Origin: Haplodiscus bocki
Taxonomy: Eukaryota
Assembly (NCBI GenBank): GCA_965655095.1
Contig: OZ296656.1
Coordinates: 67,332,001-67,396,000 of the forward strand
Length of the DNA stretch: 64,000 bases
Reading direction: 5' to 3'
This document shows positions 1 to 64,000 of the stretch, piece by piece. The notes under the pieces were generated by a model. It saw only the letters and a list, made by a program, of their open reading frames with translations. It was not told the origin of the DNA and searched no databases. A program made the translations under genes and the position numbers. Position 1 is the stretch's first letter. Every line of letters begins with the position of its first letter.

Positions 1-1395
1 AATATTGTTGGGAAGCTCACTGTAATTTAATTATCCACTGCTCCACTAAAATCAGTGCAAAGTTCCTCGACACCAAAAAGCTTGTTTTGAGGGTTTTAAA
101 TATTTTGAAGGACAAAATGAGTATCCATGAACCTTCTCAAAAAAAATCCAAAATCTTTCATGAAGTTTTTTGCTCCAAGCTCCATATCTAGTACGATGCA
201 AGACATACTGTTTCAAGAGTCAACAGAATTGAAAAAAGAAGGCAGAAAGGTTTTTACGTCAAAACAGAAGAGCTGTCCAGTCACTTGACCAAGAAAAAAT
301 GAATTTGGTCTCCGTCCAATCATGCAAAAAAAGCCTGGGCCGTTGCCACTATCTGCCCTCTTTGCTCCAGCAACCTAATGTACTCTTGCATGTAGTCTGA
401 ATACTTAGAATGGACAAAATTAGAACTCCAAATACGAACGACTACAAGCAAAAACTCCAGCAAAAACAAATCACACGTAAAAGGTGTGCATGATCCCCAC
501 AGCGGTATGTACTCAGAAATAGGTTTTTGTGAACACTATTGAGTTCAATTGACCTTTTAAAACCCGAATACACTCGGGAAATGCTCTTTAGAAGCAGAAC
601 ATCCATTCTTGACAAAAATTGTTTCATTTATGAACAGTTGTTTCATCCCATAAAATGCACTCCTTGTAAAATATGTCAATGTAGTTCAAGATATGAACTC
701 GTTCGGTCATAAGCGTTTGGTATTCGGTCAATTGCGGATTAATTTCATTATCTTTGAGGTACAAACAATTTCGGTAACTGTACACGATAAAACTTTTTTT
801 TGTATCAGGAAAAAAATGATAGAGAGTATTTAATTCCGAATATTTTCGATGAGACCTTACAAAAGGGTTTATCAGTAATTACTCCATTATAAACGAAATT
901 CCTTACATAAGGTAAAGAGACAATTTCTTCAAGTTTTTAATTCACATGGGAATTATGTTGAAACTTCTCGTCTCTTTTATTCCTTGCAAAAAATTGGACT
1001 TGAGCGTATGAACTCTCTCGCTTGTCCAGATTGTACTGCAGTCACCCAGTTCTTTTTGGTTGCTCCGTGGATTAATTCAACCATCTTGTCAGACAGTCTG
1101 AATTGCTCCTCCATGTGTTTAGACATTCTTTTCATCAGCACTGGGGCAAATTACAAATTTCACTCCCCATCAATGTTTCCTGGTGCAATGATCAGATTCT
1201 TCAGCCGCATGAACTGGTTGGAACCTGTCTCTCCCATTGGAAGATTCTGTACCGTTCGGAATTGTTTTTGTTTTTTCTTCTCGAAAACGTTGAGTTTTTC
1301 ATCCAAGTAAAGGGAATCAAAGTCGAACCAGGAAAACTTTCTAAATCTGTCTTGGCATTTGCCAAAGTCTACATAGTCGGTGCAAGTTAGCTTGT
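1..1395 (-). pseudogene. Decayed small ORFs typical of Polinton/Maverick-like elements (DEDD-exonuclease-like fragment at 1-206; possible PC4-like fragment at about 880-1395)
   Basis: Minus-strand reading gives MSCIVLDMELGAKNFMKDFG... (hydrophobic-D-x-E start, ATG at 206) and LACTDYVDFGKCQDRFRKFSW...LYLDEKLNVF...QNLPMGETGSNQFMRLKN. Both are broken by stops and frameshifts. Assignment is from recalled similarity only. Confidence 0.35.
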
Positions 1396-2509
1396 TCTAG
1401 GAAGCAGTAGTGTTGTAACCTAGGAATGAACGAAATAGATTGCTGCTAGCTGAAGGACTTGATTCTTTTCTATGAATGAAAGTTCAAAAACTAGTTTTCA
1501 ACTGCAATTAATTGTATACGTTCCCCTTTTGGTCCCTGTAATTTGATGTTTCCCTAATAGATCACTGCCAGGTGAAAAATCCAATAAAAGAGACTATCTT
1601 CCATTTTGGACATTTTCAAGTTTTTTATCTTTTTTCGATAGGGTTGCGCACAAACATTAATTATTTTTCCTCAGATTCGTTTGTTCACAATACCTCTTTA
1701 TCATCCAGATGGCAGCTGAAAAAATTACAAATCATACCCAGCTTCCATCCAAATTTTTCGAACTACAGTCTCTTTAATTCTGCGAACACCCGTGAAACAT
1801 ACATTGTGAATAAAAGCTACTGTTGTGCCCTCCACGCTGACAAGGCCTGCTTGATATTCGAATATAGATATCACATTACACGGTTAGGAGACATTAAACA
1901 GTTGCTATAGAAAATTGGACGCATTCTGTATCAACTATCAACAATTGGACTGTCGATATACGTTTTTCAAATATCGGTTGAGTGGGAAACTTGTTGTCAA
2001 GAATAAAAACTTTTGCTAATGTGCAGAGGGCAGTTCATTTCCAACAACAAACCAGGGGAGTGAATAAAATGCCCAGCATCGCGAGAGAGACTGTTGAGGA
2101 AAAAGAAGTAAACAAAGTATTTGATGAGCTCCTTCCGAAAAACTAAACCATAGCAAACTGATGAATGAGTCTTTGCAGACAGATATGAAAAAGATTAAAA
2201 AACTAAATCGAATTGGAACTGATGAATACTGCAGATTTTTTGCAGATGGGCTTCGTGATTATACCATTGAAAGGGTAACTTTTAGTATAAAACTTTCAAA
2301 CCCGAAGAGGTTTGTAAAAGTCACAAGATAGTCCAACGGAATTGTGCATTACAGCCAACATCAGACTCACAGCAAAAAAGCAAGAAGGAAACCAACAAAG
2401 AAGCAGACTCCTCCGATTAACAGAGAAAAAAAATGAAAACTCCTTGCGTTTTTCTTTTAAAGTAGCCGTTTTTATGTTAGGACGTGCGGAATAAAATAAA
2501 AAAATTGGA

Positions 2510-3020
2510 CTTACCAGTTTTACAAGCGTTAAATTTTGAATCAGAATTTTTAAATCATGTCAGAATATAGTTTACAAAGAAAAGAATGCATTTCATTTCA
2601 AATTGAATTTTTGTCGTCCTGTCAAATTTCGAATGAGAAAAGGTCGAGAAAATTAGATTTTGGAGAAGAAAAATTTTTTGGGATTCAAATTTTGTTTCGA
2701 AGATTTTCTTGAAAAAAAATCAGGTTTTGAAACTTTTACAACTAAAAAAATCACGTATTGACTCAAACCTCTCCAAAAAATCGACAAGTTTTTCTGTCCT
2801 CTTGTCTTTTTTGAAAAAAAAAGTTTTTGAACCAAATTTTTTCGTTGAGGTCAATTTTTGAAACGAACTGCTTTGAAAAAAATCAGATTCTGAAAAAATT
2901 CTGTGTGAAATCATCAGTTTTTCAACTCAAAATTTCAAAACGTGTCAAACTTTGACAAAAATATTTTACAGACTCTCAGATTTTATTCCAAAATTTTCAC
3001 ACGTGTTTCCGAATTAGCAA
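2510..3020. repeat. Interspersed repeat with degenerate ~30-bp internal units
   Basis: Recurrent (TC)AGATTTT/TCAGATTCTGAA/TCAGGTTTTGAA-like motifs with A/T runs at short spacing. Confidence 0.4.
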
Positions 3021-6000
3021 ACTTTATTTCTTCTGACGTTAAAAACTAACATAGCTCCACCACATGTATTTTCCACAACCTTTTCCCGCATGCAATCATG
3101 AAAAACCACAGCCTAAAATGTTTTTGTATATTAGTTAGCAGCATTCTTGTTCGGACAAAAGTCCTGGTACTGAGTTTGACATGTACTTTAGTTTTTGATT
3201 CCACTGTGGTGCCCCAACTTACTTTCCGTCTGACCTTCTTTTATGCAGAAACTGGCTCCTACTGATAGAAATTTTGATAGCGATAGTAAAACTAATTTTA
3301 TCTCACACGTTTCTCACTAGTTTTTGAGAAAATGTTTTTGTTGAAATGTAACAATTTATTTATAGTTTCTACTAAATCACACGCACAGTAAAATTAAAAC
3401 AAGATATCCAAACAAACTTCTTTGAATACAATCGGAAAGATTCACAATTTTTCATCCAAATGGGCGAATTTTCATCAGCACTGGGGGTGTGTTGGTGTCT
3501 CAAAGACTGGAGTTTTTGAAAAAGAAAGAGCTTTCTCCTTATTCTGCATTTCGTCAACGAGAATCGGATTTTCAGCCATTGAACCTCTGACAAAATCGTG
3601 GAAACTTCAAGGAGAAAAAGGAAAATCTATGCCTGGTGACAAGAATGCGTCCTTGTTCAAGTCAGGGTCGTCCCAGTGAAACATAATATCCTCCACTGCG
3701 GACACCTGATACCAGCTTGTGTCCATGTCTTGTGAGCCTACTTTTGAGAGTACTTCATCCTGCGTCTCCATTGTCCATCCCTGGTTGCGAGAAATTGGAA
3801 CTCGTGATGGATGATTGTTCAAACCACCATGTCTTGAGACAACAACAAGCTGGGAGCTGCCACAGGAGTTTCTTGAGAACTTTTTGTCATTTCTTGGACA
3901 AAATCTGTCACAGTCAGAGTAACTGAATCTGGTCCAAAGTCGGGAGACCACACAAAACTGTCCTTGGAGACTGAGAAATTCCTGTTGCTCTACTAGAGAC
4001 TGAAGTGTATAAAATGAGAATGGAATTGAATTTTTGGTTAACTGTATCAACCAATGGGAAGTGCACAAGATTATAGAAGGCATGGGATAATTTTTGCCTC
4101 TTTTGGTTCAAGTTCGGGTGCGGATGATTGTGATTGGCGCACGAATTTCTGCAAAAAGTAATGGTTTTGCGGTTTCGTAGTCACAAATCGTTTCATTGAA
4201 AAAGCAATGTGTACCATCACCGCCAAACAACAAAATTTTGGTTTTTGTTCCTTAAAAGGAATCTTTCAAAACGTAGCAAAACGCTTGGCCTTGCTAACAT
4301 TCGTTTACGTAACATCTTGCATCATTTCCTTCCTTGTGTGGACATACACAAAATTTGCCGTCAAAAGAAACTTCCAGGACAATAGACATATCTGGAATTG
4401 ACTATTGAGCCAAAATTATTAAAAAGATAAATCCCTTAGCCAAACTTCAAGACTAACGATCTTGATTGTTTTTAGAGGGATTATTGAACAACTGACACGT
4501 GGACCCGCATTGGGGACATTGATGCTCGCTTCTGTCGGGAGATTGAAAAGTGTTTTTGAGCAGGCCAACTATACCCGATCACATTGCCTTCAAACAACAC
4601 AAATTCCCAATATTTGTAATACTGTAATAATGCTATTGTCATACCGCCAATCAAGGGTGATTATGCTGCAGATCGTAGCTGCTCTAAATTTTCTCAGATT
4701 TGTTTGCAAGGTAATATCAATTTTTGTAAAGGTGGTGAATTTTGCCGTCGTTAATTTTGAGTTTGTCAGTAAAAAATTATTACCGTGTAATTCCTTTTTT
4801 TGATGGACAAGACACAATATTTGTTGTTTCCAAAAAGATACGATAAAGAAATTATCTTTTTGGATGTTCATTGATATCTTAAAGGTGATGAACAAAGATC
4901 TATTCGTTTGTCTTTCCAGATTCAATCTCATTTTTCAGTTTCAGTAATGGATTTTGTAAGCACTTCGTGACCTTATCGAAGGTTTTTTGAAAAACACGCA
5001 AACTGTCAACCAAAGAATTAGGTTTTCTTTAGGAAATATTTACTAGTTCTTGGAGGATATAAGAGTGCTGTGATTTCAAATCGAAAAAATGGCACAATTT
5101 GATTGCAAAACACTGTTTGTTGGCGCCTTTCCCAACACCTATTATTCGAAGCTGGGACTAAGAGATGTCAAAATTTTTGGGGTAAATTTAAACTATCATC
5201 GTTAGTTCCTTCGAAAGTGTTCTCAGGTTTTTCTTCGTAAAACTAATACAATTTATAAGAACTGGGAAATTGCTTTTTGACAGACATCAGAGAGTTTTAG
5301 TCTGTAATATTTGCAAAATCAATTGCTCGGTGGTGTAGAAGCGATGCAAAGTAGATGGGAGTTTCATTTTCTAGCAACGCTAACACAGACAACGCTTTTT
5401 TTCCAACCTTTCAGATATATAAATATGTTTCTTGGATAAATAAATACGAATTTGTGGTTTAATGTGTAAAAACATCGGATTACGAGATGTAATTGCTGAT
5501 AAATACTGTCTTGCATGGCGTCATTCTATGCCTTCAACCTCCACAATACAGTAATTGTGCAAAATTTAATTTTCATTTCGTTCTATGGAAGTGTTCTTGA
5601 TTGAGAGTAGAGAGCAAATGAAAAAAGAAACAGAGTAAAATTAAACTTTTCAGACAAGTTGTCTCCTTATCAGGGGAACTTGTTTCTTTTGCAGAATTTC
5701 TCCAGACAAACTTTCGCCATGCAAAAAGAATTTGGCCCACTTGATTAAGTCCGTCAGGCACGCTGTCTGGGGTTGTCGATCCACTTCTTTCATATTCTCA
5801 GACAGTCTGTCACCATGAAAAGGAAACTTGTTCCATTTCACTTATATCCACACACAGGCTGTTTCAACCATTATCAAAAGTATTTTGAATGCGTATAGTC
5901 AGTTGTCAAAATAAAAGAAGTTGATCGACAGATCGTTCTATGCTTGGTCTTCTCTTTTGTATTTTTTATTTTCATATATGTTGAAAACTAGCAAAAAACT

Positions 6001-6249
6001 TTTTTTCTACAAAAAACTGTATGTTTGTATGTTTTCTTTTGCAATGCTAAAGTCAAGTTGGTACAAGCTTTACGCTCACTTCAGAATAACCTGTTAATTT
6101 GTCTTCACTCAAATGAATTTCCCAATCCGAAAGGAACGATTTATTTGCGGAAACTGTGGAACCCAAACTTCAAGAAGAAATTTGGTTCGGCACAAGAAAA
6201 CCTTTTCACTAATTGTTCCCATTTCTCTACTACCTTCCCCGATGATTTA

Positions 6250-6575
6250 AACTATCGTAAGGCGGAGAACTGCAGAGCCCTAAAACCTGTGGTTAAATCT
6301 AAGTTTAAACATTGTTACCACAAGTTCTCAGACGTTTACGCTTTACGTCAACATAAAAATACCCAACATAGCTTTCCTATCAAAACAGCAAGGGTTCAAC
6401 TTGAAGATATCCTCACTGAAAATGATGATTCCAATCTTGAAGAAGAGTTGCGCTCTCGTCAACATATCCTCGTATTTTCTGAAATCAAACCGATAAAACA
6501 CAAAATCTTCAATTATGCTTTAAAGAAGCAGGACGCAACAATAGTTGACGAAAAGCTTGATCCCTTCTTCAACAG
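6250..6575 (+). pseudogene. Degenerate C2H2 zinc finger plus adjacent segment resembling the N-terminus of a Polinton-type DNA polymerase ORF
   Basis: Within ORF 6025-6705: FKHCYHKFSDVYALRQHKNTQH (C..F.....L..H...H, first Cys lost), then LEEELRSRQHIL...KHKIFNYAL...IVDEKLDPFFN. Truncated afterwards. Confidence 0.5.
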
Positions 6576-8299
6576 CAAAAGCCTAATTCTTGATGTCCTC
6601 AGCATTAACAGAAAAAGCCAAGCCGTTAGAGGGAAAAACATTAGCATTCCGGTAGATATATGTTTGACTTACCTCGTGGGAAAAATACTGCAGTTTTTCA
6701 GGTAAACGTCGAGTGAATTTTTCCTCACACTCAATGTTCAAATTTGCAACAGTTTCATCACACCAGTTTTTTGCTATCAGCTATAGCGAAAGATTATATG
6801 AAACGTCTCGAACGTTTCTCAATAGATATAAAACAAGGTACAGTGCAGTTTTGTTCAATTGGAACATTTGGATCTTCAGATTGGTTTGCTGAGGTTGATG
6901 TTTTTGATATATCTTGGTCGCACAGACAACAAACGTTGAACATAAGTTCTATCATTTTGTAAGTCAAAATTTTACTGATAGAAGTAGAAAGTTGAAGCAA
7001 ATGTATGCAGCAGTAAAGCAGTTTCAAGTTTTGAAGGTTAATTTGGGTCAGTTTTGCCTTGGGAATCTGTAAAAAGGAGTAAAATACTAGCTCGTTACAG
7101 TGATTGCATTTATCATTTCTTTGGTTTACATTTCGACTTCGATTTTGTCCTTTGACTTCGAATTGTCTTCAGAATGGTGGTTAAAAATTGAAGAGGGTGT
7201 CGATTGAACAGCTTTGACAAATCTTCTTGATGCAGATGTAGATCTTGAACAGCGTCTTGATGGAGGTCTGTAAGAAAACTTGTAGTTTCTGAATTTTTCA
7301 AAAACTGTGGATTCAAGGAGTTCGATATAGAAAAGAAATGGTAACGGTTTATTGGTGGGAAAAACAATGGCAAAGAGATCCAGAATCTCTTCTTTTGCAA
7401 TTTTTAAGGTTTTCTGAGCTCTATGAACTTCTCTCTGGATTATTTTCTCTATTGCAATATCGATATAGGGAACAGAAAATACCACGTGGTCGTGAAATTG
7501 AACTTGGTCAAAAACTAGAAAATCGATTTCGCGAAAATCGAATCCTTGAATTCCAACTGTTGCTTGAAGCTCAATGTTACTTCAATAATGGTTTACAGCA
7601 TATGAATTAGGCTGCTCTTCCAGATGAATCCGGTTTGGTATTCTTTAAAATATCGATTGAAAAATTTTGCAGGCGATTCCGATCGAAAACACGAACTCCA
7701 TTTCTCTCTTTGCCTTCTCGCTGTTCTCGAAAACAATTGTAAGTAAAATGCTTTTTTTGAGAGTAAATGTAATTTTTCAGAGTTTGGGTTTTACTTTGTT
7801 TCTGGCGTACTTTGTTTGTGTTGAACTAAATTTAAGGTTTGGATCAGAAGTTTCAAAAGATAAATTTTGAGACGCCAGTTTAGATGTTACGTAAATAAAT
7901 TCCATCGAAAAAAAACAAGAGTACGAACTTTTTCATGCGTAGTGTCTTCAGAGTCAGCAAGTGTTTTCATTGTGTTAAAGGGAGAAAGGTTCCATAACGG
8001 TGGATGTATCTTTGATTTGCCTCGTAATTTCTTTCAGTTCCTTAGCTAAACCTTGAGTTAACATTTCATTCAGATTAAAGTTAATACTTGCAGCAGACTC
8101 ATTACACCAGCCTTTTCCAACTAAGTGATGAACTTTCAGAGCATACTGGTTTGCGTTATCAGTTGCTTTTTCCGTTAAAGATTGAACTCTAACTTGCGCG
8201 TAAATTGCAGTTTTTTATCAGAAAAAAGAATTTTCAAAGGCAGCTAAATAACCTACCAATTTGTTTTAAAACTGTCTTGGAGTCTTAAAAAGCAGCTTG

Positions 8300-9250
8300 A
8301 AGCAATTCCAGATAAAGAGCATTGTTTTTCCTTCTAGCCATTAAATATGAGCTGAGGGGTCAAAAAATTGTTCTCGTATGTTAAGATTCATGTGTGCATC
8401 CATTGAGTGCCATTACCTTTCAGGAGTTTATTGATGATTAAGTCCCTCGAAAAACTTTACAGATTTATTCAACGCAGCAAAAGGTATAGTATACTTTTGT
8501 GAACGTACAGGGGGACGGTTTACTGCATTTACAGTCGGAGTAGAAGATGATTAAGCGAGCTTTTCAGAGGGACGAATATGGTTCGCGACTGCTGGGACCG
8601 TAAGAGTAGTATGGTATGTGCATGGTATAATGTTTGATTTGGATTTGCAGTAGCATATAAATTTGTATTGTTTTGAAAACGTTGTTTTTAGCACTACACA
8701 TTGAAAAAGTATGAAATGCATTCAGAGGAACCAAAGGGAGCCTTGACAATGCAAGATTAGTTGTAGTATTTATAATCAGCATGAATAAGGTGTCTGTTGA
8801 TCTATTTGATTGATTTGTCACAGTTCAATTGTTTTGAAGTTTGTTAAAACATTCCGTGAAAGATTTTTAAATAGGGACTCCTCCTTGAGCTGTATTAAAA
8901 TTGCAAAAAACGGTAAAGTTGCAGTATTTTGATATTGAAATTGACGACTAGTTGTATTGGAAAGATTATCTGTATATGCTGACATTCAGGTAGAAATTGT
9001 TTGTTTCGAGTATTATAATAACTCCAGTTTTTATTGGAACTGCTCTGGTATTTTTTTACCTTGTCTAAAAGCAAAACTATTTGGAGATAATCTTTCGGGA
9101 GCCTCAGTAGGAGAGTACATTCTGTGAGTTGAGTTTTTTCTTTTTGGGATTCGAAACAACAGAGATCGTTTGAATTTGAGAATGATTTGCAGTGTGCAGG
9201 ATTTGTTTTGATATTTTAACAAGAGTGTTTTAATTGATCATCGATTGACT
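8300..9250 (-). pseudogene. Polinton-like capsid gene remnants (major-capsid-like at about 8300-8900; minor-capsid-like at about 9000-9250)
   Basis: PLVPLNAFHTFSMC...YSYGPSSREP resembles the Polinton MCP segment P-x-NN-x-LHSLF...LSYG-x-x-AK. LQIILKFKRSLLFRI resembles penton-like QIVGDxKAPLLRI. Frameshifted. Confidence 0.35.
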
Positions 9251-11089
9251 TTAATGTATTTTCTCAACAAAAAGTTCTGCAAAGTTTTTTTTAAAATTTG
9301 TTTTTTTAACTATACTAGGCGCATACTCCAGTTGAGTAAAGATATCAGAAATCTTCTGAAAAAAATTAGGAGGTCATGGATGGAATTTTCCAGCTGTAAT
9401 CAAAAATTGTTTATATTTCTTGTTCATTGAAGTGATTTGGAAAACTGTCTGAACCACTGCGATCTAATGTGTTGCAGGCAATTCGATAGTTGAATCTAAA
9501 GAACTTTCTCCGAAACAGAGAGTATACAATTAGTTGAGGTTTTGTTACAGTATCTGAAATAGTTAATTGCGAGAACTTTAATTGGAATCATTTATTTGAA
9601 CGAGCAATCTTGCTCGTTTCGAATGTTATGGATTGCAAAAAAAAACAAAAACAGGTTATTTTATACCCAATAGTTTATTGAAGTTCCTTCAGAAAAAACT
9701 CGAATAGACCTTCAATTGGTGGATAAATATCTTCTAGGTTAATTGCTTTCGAAAACCTTTCATAATTGGTGTTTTTAACTGGGTTCAATCCAACAGTGAA
9801 GGGAGTATCAACAAAACTCGATTCACAAGTTTTTTTAGTGAAAAAAGAACAGATAAGAATCATGATATTCTCTAAGGAAGACAATTGAATCAACATCAAT
9901 TGCCTTGTTGTTGTTTAATTTCATAAAAGATTTTAAGTGCAGCTTGTGACATCTGTAAGAAATGCTCTTTTTTGTCTATCTGTTATAATGCGGAAGATGA
10001 GTGTTAGGAATTAAAAATCCAGATCCAGCAAATGTTGTGATGGTACGGTTTTTGATTTTGATCTTGTCATTTGAATTTCCTCCTGGGAGGTACTATTGTC
10101 TTGAGCAACACAATTGAGTTGATACGCTTGTTATTGCAGTTTATTACGGTCCTGTTCTTGTTTTCCCAAAATTAGATTTGCAGCTTTAATTTTTTCTGAT
10201 ATTGCAATTTCAAAGTTCGTTTTGAGCTGGAGTTTTTTCAATGAAAATACTTCAGAAAAACTTCGTTGTGATTCTAAGGGTGGATTATTTAATTGATTTA
10301 ATTGCCTAATTAACACATCAGAAAGAGATCAGTTTTGGAATTGCAGTTGTTTTTTTTGTATTTTTTTGAAGTCGTGTTTCGTTCCAAAAATGCTGGTCTT
10401 GATTAGATTCAATGTGATTCTGGGTTTGACTGGTTGAATCTTGGTTTTGCACCTTCAGATGATTGAATTGAATTTGAATTGACAGATTGTTGTCTTTCTG
10501 AAAGAATGGTTTGACGGATGCTTCGGAAGATTTCAAAAAAAAATGAATACAAGGAATTAACAAGAGTAGAGAACTTCAATAGGCAGAAAGAAGTTCAGTA
10601 GTATCTAGGAACTCCATAATTGACAGTTAATTCCTACCTAATTTTTAAACGGTCACCTTAACTGTCATCACCATAAGGAATCCAAACACGCTATGCAAGG
10701 GAAATCTCCTCATCTGAAACTAAATCTCAAAGTTTGGGAGAGTTAAAATAAGGAGCCAACCAGTAGAAAACCACCTACAGTTGAATTTTCTACAACAGGG
10801 AAGAAAAGATTGTCGCAATATTAGAGATGTATGAAAAAAATCGACTTTGCCAGATAAAATCAAACTTCTTCAGCAGAGTACAATAGAAGATTTAGCTACT
10901 CAGAGGAACTTTTAGATTATACAGAATGAAAATATACCGAAGAAACTTTGGAAACAGTATTGGTTAAAAAACAAAATCAGAGAAAATGATTAAATAAATC
11001 GAAGGAAATCGTTAGTGACAGATTGAAAATTCTAATCTAAAAACAGATGGTGAAATTTGTATTCAAATGTTGAAAATCAAAACATTAGA

Positions 11090-11520
11090 GTAGTCAAAAG
11101 TCAATGTTTGGTATACGGACTGCAGTGGAATACACCGTATACCGGACTCCAGTTTACGCGGAGTTGAGTTACTAAGACTGACGGTGAACAAAATTGTATA
11201 GAGACGGCCCAGTTTATAGTAAAAAGGTTTGTCGAATTTTATTATCCAAAGGGCTGGAGTTTTATTGCCGGAACGGCTGACAAATTTCAGAGTCCAAACA
11301 ACTGTCAGAAAGCCAGAGTCCAAAGGACTAACATGTTTTTAATCGACACGACTGAGTGAAAATTGAAGATATTCATTGTTACTTTGATCGTTTTAAAAAT
11401 ATTGTCGAAAAATTTATGCGTTACAGAAAAAAGAAAAGTTAGTGAAAGCAGGAATAAGAGAATTCTTTGAGAAAAAAGGTAGAGAACCTGGACAAAGGTA
11501 TATCTTGATTGTTATCGGTT
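11090..11520 (+). pseudogene. Possible Polinton-type integrase N-terminal fragment
   Basis: Weak. Fragments such as VKRFVEF... and ...EKKGREPG resemble the run-up to the GRKPxxLxTD integrase motif. Many stops. Confidence 0.3.
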
Positions 11521-12599
11521 GATGATTTTGTCAAATTTTTAAATAGTTTCTTGTTGAGATGTTTCTTTACTTAGGTTAACACCAAGACCATACTTTTTCC
11601 TTGAGTCGCAAACGCTATTATTTTTAACTACCAGGAGATCTCAATTGTAACTCTAGTTCCAACATATCAAGAAACCGCCGTATTCTACCTGGGTAACACT
11701 TCAGTTTTTATTCATTATCTATATCACAAACATCAGCAAAATTTATAAACGGAGACTAAATATATAATCTGCGTTTGTACAATAATATTTCAGGAACATC
11801 TTCTACACGTTAAGTGTGTCTTACAAAAACGACAAGATAAAATTTCAGTAGTTTTTGGCATGTTCAAGACAAGGCAACTGTGGCTAACGCTGAGGTGAGA
11901 AAAGGTTTCCATCTGAAAAAAGAAGAGCTTAACAGTTTTTTTTGTTCTCGAAAGTAATTAAAGGAAAAAGGGAAGTACTGTGGTATTGCTGAAGTTTCCG
12001 TCGAAGGGACGCAGGAAAGATTTAGCAAAACCAAAATAAGCTGATTGCATAAAAACACCCTTTTTCAAATATACGGAATTCGTCCAAGAAGACTTTGTTT
12101 GCAAGGTTCAAGCCGCCAGCTTCAAAATATATGACTTACGAAACAGACATCTTATCAAAACTAATTGCACTTCATCGCTTTTCCGGCCTTTCACGATTCG
12201 CATTCACGACTCAAAAATCCTCCGTTTGAAAGTCAAATTCTGTTTTTCGTGTCTAGAAAGCTATCGAATGAAACTTTCTTGGAGGTGATGAGGCAGATAG
12301 AGGTGAGACAGTACCAGTTTTAATGGCAAACATAATAGCCTTCTCGCACAATTCGCTTCCAGTTTGATTCCACTGCAAGGACCTAAAGCAATGATTTTCA
12401 TAGCGCAAACACCTCAACTGTTAGAAAATTGGTCGAAACTGAGAACATGATCGAAAAAATCAAGCCCGTTGTAAAGGATAAATATGAACTCGTATGTCGG
12501 AATTTTTTGTTGCTAATATTAGTGCTTTGCATTTTGGGACTATCAGAATTCCGACACAAGAAACGGAATTGAAAAAAATACCATTCAATTCTTAATGTC

Positions 12600-13900
12600 T
12601 TTTAAAAAAACAACTTTTGAAGACTGTGCTGTTATAGATAGCTTTGAGGTTCCGGACACAAACGTGTTTAAATCAACTGATACATCAACAGTAATAGCAA
12701 TTTCTGGCAATCCGGTACCATAAGGGGGCCGACGCAAAGAAAACAATCATTAACTTTATTGTCTACTATTATTGCTTGAGGGAACAACTGTCAATGGTGA
12801 CCGTGTTGAAAAGATATGGCAAAAAAACAACTAGTTGCTGTGGATGAATTTTGAAACTGGACATCAAGCTGTCAAAAGAGCACCTTGTAAACGCCTAGGT
12901 CTCCACCATTTTAAAACTGCCATGTGACCTCTCGAGGAAACAAGAAAAGGCTTTGTTCATCAAGATATGGAAAACTTATTAACGAGACAGTTCAAATTAT
13001 TTGGCACTTTTTGGCCTTTGGGGTCAACCAGGGCAGACGAGTTTTTTTTTTAATCACAAAGGCCTGTAAAAGTAGAGAGCTGTCAAGCTAGACCCCTGTG
13101 ATTGAAAACAGACCCGAAGTCTTTGAGAAGTCTGAGCTCGAATGGCGAAATGAGTTAATTTCACTAGCACCATCTAAATGATTCAACCAATCAGGATTCA
13201 CACACAGGGAACAAAACGAAAGATACGTTATATAGTTGTTCGGGTACAAATTTGTCAGCTCAGACGCTAAATGAAAAAACTCCAGCCTGTTCCTTTTACA
13301 GAAAATGCAAGTTCAATGTGATGAGGCACCATTGACCAATGGTCCAATATGCATTTTTGCATTTTTTGAGTATATTGGACGATCAGGATTCCGACGCAGC
13401 GGAGAAATTCCATAACCTCTATAATAAGCAGGTCCGTCTCAAAATAATGCCATCAATCCAAAGGGTTCTTCGAAGAAAAAAACTGGTAGATTTGAGCTAA
13501 TAGGAGTCTGATTGTCGAGGAGTGTCGGGAATAAAAACAGGTTCTGGCTTTTCCGGCAAATGAAGAGTCGACTGAAAGGAACATTTTCAAGATTTTTTAA
13601 TCTGCAAGAACTTCCGCAAAAAAAATTCAATACTGAGATTTCCATGTATAAAAATATTAGAGAATTTTGTATGTGAAAACGGATACAGATCAGAACCTAT
13701 AGTTTCTATAGTTTTTTTCGCAATTGGGGACTATCAGGATTCATCCGAAGGACCAGAATTTGTCTTTTGTAGAACATTAAGCAGCAAAATTTTGCCTACG
13801 CGTCAGTTGAGACCTCCATGGATGGAATTGAAATTGTGATCATGGGGATTTGTGATTTTGAGTTTGAAGGCGTACCAATATTGTTAGCGTTTTTTCTGTA
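12600..13900 (+). pseudogene. Protein-primed family-B DNA polymerase remnant (Polinton-like)
   Basis: In order: LFGY (~13235), a motif-B-like FRQMKSRLKGTFSRF (~13550-13595; cf. K...NS.YGKF) and motif C RILYVKTDTD (~13661-13690; cf. YxDTD). No continuous frame. Confidence 0.5.
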
Positions 13901-15789
13901 GTTGCTGACTATTAAGATTCCAACAATCGGATCAAAATCAATTGTTTTTTATCATATACTCATATACAAGCCTTTTGTTTTCGAATTGACCTTGATGGGT
14001 TAAATAAACTTGTTGATGTGGAGAAACATGGAGATATGTCAAAGCTAAATTCATTTTCGGGCGTTTCTGGTCTTTCAGAATTCCGTTGCTGGGAAAACAT
14101 CCTTGAATGTTTCTTAAAAAAACCTTCAGAAGCATCAAGCTTCTGACTCGGAATTTGCTGAAAGAAATCCATCCAGCATTTTTTGACTGGCAAGAATTTG
14201 GAAAAGGAGATCTTTTCAACTATAGTAGCGTTGTTTGGACTGTCCGGACTATCAGCGTTGAGAACTCAGGAAAAAATTTTCATTTTCCAAAAAAAATAGT
14301 CGTCTTCTACAAAACATTTTAGGTTGAGACCCTTATTAAAAACCTATGCTGGTGTTTTGGAGAAAAATTAGTTTGAATACCGACATATGTTGAAAACAGT
14401 AGCACTTTTTTGGATTTTTAGGTCTGCCAAGGCTCCGATGGAGCAAACATATCAGACGTTTTTCTTGACATTCAACGTTTTCACAAAAAAACGCCCATTA
14501 AGGCCTAAATGAGAAGATGAGAGTCTTCAGTAAAGTAGAATAGATGTTTTCAACGTCAAAAAAAGTGAATGCTGGTTGCACCTTTTGCCCTCCATCTATG
14601 TAGGGAATGCAAAACTGGAGGTTCCTGCAGAAACGTTTTCGAAGTGGATTTGTCTTTTTGAGTCCCAGAAAAACGAAAATATCAAAAACATTGATACTAA
14701 AGCAGAGAAAAGATCAAATATTTACATTTAATTGTCGTTAAAAGAAAAAAATATCAGAAATATTTTTCGGCCTGTTTAGGGAAGTCAAAAAATTTGCCCA
14801 AAGTAGCAACAAAATAAAAACAGAACAAGTTTATCTGTTGCTTCCGCAGAATGGATTTTTTTGAGAAAAGAGGATCAAACTCTCCCGAAAACTGTAGCTT
14901 TTGTTGATTGAGGAAGAGTTTTTTTTTTACCAAAGTTTATGAAAGCGTAAACGAATATCTGACAACTAGGGGAAAAATTGCCGACAGAAGGATTCTAAGC
15001 AGCTCCTTTTGGACTATCTAACATGTCGCACAAATGTGTCACAAAAACAACCGTCAATTCTGCAACACAAAGTCTGAGTGCCATGGTTAAGCTGAGGAAA
15101 AGAAAAAAACGTTCTCGCATGAGAAAAAGGATCACTCAAAAAATCTTTGGAACATGACAAAGCTTATTATCGTGCACCTATATGTCATTAGACATCAAGT
15201 GATTACAGTGAATAACCACTTAAGAATATTTATGTTCCTTTGGACAACAAAAACTACAGCAATGCTCAGGAATAAAATTTTGAAAGTCTTGATATATCCC
15301 ATCAAAAAGTACCCGCAGCAAATATCAGGAGAGGACATAGAACCACAATAGGTGCAGAAAACGTTCTTATTGCTTGCTTTTGGCAACAATGAGGTTGATT
15401 GAATGCTGGGGTGTCATAATAAACCCCAATACAAACAGAAAACTCTGAACAAATTTCGGAGTTTCTCAATTTTTAGTATTTTTCAAGCTAGTGAAACTAA
15501 GATACCTCACAAAGCCCACTAATTGTTTTTTCAATTTGGCAGGAATAATGTTGGGTGCAAGCCAAAGTCAGATGATTGGTTAGTGAAAATCGTAAAATTC
15601 GAAAAGCAGGACTTCTTATGTCTTATGCATACCAGGAATGACGTGTTACAGCATTAGTTTTTTTCGAAGTTCTCTGCAGTGTCGTCGAAAATTTTACTCG
15701 GTATCGTATTGCTTTTGCAATAGTCCGTTTCCAAAAACAGGATATCTGATCAAAATATCCAAGTGCTGGAGCAAAAGAAGTAATGGATC

Positions 15790-15910
15790 GAAGGAAGGAA
15801 TGGAAGAAGGAAGGAATAAAGGAAGGAAGGAAGGAAGGAAGGAAGGAAGGAAGGAAGGAAGGAAGGTAGGAAAGAAGGAAGGAATGACGGGAGGAAGGAA
15901 GGATGGATGT
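15790..15910. repeat. (GGAA)n microsatellite
   Basis: Directly visible ggaa tandem array with degenerate edges. Confidence 0.95.
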
Positions 15911-17033
15911 ATAGATGGAATGAAGCAGGCAGTGCCGTCTTATAAAACTTTGATATAATGAATCAGGAATTGGCAGAACGTCGGAGAGCAAAGGAAACTA
16001 TTGATTTGAACAATTTACTTGTACGCGGTATAACACAGGAAAAAACAAAAGTGAGGAAAAATGACTGAAATCGAACGAAAGTTGTTGTGCTTGGTTTTGA
16101 TAAAAAATAACCTGCAATAGTTCCATCTAAACTTTTGAGTCTGCAGAAGTTTTTTTTTTCAACATCATTCCATCCGAGATTTCATGCTGCTCCAAAATCT
16201 TTGATTTTTCCGATTTCATCAGCTTAAAATACATATTCTGCTATTTTGCATTTTCGGACGCAGTTTGCGAAATAGGTTGTTTTCTTACTCCCCTAACGTA
16301 TTTTCCTGAATATAGGCCTTAGCGGAATTTAAGACCCAGATTTTTCCCTAACATTTTTCTTTAGTCTAAGGGTATGAGACACCTGCAATTCTCAATCATT
16401 TCTCAAGCTGAAGAATTTTCTTGTAAATACCATCATTCAAATTTTGCGACATGATTGTACAGGTTTTTCTCAGGATAAGCTTGTTTAGAAAAACATAGTA
16501 TAAATTTGAGAAGCGCGAAAATTGTTATCTTGTTGTTTTGTTCTCAAGGGGTCTTTTAACGCAGAAAAGTATGTAATGTAGTCTTTTAAAAGTCGGCACA
16601 ATCTTCGACCCAACCAAGATTTCCATTCTGGATATCTGTGAACAATTTATCGTTTTCAAATGACAGGTCAAGGTTTACAAGCTCTGATTTTCTCAGCTTC
16701 AAATAATGACTTCTGATTCGCAATGCATAATCAAGCAAATTGTTTATCTGAATAAACCAGAAACCGGACGACTAAATGCAAAAAGTGGTATTGTTTCTTC
16801 AAGTTATGATATAAAAAAGCGGTATGTACCTTTCATCGGACTGTCCTGAGCTGAAAACCTCTCAAATTATTATTCAAGTAGAAAATCAAATTTTAATCAC
16901 TGAGCACTCAGCGAATTGTGAAAAGTTATTCATTATTTTTTATTCAAGCATACTGAAGCTTACTTAATTACTTTTGAAGCTAAGTTGACGTTTCCAAATC
17001 ATCATAAACGCAAAACATTTCTGGCTTCTCTTA

Positions 17034-17308
17034 CACTATAAAACTGACACGCGCAAAATTGCCTGAGATGGCCACAGATAAAGCGTTGCGAAGATGAATT
17101 TACCTGTGAAATGCCTGCTTTTTGAGGCAAATTTACCTGAGTGGATTCTGCGTGAGTTCTGCCTGAGGTGCTTGCAGAAATTTACATTTTTTTTGCGGGT
17201 AAAATGCATGTAACGCAAGCAAACTGCATGTGGGGTCCCCTCACATACGGTCCTCAGTTAAAGTTATCTGCGTTTACAGGTAATTTTTCACACATCAGTT
17301 TTACAGTG
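17034..17308. mobile_element. MITE / non-autonomous DNA transposon with ~45-bp imperfect TIRs and flanking TA
   Basis: Left end ta|CACTATAAAACTGACACGCGCAAAATTGCCTG. Right end CAGGTAATTTTTCACACATCAGTTTTACAGTG|ta. The two ends are imperfect reverse complements, with TA on both sides. Confidence 0.85.
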
Positions 17309-17580
17309 TAGTTAAAATTATAATTATCATCTACCTTCAATATATTCCAGTAGAGATTTTCGCCCAATCCTCTATTCCAGATATTTTTGTTTCTTATTGG
17401 TTGTGTTTAAGTGCCGGACACTTTCAGCGTGAAAAAAGTGTTGGGTAGTCTGAATACCGGAGTCGAATAATTTTGATGGACCTTTGAACAGAGGCATTGT
17501 TACTGGATTCGACCCTGAAACTTTTGACTCATCACGCAAAAACATTTTGAAGAAAAATCGAATCAAGATATGATGGATGC

Positions 17581-17700
17581 TTTTGCTACGAAATTGCGGT
17601 TTCCTCCGCTGTTTTTTTAAAGAAACTCGGGTTTCCTCAGCTATTTTGCCACGAAAGTCCGTCGTCCTCTGCTACTTTGCTGCGAAATACGAGGAACTTT
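17581..17700. repeat. Degenerate ~29-30-bp minisatellite (about 4 units)
   Basis: Units like ttttgctacgaaattgcggtttcctccgct / ttttgccacgaaagtccgtcgtcctctgct. Confidence 0.7.
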
Positions 17701-18389
17701 CATCTTTTTTTTAAATGTGGCTTTATCGAAAAAAATCTGACACATGTTCGACCCGGGTAAAGTTAAAAGATTATCAATAGCTTCTACTGTCAATTTTTAA
17801 CTTCCAGATCTTCCAGAAGACAACATTACTATGCAACCTTCAAGGATGCTGTAAGCTCAATTTTATCATATTAAGCGATTTTTAATGGCTGTGTTCCTTA
17901 AAGTAAGACCACTGGTAATTTTTTTCGTGACTCTCATGAAACACGACCACTGGATAGTTTTGATGATTTTTTGGCTCTTCCTTGTCATACAATTTCCCAA
18001 ATTACATAACCGATCCAAGTTTGAGTAAAATAAATGGTTGGGACTTGCAAGAGCATCAGTCGGTCATCCAGGCATTTCGAAGAGCAGGAAACAATTTTTT
18101 TTTCGACAGCAGGAAGAATTCGCATCAATCAGGTAAAAACCAGTCAAAAAATTAGTTTTTGATTGAAAAAGGCAAATGATCTATAACTTGGAAAAAAAGC
18201 GGAAAAAATCAGCGCTGCCCGTGCGGCTCAACATAGGTAAGTAGGGGGGAGGAGGATATCACGAGAACTTTGTTTTGGAAAAAAATTGTATTGGTATTTT
18301 TGCTATTTTAGGTTTCTGTAGGTTTCGTGATTTTGGGATTTTTGTATTTTTCTACATACTATATTACGTTCTGGGCTTTTAGTGCGCTT

Positions 18390-20505
18390 GCCTGGACGGT
18401 TGAAGGCCTACGACCCCAATACTGAACTGTAGGAATTTTGTAGAAACTGATCAATTTCAGAGGTCTTTGATAAACAAAAGCATAAATAAATGTCATCGTA
18501 ATCTTCGGGAATTTTTTATTCTAAACTTGAAAAGAGTCTCAACTAGATATAAAAGCACTGTTTTGTCTTGTATTATACACTTATGAGCCCCCTCTGCTCG
18601 GAACCTTTTTGCGTACGCTCAAAAAATAACGAAAATCAGTATTACAGAAAAAGACGATTTTGAATCTTGCAGCAGTTAAAAGTAAAAATTTTTAGAAACC
18701 CGTGCCATTCAATGCACTCACTTCCTTTGCTTCTAAAAAAATTTCAAAAAAAGTTTTCAAGATCTGAATTGGTCTTTCATTAAGTACTTGTAGCATTCAG
18801 CATTGAGAATGATCATCGTATATTAGGTAAAATTGTTATGACCTTCACGAAAGCAGAAAAATTAATTTTTACAACACCAGCTAAAATAGACGTTTGCAGT
18901 GACTACTACACTGAGAAAATGTCACAGCACATCTGCGAAGCCTGCAGTCAGAGATTTCCACAGGAAAGAACATTCCCACACCCTAAGGGAAATCAATGAG
19001 TTCGAACTTGAAACAATAGATTTTATTTTAATGATTTTCCTAACTCTCAGATGAGTAATCCGAAAAAACACGGATCATCGTTTTGAACTGATACAGACTA
19101 GGAGAGAAATGTAACGGAACATACAGTCATTCAAAGAGTTTTTCACAATAAAGGCTATATTTTTCTTTTGATTTATTTATATTTCTTACAAACCCACTTT
19201 CAAAATTTGATTAAATGATGTGCTGTATTACTAATATTTCAAAGTTCTTTGACCTAGAAAGCAGTATCACTGTGAAATAGCAAAACAGATTCTAGGAGGG
19301 AAAAAATGTTCCCATACGTGTTCCGTCGCTTCTAGTTTGATAACCTCACAGTCATTTCCATCTAATAATAGATTGCTAGCACGCCTTGTTGAGAAAGTTG
19401 ATTATGGAACATTTTCGTATTCCCTCTGTCTGTACTTCAAAGCTGCCTGGACAGTTGAAAGCCTACGACCCCAATACTAAACTGTTGAACTTTTGTAGAA
19501 AATCATCAATTTCAGAGGTCCTTGGCAAACAGAAGCAAAAACAAATGTCAACGTAATCTTCGGGAAGTATTTCCTCCTAAAATGAAAAGAGTCTCAATTA
19601 GAAATGAAAGCACTGTTATGTCCTGTAATGCACACCTGAGAACCCCCTCTGCTCGGTGCCCTTTCGCGCACGCTCCAAAAATCACAAAAAACAGTATTAT
19701 AAAAAAAACATTTTGGATCCTGCAGCAGTTAAAAGTAAAAAAATTTACAAACCCGTGCAAATCATTGCACTCACTTCCTTTGTTTATGACAAAATTTCGA
19801 GATAAAAGTCTTCAAGATCTGATTTTGTTTTTATACAAAACTTGTAGCATTCAGCATTGAGAATGGTCATCGTAAATTAGGTGAAATTGTTGAGACCTTC
19901 ACGAAAAAAGAAAATTTAACTTTTACAGCACCAGCCAAAATAGACTTTTGCAGTGACTACTACACTGAGAGTGTGTCGCAGCACATCTGCGAAGCCTGCA
20001 GTCGGAGAATTCCACAAGAAAGAACATCTCCACATCCTCAGGGAAATCAATGACTGCATACTTAAAACGAAAGACTTTACCCTCAAGATTTCTTAACTCT
20101 CATGTAAAAATTTCGTGAAAATACGGATCACCATACTAAACTGATACAAACTAGGAGAGAAACGTAACGGAACAAACAGATCTTCACATAGTTTATCAGA
20201 TTAAAGGTGCTATTTTTTTAATTTATCTATATTTCCTAAAAAATCACTTTCCTATTTTGATTGATTGATTTTTCCTGTAATACTAATAATTCAGAAAAAT
20301 AGATAAACTTTTGAGCTAGGAAGCAGTATCTCTGTAGAAAAACAAAACCGACTCTAGGAGTGAATAATTGTCCCATACGCGTTCCGTACCTACTAGTTTA
20401 GTGACGTCACAGTCATTCCAACTAATAATAGAATGCTAACACGCCGTGCTGAGAAAGCTGACTACGGGACGGTTTCGCATTCCCTCCGTCTTGCTTCATA
20501 GCTGC
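18390..20505 (+). repeat. Direct tandem duplication, period about 1055 bp
   Basis: gcctggacggttgaaggcctacgacccc at 18390 recurs as gcctggacagttgaaagcctacgacccc at 19445. The units are colinear throughout, roughly 80-88% identical by eye. Confidence 0.95.
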
Positions 20506-21617
20506 ACGCCTACACTCAGTGCCACAAGTGAACATGGAACTGTTCCGGAACCGACTAGTTGGTTTGAAGAACAGAAGAGGAAGTTCCCGGTTTGTACATA
20601 GTATCTAACTAGTTTCGCTCTATTTTCACTATTACATTTCCGTTAAGTCAGAAAATGTATTCTTCCTTGTTTAAAGCAATAAAAAACCATGTTCATTTGT
20701 TACTAGTAATTCATTTTCATCTGAATCTTAAATTTCAACGTTTTTTCGCCTTTTCGGTTACGGAAAGCCTATTCTATGGTTTCTTTTTAGTATTTTTCAT
20801 GCCGGCGCGGGAAAGAGCAATTACATACCCCTTTACGGCGTTTCAGGCTAGTACAACTCCTGTCGAATGATGAAAAGCGAGGGGCCTATATGGAAATAAA
20901 ATAACAGAAAACTGTTTATTTCCCGCAAAATCGGCACTTTCATTTTGCAAATATTATGACTGAAGTACTTTCTCCTACTTTGTACCTTAACTGGGCGTGT
21001 CAACATCCATTTTTCCCACCCAGGAAAAGGTTCGAATAGAAAAAAAACCAATGTAAGGAAGAGAAGAAAATTATCTGTACCGATTGTAGCTCTTCGAAAT
21101 ATTGTTGACTGACGATATCCTACAGTTTCTTCTTTTCCCAAGTTGGAATTGAAAAAAAAAGAAAATAATTCAATCTTCAACACTATTAAACTAATTTCGA
21201 GTTCGAAATGGCACCACTCAGGCTTTAGAGAAAGTTGGCAGCAACTGCTGTAGAAAGTTAGGAAGAACACCCGGGGAAAAACCAGTCACAAGCACAAACG
21301 TTCCTAGAACTAAAGAGGAATTTAATTGTCCTCAAGACAGAAAAAATAGACGACAGGGTGACAAAGAAACTGCTTCAAGATCAGTAGGACAAAGAAGCTA
21401 ACTTCAGGCGCTTTTGATAATTTAGACGAATATTTCTTTAAACACAAATTTTGAACTGTACCGTGAAGATCTTGGAATTCCAATAAAGAAAACCAGGAAC
21501 TAAACGAGGACCATTGCCAGAATGATCCTTCTCCCGAAGTAGGTACCTGAATTAGGTACCTCATCTACCGGTCATCTCAATTTATGAATTCAGAACCAGA
21601 TGAAGCATCTTTTGACG
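19950..21617 (+). mobile_element. Solo-LTR-like segment (copy A) of a retrotransposon family, including a decayed ORF start
   Basis: Colinear homology to 33817-35503: tctgcgaagcctg, gttccgt..actagtttagtgacgtcac, atggca...aaagttggcagca, ccagaatgatcct. No pol follows. Confidence 0.55.
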
Positions 21618-24259
21618 AATTTTTGAGAAACTAGTCCACAGTGACTTTTTACTGGTTACTTTTTTGACGTGACTCCTCAATCTCTCAGAATGCTTAAGAT
21701 ATTGCCCAATCATCAATCTCTGAAACTGTCTCTTAAAAAATGAATACTTGGGCAAAAATTTTTCCGTTTTGAGGTTTTTCCAAAAATCTTTCTCTCAGTA
21801 TGCAGACTTTTTCCTCTAGAAATTAGAAATTAGTCAATACTGCCTGAACGTTTGAAAAAAAGCAAAAATCCACACGTTCATTTGGACAAGTAAAAAGCTG
21901 TTTCGGCAAACTTTTCGCTCAAAGTCCCAATGTGTTATCAATTTGTCAGTTTTTCCGAGCAATTTGTCACCAAATTTTCCTCTAGGCACGTACCATGTAT
22001 TTTTGGCAACACTTCTAGAACATTTTTGATGAATGCTCCCAGTCCGAAAAAACCAATATCTTCATATTTGTTTCCAAACACCAAAATGTTCTCCGAGACA
22101 TGTGAAAAATGCAGTTTTGATAACTTTACCATCATTAAAAAAATTGATCTCTTAAAAATTTTCATGGAAAGTCGCTCAAAATTTTAATCTATACATGTAG
22201 ATATCAGTTATGAAAGCACCAGATTTTATTTGATTTTGTACTTGGTGTGTCATGAGCGGGCCGCCTCGCACCTTATGGTCCCTATGCTTTTCACATCAGC
22301 ACTTTCCTTTTGAGCCTTTTCTGATCCACCGTTGACGGAAAATTTGGCACCGCCGCCAGGCCTTTTGTCTTATTTTTTGAACTAACATTTTGCTGAATAA
22401 CTGCCAAGAACTGAGATTCAAGATTTTCGCAATTTTGCCTAACTAATCAGTATGATTTACGAAAAATACAGAGGAGCAAAATGAGTCCAGTTCAACCAGT
22501 TTTCGAAAAAAATTCGAGAAAAATCGATAAAAATGTTTTCCTAAGCAACTTGAGGTGATTGTTACCTTTCTCTCGTGTCAGCCATCCCTATGTGAGCAAA
22601 CTGACATTGCAGGTGCGTCTGGATTTTTCCTGAAAAAAAAATGATTTCCTTGTTTTAAGGGAAACCAGACCAATGAATCTGAAAGAATTTCAAACCTGCT
22701 ACATAAGCTGCTGAGACTAATTAATGTGACAAAATAAAACTCAGGTTCAAGTTTTTTGAAACACACTCTCTGTTTTTTTTAGCCTTAAAACAGCTTTCAC
22801 TTCAACATAGATGACAGGATAATTTAAAAAAGCGTTGTCATTTTGCCAATATATAAAATATTTATACTCTTGGAAATCTTGACCACTTCATCGGAAGTAT
22901 TTTAACAGCTCACACCAACAATCACTTCTCATTTCATTTAATTTAAATTTTCTCTAAACTGTCAATAGTTATAGTCAAATGAACTAAAAGATGCTCAATC
23001 AGAGGAATTTTAACCTCATTCTTTATTCATTGGAGACTTTAAATTGGTAAATACTTTCTCAAGCGAGGAAAGAAAACTTTTTTTACACCAAAGGAATAGT
23101 TGCATTTTCAAAATTCATGTCCTCTGTTTCAAATTTGATAAGTTAATCATCAAGATCAAAATTTTAACCTTGTATTTACACAAAAAATCACTGAAACTCA
23201 TCACCAATTTGACTTCCTCTGTTTGACCAATTAAAACCAAGTTCGAGTTTTCAATAAAATGAGTATCGCCATCAGTAATAGCAAACAGAAAAGCATTTTG
23301 TTAGCGACAAAAATTATCTTCGAAGATTAGTACTGACTGAAAATCTTCATCACTAGTTTTTTTTTCTTGGCTAGGTGAGTCACTGTCATCAAATAAATCA
23401 AAAATTGAACTAGGTGAAGATAAAATATCTGTACATCGGATCACCAGGAAAATTCTGAAATTGATTAGGCTCACGGTTCCACGAAATCGAAAAAAAATCC
23501 TTAGTATCATTTACTTTCCACTTTTCGCCTTGAAGTTTTATCACCAATAAACAAATTTCGATGTAATCATTGAATTCCTCACGTGCTAGCCACTTTATAA
23601 TCTTCCTTGCTGTCTTAAAAACTTCATAGATGGCAGTAGTAGTATCACGTTAGAAATTATTCATTCACCCTTCAGATTCCGTTGCCCTACTCTGTTCTAT
23701 ATGTTTCATAAAAACACTCCTAACGTACCTCTTTTCTTTAAGGTTATGGCCTTAACAATTAATTTTTTGTCTCAAATACGAATTCCTTAAATTTTGAATT
23801 TTCACAACCTGCTTAAGCACATCTAATACTAAATGCACTGACAATTTTTCATGTTTTTTTATTTGTTCAACTGATGTCTCAGGTGTTAACTTTCTGATAA
23901 ATCTTCTTCTATTGTTATACTTCTATTGATAATCACTTCTCATCTCATTAGGCTAACAAAAGCCACATTCATGAAGTTAACTTTGGGTGTCCCCACTATC
24001 TCCACAATTTGGGTTTGTGCACTATTTGCATCATTTAGGCGCAAAATATCATCATTTAGTTCTACAGCATTCATTTTTCCGGAACATCTGCACGGTGCGT
24101 ATGTTCACCTGTAAGCTTTGACGATTATAGTAATACCTGTTGTTGCTGAAGTCTCCCATCATAAACAATGAAACTTTTGTTTATGTCTTCTTTCTTGATT
24201 TTAAATTTAAAAAATTCCCTAATTAACATCAATAATTCGAAAGCTGTTTCTCAAAACCA

Positions 24260-24990
24260 TTTCGGCTTCATTAATGTTGTTCTTTCTAACGAAGTTTCAA
24301 TGTAACGCTCAGGTGTGTTATCTATATGAAAACTAGGATTTGTATCATCAAGTCAAGGCGGCTTTTTGATGAATTTTAGCTTCTTTTAATTGATTAACTA
24401 TAAGAAGATTTGGTTCAATTTTCAGAAAATCTAACATAGTATGCTTGTTTCTCAAGGGTTTTAGTTACTTCCAATTATCTTCTAAAGGGTAATTTGTTCT
24501 TTTGTCAAAAACTCTGAGTGATGCTTTAATGGTTGTCATTCTTATTGAATGTGGATTTTTGTTGCTTTGCACGTTTAGTTATCTTTTATCCTCCACTTAC
24601 CCGTTTCTCAAAACGTTTTTGAAACATATTCTTTTCAATGACATTTCTAGTTTGAATATGTTGTTCCTTGTATAGCGGCAAGTGACGTCTCAGATCATTT
24701 TGTTTCAGAAAATGACCTGATGTTTCCTAATAATTCTCTCCAGCATCAGTAATGATTATGTTAGGTTTCCTTTTCCATTTCTAACCAATTTCAAGGAAAG
24801 CATCTAAAGGTTTTGCGCATGGTTACTTCTCGATGGTTCTTTATAACCAAACACACTAGGGGTTAAATTAGCTTTTGTGATGTATCGAAAACCTCGGTTG
24901 GTTTTCCCAATAGTCGGTAATTTTTTCAAAACCATGAATTCGTGAATCATTGATGTGCTTAGCAACTGTTTTATTATAAGATCAAATCAT
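24260..24990 (-). pseudogene. Polinton-type retroviral-like (DDE) integrase remnant
   Basis: Minus strand gives ...WKRKPNIIITDAGENY...HFLKQND...HSIRMTTIKAS...DDTNPSFHIDNTPERY. These match the KRKPxxIxTDxGxEF and HSxxxMTP motifs of Polinton integrases. Frameshifted. Confidence 0.7.
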
Positions 24991-26399
24991 ATTTGGAGCT
25001 CTTCGAAAGTTTCTTATAATTACCTTTGTGATGAGGAACCGGTGCAGGATTTACTTTTTGATTCCGTCTTCGAGTTTCTGCATGATTTTAAAATTGCAAG
25101 AATTCACAACAGTAGTAGCTGCTCTACAATCCCTAAAAACCGTCAAATCAAAGCAGAAGTGTTTCACTAAGTTTTTTTCTAGTATGCAATTTCTGAATTG
25201 GGCTTCTCTTATACTCACTCTGAATTTTCCTCTAAAGAGTCGAAAAGTTGTACAGGATCCTTGATCTCAAATTCTTCCTCCTTCAGAATGAAAATTTTCC
25301 CGTCATTCCCGAAGTTATTAAAAAAAACCAATCGCAATTTGTACGAGCTTTCTGTAGGTGCTTGCGAAGCCTTGACCAGAACGTTCTTGACTGTGATCCA
25401 TTCTTCGACATTTCAAATCAGGGTTCCTCCGAAGACCGCAGCTTTCTTTTGCATGACACTTCTCTGTAATTGTTTCAGAGAAATGGTCAATCATTAACTT
25501 AGTGACCTTGGTACCACGCTAAAACGTCTTGTAGTCTGTTGTCGAATCGAGTTCTTTGTTCATATTTCAAGACTTTCCGATGAATTTCAAAATCTGGTTT
25601 TTATGAACAAAAACTGGCTGACTGCGTGGTCATACCATGCTTTGCCTACTTCAAACATAACTTAGGCTTGGGTTTGCGCTGTATTTTTTGCCGTTTGCGG
25701 TCTTCTGTGCCATGTGTCTGTATCAAACTCGAACTCCCAAAATTCCGGTCGACAATGTCAAAAACGCGTCATCATCGCTTCAACACTCGGGTGTTTGGTT
25801 ATTGGTCCCTCGTTTTTTTTTCGGATTGTAGTCTGCAATTGATGCCTTTTATGACTCGAACAATTTGTTCCTTTTCTTGAAAGGGAAAGTTTGGAAAGGC
25901 TAGTACGTTAAACATCTTAACACTCAAGTTTTTCTGCATACAATCCGTGTGCCATTGATTGGCGAAAATCTCTCGTTTTCTGCTTAGTTTCATTGGCTGT
26001 TTTCTGGCGTATCTGTTCTAAAACGACGGTGGATTTCCACATTCATTTGCTGTACACCAACTTGTTAACTTTTCACTTCTGGCAAATTGAGTCTATCCAG
26101 TGGTCTCCTTCTTGCTTTATAATATTCAGTCGTACATTTTTAATGTTTTTCAAACTGGGTCCTTTAAGTGGAGTAGTTATTAGCGAGACCAAGGTCATCT
26201 CAAATTTTTGCACAAAAACCAGGAAATAATTTCGATTTGTCTCTGGGGTCTTTACATCTTGTGTATATCACTTAATTATACAGTCAAGAATTGCTGTTAA
26301 AGAGTATCACTTTTTTCTACATTTCGTACTCAGTATCACCACGTCACAAATCCTGTGATCTGAGAGAGATATGTTTTTCAAAACATCCCATGTAATTCA

Positions 26400-27900
26400 T
26401 GTCAGATTGTGTCTCATATCGTACCTCGAGGTTTAGTCGGCTCATTTTTTGTATTCTTCTCTTCAAGTCTGGGATTTTTGGTCACCCTCCCTCCAGTCAG
26501 TTAAATATTCTGTAGATTTGTTATCCAGATTCGTTCTTTTGCTCGAAGACTTCTCCAAGCAAATTACATCGGCATCGTTCAAGTTATTGTTTCTTGGAAA
26601 TTGGGCCTCGGAAAATACAAAACGTCCTGGATTTTCACATCGTTTGGAAGTTTGAAATATACCAAAAAATAACTTCTTTTTTCTGCCGTGAGAAGGGGGA
26701 AAAGTCATCCCTGCTGAAGACGGGTTGAGTGGTGCCACCATCTTTGACTACGGTTCTATTTTCATTCGTCTTCTGAGCACACTTCTGAAACTTCAATAAT
26801 CCTTTCATAGATTCTTGAGTCTCAATTTTTCTACAGTCACTTTGTTCGTTAGTTGAAAAGTACGAACAAATCTCCAGGGTTTTCCATTGAGAAGCAGTTT
26901 TTGAAAAAAATGTGACTTTAACAGATTTCAGTGTTTGAAAAGCGTGCACGTGCTGGGTAAATTTTTTTGTGCAACACCCAGCAATTGTACTCTCAGAATC
27001 AGCTGAGTGTTGGGGTTAGTTTGAGTCTGAAAATGCAGTTTCCTTGCAAATTGTACGTTAAGCCTTAATACGGTCTTCAAATTTGAGATTTTCATTTGAA
27101 AGGCACGTCCTTCACTGGTGTAAACAAAACGAAACTTGTCAAAAAAAGTCTGATTCCTCACAATTGCTCAGTGTCTTTTCTTCGTCAGATAAAAATCAAA
27201 CAAAAAGTTTTTGGTTGTTACATCAAGGAGAACTGTTTTGAGTTCTTTCGAAATATGATGCCATTTCATTGATTCTGGAACCACTCAACAGTTCAACTTT
27301 TGGCTATCGGAGGTCACTGTCATATGCTCACCAAAAAAATCAAATTCTTCTCGTAGCTCGCTTGAGTGCAAGCTGGACTGTCTGAAATAACAAACTGGTA
27401 AATCTTACGGGGCTCCAAAAATCGTATGTTGAACCAAATGGGCCAAAAAAATTGATCCTGTTGGCTAGTCTTACGGGCCCAATCTTGTGCAGAAACACAA
27501 TGCAGTTTGCAGTACCTCGCGGTTTGTTTTCGGAAAGTTTTCCTCACCCAGGGTCTCGACCTAATTGAGATTGATCCGACTCCCGAATTCTTGGGTTGCA
27601 GGTCGACTATGCTAAGGTTATGCTCAACTGAATATTTGGAGTCTATTTTTTTCTGAGCAGATATAACGTGGGAAAGGCCACAAACAGTATCAAAAAGATA
27701 TGAAATTTTTGAAGACAAGCTCTTTGATATCCCCAACAAACAGTATCTACTCGCAACCCGTGAGCAGGTTTGGGAATTTCACTTTTATACTGATGCTGAA
27801 ATCGTTGAAAATGGAGTGGCAACTTGTGAGTTTCTGTCCGACAGATCTGAAACCTGGAAGGCGAGCAGATATTCGGTCATTCATTTCGGATAAGTTCTCA
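26400..27900 (-). pseudogene. Highly decayed Ty3/Gypsy-like pol (RT, RNase H, integrase order)
   Basis: TVCGLSHVISAQKKIDS (cf. PFGL.NAP..FQ..MD), HCVSAQ (cf. GH.VS), RFLE...YQFVI (cf. FLG...Y.RFI), RNase H-like ELLS...KWHH at ~27255-27295, then an integrase-like WREGDQKSQT. Domain order fits Gypsy. Catalytic YxDD is not preserved. Confidence 0.45.
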
Positions 27901-30900
27901 AGTCCTTATTTCTGGCTCTGGTTCTGTTTTTAGGTTCGGAAAACTCTGCATTCTGGGGTTTAACCAAAGGAATATGTCTAAAGTTTTCTTGCTTTTTCCC
28001 GGTAAGGAGAACTTCAAATTCACAGGAATTTGGCCTGCAGTTGAACCTCACGAAACCAAGTTCCAAATTAAAGCCCAATATGTTGCTGTTTGTGTCCGAA
28101 AGTATAACACCATGCTTCAATTGGATGCTGAATCAATATACCCAAGTGAAGCTATTTAAAATGTTGAAGTGTCTGTCCAAATTTCTCATTTCTGGTCCAC
28201 ATTAGCAGAAGGTCAACCTCTGATCCTGGGTAATCGTGCTGCATCCTAATCCAAGTTCGGCAATGGCAAAATCGATTCTAATAAATTTTTGGATCAAACT
28301 TTTGCTGTCTAGCAGAATAGAACTTCAGAATCGCTCATATTTTGCGATTTTCGGTGATTTAGTCCTAAGGAAAGACCCAAAAGGGCTAAATATTTTAAAG
28401 GAAGAGTTTCTTGGTTCGCTGAAGGTGTTTTACCACTCCGGTGGTTCTATTTCTCCGCATCCAGTTGTGCGATTTATTTGTTCATCTAACGCTCCAAAAC
28501 AGGTTCTTGTGTATGGTATTTGCGTCCTCTTTAAGGCTACTCTTCAACCAAAAACCAGCTGGCAATCAATCGTAGATTTGCAAGTGTTAGAAAGTTGATT
28601 GGTGCAAACTGGTGGTCCTGATTCCAAATGAAAGACTTACTGAAATGCGGGAAAGAAGTAAGAAATGAGATTTTCAGGTAAAATTTTATAATCAAAGCGA
28701 CCTTTTCAAAGTTTTTTCATCGAATTTTTCCCTGGCACCAAGTAAAAACCGTTGACAGATAGCTTTTAGGGTAGTTGAAGACTTTTCGCATATCCTTGTA
28801 AAAGATTGGCAATCTCTTAATTTTCTCAATTGTCAAATAGTAATTGTTCAATTTTTTCACATTTTCTTCGATCTTTTATTTTCTTGTGTTCCGTTGTTAG
28901 CATTACATCCTGCACTGACATTGACCAGAGCAAACCTAAAGCTAATCGCAGCTCAAAAATTTTAAAATAACTACTTGTTGAAGATAACCCTGAAAGAGAG
29001 AAAACAACAGTAATTTTCTTTATTTTCTTTGAGAATTGTGCTTAAAGTTTACTGTAACCAACAGGAACTGCGCTAGAAAACAATCAAGGGCTTGTCAAGC
29101 TTTCAAGACTGAAGAAACACACAGAATTTACGTTTCGGGATATCGCGCACGAAGAACTTTAAAGTGAAATCCATACTGTTCTACCTTTCAGTTCTCACAA
29201 CAGGTCCTTTCTGATCACCCTGTGATCACAATTCAAACATATTACGAAAAATAAACCAGCCCAAAAGTTAAATATGTTCAAATAAATGTGAGCGAAAAGC
29301 AACACAATTCTGGACCACGGCAAATCCTCACCTGACCAGAATCTGTTGGGTGTCCAACTTTTCGTTTAGGATTCCAGAGATTAAGAGACTTATTTTAGAG
29401 GATTTGTGACAAGATGTACCACTCGCGTTTAGCCTACATATCCTTGAACTTGAGCCTGCCACTTAAAAAAGCGCTTCAACAATCATAGTTTTGATTGAAA
29501 ATTCACTTTGAGAAGAAATATCTTTTTTCCCAGCCAATTTTTATTGATTTACAGCTCACTGTAAAAAAGTTTTCAATATGAACTTCAATTTTTTACAAGT
29601 CAGTTATTGTCAGTCTTCCTCTATTTTTCTCTTTATGGTTGATAAAACGTTGCGCGGTTTCTGCATGTCCTCACTTTTTGAATCCATGTTGTGTGTTTGC
29701 CTGCTCAACAGGTGGCAAGTGTTCGGGTTTCACTACTTTGATTTTTTCATCGCATGAGTTTTTTTTTCAATTTCAATATTTGAACCGAAAATTTCACAGC
29801 ACAACCTTCTTGTTACATGTTTTTCGTAACAAACAGTCGCTTTTTTATCTACTGTTTCGTTATGGTGCAAACGATGACAGGAAAGATCTCATTCAAAACG
29901 ATAGATGACATAGAAAGTCAAAAAAATTTGACCCCATGTGAAGTAACGTAACTATCAGAAAATTAAGCCAATTAGAAATCGAAACACACAAAAAACACAA
30001 AAAAAATTGCAATGCGGAACCTTTGAAACACATTCTTGAGGAAAATTTAAATAGAGACATTGTTGTTTTAAAATTTTACCTTCCTTTTTAATTAGTTTCT
30101 GTTTTTGGTGAAACACATAAATTTTCAGAAAGTTTTACTATTAAGTAATGTTTACATTTTGTGTGGCATATAGTACTTACTACGGTGGTCGCACGGCTGG
30201 TAATAGGGTTGTTTTGAAATCCTTTTTGTAGAGCATAAGGAAGTTTGTAATGGAAAGCTCACGTTTACGTTTAAAACCTATGAAATCAACTTTGCAAGGA
30301 TTGATGTTTCTTGTAATGACATTGAAAAACGCGAAGTAGTTGCATAATTACAGAGGGCAAAAATCTTCCAAAAATCAACAAAGCAAGAAGCCAAACCACA
30401 AACCTTCTATTTTTCTTTGAAAACTCGATAAAAGAAAAAATATATACCAAAGAGACTTCCAATTGGGTTTCAGATAGTATTCCTGCTTTTTGGTAGTCGG
30501 TGGCTCAGCCTGAGTATCACCCCTGTCAATTCATCAAAACAATTCCCTTTCTTCTCTGAAACCCGACACAGTTAATAAGGTACGAAAAAAATACGACAAA
30601 CCGGGGGTGCAAAAATTTTTCGTGGTTTGCAAAATGACTGCTAGTCACCCGCAATTATAGTGATGAAACTCTGATTGCCTTGCTTTTTCATAGAAAGTTT
30701 GCATGGTGACAACAGAGGGATTAAAGAGGAGCTGTGACTTGAAAAACGTTTCTGGAAGATCAATGGTCTCTTCAAGTAGAATGGTACCCGTGAGAGAAAT
30801 GGTCTCGTCCAGGTTTTTATGATTGCTGCTGGTGGTTTTTGCTCAATTTTGAAAGAAAAATTTCCAAAATCTGCCAGTTTTTCGTCTTCAAGGTAATTTT

Positions 30901-31559
30901 TGTCTGTAATTCTGTCCGTGTGAATCGTCAAGGCTCCTTCCGAGAGGATTTTGGCTTTACTTCAGGTGATATTGCTATATTTCAACACGAAAAGCCCACC
31001 AAAAAGCAGCTTAATATTTCAAATTACCCTTGTATATATTAGTGCAGAATGTTCATGGTGAGAATCCTCTCAGTAGAAATTGTTGACTTAATGCTTCGGA
31101 GATGTCCGCGAAAGATCACCCTTTTCACGAAAAATATTCGGGGTTGAATCTTTAGAAAGCTCAGTGAAAGTTTTAGCTTCCTAACTAGGTATGTGCCCAG
31201 GTCCGCGCATAGTCCCATACTCAGAGTAATTCGGCGTCTAAAGATTCTCCTATTCGCTTCCTTCGAGAAGTTCATGACCTCGCTGCCAGCAGCAGTAGTT
31301 CAGGAAAACTGAAGAAAAATCGAAAGAGTCTAAAAAGAGTACCAAAGAGAGACCGGAAGCAAGCAGGAAAGGAAGCATTGAAGAGAGTGAACAAACAGAA
31401 ATCCCCAGAAAATCCCCGGAAAGAAAACAGTTTGCTCGAGAAATTGAGCTTTCAAATTTCTGCATTAAATTAACCAGTTATTTGACTGTTTCTGTCCGTT
31501 TCCTAGCTTTTCTAATCATTGGAGGGATTGCTAGCATGAACTTGGCTCAAGAAATGACT

Positions 31560-33120
31560 TTAATACCTACTTTGACGGAAAACTGTCAAAATGGCCTGTT
31601 GCGAAGCGACTTCAGGAGGCACAAAATCATAATTAGAAAAAATAGGGGCTGGATCCACAGAGATTTGGAACAAACTCAAAAGACTAACTGGAACTTTTCC
31701 AGATTAGTTCTGTCCGTTCGGACCAGAATTCGTAGAGTTTTTGCCGAAAATGTAAAAAAAAACAATCCACTCGATTTTTATTCCCGGTGGAAATTGAACT
31801 TCAGACTCAAATACGTTCTGTCTGAGACCAAAACAGACAAATCCGAGTTTGAATCCAAATGAAGAGCTAAGCAATTTTTTTTAGCTCAGATGGATAGTTT
31901 GCAATTTATTTGGATCAGAACTAAATTTCGATTCAGATTTATCGACAGTTTCAATGATAGCATTTTAAGGTCGAAGTTCGCTTTTTTCTTGGACATAGTG
32001 CTCCACTTCTGGAGTCCATTAACATCCATGAAAAATCTGGGTCAGAAACTTGCTGAGCAAATTGCAACGATATGTCAAACTACAGTCCCAAAGAAAAATT
32101 GCCAATAAAATTTGAAAAATGCACTTTTTTAGCTATACTTTCCGAAGCATAGTTTCCGGGTGCAATTTCAAAACTAGCACTGCAAACCCCCAAGTGAGCA
32201 TTACTTCAGGATTTAAAACCTACCATGTCCTCGCTGCTAACTTTGATACCGAGTGCAGCGAACTTGGAGCGTTTTGACCAAAAATTCTTCACATGGGTGC
32301 AATTACAAAACTTTTGAGCACAAATGGTATGCATGAAAATATTTGGGGGAACTGGCACTCATCTGCGAAAATTTACCAAAAGTGAATGCTAAAGAGCCCT
32401 GTAATATCGCAGACATTCAAATCAGAAAACTTTGCAGGCACAAGATCCCAGCTGATAGTGTTCCATTTAGGACCATTTTGAGACCGAAAAGAGGAACAGC
32501 GAAGTTTTCCCCAGTAAATTCCCGGAGTTTGAACAGTCAGTTTTTGCTTGATGTTTTGTAAACGACGGGCGCAGATGAACACATTGAGCGAAAAAGTCCG
32601 TTTGGAGACTTTTGAAAAAAAAATAGCTTGTTTTGGAATTTTAGCAATTGTTATCTGGCTGGTGTTGATGAGATTGCGTTCCAAGTGCCAGGAGGAACTT
32701 TTCAAGTAAGATTTGATTTCGGAGAAACTCTCAATGCCGTATAGCTTTTTCCGGAAGGTGAGTGAAAATGTTTTGATTGGTGTTGTCAAAATTGCATTCC
32801 ACATGCCCAGAAGCACATTTTTAATGTGAAATATTTTTGAAAAGTAATAATTATTTCAAACTTTGAATGATAAAACTATGGCTGATGTTGTCGTGAATGT
32901 GAAGTACGTGCCCGGAAGAACATTTAGAGAAAAGATTGTTGCTTATAAATATCAAGAGTTCATATATTTTTTGGACGGTAAGGGGATGTTTCCATAAGCA
33001 ATTATTGATCTCTGCCCTAAATGGAGTTTATCTTAACTAAATTTGGAAGAAGGATTATCACTGAGTGAAGCGTTCAACCATGGCTTCAACTTTCAGTTTT
33101 TCGTATTTTACCTGCAATTA
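31560..33120 (+). pseudogene. Polinton-like DNA polymerase remnant (N-terminal and exonuclease regions)
   Basis: KLNFRLKYVLSETKTD (cf. KxNxxFGxxLxNxE), a degenerate VxGFNS..YD region at ~32625-32660, and KYVPGRTFREKIVAYK...KGMFP (KGxFPY motif) at ~32900-32995. Confidence 0.45.
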
Positions 33121-33816
33121 ACTTCTCAAACACAATTACCCACGTAGCGTATTCAATTCTTTAATCGAATCAAAAGTTTTTTTTGTTCCGGGCTGTGAAG
33201 TTTTGCATCATTTACTATTTTTTCGCTGACCGTGTTTGGATCTTCCCGTTAAAACAAAGTGAGTCACATCAAGAGGTGAGAAAGCTTCTGAATATTTCAT
33301 TGAATTTTGACAGAGTTCTTGACTGGGACTTGTGTAGAAAAACAAACAAACGCTTTAATTTTCGTTGATGTGACTTGAAAAGAAGCTTGATAATAAAACA
33401 AACTTTTACGCAATCTGAATTACCTGTAAAACTCAATTTTACTGGGCCAACTGGGCTTCCTCACTTCTTCTTAGTTGCTTATTGTTTGGAAATTTGTTAT
33501 ATTTATAGCGTAGTTTGTGGTTAAAAACTCTTTTTAAAATTTATTTAAGGCTATGGATTTCATCTTTGAAATTGGTGATGGCGTAGGGTACGAAATTTGT
33601 GTATTTTTTCTATGAAAAACTAGTCTCTGCCACAAAACAATGAAAGATTGCGTGACGTATTTTTTGACAGAAACATTGCACATAAACTTCATAATTTTGT
33701 AAAACTTAATCCTCTCACAAAAGTCTCACCTTTCTTTCAAACGCGAATTCTTTAAATCAAAAAAAAGTTGATTTTAAAATCAAGGTGAAGCTCGTTTCAG
33801 TTGTTTAGGACCTATT

Positions 33817-35503
33817 ATAATGATGGATGACAGTCGTTTATGAAATACAACTCTTGCAGTACGTCTGCGAAGCCTGTGGATAAGCACTCTCTCAAGTAAA
33901 GGACACCCAAGGGTTTTCCATAGACTCAAACTAGACTGACACTCAACTAAACAGATCCAAAATTATATGTTTTTAGGTATTCTTCATGTAAAAATTACAA
34001 GCTGTTTACGTCGCATTCCATGTAATATTTTGTATGATTTATTCGTAGTGCATACGTATGACTTTTTGATATACTGACCCGGATTGGGACGGAACCGCTA
34101 CGGAAAAAACTGTTATTCACCCAATAACAGAAGCCCGCTCATATATTATTTAAGGTGATATTAATATTATAACTTATTCAAGTACCTATTTATATAGACC
34201 AACCAAATAATTTATAAGCGCAGTAGCTTCAGTGAAATTGACAAATATCAATGAGTTTGCATAAACAAAAGCAATTTTAATAGCATGACTTTGAAAGTGA
34301 GTATTTTTTACGTACGTGTTCCGTCGGTACTAATCTGGTGACGTCACTGAGATTTCATCCAGTCCGCTTTGCCACTATGCTGCGTTATTTTGGCCAAGCA
34401 CAGGATGGTTCCGTAGCCACTCAATTCTTTCTTAGCAGTAGCACTGCGACGAGCAGTGCTACCGGCGACTACGTAGCCGTTCCGGAACGCTTTGGCCAAA
34501 ATGAGGAACCAGCTAGTAGAGATAAGAAAAAAGCTAAGAAAAAGCCTAGTACTAATTCAAAATCATAATTAACCTACGCACAGTGAAGTCATGTACATTT
34601 TAAAATGTAATTTTGTATTTTTAGATTTATGTTTTTTTTAACTTTGATACCTTTTAAAAATTTTTTCCTATTAAGGAATACCTTTTTTGATCTTGTATTT
34701 GTATTAGTAATAGCTGTGTCGGAGCCGGAATGAGCACTTTTTTGTCCATTTCCGACGCATTAGACCCGTACTTTTTCCGTTGAAAAATGGAAAACACGCT
34801 GTTTATGAGGGAAGAAATGGATGCAAAGATATTTATTTCCCCCCAGAGTCGGCATATTTACTTTGTGATTATTCTGAATAAAGTAATTTTCTCTCTTCGT
34901 ACTTTGACTTGGCGTGTAAACAATTATGTTTCCCGCCAAGAAAAAGGTATAAATAAGAGAAATAGGAAGTTCATTTTTAAAGGTCAATGATAGAACTGTT
35001 GGGATAAACATATTGTCAGTTAACTGTATTTCCTAGATTTGGAAAAAATCTACAAAATTCAGATTTTGCAACTGTCGAAAGTTTTCAGTAGGAGATGGCA
35101 ACGTTGAGGAACCAGTAAAAGTTGGCAGCAGTTTCAAGAGAAACGCAGGAATAGATGAGGAATGTTCAGTCACAGAACACATTTGTTTCAGGAATGACTG
35201 AATGGTATTTTACACAAGTCTCAGAAGAGACTGAGTGTAGAGTTACTAAAAATTTGTCTCAGGATTTCAGCAGGACAGAGTCCCGCATTTTGGGTGCTCT
35301 GCCGGAAATGGACAATTTCCTCTTGAAGCCACAAGTACTGACATGCCCTGGAACCATTCCGGGAACGTTATGAAACAGAAATGTGGAAAACCGGGAACCA
35401 AATGAGGATCTTTCCCAGAATGATCCTCATCCTGATGTGGAACCCTCTATCTATCAGTCCCGGTATTCAAGTAACTCAGACTCACAAGAGGCTTCTCATA
35501 ACA
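33817..35503 (+). mobile_element. Solo-LTR-like segment (copy B) with decayed Gag-like ORF start
   Basis: Homologous to 19950-21617. Carries MATLRNQ*KLAAVSRETQE*MRNVQSQNTF...TQVSEETECRVTKNLSQDFSRTESRILGALPEMDNFLLKPQV from ~35095. Ends ...cataaCA at 35503. Confidence 0.6.
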
Positions 35504-35783
35504 ACCCAAGGTTTTTCTCACTCACGTCCCACATTACTAAAACTTCTTTGTAATACCTGAAGCTTTTGAGCCCACAACCACAAAGTTTCTGCGTTATTTT
35601 GTTGTTTCTATCTACCTGCTTCAACGAAGTTTTCAGAAATCTCTTTTCTAACTTCCTAACTAGCTTGAAAAAATTGAAATGATTAGCAAGAACTTCATTG
35701 TGGTACTTTCTTTGCATTACTGAATTTTTAACCCTTTTTTCTGCATAGATTTTTTCTGGTACATACTCTCTACACTTTTAAAG

Positions 35784-36760
35784 TATTGATGTTTTTCCTG
35801 TTTCCCTTACGCCATAAATTGCATTGTGGTTGAAATCCAAATCTTTTATAAGCTTCCTGAAAAACGCCATTTCACATTTCATTTTTTTATCTGACTCATA
35901 GGGGCAGTTTTTGTCTTTCAAAAAGAGGATTTTTTAGGTAACAGTCGTTTGGTCTAGTTTTTTTTTCTCGCAAAATATAACGCAAGCGAAAACCTTTTCT
36001 CTCAGTGTAGACTTTTGCTCCCATGATTTTCCCATTGTAGTTGCGTATTGCGAACTGCTCTGAAAATGATTCTCTCAAAATTTTCAGTATTACACGTAAA
36101 ATGCAGCTTTGAAAACACAAGCTGAATAATTACCGCTCTTTTCATTCTCATTTTAGTTTGCCAACTCCTACTCTAATTTAAGTTTTTCACTCACATAGTT
36201 TTACGCCTCAACTTGTCCAGTTTTGAGCCCTCGCCTGACTGGTTTTAGTTTTGTGAATACTTGAAACAGGAGAGGTTCTGACCATGACCACAAAAGTCCG
36301 TGTTCGAGCACCACAATTGCCAGTTTTTTTGAAATGTCCTTCAAATGTTTTTATGAAACTTTACGAGGAAACGTTCAATCATTTTTTGTTTCATATTCGG
36401 TTTTTAGAAGAGGTTTTTCGCACAACAATTTCAAACATGAACTTTTCGAGTAGTACCGAGGAGTCTGGTTCAAGTTTCGTAAAACTTGAACGTGTCGGAA
36501 AAACTGTAAACAATTTTTAAAAGAAAAATCAATTCTCCAAGTTACAAAAAACAATCAGTGTTGGCATGAACGATCACGTGCACACAAACAGAGAACACGC
36601 ACATACTAGAATAATAAAACTTTTTCCAAGATGGGAGAAATTATAATTTAAGATGAAGATTGAAAGCTTTTCAAAGAAGAAAACTTTTAATTCTTTTGAA
36701 AAGCGTTTTTACAAAAAGGGAAAGTCGCAAAAAGGGCCGGCGGTAGTCGACCTACTTGTT
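35784..36760 (+). mobile_element. Non-autonomous Helentron-like (HINE/DINE-type) element
   Basis: 5' sub-terminal tttttcctgtttccctt (35792-35808) pairs imperfectly with aagggaaagtcgcaaaaa (36716-36733). This is followed by a GC hairpin ggccggc-ggta-gtcgacc and a ctacttgtt end. Same layout as 63207-63800. Confidence 0.55.
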
Positions 36761-39429
36761 CATATCAGTTTCAAAATATTAGTGCAGTAGCATCCCGATT
36801 AGGTAAACCACTGCTGGCTCTGAACAATCCTTAACAATTCAGTGTTAAACAGTTTTTGGGTCTTGTATTCAATCCGTTTTCCCCCAAAAAACAGAAAACG
36901 AAAAATTTCTGACAAAATTTCAAAGTTTTTGAGTCTTCTTTTTGTTTTATCGAATGTTATACTTTTCTACCTAAACAACGCGTTTCTTTGGTCTTCAAAT
37001 TTTGGCTGCCATTTTTTCAAGAATTCTAAAGTTTTTCTGATTTGAAAGGCCCAAAATTGTTCTGTCAGAAGTCAACAGTTAAAACAAATGGTCTTTTTTC
37101 TGCTTCTTTTCATCAAGTTCTTCCTTTACTTGGTTCACTCAGGAACTCAAAAAAAACAATTAATTTAGAAATACTTTCGCCAAAACATTTGTTTCGTGAT
37201 AACAGCTTTGCAAAACTTCAAAAGATTTTGGTTTCTTTTCATTTTAAGACTCAATGTTTTGCAAAAACACATACTTTTTATCTCTTTTCAGGGTATCAGT
37301 CGAAAACGTTTGTTCCTATCGGATTGGCAAATTTTACAAAAACCATCACCTCTTCATTTCTGACAGGGCGAGATTGCCAATAATGCCTTTGATTCATACA
37401 ACTCACCGTTTTCAAAGTCATTTTTCTCAAAATTTAAAAACTTGACATTTTCCATCACAATTTCAAACACTGGTTCTTTTTTTGAAAAAGAGAATTACAC
37501 AAAAAAAACATTTGATTTTGTCACATCCGTCATAATCTTGATGGTGCAACAGCTGCAATTTGAGATTTTATTTTTGACACGTGTTCAAATTCAAACTCTC
37601 ACCTCTTCTGCAAAGCTGCTTGTTTCACTTCTAGAAAAATCTCAATCTTCGATTTTTTATTGGGGGGACTCTCCAAGAAACACTCCAATTCTTTTGAGAG
37701 CGTCTGGATCCCAACAGGCCGGAAAAACAATTTTTGTCGTCAACAATTAAAGATCTTTTTCTCAAACACGTATTTCTCCAAATTAGCAGCCTAGTTTACT
37801 CCATCAAGCACTCAATCGACAGGTCTATGGTTGAGGAGGTTTATTCAGTAGACAACTATGGATCTTGATCCTTGCCGGTGCTTACAGGTAGTCCAAAAAT
37901 GCCAAAAAATTGACTTTAGTTCTGATATTTTCCGATATTGGAATTCATGGTTCTCAAAAGCTTTTATATTGACTTCTCCCTCAAATGTTTGTTGACCGAT
38001 TCTAACCTGTAGAATATTCTTCAAATTAGATTTCGTTGATTTCTTTTTAATCAACAGGCTTCTCATAATAGGATGACAACTCCAAAAAGTGCAAATGTTT
38101 CAGTTTTTTGTCGATATTCACAATCACCATTTTCTGAAGCTACCGGATTGAATTTTTCCCATCAAGGTCTTGAGTGATAACTTTTTTTTGTCGGAATGTT
38201 ATTGCAAACTTGATGTTATATGTTCAATCCAGCAACTCTAGATTTTTCTGACGGCAAACACTGCTACTCTCGTTTTCGTCGTTTTATTTTCCGGTTTTGA
38301 TTCAAAATTATTCAATCAGTCTTTCTGAATGTTTACTGCAAAAATATTGTGATTAGCGTTTCTTATACAGACATTTTACTTTACCTTGCATTGCTTTTTA
38401 CTTGCACTTTACGAGAATTTTTTTATCTTAACGGCAGATTTTCTTGTTCGAAACAGTTTTCGGACGTTCGAACTTATACTTTCACAAGACCAGATTTTCA
38501 CTGGCTCAAAAAATGAATAGTCTGTCGAGATTCAGCAACTCCAAGGTTGATTAAAAGCCGTCGAGAAAGCTTTTTGGAGGTAAACTATTAAACTCATTGT
38601 TAGGGTATTTTTTTTCTTTTTTAACCTGAAACTTCCATGGAGAGGCAGAAACTTCTTGTAGCAGAACCGTTACATTTCTGAATAAAACATAAGTCTTGGG
38701 TGTCAAAACATTTATGCAGGGACCTCTCCATCAGCGAAATTTTCCAAATGTTCTCGGACCTTTGTTAACACTTTCGTATTTTTTAATACAAGTTAGTTAT
38801 TTTTTTTCAGAAAAAGGAACGTTTTGTTCCTGAAAAAAATTATTTTCTTTCGACATGACTCAAATAACTCCTCCTTTTCTAAAGTTCAAAAAATTTCGGA
38901 AACACTTTATTGAAAGAAGCAAACAAGTTGGGGATCAATTTAAAAGTCTTAATTTAAAAGCAAAAAGTTGAATCCAGCTCAGCTTTTTGGTGTGCACTGT
39001 CTCCACACTCCTAGTTTCTGCGGGGCTTAAGAACTGAACTTACCTCAGAAATATTTCTTAGTAAAGTTAGCATTCTGTTATCTCCCCATATTCAGTGACT
39101 GCTAGAAGGCGCCATTAGTAATAAATTTTCTTAATTTTTAAGCTCATTTTTTCCCCAAAAAACTGTAACCAATTCATAAATCTATATTTTAAGCAGACGT
39201 TTTTTAATTAGGGAGAGCGTGTGATTGAAACGTCGTTTCTTTTCCTTGCTATGGGTTTCTGATGGACCAGAGATGCGAAAAATGTCGTTAGTTTTCGAAA
39301 AAATTTTTTTGAAACTCGCTTTTTATCCATCGTTTCTGGCTTGATTTCTTCCATCAAGTTCTCAATCGACAGTTGTACATTCATGAAGGCCTATCCATCT
39401 CAAACACCATGATTATATTCCTGAGGTTT

Positions 39430-39900
39430 AATTGCTGATTGTTTCAAAATTTTCAAAAAAAAATTTTTGTTGATTCATCTCCTTTTTCAAACTCAAACTT
39501 CTCGAAGTATTATGTATAATCGTCCGACCAATAACGCAGTCGAAAGTTTCAGACTGTAAAAGGCGAATTCGATTGAAAACTTTGATTTCGCCTCCGACGT
39601 CAGATCCAAAAGTTTCAAAAATTAATGTCACATTAAGATTACTTCGATTTTCAGAGACAAACTGTACCAAAAAAGTTCAATTCACTTTTGTTTTTTGGTC
39701 AAAAACGAATTGTTGAGTATGAAAATTTTTTGAATGATTTCTAGCGTTGGATTTGTTATAGCCCCAAAAACGCCAAATCTTGCTGTTTTTGTTGATTTAT
39801 CTGAAATTCAACTGAATTTTTCCGTAATTACTTGGTTGAATTCTCCAATCAAGAAGTCAATCGAATGCTTTAAATTTCCGGAGGAAAATTAAAAAAATCT
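39430..39900 (-). pseudogene. Minor-capsid (penton)-like remnant of a Polinton-like element
   Basis: ORF 39428-39670 SENRSNLNVTLIFETFGSDVGGEIKVFNRIRLLQSETFDCVIGRTII resembles the ...I.I.CD.I.GS..NG...IL.SF...PG..I penton pattern. Recall-based. Confidence 0.35.
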
Positions 39901-40779
39901 CTTTTGTTCCCGGCATCAAATCTTCATGCTCCTGAAGTTCAAAAAGTGTTCTCTTATTGAAATATGTTGATTTTCAAGCTTTACTTTCTTTGTAGTCATA
40001 TGCATGATTTTTCCCATCAGTTCATCAATCAGCAACTGCCTCTTCCTTGAAAAATTGTGGATTGAAAACTTTACTGCCTTTGTTGATCGGGTTTATTTTT
40101 TGTTAATCCGAGAATGCCAAAAAAGGGCCATTGGTTTTGACTTTTTTCCGATAATCCAACTCGTTTCTGTTTATCTACTGATTTGACTACTTCCATTAAG
40201 ATCTCAATCGAAGGCTTCTTTTTTTCGGATTAGTTGAATTTAATTTGTTTGATAAAATCCATTGAATGAAAAACCCGTTGGTCCGAGAATGCCAAAATTG
40301 CTCTCAAGGTTGGTAAAAGCTTCTCTCCAAATACCTACTTCTCGAAAATTGCAATCTCGACTTCTTCACCAAGGTCATAATGGAAGGGTTTCTACTTCTT
40401 GAGGAGCATTAGATTTGAAAAGCACCGACTCCGTTCCTTGTTTTCGAGTCGAAGTAGTGCAAACATGTTAAAATTTTTATTAGAATGCACCATGTTTGAT
40501 GCAACTACAACTCATCCTTCTGGCAAACTAATGCTTTGAATTCTTCCATGAAAATCTGAATTGTTAGTGTAAAAAATTAGATGATCCTCAGACTGAACAA
40601 AGTCTAATTTTGTTTCTTAGGTTGGAATATTGATGACCAAAGAGCCTAAACGAGTCCTATTTTTGATGTCTTTTTGTCGATTTTCAAACTCAAGTTTTTC
40701 AGAAGCTGCTGGCTTGAATTTTTTTGTAAAGGTCACTGTTGCTAATTTTGTTTCAACAATGGGTGTTTGTAAAACTCAT

Positions 40780-42700
40780 GTGTTGTTTGTTCGCTCTATC
40801 AGTTCTTCGCCCCTTTGAAAAATATTACAGTGGGACTGCGCGTCTTCTTTTGGAATTGTTTGAAAATTAATGTAGTCAGGTGTTTTTGTAGTTCAAAGGA
40901 ATCAGAATCAACTTACCGCAATTTTGGGATCTTTCCACAGATATAAAGTTGACCTCTATCATGATAAGTAATTTACAGATTTAGTTTATTTGCTTCCAAA
41001 ACTGTGAAACTCGAAGCATGAGAATAGTCATCAACACTTTGTTATCCTTGAAGTTGAACTAGCTAACATGATAATCAGTTTTGAGAAGACCGAAAGGCTT
41101 TCAAATTCCTTAAGTTTACAATTTCAACACTCTCATTAACAATAACCGTTTTAACAGTATTTATACATCAAGGGTGTTCCCTGAGACTTGCCCTAATTTT
41201 TTTCCCACTGGTAGTCTTCTTTCTCGAAAGAAATTTCAAGTTCTTGCCTGTTATTCTAAATTAGAATGAAGTTTTCAATTGACCATGTCCTTTTTTCAAG
41301 TGGGTGTGGGTATCACTCATAGTTTCTCCTAAGTCCTTTTTTACATATTGCTTCTACAAACTCAACTGATATACTTGGAATTTCATATCACTCCAGTCAG
41401 ATATCGGCTTCTGATTAGATCAAAAATTTCGCTGTGTTTACATGACATAAAATCTGAGAACCTATGTTGACAAATGAGTGCGTTTTCTGGTGCTAAAGGA
41501 GAGTTTTTAGTTTTGACTTCTTATCATCGGAGATCTCATATCACCCTTTCGTAATATCCAGCACCAACATCATCTCTTTCACCAATTACATGTTCTATAC
41601 CCATGTCACAAAGTTTCGGATCTCTATAAGGTGGAATTTGGCAAAACGTTAAGCCAAATCAATTCTATCCATTTTTAGATAGACGATTTTTGTAATCATG
41701 AAGTGTAACATATCTATTACACAGTACCCAGGAGATATTTCTGGTAACAAGTTTTTTCAAATAATAACACAGATGGTTATCTGTCTTTTTCTCGTAAGTG
41801 TTTAATTTTTATATTTGTTGCTTGAAATCCAAATTGGAAAGTGTAACTTTTTAGTCTTTGATCCTAACTAGCCTCACTTCAGTATTTCAAAGATATCACA
41901 AGTTCTGTCTATATCTTAACTTTTGTGTAAGAACTTTGTAGTTATGGATGGAAATTTACTTCTGTTAGTTTGCTGATCGACCATGAGAAAGGGACTTTCC
42001 GTAAAACTCAAACTATGTGAATTGTTTCCAGAGAATTTTTTTCTGTATTTTTTTCCATTTCTGTTCAAGAAAACCTTCCTGAAGGAGAATCATGTCAGAT
42101 TTATTGAGTTTTTACACTAAACTTGCTATGGAAGCTTTTTAAAAGCTATGAGATTCTATAAGCGTCGTGAATCGGAATAGTACTGCTATAAAACTCTCAG
42201 TATTTTTTGGTATAACAGTGAAGGACCGGTCTTTGTCTGAAATATTTCTCCGATGATTAAATGAAAATCTTAGGTACTGAAAATTGAGAAGCCATCGCTA
42301 CGATGTATTTTTGCCTTGTTTAACCTTTTCATTATCTTCATAAGGTCTGAGACCTCTGAAGATACCTGTTTTGTGGCAGTGTTCTCAAATATAGTTTTTC
42401 ACAACATTTTTCTTTCAAAAGCAAGATGTTGCGTCTGTATTGCAAAAATTATCAAGATTCATGGGAACATCATAGTTTCCAAAACAAGTTCTCATGTCAG
42501 TTTTGAAACTTTTGAATCAATTATACACACTATTTGGTACTAGTTTTGCTGAGATTAAAAAAGTATCCGGATTTTTCGGTCCGTTCGTTTTAAAATTGAT
42601 GTGAAGAGTTTCATCACTGCCCGTCTGTATTTGATGATGAACGCTTTGTTTAGGATCCAAGTTCGCTCACTTTTATTTTGTAAGATTTTTCGAATTCCGA
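40780..42700 (-). pseudogene. Protein-primed family-B DNA polymerase remnant (Polinton-like)
   Basis: Minus strand, in the expected order: motif-A region (degenerate D.N.LYG...QxLPY at ~41620-41680), DDVGAGYY, KTKNSPLAPEN, DWSD, FTVLEANKL, and motif C VDSDSF at 40895-40912. Confidence 0.7.
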
Positions 42701-44199
42701 ATAACGCGCTCTAAAAAGTATATTGGAACTTTTTGGTAGTTTTTGTCCACTCCGATTCCAAAAAAAAGAAGCTTCAGCAGGCCTCATTAGTTGCTAGTGT
42801 TACTTGTTCATGGTTCTTGATGCCTTTGATAGGCAGTATTTGGTTTGACTGCGGTTCTCACAAGCAAATCTAGTGTCATCAATTCCTATCTACAAATCTA
42901 TGTAAAAATTCATAAGCTCAAAAAAACTGTTGTGGCCCTCAGCTTTTTTCATTTTTCAAGAACAGTCAACAAAAAGTAAAAGGTTCATAAATTGGTTAGA
43001 AAATTTAAAAAATCATATATATGTCTATAAAAATCTCATCAAAATATGTATAAACATAAATATATACAAAAATTGTCGCTGGAATTCTTCGCGTACAAAG
43101 AACCTTGTTGAGGGCTACTTTTTCAAAATCTGAAAGTTTTCACAACATTGTTTTCGAGAACCCAAACGGAATCTTTCATTCCCAATTCTTCCTTTTGTTC
43201 TCAAAAAATTAAATGTGTTTTTGGGGAGTTTTTTCTCCTTCCTTTTTTGCTAGGATCGTTTTCCTGAGATACACAACAAGAATTTTCATCCTCATAGACC
43301 TTATAATCTATGCATGACTTCAGGATACTGAATTAGAATAGACGATGAATATTAAAATTATAAAATTTTAGGAAACTTCGGATATCTCCTCTAAAAAATG
43401 TTCATACATCTTTCTTCAACTCTCAATTCGCTCTTTTAATATGTGTTTTTGATGGTAACGAATAAATTTGAGTTTCCAGAGGCTAATTTTTGAAATATTT
43501 TGGTAATTTTTAAATTGTTTTTCACTCTAGTTTTGATTTTTAGGTGATAGATGAAAGACTCCAGGTTTTGTGACTTCTATCTCAGAATTCGGTACTGATT
43601 GTTGAACTAAGGATTCCAAAAACTGTGGTTGCAATCCAGATGTTGATTTTTGTTGTGTTTTTGGGTTGTGTTTTCTTGTTTTAATTTTAGTTTTTCTTCC
43701 TTTTGATCACGTTCAATCAACTGTTTTTGTTTTTCCATCATTTCGAGCGGGTACTAATTTTACTGTTAATTTTTATGTCTTTCAATTTAAATAGTTCTAT
43801 CCCAAGAAGACTTATCCAAGTCATGTTTTTTTTCGTTTATTAGGCAATATCTTCTCCAGGTCTAGAAATGGTAAAGACTGCTCTCCAAACTTAGCCAAAA
43901 CTGTCGTTTCATCCAAATTCCCTTCCAATTGGTAAAACACCTCTTCAGTAATCTATCCTTTGTTTCTGCGGCTGCTTTTATCTTTGTTTTCGATTTATTC
44001 TCATCTTTTTTGGAGGAAACAATTAATTCCTCGGAACTTAAAGATTTATATCATTGGCTTTAAACAAGTGAGATTCAATCAAATCAGCAATTGTTTTTCA
44101 ATTGATGTGTTGTAAAATGTTTTATACCAAGTATAAAAATATATCATTTCCATATCACTAACCCACCGTTTCGTTTCATAACTGCAAAGCACAACGGAT

Positions 44200-45120
44200 A
44201 ATTAGGTATTGTTCGGGGCAGCACACTTAATAGCAAGCAAATCGTTTTTCAGTTTTTTCGAAGCCACACTCTCCAGAAAACACCCAGTTGATACTTGTTC
44301 TCGGGAACAAACTGAACAAAGCTGGAGAAAACTAACCTATTTGTTGATTTTTGTATGAAAGTATCCCGATTCCTGCAATATCTCCTTCCATTCTTTTCAA
44401 TGGCCTTGGTTTCCTATTTCCTTCCCTGTATCGTGAAGGAACTGTCAATCAGGGACCAGAACACGAATTCCTCCATTCGTTTGCCATTTCACGGAGTCAA
44501 TCACGTCGAAATACTCATTTCGTTGATGGAGTTGGAAGCTTTTGAACATAATCGTTTGAGATTCCAGATACTCATCACTCTTACATTTGAATCTATTGAG
44601 TCTCTGTTGCTGTTCACATTTTACAAGGCTCTTCAGAAAAGCCTTGAAGAGTAGTTGGAAAAATTCGCAGTTTGGAAACTTTAGAATTGTGGCCTCGTTG
44701 TGTTCCGTTGACGCTGCATCAACTTCTTCACTCAACTTCTAAAAGTTCTCGGGGTTCTGCCTTGCTGACTTTATTTCAATTTTTTTAACGGAGTATTTGT
44801 TTGAAAGCAGCAACCAACCAAGTCACCTTTTCAAAGTTTCACCTTTTCAAAATCTTCTGCATTTTCTAATTTCAGCTACAACGCTTTGACTCAAAAGTTC
44901 GAATTGGGAACCTGTTTCCTATTGAGGTTTTTCAGGTGAAAACCATCTACACTCAACATCCAAGGCCCAATCTTTATGGTCAGATGACGAGCTGAAAGTT
45001 AGAGTTATCTCGATTTTTCTCAAGCACTTCTTCTCTCCTTTTTTCGTTCTCGAAATTTTGTTCTGTTAGACGGATTTTCCCTGCGATATTTCTTTCAAAT
45101 CGTTTCGAGCAGCTAAACTT
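44200..45120 (-). pseudogene. Possible hAT-superfamily transposase remnant
   Basis: ALDVECRWFS at ~44935-44968 (cf. LDV.TRWNS), RNEYFDVIDSV (ORF 44445-44735) and a weak dimerisation-domain-like VFS segment near 44280. Confidence 0.35.
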
Positions 45121-47544
45121 CAAGTTAAAAACCCGAATTCTCCGTTCATAGCTGCTATCGGCTAGTAAAATAGGTTTTGAAAATATTGATCGAAGCTTTT
45201 TTATTGGAAGTTCCGGAGATAATTGTTTTGGCAACACATACACACTCTGCGCGGTTGAATAATCTTTCTTAGAAAATAACCAGTGCGAATTCACTTGCAT
45301 CTACCTTTTGGAGTACCCATGATTTTAAAGTCAGTTAATTGGTTGCTTTGAGCGGCACCTCATAAGTGTATTGTATTTGACGATATTTTGTTCTTCATAA
45401 TTTTCTTGTATCTTGCACAAAATTTTGCACAAAAAACTGCACAAAAAATATCTGAATGCCGAATCTTAAAAAAGGTTAAAAAGCACCCTTTCACAATCGA
45501 GAGAAATTCTGGGCAAAACTTTTAGAAAAGAATGAGGTGTGGGCAGCGAAAGAAATGAGTCTCTACCTGTTTTTCCTGAAAATTTTCTTTCTAGTCAAAA
45601 ATCAAAACATGTAGATTGTCTCTACGTGCCTCGCGGTTCCCGTCGCGTAGGAGCAAAAATGTTGCAAACAGTTTCTATAAAAGACGCTACTGTCGCTCCA
45701 TTCTTAAATGGACATCGTGGATGTTGAAAAAGCTTCTGTGCTAAGAAACATCTTTTGTATAGTAAAGAGCGACATGTTATAACGCTTTGAATTGGAAAAC
45801 CAGAATTATTCCAAGGTGCATTCTCAAAAGTTTTGGGGAAATCTTGCGTTTAACCTACAATGCCTAGGATTTACAGCTCAGTATTTCTTGACGCAGAGTG
45901 TACTGTCAAAAAGAGACCTTGAAAATAACCTTGGAGCAACTGCGAATTCATTGGGAATTTTATAGGCGTGATGATAAATTTTCCACTGAAAAAAGTATTG
46001 TAATCTTACATCCAGCAAAAGGAACACAATGGATTATGCACATGAGTTTGCACACCACTACCTTCTTGACTCAAATGCATGTCCACCAATCCAATCAATT
46101 TTGCAGAGTATCGAATCTAAAACACCGTAAGTGTATGTAATTGGAACAGCCAATTCAAAATCGATAAAATTTGTTTGCTTGATCTTGTTCGTATTGTTTT
46201 TCATCTTTCTTCAGTAACAGGCTTCGACAGACTTGTTTTTTATTTTAATTATCAGATTTTGTGATGTTTCATAAAAAAAGAAAAAAATAACCTTTACCTC
46301 TTGTTTCGATAACTCCTCAGAACACTCATTCTCCGAGCACTGGAAGAACTGAAAATGCCATAGGAGAAACAAAAACTGAAAAACAGAGATCTCAAAAACT
46401 AAAAAGTAGAGGAGATTTTATGGAGAAAAAAATCTGCGAGTGCACTCAAGGAGAAATGGCAAAAAAAAATCACGAACTGATTACCTTTCCAATCCGACTT
46501 TTCCCAGTTTACTCCAACAAATTTTAAAAAAGTCAATAATAAAATTTACTGAAAGTTTGCAAGAAGCTGTAGAAAACACACTCTAAACATCAAGAAAATT
46601 TTCAATTCAAACGAACGAGCATTGAATCCCATAGCCACAGAGTAGTTTTTACAAAAACTAGGGGAAAGTTTGAAATTTAATTTTTCTCAAATGGCCTGTA
46701 AAGAACGTGAAGATACTTTAAAATTGCCCAAACTCATACAATATGAGAGAACCAGTTTAAAAATGCATAGGCTGTCCCCAATCAACCAACAGAAATTCAG
46801 TGACTTTAACTTTGTAGAATTAAGGAATCTTATTGTATAGAAAGTTATGATGATGTTTTAGAACTAATAAGAAATTCCCCTTTCACACCAATAGCAAGGG
46901 AGTTTAAACGTCAGTTCCAAAAAAAACAAATCTAAAACAAAACGATAAGAACAACAAGCTAGAATTGAAAAAATAAACTAGAGTTGGGCATCTAGGTGAA
47001 AGCTCTGAGCTTAGTGATATCAAAAACAAACTAAATTGGGTTTCGGAATTTTTTTTCAGTTTTATTAGAGCTGAAAAGAAATTCCTCGCGTTGCGTTTCA
47101 TCAGTTGCCCATTCAAAAATGTTCAATTCAGATTTGAACAAATTGTTGGGTTACACAAAAAACAGAGCATTCAGCTGGAACTCAAAGTACAGATGGCCCC
47201 CTTCACGTTATGCTTTCGGAGAAAGTGCAATTGATAACAGATTGTGTTGATGACGCAAGTGTTGAATCAGTTCGAGAGCCATTCTATTCTAATTGAATTT
47301 TATTCACCACCTGCTTTTAGAGTTGATTAGGAAACTGTTGGTATACTTAAAAGGAAGTTACACCACTAAGTTGATTACAATCAAGTTTTTTATGTGAAAG
47401 AAAGATCACAATCCATTTAGTGATCAAAGAGAAAGTCTTCCTTTTGTTCGTTATTTAAAATTTGCCAACTCAAAGTTTTCAAAAATCTAGGTCTTTAAAT
47501 GAAGAAAATTTCAATTACTGTATGTTGTAATATTTCCCAAGAAT

Positions 47545-47744
47545 NNNNNNNNNNNNNNNNNNNNNNNNNNNNNNNNNNNNNNNNNNNNNNNNNNNNNNNN
47601 NNNNNNNNNNNNNNNNNNNNNNNNNNNNNNNNNNNNNNNNNNNNNNNNNNNNNNNNNNNNNNNNNNNNNNNNNNNNNNNNNNNNNNNNNNNNNNNNNNNN
47701 NNNNNNNNNNNNNNNNNNNNNNNNNNNNNNNNNNNNNNNNNNNN
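47545..47744. other. Assembly gap (200 N)
   Basis: Run of n characters; round length typical of a scaffolding spacer. Confidence 0.99.
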
Positions 47745-48149
47745 TTCAAGTTTTGTTCGAAAACTTTTCCAAACTTGCCAGATGATGTGCTTCTGAAACC
47801 TTCCGTTGTGGTAGGAGATTGTTTACCATAAAAGTAAAAAACACTTTTTTTCCTTTCCAAAATTCTCTGCTTTTTTGGCAATTAAAAAAACCTCTTAGTT
47901 TTTTGAAATCGAAAAGATTTTCACCCATACCAAGTTTTATGTTTCTGAAGAAACTCCTAAGACATTTATTAAAAGTCAGAACCTTGTTCACGGAAACGAA
48001 AAACGCTTACTTTGTTAAAAACAGAACAAAAGAACATCTTAGATTGAACAACTTGAAAAATGGGCAGCTGTAAGTTTGGGTGATACAATGAGAGTATGTG
48101 CCGACAGTTTAGAAAAAAAAACAGGAAGTGAATGAGAAAGAGAAGAAGA

Positions 48150-48690
48150 AAGTATGTAGAATCGTTTTTGACTGTCGGTCCATCTTATTGCTATGAGACC
48201 CATCTTTTATCGAATGATTGAAAAAAGGAGAATATATTAATTCCCGAAACAAAAAATGAGCCAGATAACCAGAACAACACTTTCGTGATAAGATTGATGT
48301 TATTGATATCGAGAGCCCCGATTTAGTTTTTGAACAGCAGGAAGATATGAAAGGGAAAACAAAAAAGAAGATTTCAAGGATTGTGAATTTTTCTTCGACG
48401 TTATGCTAGAAAACAATCAAAAAACAATTTATCCCTTCTTTATAAGCGGCCTACAATGTCGTTCAGTTATTTAATATTCAGTCCAGTTATGTTTTGGACT
48501 TTTTGAACAATCTTTGAGGAGTTATACAGTTTTTAAAATTCGGTTTCAACAAACACCAGAGGTTGTTGAACACAAATAAAAAGATGTTGGACGTTTTGTG
48601 TTGTCTTACAATGAACTCGAAATAGTATGCAGAGAAACATCGAGAGAAAAATAAAAATGATTAAAAATAAGTTGTTCAGAGATTTATAGG
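48150..48690 (+). pseudogene. A32/FtsK-like packaging ATPase remnant (Polinton-like)
   Basis: Degenerate Walker A VGPSYCYET (cf. GPxxxGKT), Walker B region DFKDCEFFFDVMLENNQKTIYPFFISG (cf. hhFDD...FTRGRH), then FQQT.EVVEH and SYNELEIVCRE. Confidence 0.7.
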
Positions 48691-49069
48691 GAAACTGTTC
48701 TTCAGTTTATTATTTGTCTTGCTAAACGTTTATTGTGTTTTGGACTTGAGGTAGATCAATTTTACTATAAAACTTCTCACTAATCCTTAGAGCCTATTTT
48801 TTGGTTTACAATCTTATCCGGAGTGTTCGTGTTGGGGGTGTAAACTTTTGTTACCCGAGATATTTGGAGCAATTTCTGCTTCCAGAGATTTTTCTCTTCG
48901 AATTTTCTGGAGGAAAAATCTTTTTTCAAGCGTCAGATGATCAAATGATTAAACTAGGATCAAAACAATTCAACTAGTTAGATCTTTTCACCTATTGTGA
49001 GAAACTTTTCGCATCTCAGACCAAGAATCCATTTAAAAATGGACTCTTAGTCCTTTGGTTTCTTGGGTG

Positions 49070-49760
49070 GGACAATTTTGAGGAAAATTGATAACAGGCT
49101 ATAGATTTTTTTTTCATTTTGTTGGTAACTCGCGCTGTTAATGCTTGCGCTATTCCTCTTAAAGATGGGCAAGGAATCATTACAACATACATTTGAAGTG
49201 TTTGTTGAGAACTAAACGGAAACCAGATAAAATACGGTCGGACAGAAGCCAGATAATATTTGGTCAGTTTTTATGGTCGGTAAGATATTAAAAGTTGTTT
49301 TTGAAGACTAATGAAGGAAAAAAATTCAACTATAAACCACACACTCAGACTTGTAAGCAGATTCCGCCGAGCGCTTTAAACGAATTTTTCTGGTACTAAT
49401 CGAGGATGGGATCTAAATAAAATGAAAGCAAAAAAGTTGACTTTTGTCGAAAAATCCTTAGATAAACAAAACGACTGGTTCTATACTACAACAACAACAA
49501 TTCCCTATTGAATATCATACGAAAGAACTAAAAGTAAAAGTTTTCCGGAGCGCAGGAACAAAAATCTACTGTTCCCGGCTTTCGACGATATGTTTTTGCC
49601 AGATTTCAAGTCGTATGTTCTGTTAGAGTCTCTAACCGCAATATAGTTTATTTCCTTTCACGTAAAACAGATTGAGTAAGGGAACCTTTTAGGTTCAAAA
49701 CAACAATAGTCAACCAGTGATTTTTGTGTTCGAAGATGAAAATAAAGATGTGATAGGTGG
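49070..49760 (+). pseudogene. Polinton-type integrase remnant
   Basis: GYRFFF...ACAIPLKD...RTKRKPDKIRSDRS...SAERFKR matches the Y.wa.PLK, RKP..I.SD.G and AERFNRT motifs. Confidence 0.7.
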
Positions 49761-50499
49761 TTGAAAAACTATCAACAACGATTTCCGAAGTTCGTCTTCA
49801 ACTCTCACTTTGGATACAAAGCATTAGAAGGTATGATTTTTTCCATCCTTTGGAACAACTCACCATTGTTTTTAATGAAAATAAAATTTTTGTAAAAATT
49901 GGAAAAGAATTGTTGAACAGTCTTTGAAAAATGGCTGTTGAAAGTTTTTTCGGACAAAATTTTTTCTTTAAAAGGCTGCACTCTGAGATTTTTAATTTAA
50001 AACACAACCATCAAAACCATTCATTTTTTGGAACAAGGAAAGCAACTTCAAATATTCAGAGAATTGATTTTCAAAACCACGCGAAGACTCTCACACCTAC
50101 CAATTGCCGGTTTTTATTTTTTTTTTTTAGTTTATAGTCCTATGAAAAGATAAAAACCGTTTTTATTATGGTAAGGAAAACTCTTCAGTAAATTTGAGAC
50201 CCGTTTTTTCACTTTCGAAATTTAAACTAACACTTAGTTCGGTAGTCAACTAGAGTAGATTAACGTTCTACAGCTCTTCACGTACCAACAAGTTTTTACC
50301 TGCAAGTTTTTCAAGTACTTCTAACTTAGGGTGTGTCTTTCGTAGGCTTGAAAACAGGAGACTGGAAAGTTTTTGTTCGTTCAAAGTCAGCAATTTGATA
50401 TAATTTTGAATATCAAGAAAAATTCACTAATGGTTTATGTGAAGAAATATTTTAAAAATGTGAAAAGTATAAGGAACCTACCTTCAGAACAAAAAAATT

Positions 50500-51130
50500 G
50501 ACATCAAAGTTGCTGTAATAAAGTGGGATCTCTTTTGGTTCGTTTTACTCCTTCACTGAAAAATGCACAATCAGTTGCTGATCAGTTATTGAAACAGACA
50601 CCAACACAAATATTTTATCTACTAAGAACATTAGTTAGAATGGATGTGAGCTCAAGGAAGTGGACCATGGTGTTGAAAGAAAAAAGTGGTGCTTCAGTTC
50701 CATCGTGGATTGTAGTAGCAGTTATTGATCGCTTGAAAAATGTTTTTCAAGCGTTTGACCATTCAAAATCTGATTAAATACCCATAACACAAGCTGTTTC
50801 AAGGTTGGGCTCTGAAAATTTTCCCGAAGACTTCATCAACACTGAATACAAAAAAACGAATATAATGAAGCTTTTTATGAAATAAGGTTTTTAATTAGAA
50901 TTAAACAAGGCCAGCTTTTCGAGCTTTCGACAAACAAAAATCGAACTGTAACCAAATAAATTTTTTTTAGTATTTATTTAGAACACAGCAATGGAAGCAA
51001 TCTGCTGCACAACTTTCTGGATTAGAATTTATCGTTTCTGTTAACAATGATACTACATAAAATAAAGGTGATGCTCTGATTTTACTTACTCGTCTAGATA
51101 ATGTTTGTTATGGTGGTTACCGAGAGTTGG
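50500..51130 (+). pseudogene. Putative major capsid protein remnant (Polinton/adintovirus-like)
   Basis: ORF 50523-50777 VRFTPSLKNAQSVADQLLKQTPTQIFYLLRT...WTMVL...SVPSWIVVA, followed by LGSENFP. This resembles the second jelly-roll of Polinton-like MCPs (P.YTPS...W.....P.WI.V.F...IG.E.YP). Same strand as and downstream of the ATPase and integrase. Confidence 0.5.
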
Positions 51131-51403
51131 TCCTAGTTTGAGTTGCTCAAACATATGAAACTATTTTTCAACATAAGTTTACAGAAAAAACTTCTGGCTA
51201 GTTTTTCAATGCTCTATGAGTCTCTACAACGAAACATTTCGTTTTTGAGTTTTTTCAGGTTAGGTTAGAAAATAGAATTAAACATTAACTAGAAAATGGC
51301 ACTCGGAGAGCGCAGATCCCGCGCAAGCCCTTGGACCCTCCGATATCCTGGATCGTAACCTAGTTGTTGATATACAGTACATCCTATTTTGAGAAATTCT
51401 GCT

Positions 51404-51435
51404 AACAAACAAACAAACAAACAAACAAACAAACA
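51404..51435. repeat. (AAAC)n microsatellite
   Basis: Directly visible; a shorter copy lies at about 51746-51761. Confidence 0.95.
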
Positions 51436-51450
51436 GACGAACAAAAGTTT

Positions 51451-51524
51451 TGGCCACACAGAGGTTCGAACTCTCGACCCTCGCGTTTTTAGCACAATGC
51501 TCTTACCGACTGAGCTATAGGGCC
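51451..51524 (-). tRNA. tRNA-Ile(AAT)-like gene or pseudogene with anticodon AAA
   Basis: GGCCCTA TA GCTC AGTCGGTAA GAGC A TTGTG CTAAAAA CGCGA GGGTC GAGAG TTCGAAC CTCTG TGTGGCC A. It folds as a cloverleaf with intact A and B boxes and a TTTT run just downstream. The body resembles eukaryotic tRNA-Ile. There is one mismatch in the acceptor stem and one in the T stem. Confidence 0.85.
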
Positions 51525-54500
51525 GTACTAATCTGATTATTTTTTTCAGACTACTATTATAGTCCCTACTCGCCAAATTTGATCAAAATCCGATCAGAAG
51601 TTCATGAGAAACAGTTATCCGGATCTCAGATCTGGATTTCAATCCGGATCACGCCCAACTTTGAACTCGGTCTCCTTATGATCATTACCTCCCTACTCAC
51701 CAATTTTCATCGAAATCCGACCAGTAGTTTATGAGAAATCCTGCTAACAAACAAACAAACACGCGAAGGTGAATGCAATATACCGCTTTTTGCGGGATAA
51801 CAAACACACGAAGGTGATTGCAATGTCCCGCTTTTCGCGGGATAATAATTTTTTTTTGAAAAGGCCAAAAAAGTTTTGTAAATTTTTTGATATGAATCAG
51901 AATGAAATCTTTTGAAAATTATTCAAAGATTGTCTGTCTATATTTGTTTCATTTCCAGTGATTTTTGGTATTTGTTGTTGATATAGTTTTTGTTTGATTT
52001 TTAATCCAACCGACACTGTACACATGTTTTCACACGGGAATTCTTGAGAAAAATATCACAAAGCCATCTATCAAACTGAGTTCGACAATAGCAACTTCAT
52101 CTTGAGTTCGTAATAATGTAACTGTTCATGTTGATGGAATTTCTTGGGTAAACGTGCTTATTATCGAACGGGAATGAAGTCTGGTTCAAATGTTTTTGAA
52201 TGGTTAGTTGACGATTAATTGTGTGATCGAACGTCACACTAGAGATTAATTGTGTTCAGTTGAAATAGATTTTTTAAAATGTTGTAGAAGGAGTGCTTTT
52301 GATCTCCAGTTTATTTTGGTCTTTCAGAAAGACTTCCTTCCGTTGATTCATGGATTTCGGATTAAGACATAATTTATGTCATATAATCGTCCAGTAATAA
52401 AGTGAGGGTTGTTTCTCTTCTCTTATCAACTAACACCTTTTTGCTTTCATTTACAAATATTGGGTGTGTTGTATCTTGTTCACTCAAATAAAATCCACGT
52501 AGTAGTTTCATGTTTTGATTATTAAGAGAGTTTCAAAATGTGAAATCAGAACTATATTTGTTTATCAATTATCAACTACTGTTTGTTTAGTTGATTTTGG
52601 AAGTATTACAAGTGTAATAATGTTGGAATGGTGAAAAACCAATTTGTGAGTTTCTGTGCAGATTCGGCGTTTTAACCCTCTTCCCTTCTCCCGACCAAAG
52701 ATACCACAAAAATTGATTCGTTGCACCACGACTGTTTGCTTATGATTAGGTGGAAAGGCTGACTGAACCTTTTGGGTGACACAATCAAAATGTTGCAGTT
52801 TCTATTAGACAAAAATCTAGATGAGGGTTTAACAAAAAAACAGTTCTTTGTTTTTCTCACAGTCTGGGTGGAAATCTAACCATTCATAATTCAGTTGAAT
52901 TTTTTTGGAAGACTTAGGAATTGGAGGAATTTTTTTCGTGTTTTTATAAATGTGTATTTGTGATAAACTATGAAGTTTCAAATGAGTTCAGTCCAAGCGG
53001 CGTGTTTCCATTGCGGTTCTTTTTGTCAAGGTAGCGCAGAGTTGATAGAGTGAACAAGCAACATTTGATGTTACAAAACTAACCCAATTTTGAGAGAGAA
53101 AAGATGTCGATGCAGACCTCGATGCAAGAATTCAAGCCAATTTGGGGAACAAAACAGAATTTCTTTAGTGTAACAGTCATGAAGGAGTATGAAAGCATCA
53201 AATTGGAATTTGGTGCAAGAATTCAAAGCTGTAGTTTTCAAGAAGTTGTGTTGTAATTTCGGTATATGTCTGAACTTGAAGCTTTTTTGCCACTTCTGGC
53301 CATTCAGGGTGCCAATTCCGATATAATGACCCAATATCAAAAAGTTCAAGCACGATATTCTGTTTCAGATATAAAACCGTCAGGTGATACCTTGATGAAA
53401 GAAAATAAGATAGTTGGAGTTGAAGAAGTATTTGACTGAATGCGGAGGAGTGTCAAGAAAAAATCATTTTTGTCGTCCATCAACACTCCACAAGGGTGCA
53501 AATACATGACTTTCCTTATCGACGAGTCCAACTCAAAAAAGAAGCATTAGATTAGGACTTTGAAACTTTGAAGGAAGACATCAAGTTAGTAGTTTTTGGG
53601 AAACTCGGGCTAGAAGATGGAGAAGACACCCTATTGAGAAAATGTTTTTGACATTTTTGCAACACCGGAAGTCAATCGGAAGGAGCAGAAAAGATAGCTA
53701 TTCCCACTAGCATTCTTTTAAAGCGCAAACTTTTCCACTGCGACCGTGGGGGAAGAAATGAAGCCTGTAGTTCCAGAGGAAAAGACTTTGAACACCGAGG
53801 TTGATCAAAAGTAATGGCTCAAGGTGGAATTATCAGAATATCAGGATTCTGATCCGGGGAGAATTTCTGTCAAAGAACAATTTTCCATAACCTTCAAGTT
53901 TTTCTAAGAGACCAAGATTGAAGATAACAGGCCTTTATTACGGAGGAGAAAAAGTTTCATTATCGAAACGAAACATTAAAATTAGCAAAGTTTGGAATAT
54001 CGGACTATCTGTTTAAAATTGTGAGGAACTAAAGTGATAATTTTATTAGCGAAAAGTTTTTTACAATTAAAAGGCTTTTGATTGAGACCTTGATAGAAGG
54101 AATGAAACTTGGAGTTATGGGTGACAAAAAACGATGAGTTTGAAAATCGAGAAAAATTTTCATTAAGAGAGATTTTTCCGGAAATCTTGGACTCAAAAGA
54201 TTGTGATAGTGTGCACAAAATCAACAGTTTTATACTTCATTACCCTTTTACAAGTATTTTGTTTCAGACTAAGTTTTTGGAGGAATCCCAAATTGCACTG
54301 ATTGAGGAACACAAGATTGAAATTTGAGCTAAATGAACAAAAACAGCATATTTTGGATTTTTCGGATTGCCAAGTCTCTGATGCAGGGAACACAAAGCAA
54401 CAATTCTCCCAGCAAAAAACTGTCTAAAACGGAAAAATATTTGATGCTGACCCCGATGGAAGAGATAAAGTTTGTAGGTTGGCCGAAATATATGTTTAAA

Positions 54501-55619
54501 CAATGAGAAACGTTAAAAGTAAAAAGATTTCTCAGGAACTTTCAGATTATCAGCATTCTGATGCAAAGGAAAAAAATAAAGTTTTGGTTGGATACTCGTC
54601 TACAAGTGCTGTGTTTCCGATTGAAATCTTAAAAGAGAAAATCAAACTTGTTGTGGCTGAGAAATAAAAATTTGAAATAAGATCGATAAGAATATAAATA
54701 GCACTTTTTGAACAATTTGGACTGTTACGAATATGCTGCTCTGATCAAAACAAAATTTTTATTAAATGATTTGCATTTTGAAAAAAAAGTGTTTCCGATA
54801 GAGACGTTGGTTCGAAGAATCAAGCCTGTGGTTACTGAGAACTATGAGTTTGATTATCTTGACAAATCAAAAAAATTCAACATTTTCCGAATATTCTGAC
54901 GAACGGGAAGTTGAAGGAAGGATCAGAAAAATTGTTTCTTTTTTAAAAATCAAATTCTCCTCGCAAAGATCAGGTTTTCGTTTTCGACATTAATAGAGGA
55001 AGTCAACCAGATAGTTGTTGAGGAAGAACTATTTAAAGATCGACAGAAATCTTTATGAATAGCACTTCTTAAGGTATTTTGACCCTCAAGATTCTAATGC
55101 GAGGAAAAAAGTGGATACTTCTCCAATAAAATAGTTAACAACGAGTGGAAAACATCCCGTTGAGACCTACATTAGAGAAACAAACGTGTGATTTTGAAGA
55201 AAAGTTTGTTTCAAAATCAGGGAAATTCAATCCTCATCGGGCCTTCTGACATTATATCAATGTCGATGTCACAAACAAAGATGATGCAACAGACATAAAT
55301 TCGGAAAAAAACTCATGCCTTTTTCGGTTTCGGCTAGTGTTGTACAATGGAAAAGCTAAAACATAAAAATTGGAAAAGTTCATAAATTTGTTCAGTGTAA
55401 GAATTGAAATATAAGAGACTCTTAACTCAAAAACTTTTTTTTCAGTTTTTCTGGAAAATCGAAGTTTTCTTCTCAAATCGAAAGAAAATAATGAATTGGA
55501 ACAGTTTTTTCACTGACTTCGGAAGAGGTTTACTTTTTAGGAAGAAAAACCCACTTTTCTGAACACACAATTTTTTTGTCGGAAAAGGCGTAATTTTTTA
55601 TTGTTAGAGCGTGATAACG

Positions 55620-55870
55620 AGTGTCTAAAAGACGAAAAAAATTTGTTCGATAGCGGGAATTGAACTTGTCACCTGCGGGTTCCAGACCGCGGTGACTCCC
55701 CAGACATGTATTTTACAAGACACCAAGGGCTTCGCAGACTTGAATTCCGTGCGTAATGAACAATTTCAGGATAAGAAGAAAAACGCCGATCACTGAATTG
55801 AATATTTTCCTTTCGAAAAACAACTTCGACAGAAAAGAAGTAGTCAGATAGAAAAATTTCACAAATAATT
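55620..55870. repeat. Interspersed repeat, copy 1 (homologous to 58510-58765)
   Basis: Shared blocks agt.tctaaaa, atagcggga, cgcggtgac.ccc, tttcagga, actgaattg.atattttcctttcgaaaaa. Confidence 0.8.
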
Positions 55871-58509
55871 TTTCTCAAGTAAATAGATTTTTTTTAATTT
55901 CGTGTTGTTTCCATTCAAGAAATTTTCTTGAATGAAACTCTAGGATTCCTTAGGAGAGTTTTTGCATGATTACGTAACTGATCAAAAAAACAAGAACCGC
56001 AGTCTCATTTTGACAATTTCCGTCAATGTGGCGGATAAAAAATTGGTCGAACAAACAACAAATCTTTTTTACACATAAACCAAACTTGACCAAAAACATC
56101 TCGATGGAAACCTTGTCCAAAGCATTCAAGCCGATTGCTTTAGAGATTCAGTTTGAAAATCGACAGACTAACAAAATTAATTGAACTTTCTGCATGTTCA
56201 GTTTATCAATTTTCCAATCTAAAGAACAGAGTCAAAAGTTTTGTTCCTTCGAAGAAACATTCAAAAAAAATTCACCGTCCATTGAGACCTTGATGAACAA
56301 ATGGAAAAAAAGTCATTTTTGCAGAGGTCGATTTGGAATATCAAGAGAATTCAACAATTATAAGACTTTTGACACATTCGGTCAATCAGGATTGCAAGTC
56401 CAATATGAAAGACAAATCTGATGATTCTGAGAAAAAAACCACCATCTGCATCAAATAGAAAGGTATCGATTGATACGTTGAAGGGAAACTGGGGGAGCTA
56501 GAGCTGAAGAAATATGGGATTGATTTTCGAGGCATGATTGGACCAACAGAACCATATGATATTTCTGGTCACTCAGAAATCCACTGAAAGGATGAACAGT
56601 AACATTGTTTGATTGACTAATGTAGCAAAAAAAGAAAAATAAAGATTGAAACCTTGAAAAAATAACTCAAAACGATGTTTTTGGAGAAAAACAAGTTTGA
56701 AAATCGAGTTCAGTTCAGATTATCAGATTGCAAGAATTTCTGGCCTTTCCAATTCTGAGATTTCAATGCAGCATGAGAGCTGATAGTGTCCTTACTCAAC
56801 TTTTCTTCAAAAAGAGGGAATTTTCGATTGCGACTTTCGGTGGAAAAAGTCGAGCCTGTAGTTATGGAGGTACATGAATTTAAAGGAAATGTTTCTTCGA
56901 TGTTCGGATTTTTCTTGGCACTCTCAGATCATCAGGGTTGCGACACAAGGAACGAAATCAATATTGATCAAAGCAAGTAGTCTAGCAAAAATCCTAAAAT
57001 TGAGGTTTTGCAACTAGAGTTCAAGTCAATAGTTATGGAGAACTAATAGTTGGAATTGTTTTCAAAAAGTTTGAAAATCATTAACATTTGTTTGGCGTTC
57101 CTGAAATAACAAAATTCCGAAATAAGAAACAAAATGTTTGCTTTTACCTGCCAAATTAACTTTTTAGCTGATGGTCCGTCATTTTAGATTATAGTGATGG
57201 AAATTAAGCAGGTGATTAGGGAGAAAATAAATTGTATATAATGATGAATCAAAACCAATAGTGGCATTTGGAAAGTTCAGACTATCACAACTCAATTTTC
57301 ACAAATAAAGGAACTCAAAAAGCAACTTCTAAGTCTAATGCTCCGCCGCAACTTTTAATTGTTCGATTGAGACCTTGACAACAAAATAGGACTGTAGTTT
57401 CAGGAAAAGTTGAGATTGAATATGGAGATGAATCAAAATTGTTAGCACATTAGGATTATTCGGACAATCAAAACTCTGAGTAAGGATCAAAACGATTTAT
57501 TACCTAATTGAGAATCTTTGCAAAGGTTTGAAACTTTTGATTGAGATCTTGCCGGAAGAAATTAGGCCTATATTTGCAAAGAAATATGAGATGGAATTTC
57601 GACCTAAGTCAACTAAAAATTTTTCGATTTCTGGGGGTGGCCGGACTTTGATGCGAAAAAGTAGTTGACTAAATTTTGAATCGAGTCTTTTTCCAAGTTT
57701 AAGTTTGCTGATTGTGACCCTCATGAAGGCAATCAAAATTGTAGTTACGAAGAAACACCATTTCGATAATCCGGCTCAATCGTTTTTATTGAAAATTTTC
57801 TGAAAACTTTGGACTATCAAGATTTTGATGCAAGTATCAATATCAACGGTTTTTCAATCAAAACATTCTCTACAGGAGTAAAACTTTCAATTGAGATTGT
57901 GATTGATGACTCAAACCAGGATTTGCTGAGGAAATTTAGTTTGAATTTTGAGATATATCAATTTTGATGACAGAATTTTCGGACTATGAGGGCTGTGACG
58001 CAAGACACAAAACCTCCAATTTTTCAAAGTAGTACTCTTGCACAGGTAGAAAGATTCTGATTGAGGTTTAAATGAGTGAAGTGAGCCTTGTATTCTTAGA
58101 AAAAATTGCAACATAGAGGAAATTGAAAAAAAAATTGCGCTTCTCGGTATTCCCTCAATATGGGGAAGAAAAGCATGCTGCAGTAGAAATATTTTTGAAG
58201 TCACATCGCATTTTCTAACCCCGGAGGTAAACTAGGGTAATGAGAAAAAGTTTATACGCAAAAACTGAAAAAAATTTCAAATTTTTTACATTTTTAGTTG
58301 ATTTGTTGACCGATTTATGAACGTTTAACGTTTTTCGGCTTTTTGGAAATTCAAAAAAAAGTTTGTCACTTTTCTGAAAAATGCCGTTTTTCTTCAGTTG
58401 TGTCGGAAACTGGATAAATTTCGAAAAAAAATACTCCATTTATCAAAAAACCCTAAATATTGTAGAAAAAACTTTGTTTTTTGGTATTGAAAAATAAGAA
58501 AATTTTTAC

Positions 58510-58765
58510 AAGTATCTAAAAACAAGTAAAAAAATATGGAGCATAGCGGGATGCGAACCCGCCTTTTTTGGCTTCCTAATCGCGGTGACACCCACTTATT
58601 TGTATTAATCAAGGTACTAACGGCTCTGCAATAACGTCTGCGCGTCATGGGCAGTTTCAGGAAAAGTAAAAAAAATGCAGACTACTGAATTGGATATTTT
58701 CCTTTCGAAAAATTTTTTTAAGGGAAAATAATAAAAATTAAAATGTGGTCGAAAAAAATTTCGAG
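58510..58765. repeat. Interspersed repeat, copy 2, with a tRNA T-arm/B-box-like hairpin on the minus strand
   Basis: Homology to 55620-55870. Minus strand reads GCGGG-TTCGCAT-CCCGC at 58546-58562. Confidence 0.8.
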
Positions 58766-59049
58766 TACCAGAATATTGATTTTTGTACTAATTTTGTTAA
58801 TGATTATTTTTTTAAAAAAAAGTTTGTTGTTATACTTAATGGCCAATATTTGAAATCTTTATACTACTTTGCAAAATGACTAAAACTGAAAATGTTAATC
58901 ACCCACCTTATTTGGAATTTTTCTTCAGTCAAAAATATTCTAATAATTGGATCAAACTTTTTCTACATTTTTTTTCGAAAATTGTGACTTCAAAAACATT
59001 GGGTTCTGAAAATTAATGAGTCGTTTTGCCACATTCCTTCTTTTGTACT

Positions 59050-61078
59050 ATGTGTGTACTGTGTTCAAATGTTAAGTAAACTATGGAACTTCTCCTCATT
59101 TCTTGAGAAATTGGGCTGGATTTCATCTAACTCCCCCCAGCTAACCCCCAGCATTCGGTACCCTAATTGTCAATCAGGACTGGCAGTTCGGCCAGAACAG
59201 AATTTAGGAGTAACCCAAGAAGTTAAAATTAATAACAAACAATTTTTTTTCAGCGCTGCAATCCTCCTTCTTGCTTTGGGCGCCTTGGCTGAAGAAACCA
59301 ATTGGTGCTCCTCTTCAAACACGCATTCACTCCCATTGAACCAAGCTGGTGTTCAGTTGCATGTCCTAGTACCAAAGGGCATTGTTTTCACCTGGGACAG
59401 TGTGCCATCAGGCAACCAAATGAACATAGAGGTCTCCGAACATATTTCCTTGTCTACCCAAAAAATTGCCGGAAATGTTACAATCACGCCGGAAATGGTT
59501 TTCGTGGTTGGTATTTCAATTTCATGGACGTTTGTGCTATCATATTGTAATTCGCCTTCTGTTCACGTGAGATTCCCCATGAAGTTCATTTCCGAAGTTT
59601 GCATTAATGAGGAGAACTGCATCCCTACCACGTGCGACCTTGGTTTTTTTTCGCTGGAATTTGGTGATTACAGCAAAGTCAGTGCTTCTAACAAAAACTT
59701 TTTCGAGGATAACGATTGTAAGCTGAAAAAACCAGCTTTTTGGGACCAATGGGTATCATATCATTTCAATTTCAATACTTCGGACGAAGAGTTCTACTAC
59801 ATTGATTCCGACAATGATGGATTAATTAACATTTTGGAGTATTATTCTAACGGGTCTACACCAGAACAAAGCACAGAAAGTGTCGGAGGATTACCTCCCT
59901 CAATGGCCACGATTGGATCGAACCCGTTGAATCCAGACTCAGATAGCGATCTCCTTCTGGATGGTTTCGAAGCCTTTTTTGGATTGTCCCCTATTGAAGC
60001 TGATGATAGTTCTGCAGATGCTGACAACGACAGTTTGACCAACTTGCAAGAGCAAATATTTGGATCTGATCCCTTTAATAAAGACAGTGATGGGGATGGA
60101 GTTACGGACGGCATTGAGGCTGAGGAACAAGGAACTTTCAAAGACTTTGCGATGATAAGACTAACGATTGGGGATCCAACTAGTTCTGAGAAATACATTT
60201 TGCATGCAGGGGATATTTCCCATCATTCTCCGGGTTTTGGCGTTGTTGGAAGCGGTACCTACAAGTTTGGAGCAGGCAGATATGCCATAACTGTCCAATG
60301 GGTGGCTTCGATCTATTCAACTCCTGATTATGATTACACTGCCGAGGTTTCAAAGGAAAGTGGAGAAGCGACAGTTATTATCGAAGATCCCAATAATATT
60401 TTGGGAACATTTTATGACAGTTATTTTGACCGCACTGTCGGTAAAGAAGCAACACTGATAGTTGAAGGCGAATGCTCAGACGAGGCATCGGATGAAATTT
60501 ATTGTATTGATACGTGTGAAGAATGTCAATCATCGCCTTTTCGAATATGGAACAGTTATCGTGATCGATGCCAACCGTATTCTAATATTAGCATTCCGGA
60601 TTCTTATTGCCCATGCACGAAATGCGAAAAATGGTACCAGGAGGAGCTGGCAGACCGTCATTGGCTAGAAGACCTGAACTCGGAGAGACCGTGTCCCTGC
60701 CAGGCAAGGTCCGATGGAAGCGGTTTGACAAGTGCAAACGAAATGAGCGAAATTAATTGGAGATATGACTGGGTTTGCCGACACAACTCGAAACCATCGT
60801 GCTCAGATTATCATCCCGGAGCTTTCGGGTGTATGAAAGCTGACTGGAAGTCTTACAGGCAACAGTGTTGTTACGACACGAGTCTGAATTGGATAACGTC
60901 TGCGTCTCCAGGCGCTGGAACACCTAACAAAGAAAATTTTCTGCCACTTCACGTCACCGAGGATGTTTTTCCCTTCAAATGGTGTTGTAAACAATGCAAA
61001 GATCAAAAGTACTGTGATTATTATCTTGGCCAAGAAGGTGTGCGTACTGGTCCAACCACCTGCAGCAATGATGCTTAA
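59050..61078 (+). CDS. Secreted protein: signal peptide, Cys-containing N-domain, 4 TSP3-like Ca2+-binding repeats, beta-rich domain, Cys linker, AMOP domain. Proposed exons 59050-59075 + 59254-61078 (616 aa).
   Basis: Only long stop-free frame in the window (674 codons). Hydrophobic AAILLLALGALA-EE follows a ttttttttcag acceptor. Repeats DSDNDGLINILEY, DSDSDLLLDGFE, DADNDSLTNLQEQ, DSDGDGVTDGIE (59804-60125). AMOP signature C..W...CPC...C..YHPGA..C...QQCCYD...GAGTP...H..EDV.P..WCC...C.YY...R...C (60623-61066). The first exon is inferred. Confidence 0.9.
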
Positions 61079-63206
61079 AAGTCCAAACTCATTCTGTCTG
61101 GTGACCCCTTTTGACATGGGATAAGTGAGCTTGCTTGTAATTTTCAGTAAAAAAGCTGCGCAGTTGCTAATTTTTGTCTATTCAGGGACTTATTGTGTTT
61201 TCTAATTTGTGCATCATCGAATTTTTCTGGTAACTTAAAGCATCTTTTGAATGGCATGAGGAAACCAGTAAAAAGGAATAATGGCAGTTATTTTGGCAAC
61301 GGAAGCGTCATCGCACTTTCTAGGCTAAGTAATCCCCCATTTCTTTTGAAAACACATGTGCTATAAAACAAGTATTGATACGCATTTTTGCGAACAATGA
61401 AAAGAGCAAATCATCTGATTGGATGTAACATTCCTTTGATGAATCAATATATACTTCACTTTGATTATTTTCAATCGAAATATTTGCCCAGTTAGTTTCT
61501 AATTTTTATTTGAAAAAGTTGCCTTGAAATTTGTAAAAATAAATTTTGCAGAAAATGGAATGCATAAACTTTGCAGAAAATGGAATTTTGGAAGAAAATA
61601 GTATGGTCCTAAAAGAAATTAAAAATGATCGAAATCGAATTTTTTCGGCGTATTCGAACATTTTAAGCAATATTGAGTGCCGGTATCATCTATGCTTTGT
61701 GTACAGTAGTGATTTTAATTATTGCGACTCATTTACGCTTTACAAAATCCTAAGTGGAGAAGTAAAAAATAGGAGATCAGAGTAAACAAAGGAACTCTGA
61801 GAAAGCTCATTAAAACGGCTACCACATGGTTATTTTATTTGCCAAAACAAGTACTTCAAAGAGGTAGAAAATCGTATCCCAAAGTTGAGTAAATAAACCA
61901 TGCAAGCATTGCGAATATTGACTAATTTTGGCAGTTTTCGGAAGAAATCTTGACAATGACACAAAATAGCGAGAAACAAACTACATAATTTGTTAGTTAT
62001 GGTTATTCCACAGAGCTTCTATCTTTAACACTTTCTTCACAACTTTGAATTTTCAGAAGAAATTGCAAAAAGTAAAAGTATAATTTTAACATCCTATTTT
62101 AATACATTGATTTTCAAATTTAATAGATTCAAGATAAGTTTTCAAGTAGTTTTTGAAAACTTTTCCGCCGACAGATGATACCAACTATTGCAGAAACATC
62201 AGAGGCATCTATTGATGAAATAAAATTCCATAATAATTTTTTTAACGGTATGAAATTCTCGAAAGAATGGAAAATTTGATCAAAAACACATTTTCTAGTT
62301 TTTGCTCTATTCATTGGAAATTTTCAAACAAACACCATTATAATCTCCTGAAAATTCTAAGAATATTTTGTTTCTGGTAATTTTGTCCAAAATGATTATT
62401 CCCGGAGTTATTCGTGCTTAAAGTTGACTTATGCATTAAAGTTGTCGCATTAATTAAAAACACTACTGTACAGTTTAATATAAAATTGCAAATACTTGCT
62501 TTATTTCGCAAATTTCAACAGTGGGTATGAGAACTTTTTATTGATTTGTTTTGTTAGTGATCTTTTTTGACCGCAAACATACAGCAGAATGGCTACGCTA
62601 TACATTCAAAATTTTATGGTGCTCTTCTAAAATGTTTTTTATGCACAAATTGATTGCACTATCGGTTGAAGTGTTTTGTATCTTGTTACAAGACTTTTTC
62701 CTGCATTTAGAGCCCCTTAGTTATGTTTGGTAGGAAGTGTTCGGACATAGGAAAATTGAATTGAAAGTTGAAGAATTTATTTTATTGGATGTTATCAAAT
62801 AGTGTCAAGATTTTTTCCTAAAATATTTAACTTATTAACCCAACATCCTGATAGGACGAGGATTGAATTTCATAAATCTTCAAGTCCCAGCCTTCAATAA
62901 ACTATTCCTTTGTTAGACCTGCAGATACGACATGCAAAATGCATGCATGCATGCAGCCAAAGTTGCAAAACATGGAAAATTCAGACATTTAGAATACATG
63001 CAGTTTGAATAATTTCGCTGCAGCAGCAAAAAATTGATCCAGATGTATGTCAAGGTATTTTAGAAAACGCAAAGGTTCTCGCACCTCGATTGACTCAATC
63101 ACTACCACTTCAGAGTTGCCCACATTTGCTAGTTCATTGAAGCTTTGATCGTTAAGCTATTAATTTCTAGCATGTGACTCGACCTGTGTATTTATTAACT
63201 TAATCT

Positions 63207-63800
63207 GTATTATTGTTTTTCGCCGCATATGTAATATGCAAGAAAAAATATTCATTCAGAAGTGTCGTTTTTCTTTTTTTTCGGACCAAAATTGCCAACT
63301 CTTCTAATTCAAAAATAAATGAAAGCATTTGGGTTAGGACAACAGGGTTCTCAAACGGTAGGTTCGGGGTTCGAGTCTTTCTCGTGTCAAATAATGTTAC
63401 GATTTATCCTTAACAATTTTCGATACCCGAAATTCGTGAAACACTAAATGGTTCCTTTACGAAATATTCGGCATTGTGAGACAAAAAAGAGTCGATGAAA
63501 GATTGTGATTCACGCCCCCTCTCTTATCCCTAACATATTCCGATACCTGAAATTAATGAAACACAAAAGGATTCCCCTACGAAATTTTTGGGCACTGTGA
63601 GACAAGTATTTTTTCAACAGAAAATCGTGAGACCCTTTTGCACAAATTACAGAAATCACTGGTGGAATTGATGTTTGTAAAAACTCTTTGAAAGCAAAAT
63701 GCAAAACAGTAGTTTTGTTTTTAACCGTTTGCAAAAGTTGATCAAAATATTTGTAGTCGGGCGAAAAAATGCCGGTGCTAGCCGGCCGTTTTGTTTCTAG
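63207..63800 (+). mobile_element. Non-autonomous Helentron-like (HINE/DINE-type) element
   Basis: Sub-terminal IR tttttcgcc (63216-63224) and ggcgaaaaa (63760-63768). Hairpin GCCGG-tgctag-CCGGC (63771-63786), then ttgtttCTAG. Internal direct repeats tacgaaa...ggca.tgtgagacaa. Confidence 0.7.
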
Positions 63801-64000
63801 TCTCTTGCGCAACAACGATGTAAAGTTGTCAGTCACTTGTAATACTATTTAGGCTGCATCCAAAAACTTGAAAAGCTGTATTCATTTTTCGTCTGCATAA
63901 TTTTGAACGCAAATGACCAGAACCCGCTTAATTTTTTGAAATTCATTAAAAAAACTTGAAACATATCACAGCAGCAGCCAAAATTTAGACAGGAGAATTC

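What the first reader, a model, noticed from the sequence alone, without database searches (positions are those of the whole stretch)
59254..61078. Chimeric secreted protein: bacterial-style TSP3 Ca2+-binding repeats and an unnamed 'GDP..SE.Y...PDYDY' domain fused to an animal AMOP domain
Seen: four DxDxDGLxN/DxxE repeats with G.NP/G.DP linkers, then IRLTIGDPTSSEKYIL...SPGFGVVGSGTYKF...PDYDYTAEV, a Cys-rich linker, and a complete AMOP domain at the C-terminus, with no TM segment. Established: AMOP is known mainly from metazoan isthmin (TSP1+AMOP), SUSD2 and MUC4 (NIDO/AMOP/VWD). The Cys-free DxDxDG..D..E...G.DP repeat is the form typical of bacterial surface proteins rather than vertebrate thrombospondins. 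Inference: the GDP/PDYDY domain after such repeats resembles, from memory, modules in large PVC-group bacterial proteins and scattered marine invertebrates. The protein may therefore be a laterally acquired module fused to a host adhesion domain, for example a Ca-dependent mucus, adhesive or symbiont-interaction protein. The intron-free 1.8-kb exon, isolated among dead transposons, fits recent assembly or retroposition.
Basis: partly seen in the sequence, partly recalled or inferred. Interest (0 to 1): 0.75.

Follow-up and report, generated by a model that had tools for sequence, protein, structure and literature searches.

The report
Acoel adhesion-type gene shared with diatoms
This is one copy of a multi-copy acoel-worm gene for a calcium-binding surface protein whose core is also found, in the same order, in hydrozoans and diatoms, and partly in bacteria, so the gene probably spread by horizontal transfer and was not assembled here.

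Summary
The sequence features are real. An open 607-codon exon (59254-61078) encodes four Cys-free DxDxDG repeats, an unnamed ~110-residue beta domain, a Cys-rich linker and a complete AMOP domain. Pfam scores the AMOP at 32 bits, and the model matches human ISM1 at Z 11.7.

- **Host.** The genome is an acoel. The published Symsagittifera roscoffensis spliced leader occurs 1308 times in it.
- **Age and copy number.** The gene is neither isolated nor recent. The genome holds at least 12 paralogous loci, a likely orthologue exists in another genome, and Clytia and Hydractinia have full-length relatives.
- **The AMOP is not a host part joined locally.** The block Cys domain, repeats, beta domain, linker, AMOP is collinear with a protein of the diatom Amphora (39% over 497 residues). 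Entomoneis and Thalassiosira proteins also carry the beta domain followed by AMOP.

The repeats plus beta domain do match bacterial proteins, for example 38% over 223 residues to a Brocadiia MAG protein. The beta domain has 363 database hits and no Pfam or NCBIfam model.

Lateral transfer therefore remains likely, but of the whole block and long ago. This copy has lost one of the family's two membrane helices and has no visible start codon. No RNA data were available.

The parts
59244..59253 (+). Polypyrimidine tract plus AG, probably a 3' splice acceptor (cis or spliced-leader)
   Evidence: TTTCAG|CGCT is invariant in seven paralogues, while the sequence upstream carries indels that are not multiples of three.
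59254..61078 (+). Single long coding exon of 607 codons plus a TAA stop. It has no in-frame ATG before residue 56.
   Evidence: A neutral-drift simulation gives P(no stop) = 0.002. dN/dS is 0.44-0.48 against intact paralogues.
59255..59290 (+). Hydrophobic core and cleavage region of a signal peptide (AAILLLALGALA); the initiator Met is missing from this exon
   Evidence: It aligns with the complete signal peptides of P0008, P0014/L010 and Clytia P0134.
59303..59488 (+). N-terminal beta-rich domain found only in the animal members
   Evidence: An HMM built from A1 finds it only in the acoel/hydrozoan-type proteins. The model has pLDDT 71-78 here. The fold match to a putative bacterial adhesin (4qrk) is weak, Z 6.1.
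59489..59548 (+). Single hydrophobic segment, the remnant of a two-segment hydrophobic hairpin
   Evidence: Hydropathy 1.88. Relatives have about 40 extra residues holding a first hydrophobic segment and a basic loop; these are deleted here, in P0002 and in L008/L012. L002, which matches the query without a break at that point, probably lacks them too.
59546..59803 (+). Cys-containing domain (five Cys in this copy) that precedes the repeats; unnamed
   Evidence: Conserved in the animal members and in the diatom-type proteins P0158, P0321-P0323 and P0174. No Pfam match.
59804..60118 (+). Four Cys-free DxDxDG..E calcium-binding repeats of the bacterial TSP3 type. The extra Asp-rich segment (NPTDITDDGSSGA) that follows them in most relatives is deleted here.
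   Evidence: Together with the next domain they are collinear with the Brocadiia MAG protein P0074, 38% over 223 residues, E 1e-32.
60146..60472 (+). Unnamed all-beta 'GDPSGSHSERY...PDYDY' domain
   Evidence: 363 hits at E <= 1e-3 among 1.84 billion representatives. No Pfam or NCBIfam model. pLDDT is mostly 76-85 in the full-length model. Only generic beta-sandwich matches, Z <= 4.4.
60473..60607 (+). Cys-rich linker
   Evidence: Conserved Cys columns in A1. Also detected in the diatom-type proteins.
60608..61075 (+). AMOP domain
   Evidence: Pfam 32.2 bits. Profile against ISM1 9c6t, E 1.6e-10. Foldseek E 2.5e-5. VIA Z 11.7.
59050..59075 (+). Weak candidate for a 26-nt first exon (ATG...AA|GTAAAC) that would give MCVLCSNVN-AAILLL...
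   Evidence: The phase fits and it yields a plausible signal peptide. It is not conserved in the intact paralogue L005 or in the other copies. Hypothesis only.

Best explanation
The window holds one intact copy of a tandemly expanded acoel gene family. The family encodes extracellular, disulfide-rich, calcium-binding proteins of adhesion or matrix type.

The family plan is: signal peptide, small beta domain, two hydrophobic segments with a short basic loop between them (read as a membrane hairpin that would leave both ends outside the cell), Cys domain, TSP3-type repeats, an undescribed beta-sandwich domain, Cys-rich linker, AMOP.

Inferred mechanism, not tested: the Asp-rich repeats bind Ca2+ and stiffen into a stalk, the beta sandwich packs against them, and the stalk presents the AMOP domain as the binding surface.

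Inferred origin: the repeats plus beta sandwich are a bacterial-type unit. The larger block from the Cys domain to AMOP is shared with diatoms, and the full animal plan is shared with hydrozoans. The gene therefore most likely reached these lineages by old horizontal transfer of the whole block, followed by duplication in the acoel. It was not made by a recent local fusion.

The window copy belongs to a sub-lineage that lost the first membrane helix. That sub-lineage is kept intact in two genomes.
For: Host:
- The genome is an acoel. The published S. roscoffensis spliced leader (PMC9911081) matches 1308 times, and the reversed control matches 0 times.

Family:
- At least 12 loci, three of them full-length and open.
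- P0002 has its best match at this locus (85%), so it comes from another genome and shares the helix deletion.
- Clytia and Hydractinia proteins have the same plan.

Selection:
- dN/dS is 0.44-0.48.
- P(open frame under neutrality) is 0.002.
- Sister copies do carry stop codons.

Shared block:
- Window against Amphora P0158: 39% over 497 residues, E 2e-97.
- Entomoneis P0160 has TSP3, the middle domain and AMOP. Thalassiosira P0170 has the middle domain, AMOP and Lipase_3.

Bacterial unit:
- P0074 (Brocadiia MAG): 38% over 223 residues.
- Alphaproteobacteria MAG ORF on a 1.0-Mb contig, with FG-GAP, TSP3_bac, the middle domain and CHAP: 41% over 108 residues.
- About 115 of the top 150 hits are Cys-poor proteins without AMOP.

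Tree and identities:
- The animal-type clade has support 100/99.
- Twenty diatom-type rows fall on the other side.
- Acoel rows nest beside Clytia with support 100/98.
- An AU test rejects placing them outside the other animal rows, p = 0.021.
- Pairwise identities between acoel, hydrozoan and diatom proteins all lie between 31 and 51%.

AMOP homology.
Against: - No RNA evidence. The four runs that hold the locus are genomic DNA.
- No start codon was found for the C9-type copies, and no first exon is conserved within the 370-520 bp that the paralogues share upstream.
- The window copy lacks the first hydrophobic segment, a 13-residue acidic segment and 2 residues of the GDPSGSHSER motif. With only one hydrophobic segment left, the topology could be disturbed.
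- The AU-tested group was chosen after the tree had been seen.
- Calcium binding and adhesion are inferred from the domain types alone.
- The transfer direction is not resolved.
Confidence: 0.6

Rival explanations
1. Vertical inheritance. The block is an ancient eukaryotic or early animal gene that survived only in acoels, hydrozoans and diatoms after many losses. The bacterial proteins share only an old domain pair.
For: In the block tree the animal-type and diatom-type groups are separated by a supported branch. Identities of 31-51% are compatible with saturation. Many relatives are unnamed and could come from further phyla.
Against: Among named hits only two hydrozoans appear, although other animals' public proteins are presumably in the collection (my assumption, not checked). 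Animal-diatom identity (36-42%) equals the Clytia-Hydractinia identity (39%). Acoel rows nest inside the hydrozoan-containing clade. The coding region is a single exon.
Confidence: 0.2
2. A bacterial TSP3-plus-middle-domain module was acquired laterally and fused in this animal to a resident AMOP domain, recently or by retroposition.
For: The TSP3-plus-middle-domain unit is collinear with bacterial proteins. The gene is a single exon among repeats.
Against: The junction to AMOP, the Cys-rich linker and the upstream Cys domain are all present in diatom proteins. There are at least 12 paralogues with dS of about 0.3, and hydrozoans have homologues.
Confidence: 0.03
3. This particular copy is a non-functional, decaying duplicate, whatever the history of the family.
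For: No ATG before residue 56. The first hydrophobic segment is lost. Small deletions lie in conserved motifs, and two nearly conserved positions are changed (DNDG to DNDS, GTPD to GTPN). No RNA run holds the locus. Its two closest copies in this genome, L002 and L008/L012, are broken.
Against: The 607-codon frame is intact, with P = 0.002 under neutrality. dN/dS is below 0.5. P0002 from another genome shares the helix deletion and is intact. The acceptor site is invariant.
Confidence: 0.2

Closest known systems
Isthmin-1 / AMOP domain (PF03782; PDB 9c6t)
   Same: The C-terminal domain is a true AMOP. It shares the motifs CE.W, CPC, HPGA..C.R, QQCCY and GAGTP. Fold match: Z 11.7, rmsd 2.8 A, 26% identity.
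   Different: No TSR domain precedes it, and there is no NIDO, VWD or Sushi as in MUC4 and SUSD2. It is preceded instead by bacterial-type TSP3 repeats and an unnamed beta domain.
Bacterial TSP3-repeat surface proteins (PF18884). The bacterial relatives give partial, sub-threshold matches to the NCBIfam models for Myxococcus CglD and MtsD.
   Same: Cys-free DxDxDG repeats followed directly by the same beta domain. 38% identity over 223 residues to a Brocadiia MAG protein.
   Different: The bacterial proteins are Cys-poor and lack AMOP. They pair the unit with Beta_helix, FG-GAP, CHAP, CARDB, FlgD_ig or Binary_toxB domains.
Thrombospondin signature domain (type 3 repeats wrapped on a C-terminal lectin-like beta sandwich; from my own knowledge)
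   Same: Calcium-binding Asp-rich repeats followed at once by a beta sandwich in an extracellular protein.
   Different: No match to the metazoan TSP_3 or TSP_C models. The repeats contain no cysteines. The beta domain shows no specific fold relative.
Diatom proteins: Amphora coffeaeformis EP00977_P006893 (P0158) and Entomoneis sp. CCMP467 P023211 (P0160)
   Same: With Amphora: a collinear block of Cys domain, TSP3, beta domain, linker and AMOP, 39% identity over 497 residues. With Entomoneis: TSP3, beta domain and AMOP.
   Different: The diatom proteins have a signal peptide but neither the animal N-terminal domain nor the hydrophobic hairpin. Some carry added Lipase_3 or VanY domains.
Clytia hemisphaerica A0A7M5X9S0 ('AMOP domain-containing protein') and Hydractinia LOC130649072
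   Same: Same full architecture, including the N-terminal domain. Clytia also shows the two hydrophobic segments; the hydropathy scan found only one in Hydractinia. 37-44% identity.
   Different: Different phylum. In these proteins the signal peptide with its Met is continuous with the rest of the sequence.

Membership tests
AMOP domain (PF03782) | Score above the Pfam gathering threshold over the whole model | tested here: met
   32.2 bits against a cutoff of 25, profile positions 5-143 of 143, when 60623-61075 is scanned alone. Missed when the whole ORF is scanned. 12 of 20 family members match.
AMOP domain (PF03782) | Fold of the solved AMOP (ISM1, 9c6t) with the conserved cysteine framework | tested here: met
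   VIA Z 11.7, rmsd 2.8 A over 129 residues. Foldseek E 2.5e-5. The HMM alignment shows the shared CPC, C.R, CCY and final Cys motifs. Disulfide pairing itself was not tested.
Bacterial TSP3 repeat (PF18884) | Score above the gathering threshold | tested here: inconclusive
   The window scores 22.4 bits against 25, with 3 stretches. 15 of 20 relatives match at E <= 0.001. Collinear 38% match to a bacterial TSP3 protein.
Metazoan thrombospondin | TSP_3 repeats with cysteines plus the TSP_C lectin-like domain | tested here: not met
   No TSP_3, TSP_C, EGF or TSP_1 match in the window or in 20 relatives.
Isthmin family | TSR domain followed by AMOP | tested here: not met
   No TSP_1/TSR match.
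MUC4 / SUSD2 type | NIDO, VWD or Sushi next to AMOP | tested here: not met
   None detected.
Acoel/hydrozoan 'N-domain, hairpin, TSP3, beta, AMOP' family (unnamed) | Full-length collinear similarity, including the N-terminal domain and both hydrophobic segments | tested here: met
   83-36% identity to P0002-P0021 at high coverage. N-domain and Cys-domain HMMs hit. One of the two hydrophobic segments is deleted in this copy.
Calcium-binding function of the repeats | Measured Ca2+ binding | not testable with these tools
   Only the DxDxDG motifs are seen.

The most novel reading that the evidence does not exclude
An adhesion-type gene moved horizontally as a complete block between unrelated eukaryotes. 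It would have passed between diatom-like protists and animals, and then from a hydrozoan lineage into acoel worms, where it expanded to a dozen copies. Its calcium-repeat plus beta-sandwich core would come from bacteria. This would be a rare documented animal-to-animal transfer of an extracellular matrix gene. It would also show that AMOP is not an animal invention.
Probability: 0.35. Interest if true: 0.8.

Novelty: new variant of a known kind. Interest (0 to 1): 0.6.

Why it matters
AMOP is treated as an animal adhesion domain. Here it forms part of a block shared at about 39% identity by an acoel worm, hydrozoans and diatoms.

The other half of that block is a bacterial-type calcium-repeat unit that carries a beta domain with no Pfam or NCBIfam model, although it has hundreds of relatives.

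If the patchy distribution holds up once organism names are known, this gives a clean case for studying gene transfer between eukaryotes. It would also give a new, widely spread extracellular domain to define, and a candidate surface or adhesive protein in three groups of marine organisms that live on surfaces.

Tried and rejected
I could not get DNA, neighbours or sample names for the relatives, and could not compute dN/dS against P0002.
- **Expression.** The look-up of sequencing runs gave no RNA run. The four holders cover intergenic DNA and repeats as well, so they are genomic.
- **Middle domain folded alone.** With only the seven-paralogue alignment the model was poor (pLDDT 43.7), so I used the full-length model.
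- **The protein-atlas search** on residues 294-607 gave no usable hit.
- **Middle domain against solved structures.** Only generic beta-sandwich matches, Z <= 4.4. I name no fold family.
- **First taxon assignment.** I first took the genome for a hydrozoan because the named hits were Clytia and Hydractinia. I dropped this after the spliced-leader test.
- **Middle-domain-only FastTree** placed P0174 among the bacterial rows. The longer block tree places it with the diatom-type proteins, so I treat the first placement as noise.
- **Conserved first exon.** None found in the shared upstream 370-520 bp. The window-only candidate at 59050-59075 is not conserved.
- **Spliced leader as source of a start codon.** Joining the leader (as published it ends ...AAATAGA) to 59254 would not create an ATG.
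- **Link to the diatom 'GDPH domain'.** The source paper (PMC6745473) is not held. Left open.
- **Bacterial frequency.** The middle domain was not found in 400 other genomes sampled from the phylum of the Alphaproteobacteria MAG, so it is sporadic in bacteria too.
- **Literature.** Searches for AMOP with cnidarians, diatoms or Hydra found no paper on this family.
Full report
**Observation**

The window has one long open frame, 59054-61078 on the + strand.

From 59255 the 607 residues contain, in order (coordinates):
- The hydrophobic core of a signal peptide (AAILLLALGALA).
- A beta-rich N-terminal domain.
- A hydrophobic stretch, PEMVFVVGISISWTFVLSYC, at residues 79-98.
- A Cys-containing domain.
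- Four Cys-free repeats: DSDNDGLINILE, DSDSDLLLDGFE, DADNDSLTNLQE and DSDGDGVTDGIE.
- The FAMIRLTIGDPTSSEKY...PDYDYTAEV...ATLIVE domain.
- A Cys-rich linker.
- A C-terminal Cys-rich domain.

Pfam reports AMOP only when the C-terminal piece is scanned alone: 32.2 bits against a cutoff of 25, profile positions 5-143 of 143. Scans of the whole ORF miss it.

Three further results confirm AMOP:
- A profile of the family hits human Isthmin-1 (9c6t) at E 1.6e-10, with the shared motifs CPC, C.R, QQCCY and GAGTP.
- Foldseek gives E 2.5e-5 to 9c6t.
- VIA-align gives Z 11.7, rmsd 2.8 A over 129 residues, 26% identity.

TSP3_bac scores 22.4 bits in the window, just under its cutoff. It matches 15 of 20 relatives at E <= 0.001, and no metazoan TSP_3, TSP_C or TSR model matches.

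There is a hydrophobic segment, so 'no TM segment' does not hold.

**Which organism**

I first assumed a hydrozoan, because the only named relatives were Clytia hemisphaerica and Hydractinia symbiolongicarpus.

Earlier notes of this scan call the genome an acoel. I tested this. The spliced leader published for Symsagittifera roscoffensis (PMC9911081) occurs 1308 times in the window's genome with at most one mismatch. The reversed control occurs 0 times.

The genome is therefore S. roscoffensis or a very close relative.

**The family in this genome**

A six-frame search finds at least 12 loci. Most lie on the same 92.8-Mb contig between 65.8 and 68.7 Mb. One lies on another contig (C6) and some lie on small unplaced contigs.

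State of the copies:
- Three have long intact frames: the window, L004 and L005.
- Others carry one to seven stop codons or a frameshift.
- The C6 copy is cut short inside AMOP.

The gene is thus neither isolated nor new.

Evidence that the window copy is under selection:
- Against L004 and L005, dN is 0.13, dS is 0.28-0.30 and dN/dS is 0.44-0.48.
- If the window lineage had taken half of the 14.4% nucleotide divergence neutrally, only 0.2% of simulated copies keep the frame open.
- P0002 (615 residues, intact) has its best match in this genome at the window locus, at 85% identity. It therefore comes from another genome and is the likely orthologue.

**Peculiarities of this copy**

Most relatives have about 40 more residues after the N-terminal domain. 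These hold a first hydrophobic segment and a short basic loop (KSK or NNR), which lie before the segment that the window retains.

Hydropathy shows a signal peptide plus two hydrophobic segments in L004, L005, L010 and Clytia P0134. P0013 and P0016, which lack a scored signal peptide, also show the two segments. Some members, such as P0008 and Hydractinia P0312, show fewer at the threshold used. The window has only one.

I read the pair as a membrane hairpin that leaves both the N-terminal domain and the large C-terminal part outside the cell. This is an inference from sequence.

Other differences in the window copy:
- The first segment is missing in the window, P0002 and L008/L012. L002, which matches the query without a break at that point, probably lacks it too.
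- The window also lacks a 13-residue acidic segment (NPTDITDDGSSGA) after the fourth repeat.
- It lacks two residues of the GDPSGSHSER motif.

**The 5' end is unresolved**

No in-frame ATG precedes residue 56.

The acceptor TTTCAG|CGCT is invariant in seven paralogues. The sequence upstream of it has indels that are not multiples of three, so it is not coding.

Paralogue similarity ends 370-520 bp upstream, and no first exon is conserved there.

A window-only candidate at 59050-59075 has the donor GTAAAC. It would give MCVLCSNVN joined to AAILLL..., which is a plausible signal peptide. The intact copy L005 lacks it.

The C6 copy and the hydrozoan proteins have Met and signal peptide continuous with the rest.

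The four public runs that hold the locus also cover intergenic DNA and repeats, so they are genomic. No RNA evidence could be obtained.

**The middle domain**

A profile of this domain from the window and six paralogues (A2) was searched against 1.84 billion representative proteins. It gave 363 hits at E <= 1e-3 and 173 at E <= 1e-10.

The domain has no Pfam or NCBIfam model. In the full-length model it is all-beta with pLDDT mostly 76-85. It matches solved structures only as a generic beta sandwich, Z <= 4.4.

The hits fall into two classes.

*Class 1: long, Cys-poor proteins with many TSP3 motifs and no AMOP.* About 115 of the top 150 hits belong here. Examples:
- P0074 from a Brocadiia (Planctomycetota) MAG. 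It aligns collinearly with the window's repeats plus middle domain at 38% over 223 residues, E 1e-32.
- A Phycisphaerales MAG protein.
- An ORF on a 1.0-Mb contig of an Alphaproteobacteria MAG, with FG-GAP, TSP3_bac, the middle domain and CHAP. It is 41% identical over 108 residues.
- Proteins that pair the unit with Beta_helix, CARDB, FlgD_ig or Binary_toxB.

The domain is sporadic in bacteria. It was not found in 400 other genomes sampled from that phylum.

*Class 2: Cys-rich proteins that also carry AMOP.*

**The block is shared with diatoms**

Named diatom proteins in the second class:
- Entomoneis sp. CCMP467 (P0160): TSP3, middle domain, AMOP.
- Thalassiosira minuscula (P0170/P0300): middle domain, AMOP, Lipase_3.
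- Amphora coffeaeformis (P0158).

The window protein aligns with the Amphora protein at 39% identity over 497 residues, E 2e-97. The alignment runs without a break from the Cys domain before the repeats to the end of AMOP.

The AMOP, the linker and the upstream Cys domain therefore belong to the same inherited block as the bacterial-type unit. They were not joined in this animal.

The diatom proteins have a signal peptide but neither the N-terminal domain nor the hairpin. Those two parts are additions seen only in the acoel and hydrozoan members.

**Trees**

I built an IQ-TREE tree from the middle domain to the end of AMOP, with 46 sequences and 333 columns. It shows:
- The animal-type sequences form a clade with support 100/99.
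- Twenty diatom-type rows fall on the other side.
- An unnamed pair, P0021/P0178, lies next to the animal clade.
- The acoel rows sit beside Clytia with support 100/98, and Hydractinia lies further out.

An AU test rejects the tree that keeps the non-acoel animal rows together, p = 0.021.

Pairwise identities are flat:

| Comparison | Identity |
|---|---|
| Acoel - Clytia | 41-44% |
| Clytia - Hydractinia | 39% |
| Acoel - Amphora | 36-39% |
| Amphora - Entomoneis | 36% |

**Interpretation**

*Shown:*
- The domain anatomy.
- The acoel host.
- The paralogue family and the signs of selection on this copy.
- The bacterial occurrence of the repeat-plus-beta unit.
- The diatom and hydrozoan occurrence of the larger block.

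*Inferred:*
- The product is an extracellular calcium-binding protein of adhesion or matrix type.
- The patchy distribution reflects old horizontal transfer of the whole block, possibly including a hydrozoan-to-acoel step.

*Alternatives:*
- Vertical descent with many losses is not excluded, because most relatives are unnamed.
- Whether this particular copy still works is open. For function: the open frame, dN/dS, the intact likely orthologue and the conserved acceptor. Against: the missing start codon, the lost helix and the absence of RNA data.

**Limits**

- No AlphaFold DB or eukaryote-wide named database was available.

Noticed in passing
window 47545-47744: A run of 200 N, which is an assembly gap or masked stretch. 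Left untouched.
   Followed up: no
window 55697-56287, 57273-57469, 57667-57863, 58455-58848: Summed contig depth in the DNA runs is in the hundreds to thousands, against roughly 10-100 in most neighbouring bins. These are high-copy repeats directly upstream of the gene.
   Followed up: partly
G000:C9 65.8-68.7 Mb (loci L002-L009, L012), C6:54592391-54594175 (L010/L024), C1415, C3901, C4768: Paralogue cluster of the family. Several copies carry 1-7 stop codons or frameshifts. The C6 copy keeps its own ATG and signal peptide but is truncated inside AMOP.
   Followed up: partly
G000 genome-wide (e.g. L018-L020): The 31-nt S. roscoffensis spliced leader occurs 1308 times in the genome, far more than SL RNA genes alone would need. 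Earlier notes of this scan attribute this to leader-capped LINE copies.
   Followed up: no
P0174, P0323, P0170 (proteins, not in the window): Diatom-type members add an enzyme domain after AMOP: VanY D-Ala-D-Ala carboxypeptidase in P0174, and class 3 lipase in P0323 and P0170.
   Followed up: partly
window 59054-59253: The frame stays open for 67 codons upstream of the acceptor, and a gene caller used the ATG at 59069 (P0001, 669 aa). Paralogues have stop codons or frame-breaking indels here, so this stretch is probably not coding.
   Followed up: yes
window 3607-4083 (-) and 6025-6705 (+): These are the only other ORFs of 150 residues or more in the 64-kb window. Neither has a Pfam match.
   Followed up: partly
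P0021/P0151/P0178 (proteins): An unnamed group of about 456-residue proteins with TSP3, the middle domain and AMOP lies between the animal-type clade and the diatom-type group in the tree. Their organism is unknown and could matter for the direction of transfer.
   Followed up: no
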